IMG/VR virus record: IMGVR_UViG_2609459804_000023
Source of the DNA: a virus
Lineage: Duplodnaviria; Heunggongvirae; Uroviricota; Caudoviricetes
Direction: 5' to 3' (one strand)
Length of the DNA stretch: 6,173 bases
In this document: piece by piece, positions 1 to 6,173 of the stretch
How positions within the stretch are numbered: position 1 is the first letter of the stretch
Layout: each line of letters starts with the position of its first letter
Translations under genes and position numbers: made by a program
Notes under the pieces: model-generated
Told to the model about the DNA's origin: nothing
Databases searched by the model: none
What the model saw: only the letters and a program-made list of their open reading frames with translations

Positions 1-15
1 TGCCAACTTACTGAT
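1..15. repeat. IS1 left terminal inverted repeat (partial)
   Basis: Positions 1-15 are the reverse complement of the matching part of the right repeat at 738-760 with few mismatches. Confidence 0.8.
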
Positions 16-47
16 TTAGTGTATGATGGTGATTTTAAGGTGCTTGC

Positions 48-323
48 GTGGCTTCCATTTCCATCAGATGTCCTTCCTGCTCCGCTACTGAAGGCGTGGT
101 GCGTAACGGCAAAAGCACTGCCGGACATCAGCGCTATCTCTGCTCTCATTGCCGTAAAACATGGCAACTACAGTTCACTTACACCGCCTCTCAGCCCGGT
201 ACGCACCAGAAAATCATTGATATGGCCATGAATGGCGTCGGATGTCGCGCCAGTGCACGCATTATGGGCGTTGGCCTCAACACGGTTTTACGTCACTTAA
301 AAAACTCAGGCCGCAGTCGGTAA
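48..323 (+). CDS. insA: IS1 InsA (transposition repressor / N-terminal part of transposase), GTG start
   Basis: 91-aa [46 protein letters not shown]... with zinc-finger-like CxxC..CxxC and helix-turn-helix region, matching InsA from memory; stop TAA at 321-323. Confidence 0.92.
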
Positions 324-745
324 CCTCGCGCATACAACCGGGCAGTGATGTGATTGTCTGCGCTGAAATGGACGAACAGTGGGGCTACGTCGGTGCTAAA
401 TCACGTCAGCGCTGGCTGTTTTACGCGTATGACAGGATACGGAGGACTGTTGTGGCGCACGTCTTCGGTGAACGCACTCTGGCCACACTGGAGCGTCTTC
501 TGAGCCTGCTGTCGGCCTTTGAGGTCGTGGTATGGATGACGGATGGCTGGCCGCTGTATGAATCACGCCTGAAGGGAAAGCTGCACGTTATCAGCAAGCG
601 TTACACTCAGCGCATTGAGCGACATAATCTGAATCTGAGACAACATCTGGCAAGGCTGGGACGGAAGTCACTGTCGTTCTCAAAATCGGTGGAGCTGCAT
701 GACAAGGTCATCGGGCATTATCTGAACATAAAACACTATCAGTAA
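242..745 (+). CDS. insB: IS1 InsB reading frame (catalytic part of the transposase, expressed as InsAB' fusion by -1 frameshift from insA)
   Basis: 167-codon open frame in the -1 frame relative to insA, overlapping its 3' end; C-terminal sequence ...[54 protein letters not shown]... is typical of InsB. Confidence 0.9.
297..305 (+). promoter_or_regulatory. Programmed -1 ribosomal frameshift motif TTAAAAAAC (A6C) of IS1
   Basis: Exact ttaaaaaac heptamer context inside the insA/insB overlap, upstream of the insA stop. Confidence 0.8.
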
Positions 746-760
746 GTTGGAGTCATTACC
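738..760. repeat. IS1 right terminal inverted repeat
   Basis: atcagtaagttggagtcattacc; reverse complement resembles the IS1 left end. Confidence 0.85.
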
Positions 761-907
761 ATCGCCAGGATGATTTCTCAGATAACAGGAGTTGATATTC
801 AGTATTGCCGGAGGCGGGTCGTGTGGTGCGAGAGGGTCCTTGATTCAGAAATGTTTTATGCAATGAAGCGAGAATTGGAGAAAGAACTTCTAGTGATTAC
901 TGGATGA
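761..907 (+). pseudogene. Open frame running from the IS1 boundary to a TGA at 905-907; possible 3' remnant of the late antiterminator Q gene interrupted by IS1
   Basis: Only one of the three plus frames is open across 761-904 (IARMISQITGVDIQYCRRRVVWCERVLDSEMFYAMKRELEKELLVITG*); the in-frame ATG at 770 has no usable Shine-Dalgarno; the stop lies about 25 bp upstream of a PR'-like promoter, which is where Q ends in lambdoid phages. The Q identity is inference by position, not sequence recognition. Confidence 0.3.
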
Positions 908-931
908 TGCAAAATATTTTTTGTAAATGCG

Positions 932-960
932 TTGCTTTCGAGAAATGAAAGTAGTATGTT
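932..960 (+). promoter_or_regulatory. Candidate late promoter PR' (-35 TTGCTT 932-937, 17-bp spacer, -10 TATGTT 955-960), likely including the Q-utilisation region
   Basis: Sigma70-like hexamers with 17-bp spacing located about 110-130 bp upstream of a strong terminator, the arrangement of lambdoid PR'-tR'. Confidence 0.4.
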
Positions 961-966
961 TTGTGT

Positions 967-1095
967 ATGCTCGGAGCAAAAGCGCACTGAGAAGCGAAAG
1001 AGAAATCCTGATTTACCTCGGTCGTCGATAATATTTAGGATCGGCATACTGGCTAGATTAGGTAAAGGCCTCGGCAGAAATGTCGGGGCTTTTTG
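967..1095 (+). ncRNA. Short PR'-to-tR' transcript (lambda 6S-RNA-like terminated late leader; approximate 5' end)
   Basis: Region between the candidate PR' and the tR' hairpin with no convincing ORF; by analogy with lambda 6S RNA and the terminated PR' transcripts of Stx phages. Confidence 0.35.
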
Positions 1096-1098
1096 TTT
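1068..1098 (+). terminator. Intrinsic terminator tR' (9-bp stem, GAAA tetraloop, T-run)
   Basis: gcctcggca-gaaa-tgtcggggc followed by tttttgttt; the downstream sequence gcacaacaggtaagagcattga resembles, from memory, the sequence immediately after lambda tR'. Confidence 0.75.
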
Positions 1099-1171
1099 GC
1101 ACAACAGGTAAGAGCATTGAACCCGCAGACCTCGTGGAATTGGTGAAAGGTGTGCGCAGTGCTCTTATCGT

Positions 1172-1298
1172 TGTGGTGAAGCTCAATGGCGAGCTAGCAG
1201 ACAGGCGACTGTGAAAATACTAGTCATGTAGCGGATCGCCGCGCGTATTGTAATCGGCAGCGCACCGATGGGAGCTGGTTCGATTCCGGCCGCCACAA
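1172..1298 (+). pseudogene. tRNA-like relic: acceptor 5' strand plus D-arm (1172-1194) and T-arm plus acceptor 3' strand (1274-1297) separated by too much sequence for a functional tRNA
   Basis: tgtggtg (1172-1178) pairs perfectly with cgccaca (1291-1297); D-arm gctc-aatggc-gagc; canonical T-arm gctgg-ttcgatt-ccggc; total span about 125 nt with no canonical anticodon loop and no encoded CCA. Confidence 0.35.
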
Positions 1299-1414
1299 TC
1301 CAAACTGAGCCGTAGCCTCTGGGTGTCCTGAATTCATCAGTGATAGTTACGCTGCGGCCTTCTACATACGATTTTTGTGAAAAGCGGGTGGCAAGAGGCT
1401 GCGAAATTTTTAAA

Positions 1415-1636
1415 TACCTCACAATTCCACAGCTTGATGATTGTCTGGCTGCCGGAGAATTTGTTAAAAATTACATCGCGTGGTGAATCCCCCTCAGCGG
1501 CGGGGCATCTGGCAAAGTGTATGATCCAGCGAACATGCAAATTCAGTAGCCAGGCTGAATTTACCGGGAGGCACCTGGCACCATGCGACAGACAGAAATT
1601 AGGCTATACTTCAGCCCCTCTCCGGAGGGGCTTTTC
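1415..1636 (+). repeat. Module A of a tandem triplicated element (candidate small-RNA or attenuator unit) ending in an intrinsic terminator
   Basis: Shares ordered conserved blocks with 1881-2120: tcacaattc, attgtctggc, tttgttaaaaa, ggtgaatccccct, a conserved-stem hairpin (1489-1506), accgggaggcacc.tgcaccatgc, and the terminator agcccctc-tccg-gaggggct-ttt. Indels shift the reading frame between copies. Confidence 0.6.
1613..1636 (+). terminator. Intrinsic terminator of module A (8-bp GC-rich stem, UCCG loop, T-run)
   Basis: agcccctc tccg gaggggct tttc. Confidence 0.8.
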
Positions 1637-1677
1637 TGTGCAGGATGTGTCACAGTTTCCTGAATTCTGAGTACTGT

Positions 1678-1849
1678 CCTGTTACTCAGGGTGCTATATT
1701 TTCTGACGTGATGAAAGTCTGCCGGAAGGCGGAACGTATCGGAAATGACCCAGTAGAGAAAACGTTGACTCAGATACCGATGCTGAGTTACCGGGAAACC
1801 GGCATCACATGACCGCTATCCTTCCAGGCTCGCTCCGGCGGGCCTTTTT
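1678..1849 (+). repeat. Module B, a shortened and more diverged copy of the same element
   Basis: Retains gttactca, gatga..gtctg..ccgga, gctgagttaccgggaaaccggcatcacatg and a terminator with the same UCCG loop. Confidence 0.5.
1827..1849 (+). terminator. Intrinsic terminator of module B
   Basis: ggctcgc tccg gcgggcc ttttt (7-bp stem with one G-U pair). Confidence 0.75.
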
Positions 1850-1880
1850 ACTGCAGAAAACAGTTTTCCCGTAAAATGCC

Positions 1881-2120
1881 ACGTTACTCACAATTCAGGC
1901 TGGCGATTATTGTCTGGCCAGCGGGAAGTTTGTTAAAAAAATATGGCATGGTGAATCCCCCTGTGCGGAGGGGCATATCAGCGACAGGTGTTTGGTCACA
2001 CCCCTTATCCTTTCTGGTGCGGGTTCAGGTGCTGATACTGAACTCACCGGGAGGCACCCTGCACCATGCATGAACGGTACATAGCGCTACTCTCCAGCCC
2101 CTCTCCGGAGGGGCTTTCTT
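1881..2120 (+). repeat. Module C of the tandem triplicated element, ending in an intrinsic terminator
   Basis: Same ordered conserved blocks as module A, a hairpin at 1957-1974 with conserved stem and different loop, and an identical terminator stem-loop at 2096-2115; preceded by a -10-like TAAAAT at 1872-1877. Confidence 0.6.
2096..2120 (+). terminator. Intrinsic terminator of module C
   Basis: agcccctc tccg gaggggct ttcttgtt. Confidence 0.7.
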
Positions 2121-2127
2121 GTTGGAT

Positions 2128-2157
2128 AAAAAAAAGCCCGCGCCGGGAAGCGCGGGT
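2128..2157 (-). terminator. Minus-strand intrinsic terminator (hairpin preceded on the plus strand by A8), convergent with the module C terminator
   Basis: aaaaaaaa gcccgcgc cgggaa gcgcgggt: read on the minus strand this is an 8-bp GC stem followed by U8. Confidence 0.5.
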
Positions 2158-2357
2158 GGCAAGGAATAAACAACAAAACGTGAAGTGATCAATTTTCAGC
2201 TGGCGAATAATACCCGACAGTAATCACTCTGCGCAACTGTATGGTCTTTTTCGTATTGCGGGCTGTAGTCATCCTCCTGTTTCTGAACCCTTGTCCATGA
2301 CTGACGTCAGCCCGCACCTTATCTTGATTGCATACACTATCCCTGCCGGGAGGAATA

Positions 2358-4331
2358 ATGGCATTTAAACACTATGACGTGGTCAGGGCATCATCGCCGT
2401 CAGACCTCGCAGGAAAACTGACGCAAAAACTGAAGGAAGGCTGGCAACCCTATGGTAGTCCGATTATCTCAAACGCGGGTTATGGTGCTGAATTTATCCA
2501 GGCTATAGTCGCTGAAGGGGATATGACCTCTCCGGTAGTTTCACCGGGGGGAGATGGTACCCGGACTGTTGTTGTTGAACCAGAATATTACTTTGTCATT
2601 GCGCTGGCCGGACAGTCAAACGGCATGGCGTATGGTGAAGGTCTGCCGCTGCCGGAGACATATGACCGTCCGGACCCGCGTATTAAACAGCTGGCGCGTC
2701 GCAGTACGGTGACACCGGGTGGTGCGGCCTGTGCATATAACGACATCATTCCGGCGGACCACTGCCTGCATGATGTGCAGGATTTGAGCCGTTTTTCTCA
2801 TCCGAAAGCCAGCGCAGAGCAGTATGGGTGTGTCGGACAGGGATTGCATATTGCCAAAAAGCTGTTGCCCTTTATGCCGGAAAATGCGGGTATTTTGTTA
2901 GTGCCGTGCTGTCGTGGTGGCTCTGCGTTTACAGCCGGTGCTGACGGAACGTTCAGTGAAAGTTCAGGAGCGTCGGATAAATCTGAACGATGGGGCGTTG
3001 ATAAGCCGTTGTATAAAGACCTGCTGACACGCACTCAGGCCGCGCTGAAGGCAAACCCCAAAAACATACTGCTTTGTGTTGTCTGGATGCAGGGCGAGTT
3101 TGATTTAAAACAGGGAGCGTACGCCAGTCAGCCCGCCATGTTTGATGCCATGGTGGAAAAATACCGTTCTGACCTGGCGGGAGTATCCGGTCAGTGCGCT
3201 GGTGCTTCTCCTTCTCTGGTGCCCTGGATTTGTGGTGACACGACGTACTACTGGAAGGAGACGTATTCAGCGCAATACGATGCCGTCTATGGCGCATACA
3301 AAACCAAAGCCGGTAAAAATATCTTCTTTGTGCCGTTTATGATGGATGACAATGGTCAGAAAGTCGGGACCAATGAACCGTCAGAAGACCCGGATATTCC
3401 GGCTATCGGGTATTATGGTTCCGGTGGACGAACGGATGCGAAGAGCTGGACAACATCCGATCGTAAAACCCACTTTGGTTCATGGGCGCGTCGCGGAATT
3501 ATTTCCGACCGTCTGGCAACAGCCATTCTTCTGCATGTGGGCAGAGTGGCAGATTTTGTTTCCGGGAAAGTGACAAAAGCCGCGGTTTCTTCAGGCGGAG
3601 GCGTATCGCAACCAGCACAGGAGAGTGGCGATACTCAGCCTGAATCCGTTGTCCCGACAAAGATACAGTCAGTGCTGGCTTATGATGCGAATGCGGAAAA
3701 TGCCGATCTGGCTTCGCAGGGCTGGACGCTGACAGATGTCAAAAACACGCTGGTCAGTGACAGTGGTTCAGGTAAAAAAGCCCTTCGTCTTGAAAAACCA
3801 GAAAATGGTCTTGCACAGAAAAAGACCTGGAAAGTATCGCACGCAATTGATGCCGGTAAGGGGAAGGAGCTGTTCGATAACGGCGGTGAAATCACGCTGC
3901 GCTTTAAAATCCCCGATGATGTATCTCTCAATGCTTCTGCAAATCAATATTCTGCGGGTATTTACTGGCGCGGTAGTGGATGGCCGGGAGCGGAATCAGA
4001 GGAGGGTTATATTGCGGCCTTCTATCTGCAGACTGATAAAACAAACATCAATGTGATGTATCATGCAAACACCACATCACAGCGGCTTGGTAGTTATGGT
4101 CCGTTCGATCACGACTGGCACACGCTGACTTTCCGCTTCCCGGGTGGTGGCTCGCTGAACGTCACGCCGGTGCTTGATAATGCAGCAGGAAAACCGTTTA
4201 CGCTGACCAGATGGACGAATGCAGCCTTTGAGGCCAACGCGCTGGCAATTACGGATATTACCGGAAATGCGGCAACTTACCCTGTGCTGATTGAAAGTCT
4301 TACTGTTGGTGTGAATGCCGTAGCAGCATAA
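2358..4331 (+). CDS. nanS: Prophage-encoded sialate O-acetylesterase of the NanS-p type (N-terminal DUF1737-like region, SGNH/SASA esterase core with GQSN motif, about 250-aa C-terminal domain)
   Basis: 657-aa ORF; GGGAGG at 2348-2353 four nt before ATG 2358; N-terminus MAFKHYDVVRASSPSDLAGKLTQKLKEGWQPYGSPIIS and motif FVIALAGQSNGMAYGEG are characteristic of the family; location between the late regulatory region and the holin matches nanS-p in EHEC lambdoid prophages. The ORF-track start at 2328 is probably an upstream in-frame ATG without a ribosome-binding site. Confidence 0.88.
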   Translation: MAFKHYDVVRASSPSDLAGKLTQKLKEGWQPYGSPIISNAGYGAEFIQAIVAEGDMTSPVVSPGGDGTRTVVVEPEYYFVIALAGQSNGMAYGEGLPLPETYDRPDPRIKQLARRSTVTPGGAACAYNDIIPADHCLHDVQDLSRFSHPKASAEQYGCVGQGLHIAKKLLPFMPENAGILLVPCCRGGSAFTAGADGTFSESSGASDKSERWGVDKPLYKDLLTRTQAALKANPKNILLCVVWMQGEFDLKQGAYASQPAMFDAMVEKYRSDLAGVSGQCAGASPSLVPWICGDTTYYWKETYSAQYDAVYGAYKTKAGKNIFFVPFMMDDNGQKVGTNEPSEDPDIPAIGYYGSGGRTDAKSWTTSDRKTHFGSWARRGIISDRLATAILLHVGRVADFVSGKVTKAAVSSGGGVSQPAQESGDTQPESVVPTKIQSVLAYDANAENADLASQGWTLTDVKNTLVSDSGSGKKALRLEKPENGLAQKKTWKVSHAIDAGKGKELFDNGGEITLRFKIPDDVSLNASANQYSAGIYWRGSGWPGAESEEGYIAAFYLQTDKTNINVMYHANTTSQRLGSYGPFDHDWHTLTFRFPGGGSLNVTPVLDNAAGKPFTLTRWTNAAFEANALAITDITGNAATYPVLIESLTVGVNAVAA

Positions 4332-4337
4332 CAGACG

Positions 4338-4373
4338 AAAAAAACCGCCAGCAACAGGAATGGAGACTGGCGG
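4338..4373 (-). terminator. Hairpin with flanking A7 just after the nanS stop; possible weak or antisense-direction terminator
   Basis: aaaaaaa ccgccag (15-nt loop) ctggcgg; U-tract only on the minus strand; the loop is long, so weak. Confidence 0.25.
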
Positions 4374-4471
4374 AGGTAATCCCAATGGAGAATCTAACGA
4401 AAGGATGCTTTCGACATCAATCATTTCTAAATGAAAACAGTTCTCATTGTCAACAGTAACGGTAATAAACC

Positions 4472-4666
4472 ATGACATTCATCAACCAGTTAATGCTGTA
4501 CTTCTGTACGGTGGTCTGTGTGTTGTATCTGCTTTCGGGTGGATACAGGGCAGTACGCGACTTCTGGCGCAGACAGATTGACAAAAGGGCCGCTGAGAAA
4601 ATCAGCGCCACTCAGTCAGCCGGAGCAAAAACAGAAGCCCCACTCATTCCGGAACAACCTTCTTAA
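4472..4666 (+). CDS. Hypothetical small membrane protein (64 aa, N-terminal transmembrane segment, basic C-terminal tail)
   Basis: ORF MTFINQLMLYFCTVVCVLYLLSGGYRAVRDFWRRQIDKR...; hydrophobic N-terminus; weak Shine-Dalgarno; sits 25 bp upstream of the next ORF. Confidence 0.35.
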   Translation: MTFINQLMLYFCTVVCVLYLLSGGYRAVRDFWRRQIDKRAAEKISATQSAGAKTEAPLIPEQPS

Positions 4667-4691
4667 TAACCCCTTTCAACGAGAAAATCTC

Positions 4692-4982
4692 ATGACAGAT
4701 ATAAAACAACTGGTCACTGCTGAGGCAGTGAAGGAAGTCATTCGCTCTGAAGAAGTCAGAAGCGTCCTGAAACAAAAACTCCGCCAGAATCTGGAAGAGC
4801 GTCTTGATGCAGAAGTGGATTCAATTCTGGATGAATTGCTTGGTGCACAGCCGGAACCATCCCCGGAACTGCTTCCGGAACCACAGGCGGAAGATGTCAC
4901 CACGGAAAATGGTGATATTCAGCCGGAGTCACCGGTGACGGATATGACAGACACACAACCCGAACCGGGCACAATGCTGTAA
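4692..4982 (+). CDS. Hypothetical acidic protein (96 aa; N-terminal helical region, Pro/Glu-rich low-complexity C-terminus)
   Basis: In-frame ATG at 4692 (MTDIKQLVTAEAVKEVIRSEEVRSVLKQKLRQNLEERLDAEVDSILDELLGAQPEPSPELLPEPQAEDV...); the longer ORF-track version from 4518 overlaps the preceding ORF in another frame and is less likely. Confidence 0.45.
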   Translation: MTDIKQLVTAEAVKEVIRSEEVRSVLKQKLRQNLEERLDAEVDSILDELLGAQPEPSPELLPEPQAEDVTTENGDIQPESPVTDMTDTQPEPGTML

Positions 4983-4993
4983 CGGCGGGGCAG

Positions 4994-5024
4994 GGCCATC
5001 AGTAAAACACTGATGGCCTTTTTT
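4994..5024 (+). terminator. Strong intrinsic terminator immediately upstream of the holin gene
   Basis: ggccatcag-taaaaca-ctgatggcc (perfect 9-bp stem) followed by tttttt. Confidence 0.8.
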
Positions 5025-5058
5025 ATTTCCGGTAGCACAGGTCTGTCGGGGCGGGGAT

Positions 5059-5274
5059 ATGTATCAGATGGAAAAAATATCAACGGGCATAGCCTATGGT
5101 ACTTCTGCGGGCAGTGCGGGTTACTGGTTTCTACAGTGGTTGGATCAGGTTACTCCGTCACAGTGGGCTGCTATCGGGGTTTTGGGGAGCCTGTGTCTGG
5201 GGTTCCTGACATACCTGACGAATCTGTATTTCAAAATTAAAGAGGACCGTCGCAAGGCTGCCCGGGGAGAGTGA
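5059..5274 (+). CDS. S: Class II holin of the phage 21 S21 pinholin type with dual-start motif (71-aa antiholin from ATG 5059, 68-aa holin from ATG 5068)
   Basis: [71 protein letters not shown] is near-identical, from memory, to S21; two hydrophobic segments; GGGGA placed optimally for the second ATG. Confidence 0.88.
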
Positions 5275-5278
5275 TTAG

Positions 5279-5812
5279 GTGACTCAGAAACTCCACTATG
5301 GTTTATCGGTAGCCGTTCTGGCGCTGATTGCGGCAGGTGCTTCTGCGCCTGAAATCATCGACCAGTTTCTTGACGAAAAAGAAGGTAACCACACCACGGC
5401 ATACCGTGATGGTGCGGGGATCTGGACCATCTGCCGTGGTGCCATCATGGTGGATGGCAAACCTGTCGTCCCGGGCATGAAGTTGTCGAAGGAAAAATGC
5501 GACCAGGTTAACGCCATTGAGCGTGATAAGGCGCTGGCATGGGTGGAGAAAAACATCAGAGTGCCACTGACCGAACCCCAGAAAGCGGGGATCGCGTCAT
5601 TCTGTCCGTACAACATCGGGCCTTCGAAATGCTTCACCTCAACGTTTTACCGGAAACTGAACGCCGGAGACCGGAAAGGTGCATGTGCTGAAATCCGCCG
5701 ATGGATATATGACGGCGGCAGGGACTGTCGGAATCGCTCAAATAACTGTTACGGGCAGGTATCGCGGCGTGACCAGGAGAGCGCGCTGGCGTGCTGGGGA
5801 ATTGACAGATAA
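5279..5812 (+). CDS. R: SAR (signal-arrest-release) endolysin, T4-lysozyme-like glycoside hydrolase family 24; GTG start
   Basis: N-terminal SAR-like segment GLSVAVLALIAAGASAP; catalytic E-x8-D-x5-T triad in EGNHTTAYRDGAGIWT; positioned 4 nt after the pinholin stop, the usual pinholin plus SAR-endolysin pairing. Confidence 0.92.
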   Translation: MTQKLHYGLSVAVLALIAAGASAPEIIDQFLDEKEGNHTTAYRDGAGIWTICRGAIMVDGKPVVPGMKLSKEKCDQVNAIERDKALAWVEKNIRVPLTEPQKAGIASFCPYNIGPSKCFTSTFYRKLNAGDRKGACAEIRRWIYDGGRDCRNRSNNCYGQVSRRDQESALACWGIDR

Positions 5813-5902
5813 GCAGAATATTTTGCTGAAAAATGCGGTTTGCTCACACGGACGGATAACACGAAATCCTGCGAACTGACAAAAACTAAGTGAATAAAAG
5901 TA

Positions 5903-5937
5903 AAAACCCCGTTTGTTGGCTGCAAGCGGGGTTTTGT
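5903..5937. terminator. Bidirectional intrinsic terminator downstream of the endolysin gene
   Basis: aaaaccccg...cggggtttt hairpin with inner ttg/caa extension, A-rich upstream and T-rich downstream, so U-tracts exist in both orientations. Confidence 0.7.
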
Positions 5938-5968
5938 GTTTCTGACCTTGGATAAGGCAAGGGAGAAC

Positions 5969-6151
5969 ATGGAAAAGTATAAACGAATTCTGTTGAGGTT
6001 GACTATGAAAAACGGCCTTGAACTGAAAGCGCCTGTAACTGATGACATCAGCAGAGCACTGGCTTTTGCCATTAAGTGGGTGGCGGTCGGTGTTGCTGTG
6101 TCCCCGATGCTGTATGGGCTGGCAAAACTGGTCATTGCGTTGAAATCGTGA
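5969..6151 (+). CDS. Hypothetical small membrane protein (60 aa from ATG 5969; C-terminal transmembrane segment)
   Basis: MEKYKRILLRLTMKNGLELKAPVTDDISRALAFAIKWVAVGVAVSPMLYGLAKLVIALKS; aagggaga ribosome-binding site just upstream; the ORF-track GTG start at 5936 lies inside the terminator hairpin and is unlikely. Confidence 0.35.
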   Translation: MEKYKRILLRLTMKNGLELKAPVTDDISRALAFAIKWVAVGVAVSPMLYGLAKLVIALKS

Positions 6152-6165
6152 AGGGAGGATTAAGC

Positions 6166-6173
6166 ATGTCAGA
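6166..6173 (+). CDS. 5' end of the next gene (only ATG TCA GA in window); by position possibly the i-spanin Rz
   Basis: Strong Shine-Dalgarno agggagg at 6152-6158 followed 7 nt later by ATG at 6166; the gene continues beyond the window. Confidence 0.25.

Follow-up and report, generated by a model that had tools for sequence, protein, structure and literature searches.

An IS1 element forms the left end of a stretch of Caudoviricetes DNA of 6,173 nucleotides (IMG/VR record IMGVR_UViG_2609459804_000023, referred to here in its entirety as the window), and a lysis cassette lies toward the other end. The question raised by this locus is whether IS1 has destroyed the late antiterminator gene Q of a lambdoid prophage and what would follow from this for the late genes. 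In silico analysis showed that window positions 1-760 are 100% identical, over all 760 nt, to IS1 copies present in many E. coli genomes. A complete and identical IS1 copy with its flanks (locus L026) opens with GGTAATGC directly before the first window base and, therefore, the window copy of IS1 is short by 8 nt only; its left inverted repeat enters the window from the ninth base, the first 8 nt being known from L026. Counted by eye, 20 of the 23 bases in the reverse complement of 738-760 are the same as in GGTAATGCTGCCAACTTACTGAT, the left end of IS1. Together, the near-identity, the presence of insA, insB' and the A6C motif, and both imperfect inverted repeats of about 23 bp establish that window 1-760 belongs to IS1, which has the same orientation as the gene that it interrupts. 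The coordinates of all features are collected in Table 1.

Table 1. Location of IS1, the interrupted gene, the putative control elements and the late genes within the window.
Feature	Coordinates	Strand	Remarks
IS1	1..760	+	Complete except that 8 nt at its start, GGTAATGC, fall outside the window
insA	48-323	+	ORF within IS1
insB' frame	242-745	+	ORF within IS1; stop at 743-745
A6C programmed frameshift motif	299-305	+	Within IS1
IS1 right terminal inverted repeat	738..760	+	IS1/target boundary between 760 and 761
3' remnant of Q-like late-antiterminator gene	761..907	+	Codons 157-204 of 204 plus stop
ATCGCCAGG	761..769	+	Candidate; 9-bp target-site duplication expected if IS1 inserted simply
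Conserved PR'-like block	932..999	+	Near-invariant across phages with diverged flanks; includes conserved initial transcribed region
-35-like TTGCTT	932-937	+	17-nt spacer to TATGTT
-10 hexamer TATGTT	955-960	+	PR'-like promoter
-10-like TATGCT	966-971	+	Possible sigma-dependent pause element
tR'-like intrinsic terminator	1064..1100	+	13-bp hairpin, then U-run
Terminator stack, PR' to late genes	1448..2126	+	STnc100 repeats
Late region that would depend on read-through	2358..5812	+	ORFs; Pfam families of identical proteins in related loci; RefSeq
nanS-p-type SASA esterase	2358-4331	+	
DUF1378 (64 aa) and DUF826-type ORF	4472-4982	+	Overlapping, in different frames, just upstream of holin
Class II holin	5059-5274	+	
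Lysozyme	5279-5812	+	

The gene on the right of IS1 was identified by comparison with uninterrupted relatives. A BLAST search of 700-1300 against 5,426 complete E. coli genomes returned 18 genomes matching 761-1300 at 99.6-99.8% and no record spanning the IS1/Q junction, and each of the 18 loci of this gene type that were fetched aligns with the window from exactly 761 onward. In strain G1/2 (locus L001) the uninterrupted gene is a 615-nt ORF of 204 codons at 5533-6147, and window position 761 corresponds to L001 6001, which is position 469 of this ORF. P0241, the 204-aa protein that the intact gene of locus L015 encodes, ends in the same sequence as the product of 761-907. The first-pass annotation, made from the window alone, had proposed that IS1 lies in the 3' part of Q, and the comparison agrees with this, since 761-904 corresponds to the last 48 codons, 157-204, of a gene that occupies the Q position, has 204 codons and is broken at the end of IS1. 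Its further statement that IS1 sits exactly at the Q/PR' junction needs correction, as the element lies within the coding sequence, 144 nt before the stop codon and 171 nt before the -35-like hexamer.

We then considered what the interrupted gene encodes. The gene is intact in 18 complete E. coli genomes, where RefSeq labels it as 'hypothetical protein', and the protein is 204 aa long in most of the homologs listed. The intact protein corresponds over its full length to PHROG 753 'anti-termination protein Q-like' (E=3.3e-68; residues 12-200 against profile positions 1-186 of 189), an assignment that is a computational annotation and to which the window itself contributes just the last 48 residues; this 48-aa fragment matches profile positions 142-185 of 189 with E=5.9e-10. 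The first-pass annotation had suggested a comparison with Q antiterminators of the lambda, 21 and 82 types; the intact protein was not recognized in the corresponding families PF03589, PF06530 and PF06323, and a search of Pfam and NCBIfam with the 204-aa protein gave no hit. The genetic context supports the PHROG assignment. In uninterrupted relatives the gene order is ninB-ninE-rusA-ninH-(80 aa)-204 aa, followed by a non-coding control region, nanS-p, holin, lysozyme and Rz. Escherichia phage PhiR5_2, a viable phage propagated on MG1655, carries a 100% identical protein in the same slot, and distant homologs occupy this slot in the P22-like Salmonella phage UPF_BP1 (after NinH/NinZ), in ST64B (sb49) and in Yersinia phages. 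Thus, the gene is in the Q position, at the end of the nin/delayed-early region and directly upstream of the late/lysis operon.

The same slot can hold a different regulator. Four sister prophages (L009, L014, L017 and L020) have a PF06530 Q in this place, and they share the nanS-p and lysis module with the window while differing in the downstream control region from window 908-2037; homology to the window returns only at positions of at least 2038, resuming at 2038 in the sister prophages and at 4424 in L014. Therefore, the regulator and the downstream control region have been swapped together as a unit, which is what would be expected of a Q gene and the site on which it acts. The gene most likely switches on the late (lysis) genes, with antitermination as its predicted mode of action; our literature search found no experimental work on this family of 204-aa proteins. 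In L014, L017 and L020 the control region contains, in addition, an inserted hok-like gene and a type I methylase/specificity pair.

Three families of Q antiterminators (Q21/933W, Q-lambda and Q82) are recognized, which lack sequence similarity to one another (10.1101/651190). In order to place the 204-aa protein among them, we used an alignment of 43 sequences of its family (A1) and an AlphaFold2 model of the protein (mean pLDDT 76.3, pTM 0.68, with low confidence at 50-58, 67-69 and 106-117). When the model was compared with the PDB using Foldseek, the top eight matches were all Q21 chains, each with a probability of 1.0 and with TM scores (normalized to the target) of 0.60-0.67. The predicted structure thus shows the Q21 fold, with its sigma-R4-related body and helix-turn-helix-type DNA-binding motif. 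Sequence comparison places the protein outside PF06530: the 204-aa protein itself gave no hit to this family, and five of the 43 A1 homologs gave weak PF06530 hits (best E=0.032). In an hmmsearch of the family profile against PDB sequences, Q21 appeared at a non-significant E=1.2, in an alignment with a convincing T..Q..W....L..WG correspondence to Q21 residues 8-27. Alignment with hhalign against the PF06530 alignment reached a probability of 0.14%, and here the C-terminal stretch faces the LARK..G.SD..IGKRL..AE motif of PF06530 proteins. For Q-lambda (PF03589) and Q82 (PF06323) there was no Pfam hit at E<=1, and no Q-lambda structure was among the PDB fold matches.

The family is small: among 1.84 billion representatives, an HMM search recovered just 40 clusters (50% identity) at E<=0.001. 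The distant members P0258, P0270 and P0271 score above the Pfam cut-off for DUF1133 (PF06576), and P0271 passes that for PF06530 as well (36.2 bits against a cut-off of 26), while the E. coli 204-aa protein itself falls below the DUF1133 cut-off. DUF1133 proteins have been named Q antiterminators in a survey of Stx phages on HHpred evidence (PMC8136144). Taking these results together, we conclude that the gene product is probably a divergent and comparatively long member of the Q21 superfamily, outside PF06530 by sequence, and a predicted antiterminator; the 204-aa family would be a distant and longer relative of the phage 21 and 933W Q antiterminators, as supported by the modeled structure. 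Two further observations were made in these searches. In P0270 (379 aa) and P0271 (366 aa) the Q-like/DUF1133/PF06530 domain follows an N-terminal HNH endonuclease domain, an arrangement that is unusual for Q. The C-terminal domain of the eukaryotic ER protein ERp29 (5v8z, 2qc7) scored better by sequence (E=9e-4) than Q21 and was rejected as a spurious relative; the match spans A1 profile positions 28-101 (approximately residues 27-100) and is probably a chance likeness of helical segments.

The region between the interrupted gene and nanS-p was then analyzed for the control elements on which a Q protein would act. The first-pass annotation had described a PR'-like promoter shortly after the stop codon. 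This site was not listed by a consensus promoter scan and matches about 7 of 12 consensus positions, so that support for it rests on conservation: the block 932-999 is kept in the E. coli window, in Cronobacter ENT47670 and in Salmonella UPF_BP1 and 29485 while the flanks diverge. A putative tR' follows approximately 100-130 nt downstream of the putative start site; its hairpin has a dG of -18.9 kcal/mol (z = -3.96), and none of 200 shuffled sequences folded as well. Further downstream, two elements of the STnc100 sRNA family (Rfam RF02076) were detected at 1448-1641 and 1917-2126 with 139.9 and 129.9 bits, respectively, against a gathering score of 47, together with a weaker copy at 1677-1852, and all three copies end in a GC-rich hairpin and a T-run. 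In total, 11 terminator-like sites were found in 700-2400, where 1.8 were expected. Since the PR'-like promoter is followed by these terminators, expression of nanS-p and the lysis genes from it would need antitermination. In the scheme envisaged for an intact phage, RNA polymerase that pauses shortly after the constitutive PR'-like promoter (932-971) would be joined by Q, and the Q-loaded polymerase would pass the tR'-like terminator and the STnc100 stack to reach nanS-p, holin, endolysin, Rz and the structural genes. Gene callers differ between loci as to whether DUF1378 or the DUF826-type ORF upstream of the holin is to be called.

The low consensus score of the promoter would also fit an activator-dependent promoter, and the 204-aa protein might accordingly be another kind of late regulator with a sigma-region-4-like fold, for example an activator of the downstream promoter. 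This would be in line with the lack of a direct Pfam or NCBIfam hit and with the fact that a sigma-R4-like fold is common to many DNA-binding regulators. We consider such a role improbable, and under it IS1 would still disable late expression, though through another mechanism. We retain the reading of the gene as a predicted Q21-superfamily antiterminator. With regard to other elements in the control region, ARAGORN found no tRNA genes downstream of Q of the kind that Stx phages carry there. The segment 1172-1298 (+), located where these phages have their tRNA genes, is tRNA-like, with good acceptor, D and T arms and a 74-nt insert replacing the anticodon arm, and it scores 26.5 bits on the Rfam tRNA model, just below the cut-off of 29 for that family; it may be a tRNA that is disrupted or carries an intron, or else a decoy.

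What remains of the gene in the window was examined for a possible product. The reading frame is open from 746, past the insB stop, to the stop codon at 905-907, and the first-pass annotation had noted that it has no start context of its own. This is accurate: the sole start codon in the open frame is the ATG at 770, where AGG directly abuts the ATG and a spaced Shine-Dalgarno sequence is lacking. With this ATG and a frame that is open from inside IS1, the resulting 45-codon ORF (770-907) could be taken as a functional small gene or as a source of a C-terminal Q fragment through read-out from IS1. Both are very improbable, given the missing ribosome-binding site, the result of an exact look-up in the protein collection, in which the 45-aa product has no called-gene record, and the simple identity of the peptide with residues 160-204 of the 204-aa protein. 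On the model these residues cover a helix and a half within a larger domain, the last two helices comprising residues 154-165 and 169-203. This is where the most conserved C-terminal residues are located, namely I157, A158, T165, G166, D168, Q170, R173, R175, W178 and C179. Q21 recognizes the Q binding element with the second helix of its HT[loop]H motif and touches RNA polymerase through its C-terminal residues. IS1 after codon 159 of 204 splits the predicted sigma-region-4-like helix-turn-helix, and the recognition helix and the whole C-terminus (160-204) would be cut off from the N-terminal part, which carries the predicted nozzle-equivalent segment at about residues 49-71. With the helix-turn-helix split and the 45-codon ORF devoid of a ribosome-binding site, no functional Q is therefore to be expected from this locus. 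We reasonably infer that the truncated gene is a null allele; transcripts from PR' should then end at the terminators, with loss of late transcription.

The left side of the insertion is beyond the window, and its content was predicted from the intact gene. The sequence ATCGCCAGG, representing the first 9 target bases, occurs once in the intact gene (L001 6001-6009). If IS1 inserted simply, the sequence left of the element would read ...GCACGCAAGATATCGCCAGG immediately followed by GGTAATGCTGCC..., and with a 9-bp duplication it would be ...GCACGCAAGATATCGCCAGG followed by GGTAATGCTGCCAAC..., with Q codons 1-159 in frame; the N-terminal 159 residues would then end in eight IS1-encoded residues, GNAANLLI. 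We infer that the 5' part of the Q-like gene is located on this side of the element. A 46-nt sequence of the IS1/Q junction had no match in genome_contigs, viral_contigs or metagenome_contigs, and an exact look-up of four fusion proteins predicted to join Q(1-159) to IS1, based on duplications of 8, 9 and 10 bp and on two variants of the IS1 end, found no protein record. Look-ups of the nanS-p and lysozyme proteins led to uninterrupted prophages only, and none of the partial members of the protein cluster (P0244-P0251) breaks at residue 159.

IS1 promotes adjacent deletions. The element might thus mark a rearrangement in which the 5' three-quarters of the gene was removed or displaced, through IS1-mediated loss of adjacent DNA or through inversion or recombination involving two IS1 copies, in which case neither the 9-bp duplication nor the 5' part of Q would be found left of IS1. 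The missing record of any fusion product would fit this, as would the identical IS1 copies elsewhere in related genomes, which could recombine, and the large deletion that this lineage already has, ending 46 bp upstream of the Q-like gene. The absent protein record is, however, weak evidence, with the source assembly itself apparently absent from the collections searched, and simple insertion is the commonest IS1 outcome. On balance, a rearrangement is unlikely, and the functional conclusion is unchanged by it, since the gene would be destroyed by insertion or rearrangement alike. We therefore continue with simple insertion, in which a copy of IS1 entered the late-regulator gene of a lambdoid prophage behind codon 159 (of 204), in the orientation of the gene.

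Given the deletion just mentioned, the state of the prophage before the arrival of IS1 was considered. The C-terminal allele of the window (...LLVITG) is that of protein P0241, and L015 is the closest locus, with a single difference from window 761-6173 in 5413 bases, at position 4795. In all ten of the P0241 contexts shown, a truncated N gene on the opposite strand stands directly in front of the Q-like gene. When these contexts were set against the complete G1/2 prophage, a clean deletion of 10.4 kb (L037 9554-19942) became apparent, which takes the 5' end of N, the LexA-type repressor, cro, cII, the replication genes, a toxin-antitoxin pair, an antirepressor and the nin genes. The joint is at 6955-6958 of L015/L027, corresponding to L037 9553/19943 with 4 bp of overlap, and it brings the truncated N gene (minus strand) to a point 46 bp before the start of the Q-like gene; the deletion belongs to these relatives and is not in the window itself. 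Because all ten contexts shown for the Q allele of the window carry the deletion, the prophage was probably defective before IS1 arrived, and it is likely, judging by this allele, that the source prophage shares the deletion. If so, the prophage was already non-inducible and Q was without PR-driven transcription; the IS1 insertion would then probably be a further step of decay and not the event that disabled the prophage. The first-pass annotation had suggested that a lysis defect would follow if IS1 truncated Q; this is probably not the full explanation, since the deletion probably came earlier. Overall, we consider it probable that IS1 lies inside, and disables, a Q-like antiterminator gene of the Q21 superfamily, probably adding to decay after the 10.4-kb deletion.

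As such, the case is one of ordinary IS-mediated prophage decay and opens no new question. It provides a further example of a stepwise course, in which a 10.4-kb deletion of the immunity and replication region would have been followed by an IS in the late regulator, while the lysis and nanS-p genes stay intact in the decayed prophage. For annotation, 761-907 is to be described as a fragment of an IS1-interrupted Q-like antiterminator pseudogene and not as a small hypothetical gene, and the intact RefSeq 'hypothetical protein' can be renamed a Q21-superfamily Q-like protein. A by-product is the small PHROG 753-type family as a structurally supported relative of Q21 with a predicted function. 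One may go further and propose that the 204-aa proteins (PHROG 753-DUF1133) are a long branch of the Q21 superfamily with a binding element of their own in 932-999, and that the IS1 knock-out is more than neutral decay; we hold this combined proposal to be quite unlikely. Were the part concerning a long branch true, it would effectively be a fourth sequence family of Q antiterminators. With respect to selection, the loss of Q could be favored in a remnant that has no repressor, where it would disarm a lysis cassette that is free of immunity control; PR'-proximal and independently promoted cargo such as nanS-p would then be kept.

In comparison with known systems, insertion sequences have been found in other lambdoid prophages, namely IS1203v in stx2 and the IS629 polymorphisms in O157 prophages (PMC8136144). 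These cases are alike in that an IS in a prophage gene adds to decay or silencing of the prophage; they differ in that the element here is IS1 and the target a Q-like gene, with a junction absent from the complete E. coli genomes searched, and our literature search found no paper on IS1 in a Q gene. As for the regulator itself, members of the Q21/Q933W family (PF06530; structures 6P18, 6P19, 6P1A-C, 6JNX and 6JNY) have approximately 125-162 aa, in contrast to the 204 aa of the protein described here, and Q-lambda (PF03589) has no relationship to it in sequence or fold. In the PR' promoter of lambda, a -10-like repeat comes right after the -10 hexamer, and TATGCT has the same placement in the window. 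In outline, the locus would work like the Q-PR'-tR' switch of lambda, in which the regulator gene is directly upstream of a constitutive promoter and a short transcript runs to the terminator unless Q acts.

Follow-up and report, generated by a model that had tools for sequence, protein, structure and literature searches.

What are the three diverged copies of a non-coding element that stand between a broken gene and the lysis genes of a lambdoid prophage, and why are there three of them? The question arises from a stretch of 6,173 nucleotides of a Caudoviricetes record (IMGVR_UViG_2609459804_000023), referred to below as the window, in which an earlier note made from the letters alone had pointed out a tandem array of modules A, B and C. 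Our analysis leads us to the view, which we hold with considerable confidence, that the interval 1415-2123 consists of three autonomous STnc100 small RNA genes arranged head to tail as “morons” in a lambdoid late region. Each would have its own putative promoter, a structured core, a putative seed in a linker and a terminator, and in view of their relatives the RNAs probably act in trans with Hfq.

The ORF listing and family scans identify the window as the late region of a lambdoid prophage, with the following layout:

~1-760: IS1 (insA/insB ORFs)
770-907: gene remnant (last 45 codons) at the Q position
1415-2123, plus strand: three STnc100-type modules, A, B and C
2129-~2316, minus strand: convergent sRNA gene, the dyad partner, with its terminator at 2137-2156 and its 5' end placed from an alignment
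2358-4331: nanS-p-type SASA esterase
Between the esterase and the holin: a DUF1378 ORF and a DUF826 ORF
5059-5274: class II holin
5279-5812: lysozyme

The remnant at 770-907 corresponds to an intact ORF of 204 aa (L002:4994-5608) in an otherwise 99.8% identical E. coli chromosome, where it lies directly 3' of ninH, the place in which Q sits. Since IS1 splits this gene in the window, late transcription in this particular prophage is probably defective. Between the remnant and module A there is some tRNA-like debris; ARAGORN and the Rfam scan found no tRNA gene in the window.

Three repeats of a known family in the late region

Repeat and terminator scans confirm that three modules lie on the same strand at 1415-2120, each ending in an intrinsic terminator with a UCCG loop, as had been seen by eye. 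In the repeat search, A and C have ordered blocks in common from 1418/1887 to 1639/2122, at 77-100% identity, and the spacing between their starts shifts from 469 to 468 and then to 483; indels therefore destroy any common reading frame. Such ordered blocks had been ascribed to all three modules, which is correct for A and C but not for B, similar to them in structure rather than in sequence. The array escaped Tandem Repeats Finder, its copies being too diverged. The three terminators are:

1613-1632, plus strand: terminator A, 8 pairs, UCCG loop, -17.3 kcal/mol
1826-1845, plus strand: terminator B, 8 pairs, UCCG loop, -15.6 kcal/mol
2096-2115, plus strand: terminator C, 8 pairs, UCCG loop, -17.3 kcal/mol

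Their fold z-scores are between -3.6 and -3.9, and in 700-2500 the terminator scan counts 11 terminator-like sites where 1.4 would be expected. Relative to the terminator that A and C have in common, the one in B carries two compensatory double changes and one wobble, with the loop unchanged.

The drift in frame bears directly on the idea that the modules encode proteins or are pieces of some known gene. They are indeed overlapped by ORFs of 97, 55 and 65 aa, and several GenBank phage records annotate hypothetical proteins across the interval. The homologous blocks of A and C nevertheless lie in different frames, as had been claimed, none of the six overlapping ORFs on the two strands has a Pfam match at E <= 1, and RefSeq annotates no CDS in the interval; the substitutions in the helices described below are compensatory, and no resemblance to the lambda Q-S region was seen. 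We find a coding origin hardly credible.

Rfam gives the modules a name. The STnc100 family (RF02076) has a gathering score of 47 bits, and a scan of the window returns module A at 139.9 bits (E 8e-32, 1448-1641) and module C at 129.9 bits (1917-2126), both well over that score, which makes them ordinary members of a curated sRNA family; module B, at 30 bits (E 0.001, 1677-1852), falls below it. The earlier suggestion of a family of prophage small RNAs is borne out by these matches, but the accompanying statement that the array is not a described element has to be given up, as A and C are clear STnc100 matches and relatives are experimentally documented (PMC5331693, PMC12711010, PMC8550237). 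These relatives are known as EcOnc27, sRNA103 and PasD (PMC7873438, PMC12711010, PMC8550237). In EDL933 there are 11 STnc100 copies, all of them transcribed and one Northern-positive (PMC5331693), and one copy is found 75 nt 3' of the stx2 operon (PMC12370729). The copy beyond stx2 overlaps the Hfq-bound sRNA EcOnc27, identical with sRNA103 (PMC12711010, PMC7873438); this RNA, 3' of stx2B, has Hfq-CRAC and Northern support (PMC7873438, PMC12711010). For STnc100 proper, only overexpression effects on fimZ and espA have been reported (PMC7873438).

A resemblance of the 5' half of the modules to the leader and upstream hairpin of the lambda S gene had been proposed and does not hold: the lambda Q-S region (43800-46500) gives no STnc100 match in Rfam, no match to our covariance model of the core (R1, below) and no blastn match (word size 7, E 0.01). 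A relative in K-12, either IpeX in DLP12 or something in Qin, was also considered, and R1 returned no convincing matches.

The genomic position also agrees with what is known of the family. Stx2a phages have the order Q, three tRNAs, stx2A, stx2B, STnc100 (159 bits), a convergent sRNA and nanS-p. Module C is the counterpart of the STnc100 copy 3' of stx2B in these phages (83.5% identity), and modules A and B occupy the place where stx2AB would be, stx being absent from the window. The idea that the whole array fills the slot of stx is thus right for A and B, whereas C instead matches the copy beyond stx2B. The late-region location of STnc100 is found here as well, from the IS1-split Q-position gene through the array and nanS-p to the holin and the lysozyme, and homologues have the same neighbours. 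Of the ORFs that come first downstream of family copies, 30 encode a nanS-p esterase, about 46 a holin (from several families) and 16 are a phage ORF of 62 aa; in 18 species-level genomes the first ORF is that of a KdgM-family porin. Phage PhiR5_2, whose record is a phage genome with K-12 MG1655 as host, has the A-B-C array of the window, and vB_EcoS-640R1 has it too, but with other genes downstream. Because a deposited phage genome has the same array, late transcription must be able to cross its terminators.

Immediately beyond module C, the convergent minus-strand gene is 88% identical over 142 nt to an sRNA detected by Hfq RIL-seq in EPEC (E2348C_1409.E2348C_1408.IGR), the EHEC homologues of which are EcOnc08/21/42. 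Its terminator at 2137-2156 folds at -15.9 kcal/mol, and the gene is kept at the same place in an Stx2a phage.

A pseudoknotted core and its variant in module B

Homologues were collected with an exact-motif scan, which gave 91 stretches in species-representative genomes and at least 120 in viral contigs; the genera represented include Kosakonia, Enterobacter, Klebsiella, Raoultella, Citrobacter, Leclercia, Superficieibacter and Escherichia. From 68 diverse cores we made an unfitted MAFFT alignment (A2), and a covariance model built from it (R1) was used to search the 91 genome loci, which returned 125 matches and a second alignment (A4, 119 distinct rows). R1 scores modules A and C at 84.1 and 88.4 bits, and module B and PasD2 at 21.1 (E 8e-4) and 35 bits.

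In this family, helix P1 (GYRUGGUG / CACCAYRC) closes a core domain of about 105-140 nt. Next comes P2, a CCCC/GGGG hairpin whose loop, ..GCGG., is conserved; it corresponds to the internal hairpin at 1489-1506 and 1957-1974 that had been noticed in A and C, which is therefore real. P3, a helix of 5-7 bp right after P2, pairs with the loop of hairpin P4 and so forms an H-type pseudoknot, and P5 (CCGGG-AGGCA-CCCGG) adjoins the 3' strand of P1. P2 and P5 hardly vary across the family, and their loops are near-invariant, in part because the loci were gathered with a motif inside P2.

The helices are strongly supported by covariation. In A2, 89.1% of cells are paired, against 38-45% when the partners are slid, and both sides change at six of six P3 pairs and three of three pairs of lower P4. 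In A4 the figure rises to 94.1% (39-50% with partners slid), and lower P4, which lies outside the R1 model, is 96.8% paired, all three of its pairs covarying. Upper P4, read column by column on the MAFFT alignment, is only 60% paired, because a bulge of 0-4 nt shifts the register; support was therefore taken from lower P4 and from a duplex test made sequence by sequence, in which P3 is more complementary to the P4 loop of its own sequence than to those of other sequences (p = 1e-12). Conservation at the level of RNA, as the earlier note had proposed, is thus supported by strong covariation in both alignments and by the lack of a coding signal.

Laid out along this architecture, and with 5' ends predicted as explained in the next section, the three genes are:

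1478-1640, plus strand: sRNA A, STnc100 family; core 1478-1587, linker 1588-1612, terminator 1613-1632 and U-tail
1706-1852, plus strand: sRNA B, diverged paralogue; core 1706-1811, linker 1812-1825, terminator 1826-1845 and U-tail
1946-2123, plus strand: sRNA C, STnc100 family; core 1946-2070, linker 2071-2095, terminator 2096-2115 and U-tail

Module B deserves separate consideration. When it is read against the family architecture, it appears to keep every helix through compensatory changes, with weak scores from the family models. Its P1 is GUGAUG/CAUCAC, with an A-U pair replacing G-C, its P2 is UCUGCC-GGAA-GGCGGA, its P3 GUAUCGG/CCGAUGC, its P4 ACUCAG/CUGAGU, with the 3' strand of P3 within the P4 loop, and its P5 CCGG-GAAA-CCGG; the family loops of P2 and P5 are both replaced by GNRA tetraloops (GGAA and GAAA). 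Folding of the single sequence recovers P1, P2, P3 or P4, P5 and the terminator, alongside weak covariance scores. The minimum-energy fold takes P3 and the centroid fold takes P4, an alternation that is expected for a pseudoknot. Module B is present in 673 of 5426 complete E. coli genomes (~12%), in two sequence classes that differ by compensatory changes in P2, and in our locus sample it always adjoins a canonical copy (12 S-B-S arrays and one S-B). It is not a one-off product of decay; below the Rfam threshold as it is, it could be non-functional.

The wider occurrence of arrays was counted with nhmmer over 219 sequences, namely 218 fetched loci and the window. Single copies account for 221 of the 254 occurrences, and the others comprise 14 with two canonical copies, 6 with three canonical copies, the 12 S-B-S arrays and the one S-B array. 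On these counts, arrays recur in Enterobacteriaceae, for example in Superficieibacter, Leclercia and Enterobacter.

The published literature that we searched yielded no description of the pseudoknot, of the B-type variant or of tandem arrays. What they add to an element of known type is modest, as the family, its position and its association with Hfq have already been published. Nevertheless, base pairing alone needs no pseudoknotted core, and the conservation of this one suggests an additional function. A wider reading, which we think possible but doubtful, would take the STnc100 core as more than a scaffold for a seed: a conserved pseudoknotted domain that binds a protein or a small molecule or forms a defined tertiary module, is reused before variable 3' tails in prophage late regions, and also serves as leader or neighbour of chromosomal genes for KdgM-family porins. 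Module B would then represent a widespread sub-lineage in which both loops have been swapped for GNRA, and the interaction hence changed or lost. If the core were such a binding domain or tertiary module, tandem arrays would be sets of functionally distinct RNAs and not redundant duplicates.

Proposed transcription units and possible roles of the array

Across 162 distinct upstream sequences of the family, an A/T-rich box is found 8-13 nt 5' of the U of UGGUG, and T is enriched 36 nt upstream. The position of this box puts the start of transcription where P1 begins, and the mapped 5' end of PasD2 falls at precisely that point (PMC8550237). The corresponding candidate elements in the array are:

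1441-1470, plus strand: predicted promoter A, with TTGTCT at 1441-1446, an 18-nt spacer and an extended -10, TGtTAAAAA, at 1462-1470
1692-1700, plus strand: predicted extended -10 of B, TGcTATATT, 6-8 nt 5' of the 5' strand of P1 (1708-1713)
1910-1939, plus strand: predicted promoter C, with TTGTCT at 1910-1915, an 18-nt spacer and an extended -10, TGtTAAAAA, at 1931-1939

Transcription would then start near 1478 in A, 1706 in B and 1946 in C. In an alignment, the predicted start of A (G1478) falls opposite the 5' end mapped for PasD2, and the predicted start of C is G1946. A generic promoter scan of the window did not call these promoters, which are weak matches to the consensus, and for this reason we infer them. 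The -10-like hexamers that had been proposed near the 5' ends of A and C, TAAATA (1411-1416) and TAAAAT (1872-1877), do exist, but they are probably not promoters, since they lie ~50-60 nt upstream of the family box.

At the other end of the transcripts, an intrinsic terminator is located 20-90 nt after P1 in 60% of 186 unique copies, with a median RNA of 167 nt; for the whole of sRNA A the fold energy is -64.2 kcal/mol (z -3.1). In about 40% of family cores no terminator can be recognised within ~100 nt, and some cores stand directly 5' of ORFs, so that the family is not uniformly one of terminated sRNAs. From P1 to the terminator runs a hypervariable linker, which differs even where copies have the same terminator. 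The linkers of A, B and C differ from one another, yet have a pyrimidine-rich GCUAYNCUYC motif in common, which would fit seed pairing with purine-rich ribosome-binding sites.

Taken together as three autonomous sRNA genes, the array between the IS1-disrupted Q-position gene and nanS-p with the lysis cassette would work as follows. Each gene would be read from its own sigma-70 promoter with an extended -10, and its transcript would begin with the structured core of ~105-125 nt, continue into a pyrimidine-rich linker of 14-26 nt that is specific to the copy and likely to be the target-pairing seed, and end at a strong intrinsic terminator with a U-tail, where Hfq may bind; relatives are known to be bound by Hfq. 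An intrinsic terminator with a U-tail is the usual Hfq-binding module. In a lysogen, three RNAs of ~147-178 nt would be made constitutively from these promoters and, together with Hfq, would target host or prophage mRNAs in trans by means of the variable linker. At the same time, transcription from the module promoters and from the late promoter upstream would be halted at the terminators before it reached nanS-p and the lysis genes; these terminators would need to be strong, because constitutive read-through would enter nanS-p and the holin and lysozyme genes. During lytic growth, antiterminated RNA polymerase would pass all three terminators, to judge from the biology of lambdoid late genes.

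Such a blocking effect plausibly fits the gene layout, but it would not be the reason for the conservation of a core of ~110 nt. This is a difficulty for the view that the array is chiefly a stack of intrinsic terminators, which keeps upstream transcription out of nanS-p and the lysis genes except when RNA polymerase has been modified by Q, and that the sequences in front of the terminators have no function. Three strong terminators on the plus strand within 500 nt, placed between the Q-position gene and the lysis genes, are what this view would expect, and so is the deposited phage genome with the same array, in which late transcription crosses them. The part that is conserved and covaries is, however, the core and not the terminator, the sequence of which varies freely in the family and which 40% of copies lack in recognisable form. 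A single terminator would suffice for insulation, and the relatives are abundant, discrete, Hfq-bound RNAs (PMC8550237, PMC5331693). We consider it very unlikely that insulation is the main role of the array.

Another alternative is that the pseudoknotted core is a cis-acting sensor or leader, riboswitch-like or protein-binding, which controls the next terminator and the downstream gene, with copies lined up like tandem riboswitches. Some cores without a recognisable terminator are indeed 30-45 nt 5' of a Shine-Dalgarno sequence and ATG, loops and junctions are near-invariant and helices covary across genera, and nanS-p esterases, holins and KdgM-family porins recur downstream; those downstream genes are, however, heterogeneous and without a single metabolic theme. 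In the array itself, pairing is possible between GGAGGGGC, which is the 3' strand of P2, and the 5' strand of the A/C terminator (inverted repeats I2 and I5), but every module comes with a putative promoter and a terminator of its own, and the next element is an sRNA gene, not an ORF. The terminator sequence is not conserved along with the core across the family, and mapped relatives such as PasD are discrete, Hfq-bound RNAs that have many targets in trans. A sensor acting in cis seems to us highly improbable.

The interval should be annotated as STnc100-family sRNA genes with a convergent sRNA gene, and not as hypothetical proteins or an unknown element. The pseudoknot, the B-type paralogue and the recurring arrays also bear on how prophages diversify their sRNA repertoires, with a constant scaffold and differing linkers. 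STnc100 copies flank stx2, and the variants beside stx2 have been linked to clinical outcome (PMC12711010), so that a defined structure and seed would ease the design of functional tests. One sub-family adjoins genes for KdgM-type porins; like the pseudoknot, the B-type paralogue and the arrays, it is possibly worth the attention of specialists.

Comparison with known prophage elements

The array agrees with STnc100/EcOnc27 in the full-length model, matched by A and C, in the core and in a terminator of the CUCUCCGGAG type. The slot is also the same, 3' of the late promoter (and of stx if present) and 5' of nanS-p and the lysis genes. The differences are the three tandem copies, where a single copy is the commonest arrangement elsewhere (221/254 occurrences in our sample), and the linkers, which are unlike that of the stx2-linked copy.

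PasD1 and PasD2 of EPEC E2348/69 (EcOnc13 in EHEC) are RNAs of ~172 nt with RIL-seq and Northern support (PMC8550237); PasD2 is NC_011601 741157-741328, with its 5' end mapped at P1 (table S6 of PMC8550237). Both have been reported as structural homologues of STnc100 (2026 preprint, bioRxiv 10.64898/2026.05.13.724894), and the Pas copies are stated not to be tandem duplicates (2026 Pas preprint). The modules have the 5' half of the core in common with PasD (GCAUGGUGAAUCC..., ...GCGGGAGGCGCC), as well as the position 5' of a sialate esterase gene, and PasD is Hfq-dependent. In contrast to the modules, PasD has its own 3' end, consisting of the seed UGUGAG and the terminator GGCUGCGCAUUGCGCAGCC, and alignment and blastn found this 3' end in none of A, B and C. 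PasD2 reaches only 41 bits against RF02076 and 35 bits against R1, and its blastn match to the array is limited to its 5' 29 nt, in module C. Module B was considered as a possible PasD and ruled out, as it keeps the UCCG terminator and has neither the seed nor the terminator of PasD. PasA, which lies 3' of the esterase, is absent from the window.

In at least 8 Sakai prophages, the interval from the late promoter to the lysis genes has been described as containing dyads of sRNAs that bind Hfq (review, PMC7873438), and the dyads of EHEC lambdoid prophages include EcOnc27 with AsxR and EcOnc06 with AgvB (Tree et al. 2014 as reviewed in PMC7873438). The pointer to AgvB and AsxR in the earlier note was apt, for the published dyads lie in the corresponding part of lambdoid prophages and the window also has a convergent minus-strand sRNA gene. 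In both cases an sRNA gene faces another of opposite orientation, in the region from the late promoter to the lysis genes. The window differs in having three plus-strand genes against one on the minus strand, and the latter is of the EcOnc08/21/42 type and not AsxR or AgvB: AsxR (RF02703), AgvB (RF02702) and Esr41 gave no Rfam match at E <= 1 over the whole window on both strands.

Finally, phage morons are autonomous units of promoter, gene and terminator inserted in late operons. The modules of the array resemble them in that each has a terminator and a predicted promoter of its own, lies inside a late operon and is probably expressed from the prophage. They differ in their cargo, which is a structured RNA and not a protein, and in that the promoters of the array are predicted from sequence.

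STnc100-type cores beyond the phage array

The core, the pseudoknotted RNA domain of about 110 nt that defines the STnc100 family (RF02076), also forms a chromosomal sub-family, represented in Kosakonia, Klebsiella, Enterobacter, Raoultella and Citrobacter (loci L011, L019-L022, L027, L029, L035, L045, L049, L053 and L061, plus others), whose members lie 80-250 nt 5' of a gene for a KdgM-family porin (PF06178) and share a conserved variable region of their own. Some family cores are without a recognisable terminator (L009:2948-3232(-), L012:4645-4929(-), L013:670-954(+)) and are followed, 30-200 nt to their 3' side, by an ORF, whose products include a lipoprotein-like protein of 69 aa, a MarR-like protein of 143 aa and a phrog_21993 protein. 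Because these cores lack a recognisable terminator and precede an ORF, the STnc100-family core may serve as a 5' leader as well.

The Q-position gene and other RNA matches

The following features surround the array in the window:
about 1-760, IS1, interrupting a 204-aa gene (affected interval 1-907)
2129-2316, minus strand, sRNA gene convergent to the array, assigned by similarity to an EPEC Hfq RIL-seq sRNA
2137-2156, minus strand, terminator of that gene, adjoining the terminator of module C
4472-4666, DUF1378 ORF
4692-4982, DUF826 ORF

The gene split by IS1 comes after ninH, in the slot of Q, the late antiterminator; it had no match in Pfam, and it is uninterrupted in the closely related E. 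coli prophage L002 (4994-5608). Late transcription is probably defective in the window prophage.

Two further observations concern RNA elements. At 5879-5967(-), 3' of the lysozyme gene, an Rfam rimP-leader match that scores 27.5 bits, below the gathering threshold of 47, covers a hairpin with U/A runs, which is probably just a terminator. Outside the window, in the intact related prophage, isrK, C4 antisense RNA and the c4-a1b1 target motif are clustered at L002:2292-2490, 5' of an ORF6N antirepressor-like gene.

Comparison with EPEC and Stx2 phages

The interval between the esterase and holin genes carries the minus-strand sRNA PasA in EPEC; PasA is absent from the corresponding interval of the window (4340-5058), which is occupied by the DUF1378 and DUF826 ORFs. 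Where Stx2 phages have three tRNA genes, the stretch 1100-1340 of the window holds tRNA-like debris, including a T-arm-like GGTTCGATTCCGG and a weak tmRNA-fragment match (13.5 bits), and neither ARAGORN nor Rfam found a tRNA gene there.

The convergent gene at 2129-2316(-) did not match the AsxR or AgvB Rfam models. Over 142 nt it shares 88% identity with the EPEC sRNA E2348C_1409.E2348C_1408.IGR, which corresponds to EcOnc08/21/42 of EHEC, and its counterpart in an Stx2a phage is placed between STnc100 and the esterase gene nanS-p.

Follow-up and report, generated by a model that had tools for sequence, protein, structure and literature searches.

NanS-p, a predicted sialate O-acetylesterase, in an stx-negative prophage of the phi24B/933W type

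The window analysed here is a stretch of 6,173 nucleotides from a virus of the Caudoviricetes (IMG/VR record IMGVR_UViG_2609459804_000023). The gene at positions 2358 to 4331 on its + strand is read as nanS-p, which codes for the prophage-borne sialate 9-O-acetylesterase of lambdoid phages, here carried by an stx-negative, short-tailed prophage resembling phi24B and 933W. The probability assigned to this explanation as a whole is about 0.8. The finding is correct but already known, since earlier publications cover the family together with its three-domain structure, enzymology and lectin-like domain, and also its occurrence in non-Stx prophages (PMC10462455, PMC8065619). As hundreds of E. coli assemblies already carry an annotation of this very protein, the result has little weight as a discovery. 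Its value lies in the corrections that it brings to an earlier note on this DNA.

Gene identity and start site

The open reading frame that encloses the gene extends from 2328 to 4331 on the + strand, with the ATG at 2358 as its 11th codon. This ATG is taken as the start codon because the N-termini of the homologues begin there and because it is served by a Shine–Dalgarno sequence, GGGAGG, read from the sequence at 2348..2353 (+ strand), 4 nt 5′ of the ATG. Translation from 2358 yields the N-terminus MAFKHYDV, and all homologues open with either MAFKHYDV or MTFKHYDV. A TTG at 2328 was considered as the start and dropped on the same grounds. The CDS (2358..4331, stop codon included), called from the ORF list, Pfam and PHROG, encodes 657 aa and has no internal stops.

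Pfam recognises three domains in the product, each above its curated cutoff: DUF1737 (aa 3-53) scores 61.7 bits against 24, SASA (aa 83-274) 38.3 against 24.8 and DUF6645 (aa 508-618) 94.6 against 27. This is the domain order typical of NanS-p, and the linkers between the domains are variable. The protein also matches phrog_143 end to end (E=4.5e-299); a search against NCBIfam gave no match, which is uninformative. The earlier note had proposed an intact NanS-p-type sialate O-acetylesterase and had named the SASA and DUF1737 profiles as the check. Both profiles are found above their cutoffs and the reading frame is intact, while the activity itself is predicted.

P0002, which represents a cluster of 387 E. 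coli members, has exactly the same protein sequence (100% identity). A pseudogene was considered and dropped, given this identity and the lack of internal stops. A full-length homologue search returned 1571 matches. The C-terminal 230 aa as a lone query retrieved one partial protein, a result that reflects a word-index limit of the search and is not a sign of rarity. This allele forms its own cluster at 90% identity and has 58% overall identity to the NanS-p of phi24B and of an Stx2a phage. It shares its three-domain order and its SGNH/SASA motifs with the NanS-p proteins of Stx phages (933W z1466/L0105; phi24B vb_24B_21 gp84; C-terminal crystal structure PDB 6YP6).

Locus organisation and the empty toxin slot

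Downstream of nanS-p, Pfam and PHROG matches identify genes for DUF1378 (4472-4666), DUF826 (4692-4982), a P21-type holin (5059-5274) and a lysozyme (5279-5812), all on the + strand. The same late-gene order is present in phi24B and in all relatives. The ten contigs that encode an identical NanS-p all carry a Q-like gene, non-coding sRNA modules, NanS-p, DUF1378, DUF826, holin and lysozyme, and stx is present in none of them. The gene thus lies in the late region, between the antiterminator Q and the holin and endolysin genes, and would be a constant component of the late operon, bounded by Q/PR′ and the lysis cassette. Its place between Q/stx and the lysis genes, with an STnc100-like element just upstream, is shared with phi24B and 933W.

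Three STnc100-like modules precede nanS-p on the + strand. The strong distal module lies at 1448-1641 (Rfam, 139.9 bits), a weak one at 1677-1852 (30 bits, below the gathering score) and the proximal one at 1917..2126 (RF02076, 129.9 bits against a gathering score of 47). The three modules end in intrinsic terminators at 1613-1632, 1826-1845 and 2096-2115, respectively.

The toxin genes are absent, as had been claimed: Stx2A and Stx2B gave no tblastn match at E<=1e-5 in the window and 13 related loci, and no stxA or stxB of the kind that marks a Stx-converting phage lies between Q and nanS-p. It had further been proposed that the module array occupies the position of the toxin. This proved imprecise, and the idea that the three modules replace stx was dropped in part, since the proximal STnc100-like element is also found 207-222 nt 5′ of nanS-p in phi24B and Stx2_95, where it lies between stxB and nanS-p. 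The empty slot is probably at about 1850-1928, because window positions 1824-1849 match the terminator that precedes stxA in phi24B (23/26 nt). In this phage type nanS-p and the preceding STnc100-like element constitute an invariant pair, and stx is found upstream of the pair in those Stx phages that were examined. The word “retained” in the earlier note implies a loss of stx, whereas the data go no further than showing nanS-p to be constant in phages of this type.

The differences from phi24B within this stretch include the lack of stx and the lack of upstream tRNA genes. ARAGORN detected no tRNA genes in the window, and a tRNA-like stretch near 1240-1310 has only a weak Rfam tmRNA match (13.5 bits).

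The esterase domain

The SGNH/SASA esterase domain comprises aa 71-391 (2568..3530, + strand). It aligns end to end, over 321 residues, with the characterised EcNanS, the chromosomal E. coli NanS or YjhS (9-O-acetyl-N-acetylneuraminate esterase; PDB 3PT5; phmmer, E=3.3e-118), and aa 76-397 are 72% identical to phi24B. The motifs that define SASA have been described as including the block I GQSN, with its Ser nucleophile and the adjacent Gln of an inverted oxyanion hole, the block III (H)QGE motif and the block V His (PMC9487903). Each is present here. In block I, GQSN (aa 85-88) contains the nucleophile Ser87 (2616-2618, + strand), aligned with the GQSN serine of 3PT5, and the adjacent Gln. 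Block III is represented by QGE at aa 245-247 (3090-3098, + strand), within WMQGEFD and aligned with the same motif of 3PT5. The block V residue is His372 (3471-3473, + strand), which aligns with the His of RSSH in 3PT5. Block V reads RKTH in this protein, as opposed to the RSSH, RASH or RPTH reported in Stx-phage alleles.

The earlier note had expected a catalytic triad of Ser, His and Asp. The first two residues are in place, but the third was the wrong expectation: EcNanS and the NanS subfamily naturally lack the block V Asp (PMC9487903), which leaves Ser and His as the only members of the triad to look for in NanS-p. The absence of a catalytic Asp as a disproof of esterase function was dropped for this reason, as EcNanS itself has none. 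The Asp-less block V, the GQSN serine, QGE and His are all shared with NanS (YjhS). That protein differs in being single-domain, with a crystallised chain of 337 residues, and it lacks both the DUF1737 anchor and a lectin-like domain at the C-terminus.

According to published studies, the EDL933 and O104:H4 alleles of NanS-p have esterase activity, allow growth on Neu5,9Ac2, remove O-acetyl groups from mucin glycans and are also present in non-Stx prophages (PMC8065619, PMC10462455). From these characterised alleles, sialate O-acetylesterase activity is predicted for the present allele. A Ser87-His372 dyad, with Gln86 and QGE forming the oxyanion hole, would remove the 9-O-acetyl group from Neu5,9Ac2, whether the sugar is free or part of a mucin glycan. 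Once de-O-acetylated, it could be used by sialidases and the Nan pathway.

The N-terminal domain and display on the capsid

DUF1737 (aa 3-53; 2364..2516, + strand; Pfam, 61.7 bits) has 81.5% identity to phi24B vb_24B_21 over aa 1-54. Tyr42 (2481-2483, + strand) and Gly54 (2517-2519, + strand) are both kept in that alignment. A 2026 unreviewed preprint has described the phi24B homologue, gp84, as a capsid-decoration protein that is anchored by DUF1737, with Tyr42 as the capsid anchor and the domain ending at Gly54 (10.64898/2026.04.10.717836). According to the same preprint, the phi24B domain binds the centres of the hexons of a T=9 capsid, and the protein is among the most abundant bands of the virion and is seen on hexons by cryo-EM. 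The role on the capsid suggested for the present protein comes from this one unreviewed preprint about a different allele.

The relatives of this prophage share the phi24B-type capsid gene. PhiR5_2 and nine of the contigs with an identical NanS-p, one of which is cut by the end of the locus, encode a major capsid protein with 94-95% identity to the phi24B one. The tenth contig lacks head genes, and the window itself ends before them; judging from its relatives, the prophage would have a phi24B-type capsid. The N-terminus of NanS-p is not hydrophobic and the maximum hydropathy over 15 aa is 0.87. Because there is no signal peptide, the protein would be expected to reach the gut lumen either on virions or through cell lysis.

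The earlier note had classed the gene as a host-fitness moron. In its pure form this explanation holds that the enzyme serves the bacterial host alone: it is freed from the few cells that lyse, feeds the lysogens with de-O-acetylated sialic acid and plays no part in the virion. Published work on the homologues takes this view, drawn from the growth of lysogens on Neu5,9Ac2 with the EDL933 and O104:H4 alleles (PMC8065619, PMC10462455). Some E. coli genomes contain up to 8 places that match nanS-p, which suggests a benefit of dosage. In PhiR5_2, a phage propagated on MG1655, nanS-p is frameshifted (G7 instead of the G6 at window positions 2545-2550); if real, the frameshift would leave a 73-aa DUF1737 product and make the full-length protein dispensable for the phage. 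It may, however, be a homopolymer sequencing error, and dispensability is in any case normal for decoration proteins. The moron explanation also leaves DUF1737 unaccounted for, as the domain has no catalytic role and yet remains 81.5% conserved, including the capsid-anchoring Tyr42. Furthermore, wherever the sequence of a relative extends as far as the capsid gene, that gene is of phi24B type and accompanies nanS-p, and the phi24B homologue is abundant in virions and located on hexons (preprint 10.64898/2026.04.10.717836). A purely host-serving role is thus considered rather unlikely. As a label, “moron” agrees with what has been published on the homologues but is incomplete, because the phi24B homologue is a capsid-decoration protein, and it should be weighed against that evidence.

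The linkers and the C-terminal domain

The second inter-domain linker (aa 398-435; 3549..3662, + strand), delimited by the phi24B alignment and by pLDDT, has 15% identity to its phi24B counterpart and is 13 aa longer. It holds VSQPAQESGDTQPES at aa 416-430, and pLDDT is below 50 for residues 1-5 of the model, which correspond to aa 428-432. SSP motifs in the linkers have been put forward, as a manual proposal only, as putative autoprocessing sites of phi24B gp84 (preprint 10.64898/2026.04.10.717836). In the present protein neither linker contains SSP; the sole SSP, at aa 12, falls within DUF1737, and linker 1 carries TSP and VSP in its place. The longer linker 2 without SSP and the RKTH form of block V are the differences from phi24B within the protein.

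The folded C-terminal domain extends over about aa 436-654 (3663..4319, + strand), with the DUF6645 core at aa 508-618. The earlier note had set apart a separate domain of about 250 residues here, which is right to within about 30; VSQPAQESGDTQPES, which it gave as the rough start of the domain, falls in the linker. Its description of the region as rich in Gly, Asn and Thr was accurate for two of the three residues. Asn makes up 6.2% of aa 401-657 as opposed to 2.2% of aa 1-400, and Thr 8.6% as opposed to 5.2%, whereas Gly is not enriched (10.1% against 10.5%). The suggestion that the domain is beta-rich is borne out by the predicted structure, a lectin-like, concanavalin-A-like beta-sandwich close to the lectin modules of sialidases. 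The four aromatics Y531, Y536, Y556 and F624 are conserved and are shared with the NanS-p of phi24B and 933W, as are Tyr42 and Gly54. The lectin domain of the Vibrio cholerae sialidase (PDB 2W68, 1W0O), presumably of CBM40 type, has only 12% identity to the domain. The likeness is one of structure and does not establish membership; its partner enzyme is a sialidase and not an esterase. Being most like the sialic-acid-binding modules of sialidases, the beta-sandwich probably holds the enzyme on sialoglycans.

With 43.5% identity to phi24B, the C-terminal domain is the most variable part of the protein. An alternative to the main explanation is that the natural substrate is bacterial and not of the host: an esterase borne on the virion would deacetylate O-antigen or capsule and so open the way for the phage to its outer-membrane receptor, in the manner of tailspike deacetylases. 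The variability is what would be expected of a specificity module that tracks variable surface glycans. The SASA/CE6 family includes acetylxylan esterases (PMC9487903) and is therefore not restricted to sialic acid, and the possibility has been raised as an open one in a review (PMC8065619). It is nonetheless regarded as very improbable here.

Viral haemagglutinin-esterases, i.e., influenza C HEF and the HE of toro- and betacoronaviruses, display on the virion both a sialate O-acetylesterase of SGNH type and a jelly-roll lectin domain, and attach reversibly to O-acetylated sialoglycans. The likeness of NanS-p to them is one of function only: they are membrane glycoproteins of enveloped animal viruses, whereas NanS-p is soluble and would be held on the capsid by DUF1737, with display shown only in phi24B. 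A tentative proposal, with the odds clearly against it, is that NanS-p is their phage counterpart. The allele forms a cluster of its own and its C-terminal domain is only 43.5% identical to the crystallised one, so that it may differ in the glycans that it recognises. If the protein is carried on the T=9 capsids of the stx-negative, phi24B-like phages found in commensal E. coli, its sialoglycan-binding module and its receptor-destroying esterase might together allow virions to bind to and move through O-acetylated colonic mucus. It would follow that nanS-p is primarily a structural and ecological gene of the phage, beside which stx was later inserted. As the C-terminal domain is divergent, it is a reasonable candidate for a comparative study of glycan binding.

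The interrupted Q-like gene and expression

An IS1 element, not mentioned in the earlier note, occupies positions 1..760 (+ strand) and has inserted into the Q-like gene just upstream, an observation that bears on expression. It was identified from PHROG matches to InsA and InsB and from the sequence ends, and the window is estimated to start at about IS1 nt 9. The 3′ remnant of the Q-like antiterminator gene lies at 761..907 (+ strand) and consists of its last 47 codons and the stop codon. Homology to relatives begins at 761, and the translation of the remnant includes IARMISQITGV. In a related locus where the gene is intact (L001, 5533-6147) it encodes 204 aa and matches phrog_753, “anti-termination protein Q-like” (E=3e-68). 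Strains SCU-104 and G1/2 are examples in which this nanS-p allele is accompanied by an uninterrupted Q. There is no Pfam match for this gene, and its call as an antiterminator comes from phrog_753 and from its position after ninH.

It has been reported that nanS-p expression rises on induction (PMC8065619, PMC10462455). By analogy with the homologues, nanS-p would normally be transcribed in the Q/PR′ late operon, by Q-dependent read-through of the three intrinsic terminators that lie between the Q-like gene and nanS-p. Q-dependent expression of this copy is doubtful because IS1 interrupts the Q-like gene. The normal route of expression has probably been lost, unless an identical Q acts in trans. 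With the antiterminator broken by IS1, the intact nanS-p ORF does not imply an expressed enzyme.

These observations give some room to the explanation that nanS-p is a silent passenger in a decaying prophage. On this view IS1 has stopped late transcription, the ORF is still intact only on account of a recent insertion, and the gene at present does nothing in this strain. Of the 204 Q-like codons, only the last 47 remain 3′ of IS1. A crude consensus scan found no + strand sigma-70-like promoter between the Q-like gene and nanS-p, where the three terminators lie. The junction between IS1 and Q is absent from 5426 complete E. coli genomes, where megablast matched IS1 alone and the extensions beyond it were spurious (about 86% identity). 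It is likewise absent from the 10 contigs with an identical NanS-p, and an exact scan of one genome per species did not find it. The insertion therefore looks recent and private, and the 100% identity to the cluster representative would mean that there has been no time for decay. Against this, the window does not include the 5′ part of Q and a functional Q may remain, or another prophage could supply an identical Q in trans. A private promoter of nanS-p, or one supplied by IS1, is possible beyond the consensus scan, and basal expression in uninduced cells has been reported for other alleles (PMC10462455). A silent copy is a minority possibility to be kept in view, and it bears on expression in one strain and not on the identity of the gene as nanS-p.

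The antiterminator also sets this locus apart from the Stx phages: the Q of this prophage type is a 204-aa protein of phrog_753, here disrupted by IS1, whereas Stx phages encode the 144-aa Q933.

The esterase gene and its active site

The window's ORF list holds a single long plus-strand ORF, at 2328-4331. The real start of nanS-p within it is the ATG at 2358, which is preceded by a Shine–Dalgarno sequence (GGGAGG, 2348-2353) and gives an N-terminus, MAFKHYDV, common to every homologue compared. The coordinates 2358-4331 proposed in an earlier note are thus exact. The ORF, there described as intact, encodes 657 amino acids with no internal stop. PHROG phrog_143 covers the protein end to end, and three Pfam domains are matched above curated cutoffs: DUF1737 (aa 3-53), SASA (aa 83-274) and DUF6645 (aa 508-618), the first two being those for which an HMM check had been suggested.

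Residues 71-391 align to E. coli NanS/YjhS (3PT5, E=3.3e-118). The features that define SASA (PMC9487903) are complete: GQSN, with Ser87 and the Gln beside it, QGE at 245-247, and His372 of block V. Catalytic Ser, His and Asp had been expected, of which Ser and His are found. Since the block V aspartate is missing from E. coli NanS itself (PMC9487903), Ser and His are the proper expectation and the demand for a triad was too strict. Block V reads RKTH here, whereas RSSH, RASH or RPTH is reported in Stx-phage alleles. The assignment to the NanS-p family is close to certain. The intact ORF has three domains, one of them lectin-like, and its NanS-type active site is complete.

The C-terminal domain and divergence of the allele

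Residues 437-653 match the crystallised NanS-p C-terminal domain (6YP6, E=1.3e-43). An AlphaFold2 model of aa 428-657, with an alignment of 27 homologues, is almost all beta (pLDDT 87.5, pTM 0.87). Y531, Y536, Y556 and F624 correspond to the conserved Y510, Y515, Y540 and F611 of vb_24B_21, the phi24B homologue, where they form a proposed sugar site (PMC10462455). The 6YP6 match, the beta model and the conserved aromatics therefore bear out the prediction of a separate, beta-rich and probably carbohydrate-binding domain; such a domain has been described before (Franke et al. 2020, as cited in PMC8065619). The boundary first placed at VSQPAQESGDTQPES (aa 416-430) falls in a linker, the folded part beginning only at about aa 436. 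Of the Gly/Asn/Thr richness ascribed to this part, enrichment holds for Asn and Thr and not for Gly.

Overall identity to vb_24B_21 is 58%, with 81.5% in DUF1737, 21% in linker 1, 72% in the esterase, 15% in linker 2 and 43.5% in the C-terminal domain. In a clustering at 90% identity, the protein belongs to a 387-member cluster, with whose representative it shares 100% identity; the nearest other NanS-p cluster stands at 79% and most of the family at 55-64%, with the same three Pfam domains throughout the family's clusters. At the DNA level, just 20 of the 5426 complete E. coli genomes have the full-length allele. Megablast detects some nanS-p in 1160 of them, at up to 8 places per genome.

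Prophage type and the toxin position

The ten contigs examined that encode the identical NanS-p run from ninH through an 80-aa ORF, the Q-like gene and a non-coding stretch to NanS-p and the lysis genes; those that reach the head genes continue with terminase, a portal of P22 type and a capsid protein of 404 aa. None of the ten carries stx. The capsid protein of the relatives (nine of these contigs and phage PhiR5_2) shares 94-95% identity with its phi24B counterpart. PhiR5_2, which is 99% identical to window 761-6173, shares 97% (portal) and 95% (capsid) identity with phi24B. By gene order, absence of stx and the phi24B-like portal and capsid of its relatives, the prophage is classed as a stx-negative member of the phi24B/933W-like group. 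In one of the ten contigs, the identical NanS-p lies behind a 144-aa Q (PF06530, Q933-like; L013 8797-9231), with a shorter intergenic region and a single STnc100 copy. Exchange of the Q module and changes in sRNA-module number thus proceed independently of nanS-p.

The non-coding region, 908-2357, contains three tandem STnc100-like modules (RF02076), each ending in an intrinsic terminator: 1448-1641 (Rfam 140 bits), a weak one at 1677-1852 that falls short of the gathering score (30 bits) and the proximal one at 1917-2126 (130 bits). [quoted passage not shown]

The module array had been held to occupy the toxin position, which fails for the proximal module. In phi24B and the Stx2a phage Stx2_95, one STnc100 element also lies between stxB and nanS-p, some 210-220 nt upstream of the latter (L004 22902-23107 and L003 4989-5203, respectively), so this module is a constant partner of nanS-p and no toxin substitute. 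The Stx phages share DNA homology with the window from about 1929 onward. In addition, window 1824-1849, the hairpin of the weak module, matches at 23 of 26 positions the annotated rho-independent terminator just before stxA in phi24B (L004 21941-21966; same site in Stx2_95, L003 3594-3619). Together, these suggest that the empty slot for the toxin spans about 1850-1928, with the caveat that a 26-nt match is short.

IS1 insertion and proposed function

IS1 occupies 1-760, the window beginning at about IS1 nt 9 as estimated from the sequence ends, and interrupts the Q-like antiterminator gene, whose last 47 of 204 codons are left downstream of it as a 3′ remnant (761-907). The intact 204-codon gene lies after ninH in relatives (L001 5533-6147) and matches phrog_753, "anti-termination protein Q-like" (E=3e-68), with no Pfam match. 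nanS-p lies in the late operon of this stx-free phi24B-like prophage. None of the 5426 complete E. coli genomes and none of the ten contigs has the IS1/Q junction; the insertion is probably recent, strain-private and crippling for late-gene expression. A crude consensus scan found no plus-strand sigma-70-like promoter ahead of nanS-p. It is possible, if rather doubtful, that this intact gene, its prophage being crippled, is silent at present, which would be compatible with its identification.

NanS-p alleles are present in several EDL933 and O104:H4 prophages, where they act on Neu5,9Ac2 and mucin and allow growth on both (PMC8065619). A bacterial glycan as substrate is very improbable. Proteomics and cryo-EM show that gp84, the NanS-p of phi24B, decorates the capsid in abundance; its DUF1737 forms hexamers on central hexons with Tyr42 as anchor, and density stops at Gly54, processing following release (preprint 10.64898/2026.04.10.717836). 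Tyr42 and Gly54 are likewise kept here. A moron role for the host only would agree with growth on mucin and is unlikely given capsid display of gp84. An analogue of haemagglutinin-esterases, capsid-displayed and of distinct glycan specificity, is a tentative and rather unlikely reading.

By analogy with its homologues, NanS-p would de-O-acetylate 9-O-acetyl sialic acids, the C-terminal domain would target the enzyme and DUF1737 would display it on the capsid, while Q-dependent transcription would pass three terminators to reach nanS-p. Because NanS-p has no signal peptide, it would be released only through lysis. The full reading, comprising identification, domains and locus together with activity, targeting, display, Q dependence and lysis release drawn from homologues, is given a probability of roughly 0.8. 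Earlier publications cover the family, with its fold and enzymology, its genomic position and its occurrence without stx, and the exact sequence already carries an annotation.

Further features of the locus

A tRNA-like 3′ fragment (…GGTTCGATTCCGGCCGCCACAATCCA) lies at about 1240-1310, where Stx phages have tRNA genes. ARAGORN makes no call there, and Rfam offers no more than a weak tmRNA-like match of 13.5 bits at 1269-1339; the element may be a tRNA remnant. Right behind the proximal module, the minus strand carries a strong hairpin resembling a terminator (2137-2156; CCCGCGCTTCCCGGCGCGGG + T8), at the counterpart position of the phi24B antisense sRNA AsxR (L004 23109-23161). Rfam finds neither AsxR nor AgvB here, so the hairpin may mark a divergent antisense sRNA.

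Within nanS-p, a G6 tract (2545-2550) lies in linker 1, right behind DUF1737. The otherwise 99%-identical PhiR5_2 (PV340546; L002 ~7785) has G7, which breaks the gene in two, a DUF1737 ORF of 73 aa and a second ORF with the esterase and the lectin-like domain. Either the extra G is a sequencing error in the homopolymer, or a propagating phage can do without the full-length protein.

Downstream, DUF1378, DUF826, a P21-type holin and lysozyme follow in the order of phi24B. According to preprint 10.64898/2026.05.13.724894, the sRNA genes pasA and pasC are found between esterase and holin. In the window, a strong plus-strand intrinsic terminator with a 12-bp stem and T5 (4992-5020) separates the DUF826 ORF from the holin gene.

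What the first reader, a model, noticed from the sequence alone, without database searches (positions are those of the whole stretch)
4472..4982. Pair of small uncharacterised genes (membrane peptide plus acidic disordered protein) between nanS-p and the holin
A 64-aa single-pass membrane protein followed 25 bp later by a 96-aa strongly acidic protein with a Pro/Glu-rich tail. They are bracketed by the nanS stop and a strong terminator, so they form a discrete unit in an accessory position. Acidic phage proteins of this size are often DNA mimics or anti-defence factors, and small membrane proteins next to lysis genes can modulate holin timing. I cannot assign either to a known family.
Basis: inference. 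Interest (0 to 1): 0.5.

Follow-up and report, generated by a model that had tools for sequence, protein, structure and literature searches.

The report
Two small conserved prophage accessory genes
The two small genes are real and conserved, but they belong to two already catalogued phage protein families of unknown function (DUF1378 and DUF826), so this is an ordinary annotated feature whose role is still untested.

Summary
ORF-A (4472-4666, 64 aa) is a single-pass membrane peptide. ORF-B (4692-4982, 96 aa, pI 4.05) is a helical hairpin with an acidic, proline-rich disordered tail. They lie between the NanS-p-type esterase and an S21-type holin, flanked by a hairpin (4345-4373) and a terminator (4992-5020).

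A is Pfam DUF1378 (E 7e-36) and B is DUF826 (E 8e-25). RefSeq already annotates both under those names, and similar DNA occurs in 1025 of 5426 complete E. coli genomes. Both are under purifying selection (dN/dS about 0.2).

Context gives the only functional clues:
- The pair follows the esterase both in lambdoid phages and in Mu-like prophages that have no lysis genes nearby.
- It occurs in reversed order, without an esterase, after tail-fibre genes.
- Short DUF1378 alone overlaps the spanin stop codon in two unrelated lysis cassettes.
- Stx2 phage 86 lacks the pair.

No homology to a holin, defence protein, solved structure or DNA mimic was found.

Best guess, at low confidence: a dispensable late-expressed accessory module acting at the inner membrane, most likely tuning lysis. 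The DNA-mimic idea is poorly supported. Function remains experimentally unknown.

The parts
2358..4331 (+). NanS-p-type esterase (DUF1737 + SASA + DUF6645). It is the usual upstream neighbour of the pair and is listed as context, not as part of the pair.
   Evidence: Pfam hits. PGAP calls the same 657-aa CDS in an IS1-free relative. An esterase precedes DUF1378 in every IMG/VR locus that holds enough upstream sequence, and also in Mu-like prophages. In phage phi24B the homologue gp84 is a capsid decoration protein (bioRxiv 10.64898/2026.04.10.717836).
4338..4373 (.). A-run (4338-4344) followed by the hairpin CCGCCAG(15 nt)CTGGCGG (4345-4373), just after the esterase stop codon. It marks the upstream boundary of the pair.
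   Evidence: Read from the sequence. The stem is kept through compensatory changes in lambdoid and Mu-like loci. With the A-run on the 5' side, it reads as an intrinsic terminator for the minus strand. This reading is an inference.
4472..4666 (+). ORF-A: a DUF1378 family protein of 64 aa. It is a single-pass inner-membrane peptide. The N-out/C-in topology is inferred from the positive-inside rule.
   Evidence: Pfam PF07125: E 7.1e-36, 122.6 bits against a cut-off of 25, covering the full model (1-59 of 59). PHROG phrog_494: E 5.7e-38. Hydropathy and charge. AlphaFold2 predicts a helix at 2-51. dN/dS is 0.19-0.23. RefSeq annotates the identical DNA in strain G1/2 as a DUF1378 family protein (WP_024192660.1).
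4692..4982 (+). ORF-B: a DUF826 protein of 96 aa. It has a conserved N-terminal helical hairpin (residues 1-51), an acidic Pro-rich variable tail and a hydrophobic C-terminal tip (TML).
   Evidence: Pfam PF05696: E 8.4e-25, with model position 1 aligned to residue 1. PHROG phrog_311: E 3.8e-34. Structure prediction. Alignments. The ATG start is conserved; divergent homologues carry AAGGAG just upstream of it and in-frame stops 8-35 codons upstream. dN/dS is 0.18-0.22 for the N-terminal domain and 0.41-0.46 for the tail. Tail statistics.
4992..5027 (+). Intrinsic-terminator-like hairpin (12 pairs, 4992-5020) plus a T-run, between ORF-B and the holin.
   Evidence: The structure is kept with differing stem sequences in lambdoid loci, and unrelated terminators follow B in the Mu-like loci and in L093. 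It is also present upstream of S in phage 86, which lacks A and B.
5059..5274 (+). S21-type (class II) holin, the downstream neighbour. Listed as context.
   Evidence: Pfam PF04971, E 5.3e-35.
5279..5812 (+). Phage lysozyme (endolysin). Listed as context.
   Evidence: Pfam PF00959, E 2.3e-25. PHROG phrog_7, annotated endolysin.

Best explanation
Shown:
- The two ORFs are genuine, co-oriented, adjacent genes of the Pfam families DUF1378 (A) and DUF826 (B).
- The families are restricted to temperate phages and prophages of Enterobacterales, overwhelmingly those of E. coli and Shigella.
- A is a bitopic inner-membrane peptide. Its transmembrane helix (about residues 3-24) ends in the invariant motif GGY and continues into a basic cytoplasmic helix.
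- B is a soluble protein. It has a 50-residue helical hairpin and, in most members, a variable acidic Pro-rich tail that ends in two or three hydrophobic residues.
- In every context examined the genes lie at the 3' end of a late operon, in slots where accessory genes accumulate. At least one sequenced Stx phage lacks them.

Inferred:
- The two proteins work together at the cytoplasmic face of the inner membrane, with the acidic hairpin of B docking on the basic helix of A.
- Their most likely role is as an auxiliary modulator of the membrane step of lysis. In this model A is a small peptide that acts on the holin or on membrane energisation, and B is its cytoplasmic regulator. This would be analogous in logic, but not in sequence, to the membrane and cytoplasmic antiholin arrangement of phage T4.

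Identity and family assignment are near certain. The confidence given below refers to the lysis-tuning mechanism.
For: Family membership.

Real coding genes: dN/dS about 0.2 and conserved ATG starts.

A and B are linked to each other:
- 309 phage records hold A and 307 hold B, out of 50,697.
- In all 80 closely related IMG/VR loci, B follows A.
- Adjacency survives a swap of gene order. In L125 the order is B then A, after tail-fibre assembly genes, with no esterase and no lysis genes.
- Adjacency also survives transfer into Mu-like prophages, where the pair lies between gin and com/mom.

Association of A with lysis genes:
- In lambdoid phages the pair lies directly upstream of an S21-type holin, including in the divergent loci L088 and L091.
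- A short DUF1378 (49-50 aa) overlaps the stop codon of the i-spanin gene by ATGA in two lysis cassettes. Those cassettes have holins from different families (PF04971 and PF05106) and spanins that are unrelated in sequence (E = 35).

Architecture.

Precedent for a lysis regulator split between membrane and cytoplasm: T4 antiholins RI and RIII (PMC8385771, listed).
Against: - No experiment exists for either family. Only one paper mentions them, and it calls their function unknown.
- Neither protein hits a holin, antiholin or other lysis family in Pfam or PHROGs.
- The pair is well conserved in Mu-like prophages and in tail-fibre accessory regions, far from any lysis gene.
- Stx2 phage 86 and a Stx1a phage go straight from the esterase to the holin.
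- Positions next to lysis cassettes are also common insertion sites for unrelated accessory genes.
- The holin in this window already has a dual-start motif (MYQMEK), which in S21-type holins provides a built-in antiholin. This last point rests on my own knowledge.
- An A-B contact was not tested. The only structure tool is single-chain, and the attempted fusion alignment was misaligned.
Confidence: 0.35

Rival explanations
1. Superinfection exclusion, or modulation of a host inner-membrane target. A would be a small inner-membrane protein that blocks entry of incoming phage DNA or binds a host membrane protein, in the manner of the HK97 gp15 accessory gene. B would be its cytoplasmic helper.
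For: - All five contexts are classic accessory-gene slots: after Q/pR', after Rz, the right end of Mu, after tail-fibre assembly genes, and before a tailspike.
- Neighbours include surface-modifying conversion genes: Acyl_transf_3, a hexapeptide acetyltransferase, a GT25 glycosyltransferase and a Dam methylase.
- Terminators follow B.
- HK97 gp15 is a small inner-membrane protein encoded by such an accessory gene, and it blocks genome injection (PMC3594210).
Against: - No promoter above shuffle expectation was found upstream of the pair in any context, so expression from a repressed prophage is unsupported.
- A has almost no periplasmic part, at most about 2-5 residues.
- The ATGA overlap with spanin genes argues for late, lysis-coupled expression.
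- A has no Pfam hit other than DUF1378, and so none to the YebO/gp15 family.
Confidence: 0.25
2. Accessory factors of the NanS-p esterase, for example a chaperone, a membrane tether, or a control on its processing or loading onto the capsid.
For: - The order esterase-A-B is kept in two unrelated phage backbones, lambdoid and Mu-like. In both, the esterase is only about 55-57% identical to the window's.
- The esterase is a virion decoration protein that is proteolytically processed.
Against: - A and B occur together without any esterase in L125.
- A occurs alone in lysis cassettes and after tail-fibre genes.
- 351 phage records hold the esterase but only 309 hold A and 307 hold B. Phage 86 has the esterase without the pair.
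- Esterase alleles are shuffled relative to A and B (47-100% identity against 86-100% for A).
- Neither protein appears in the part of the phi24B virion proteome table that is held.
Confidence: 0.1
3. One reading: B is an acidic DNA mimic or anti-defence protein that protects the phage from restriction or other defence systems.
For: pI 4.05 and net charge -15. In some relatives a restriction-modification cassette lies nearby.
Against: - The acidity lies mostly in a disordered tail that varies in sequence and length (pLDDT below 50, dN/dS 0.41-0.46). That tail is missing from the short family members.
- The conserved core is a 50-residue helical hairpin.
- The gene is always at the end of a late operon, whereas anti-restriction proteins must act early.
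- B is tightly linked to a membrane peptide.
- No PADLOC, PDB-sequence or fold-search match was found.
Confidence: 0.05
4. B is a virion "head completion protein", as labelled in GenBank record PV340552 and in some other phage records.
For: Only the annotation text in a few phage records.
Against: - PHROG phrog_311 is classed as unknown function.
- No ORF between gp84 and the lysis genes appears in the held part of the phi24B virion proteome table. That file was cut when stored, and small acidic proteins are easily missed.
- B also occurs in Mu-like myoviruses that have unrelated heads.
Confidence: 0.02

Closest known systems
Pfam DUF1378 (PF07125) / PHROG phrog_494, e.g. the "DUF1378 family protein" of Stx phages and E. 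coli prophages
   Same: ORF-A matches the full model (1-59 of 59, 122.6 bits). It has the same length class, the same N-terminal transmembrane helix and the same invariant GGY motif. It is identical to RefSeq WP_024192660.1.
   Different: Nothing distinguishes it from the family. The window protein is the 64-aa long form. Short forms of 48-50 aa occur alone in lysis cassettes and after tail-fibre genes. The family has no assigned function.
Pfam DUF826 (PF05696) / PHROG phrog_311, e.g. 933W L0106 and VT2-Sakai H0118-H0120
   Same: ORF-B matches from model position 1 (87.2 bits). It has the same conserved 51-residue N-terminal domain and an acidic tail.
   Different: The window allele has the longest common tail type (45 residues, ending TML). 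It is 62-65% identical to the 933W type over the whole protein. Database entries of 132-154 aa (PGAP, L0106) start too far upstream and overlap DUF1378 in another reading frame.
Phage T4 antiholins RI and RIII acting on holin T
   Same: The logic is similar: small accessory proteins, one at the membrane and one small and cytoplasmic, that tune holin triggering and are dispensable for lysis itself (PMC8385771).
   Different: There is no sequence or family relationship; neither protein has a Pfam or PHROG hit to a lysis family. No holin interaction has been shown. The host phages here are temperate and use S21-type or lambda-S-type holins.
HK97 gp15 (YebO-like), a small inner-membrane superinfection-exclusion protein encoded by an accessory gene
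   Same: Both are small inner-membrane proteins encoded in accessory slots of temperate enterobacterial phages, and both are followed by a terminator (PMC3594210).
   Different: A has no Pfam hit other than DUF1378. No promoter of its own was detected. A usually has a soluble partner gene, and gp15 does not.
YdfR / DUF1327 (Qin prophage), a protein that binds the N-terminal domain of RNase E
   Same: It is a small protein of unknown role encoded inside lambdoid lysis cassettes. It is present between holin and lysozyme in relatives.
   Different: It is a different family. YdfR is DUF1327, not DUF826. The RNase E findings (PMC13232886) therefore do not transfer to ORF-B.

Membership tests
Pfam DUF1378 (PF07125) | Score above the curated gathering threshold over the full-length model | tested here: met
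   122.6 bits against a cut-off of 25; E 7.1e-36; residues 1-59 aligned to model positions 1-59 of 59.
Pfam DUF1378 (PF07125) | A protein of about 50-64 aa with one N-terminal transmembrane helix ending in the conserved GGY motif, followed by a basic helix | tested here: met
   Hydropathy and charge. G23, G24 and Y25 are invariant across divergent members. AlphaFold2 predicts a helix at 2-51.
Pfam DUF826 (PF05696) | Score above the curated gathering threshold, with the model start aligned to the protein start | tested here: met
   87.2 bits against a cut-off of 25; E 8.4e-25; residues 1-57 aligned to model positions 1-59 of 75.
Pfam DUF826 (PF05696) | A conserved N-terminal domain of about 51 residues (two helices) | tested here: met
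   Mean column identity is 92% among close members. The core is recognisable down to 31-45% identity. AlphaFold2 predicts helices at 2-17 and 20-49.
Holin or antiholin families (Pfam holin families, PHROG category 'lysis') | Sequence match to a described holin or antiholin family | tested here: not met
   The only Pfam hits are the two DUFs. The PHROG hits (494, 311, 8301) are all classed as unknown function. The neighbouring S gene does hit PF04971 and the lysis-category PHROG families.
Holin or antiholin families | Effect on lysis timing or on membrane permeability | not testable with these tools
   This needs genetics or physiology. There is only positional evidence.
DNA-mimic anti-restriction proteins (Ocr or ArdA type) | A folded, rigid surface displaying acidic residues in a DNA-like pattern, with sequence or fold similarity to known mimics | tested here: not met
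   The acidic part is predicted disordered. It is variable, and it is absent from short members. There is no PDB-sequence hit and no Foldseek match to PDB or to the BFVD viral structure set.
DNA-mimic anti-restriction proteins (Ocr or ArdA type) | Early expression, or delivery with the genome | tested here: not met
   The gene lies at the 3' end of late operons in all five contexts. This is positional evidence only.
Known anti-phage defence systems (PADLOC) | Match to any defence-system protein model | tested here: not met
   No hits at E up to 0.1 for A, B, the Mu-like B or the short A.
Moron in the strict sense (Juhala et al. 2000, as summarised in PMC3594210) | Its own terminator downstream | tested here: met
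   Hairpin plus T-run at 4992-5020. Terminators also follow B in the Mu-like loci and in L093. In lambdoid phages, however, this terminator persists when A and B are absent.
Moron in the strict sense (Juhala et al. 2000, as summarised in PMC3594210) | Its own promoter allowing expression from the repressed prophage | tested here: inconclusive
   No sigma-70-like site in 4200-5300. Hits upstream of the esterase and in other contexts are not above shuffle expectation. The consensus scan is crude.
YdfR / DUF1327 (RNase E-binding Qin protein) | Match to PF07041 | tested here: not met
   YdfR matches DUF1327 with E 1e-53. ORF-B matches only DUF826.
Virion 'head completion protein' (label in PV340552) | Homology to a head completion or connector family, or presence in virions | tested here: not met
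   phrog_311 is classed as unknown function. No peptide or ORF from this interval appears in the held part of the phi24B virion proteome. That table is incomplete.

The most novel reading that the evidence does not exclude
A and B form a previously unrecognised two-component membrane module of temperate enterobacterial phages. A would be a minimal 50-residue peptide that acts on the membrane, or on a holin or host membrane target. B would be a soluble hairpin protein tethered to A. The acidic flexible tail of B, with its conserved hydrophobic C-terminal tip (TML, MML or MMM), would recruit or titrate a host or phage partner in the way the SSB C-terminal tail does. Together they would set the timing of the lysis or membrane step, or exclude other phages. 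The module would work in trans, which would explain its presence in lambdoid, Mu-like and P2-like genomes.
Probability: 0.2. Interest if true: 0.6.

Novelty: already known. Interest (0 to 1): 0.3.

Why it matters
These two genes sit between the Shiga toxin and esterase genes and the lysis genes in almost every Stx phage. Similar DNA is present in about a fifth of complete E. coli genomes, yet nobody has tested what the genes do. If they tune lysis timing, they would influence how much toxin and phage an induced lysogen releases. If they exclude other phages, they would affect prophage competition.

The practical output of this work is modest:
- The correct family assignment for both genes.
- The correct start codon for the DUF826 gene. 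RefSeq and GenBank models are often too long, and some phage records carry a baseless "head completion" label.
- A map of five genomic contexts, which shows that the pair is a unit in its own right and is not tied to the esterase or to the holin.

Tried and rejected
1. From memory I took YdfR (Qin prophage) to be a DUF826 protein, and found a 2026 paper showing that YdfR binds the RNase E N-terminal domain. Checking the K-12 sequence showed that YdfR is DUF1327 and lies between essQ and rrrQ. YbcW has no Pfam hit. This lead was dropped.

2. PHROG phrog_8301 and the proteins P0034 and P0063 looked like natural DUF1378-DUF826 fusions. Their sequences show they are frameshift or read-through products whose linkers are translated in the wrong frame. 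They are not evidence of a domain fusion.

3. An exhaustive profile search with the N-terminal domain of DUF826 against 1.84 billion representative proteins gave only 59 hits. All full-length hits were small proteins of the same architecture, apart from four large repetitive proteins that are probably spurious. No bridge to a known family was found.

4. PDB sequence searches with both family profiles, and Foldseek searches with the ORF-B model against PDB and the BFVD viral structure set, gave nothing significant.

5. PADLOC gave nothing. NCBIfam gave nothing for A or B.

The DUF1378 scan of 185,579 species-representative genomes found one locus, in Lonsdalea britannica.

7. I tried to test an A-B contact by folding a read-through fusion (P0197) with an unpaired alignment. 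MAFFT misaligned the DUF1378 rows, and the tool reports no contact information, so I abandoned this.

8. A mirror-tree style comparison was not discriminating. The correlation of pairwise distances was 0.59 for A-B and 0.54 for B-holin.

9. Promoter scans were inconclusive.

10. Literature searches by Pfam, PHROG and InterPro accession numbers and by locus tags found nothing functional.
Full report
**What is in the window**

The window is the late region of a lambdoid E. coli prophage of the Stx-phage type.
- IS1 occupies 1-760.
- Two copies of the sRNA STnc100 follow.
- Next comes a NanS-p-type esterase (2358-4331; DUF1737 + SASA + DUF6645).
- Then the two small ORFs of the finding.
- Then a terminator-like hairpin, an S21-type holin (5059-5274) and a lysozyme (5279-5812).

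Positions 761-6173 are 99.7% identical to a prophage of the commensal E. coli strain SCU-104. The 721 bases around the finding are 100% identical to Escherichia phage PhiR12_3 and to 11 of the complete E. coli genomes listed.

**Checking the observation**

Every stated property holds.

ORF-A (4472-4666, 64 aa):
- It has one strongly hydrophobic stretch (residues 3-21, Kyte-Doolittle 2.02).
- This is followed by a basic segment with 8 K/R and 5 D/E.
- AlphaFold2 predicts a single helix over residues 2-51.

ORF-B (4692-4982, 96 aa):
- It starts 25 nt after A.
- pI is 4.05.
- It has two predicted helices (2-17 and 20-49, pLDDT about 90 over residues 21-50).
- Its tail is disordered, with 10 acidic residues, no basic residues and 7 prolines in the last 39 positions.

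The unit is bounded upstream by a hairpin just after the esterase stop codon (4345-4373). It is bounded downstream by a 12-pair hairpin plus T-run (4992-5020).

**They are real genes of known families**

- A is a full-length member of Pfam DUF1378 (122.6 bits against a cut-off of 25) and of PHROG phrog_494.
- B is a member of DUF826 (87.2 bits against 25) and of phrog_311.
- RefSeq annotates the identical DNA as "DUF1378 family protein" and "DUF826 domain-containing protein". A megablast match occurs in 1025 of 5426 complete E. coli genomes, with a median of two copies per genome.
- Across 32 unique DUF1378 and 41 unique DUF826 nucleotide sequences, pairwise dN/dS is 0.19-0.23 for A, 0.18-0.22 for the N-terminal domain of B and 0.41-0.46 for the tail of B.

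Both families are nevertheless "domains of unknown function". The only paper that mentions them says only that they occur between nanS-p and S in some Stx2a phages.

**Start of ORF-B**

Database models of this gene are often 132-154 aa long. Examples are the PGAP models and 933W L0106. They begin upstream and overlap DUF1378 in another reading frame. Four observations favour the ATG at 4692 and the 96-aa form:
- The Pfam model starts at the ATG of 4692.
- All 41 unique homologues have ATG at that position.
- Divergent homologues carry AAGGAG-type ribosome-binding sites just upstream of it.
- Those homologues also have in-frame stops 8-35 codons upstream.

**How narrow the families are**

A profile of the DUF826 N-terminal domain was searched without word filters against 1.84 billion representative proteins.
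- It found 59 proteins at E up to 0.001.
- All full-length hits are small and share the same plan, apart from four large repetitive proteins that are probably spurious.

A scan of one genome for each of 185,579 species with DUF1378 patterns found a single locus, in Lonsdalea britannica. Named database members come from E. coli and Shigella, with a few from Citrobacter, Klebsiella, Yersinia and Lonsdalea.

**Genomic contexts: the informative part**

I found five contexts.

1. Lambdoid phages. The order is esterase, A, B, hairpin plus T-run, S21-type holin, endolysin. This holds in all 80 closely related IMG/VR loci wherever the contig is long enough, and also in divergent members.

2. Mu-like prophages. 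The order is gin, an esterase lacking DUF1737, A, B, a terminator, a 66-aa ORF, then com/mom. No lysis gene is nearby. B here is 45% identical to the window protein over the 51 residues aligned. The exact Mu-like protein P0209 is listed in 910 index blocks of the assembly collection.

3. After the tail-fibre and tail-fibre-assembly genes of a myovirus-type prophage. Here a short B without an acidic tail is followed by a short A, which is the reversed order. Next come an acetyltransferase and a Dam methylase. There is no esterase and no lysis gene.

4. A alone (49-50 aa), overlapping the stop codon of the i-spanin gene by ATGA. This occurs in two lysis cassettes:
   - One has an S21-type holin and an endolysin 77% identical to the window's lysozyme.
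   - The other has a lambda-S-type holin and an Rz of family PF03245.
   - Their spanins are unrelated in sequence (E = 35).

5. A alone after tail-fibre-assembly genes, next to an Acyl_transf_3 acyltransferase or a Dam methylase.

The pair is also dispensable. The esterase occurs in 351 phage records, A in 309 and B in 307. Stx2 phage 86 and a Stx1a phage go straight from the esterase to the holin.

**What the contexts imply**

- A and B are linked to each other more tightly than to anything else. Adjacency survives transfer between unrelated phage backbones and a swap of gene order.
- They are tied neither to the esterase nor to the holin, so they must be able to act in trans.
- All positions are 3' ends of late operons and well-known slots for accessory genes.
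- A on its own has a repeated, translationally coupled place at the end of unrelated lysis cassettes. This is the strongest functional hint available.

The esterase homologue of phi24B (gp84) was recently shown to be a capsid decoration protein that binds through DUF1737. In the part of that paper's virion proteome table that is held, no ORF from the interval between gp84 and the lysis genes is listed. The "head completion protein" label on B in some phage records therefore has no support.

**Mechanism**

I commit to the following, at low confidence (0.35).
- A inserts in the inner membrane with its N-terminus out and its C-terminus in.
- The acidic hairpin of B docks on the basic cytoplasmic helix of A.
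- Together they modulate the membrane step of lysis, meaning holin triggering or membrane energisation.
- They act as a dispensable tuning device, analogous in logic to the T4 antiholins RI and RIII (PMC8385771) but unrelated in sequence.

Only the architecture, the linkage and the positions are shown. The A-B contact and the effect on lysis are inferences.

The main rival (0.25) is a superinfection-exclusion or host-target function of the HK97 gp15 kind (PMC3594210). It fits the accessory slots and the neighbouring surface-modification genes. It lacks any sign of a separate promoter.

An esterase-accessory role (0.1) is weakened by the contexts that have no esterase.

The DNA-mimic idea (0.05) is weakened on four counts:
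- The acidic tail is disordered, variable and sometimes absent.
- The gene always sits in a late position.
- B is linked to a membrane peptide.
- PADLOC, PDB-sequence and fold searches gave no match.

**An unexplained detail**

In all 32 unique B sequences of 70 residues or more (tails of 28-50 residues), the acidic Pro-rich linker ends in a hydrophobic tip. The counts are TML 13, MMM 8 and MML 6, with five other variants once each. The linker itself varies freely. This resembles the plan of the SSB C-terminal tail, an acidic linker with a hydrophobic tip, and suggests a docking motif. I could not test this.

**Verdict**

The entity is already catalogued and annotated, and its function is genuinely unknown.

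Interest is modest, because this is a well-defined experimental target sitting in medically relevant phages but not a new kind of system.

Noticed in passing
window 1-907: IS1 (insA and insB, 1-760) is inserted inside the gene that occupies the Q-antiterminator position. In the IS1-free relative this gene is a 204-aa CDS with no Pfam hit (L147 3033-3647), and window 770-907 is its C-terminal remnant. If that gene is the late antiterminator, the late operon of this prophage, including the pair, may no longer be inducible.
   Followed up: partly
window 1448-1641 and 1917-2126: There are two tandem copies of the Rfam sRNA family STnc100 (139.9 and 129.9 bits). Each ends in a terminator hairpin (1613-1632 and 2096-2115). 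They lie between the Q-position gene and the esterase. In relatives such as PhiR12_3 and strain G1/2, a restriction-modification cassette (HsdM/HsdS-like) lies upstream of the esterase instead.
   Followed up: partly
window 4338-4373: An A-run followed by the hairpin CCGCCAG(15 nt)CTGGCGG lies directly after the esterase stop codon. Its orientation fits an intrinsic terminator for the minus strand. The stem is maintained through compensatory changes in lambdoid and Mu-like loci.
   Followed up: partly
window 4578-4982 and 4450-4611 (minus strand); L001 6239-6643; L002 4178-4624; L003 5111-5245: Public annotations of this interval are inconsistent. PGAP and 933W L0106 start DUF826 too far upstream, overlapping DUF1378. 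Record PV340552 omits DUF1378, calls a minus-strand ORF in its place, and labels DUF826 as "head completion protein".
   Followed up: yes
L094-L098 about 5600-8250; L007 1594-4246: Mu-like prophages carry a NanS-p-like esterase (SASA + DUF6645) that lacks the capsid-binding DUF1737 domain and has a different N-terminal segment of about 100 residues. It lies between gin and com/mom and is followed by DUF1378 and DUF826. The DUF826 protein of this cassette (P0209) is listed in 910 index blocks of the assembly collection.
   Followed up: partly
window 4845-4982 (ORF-B residues 52-96), and homologues: Every DUF826 tail of 28 residues or more ends in a hydrophobic tip (TML, MML, MMM, TLL and similar) after a freely varying acidic Pro-rich linker. 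The architecture resembles the SSB C-terminal tail. Its partner is unknown.
   Followed up: partly
L100 5509-6300; L101 3993-4799; L088 6555-6902: A DUF1327 (YdfR-family) gene lies between holin and lysozyme in Stx phages that lack the pair, and also in one prophage that has it. [quoted passage not shown]
   Followed up: partly
window 5059-5274: The holin begins MYQMEK, with two methionines three codons apart. This is the dual-start arrangement that gives S21-type holins a built-in antiholin. That interpretation rests on my own knowledge.
   Followed up: no
L001 4023-5992 compared with window 2358-4331: The esterase is intact in the window and in strain SCU-104, but it is annotated as frameshifted in strain G1/2. 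The DNA of the DUF1378/DUF826 pair downstream is 100% identical in the window and in strain G1/2.
   Followed up: no
L101 3623-3772: Stx2 phage 86 lacks both small genes but keeps the hairpin plus T-run and the S-proximal sequence. The presence or absence of the pair therefore looks like a clean insertion or deletion between the esterase 3' end and that terminator.
   Followed up: partly
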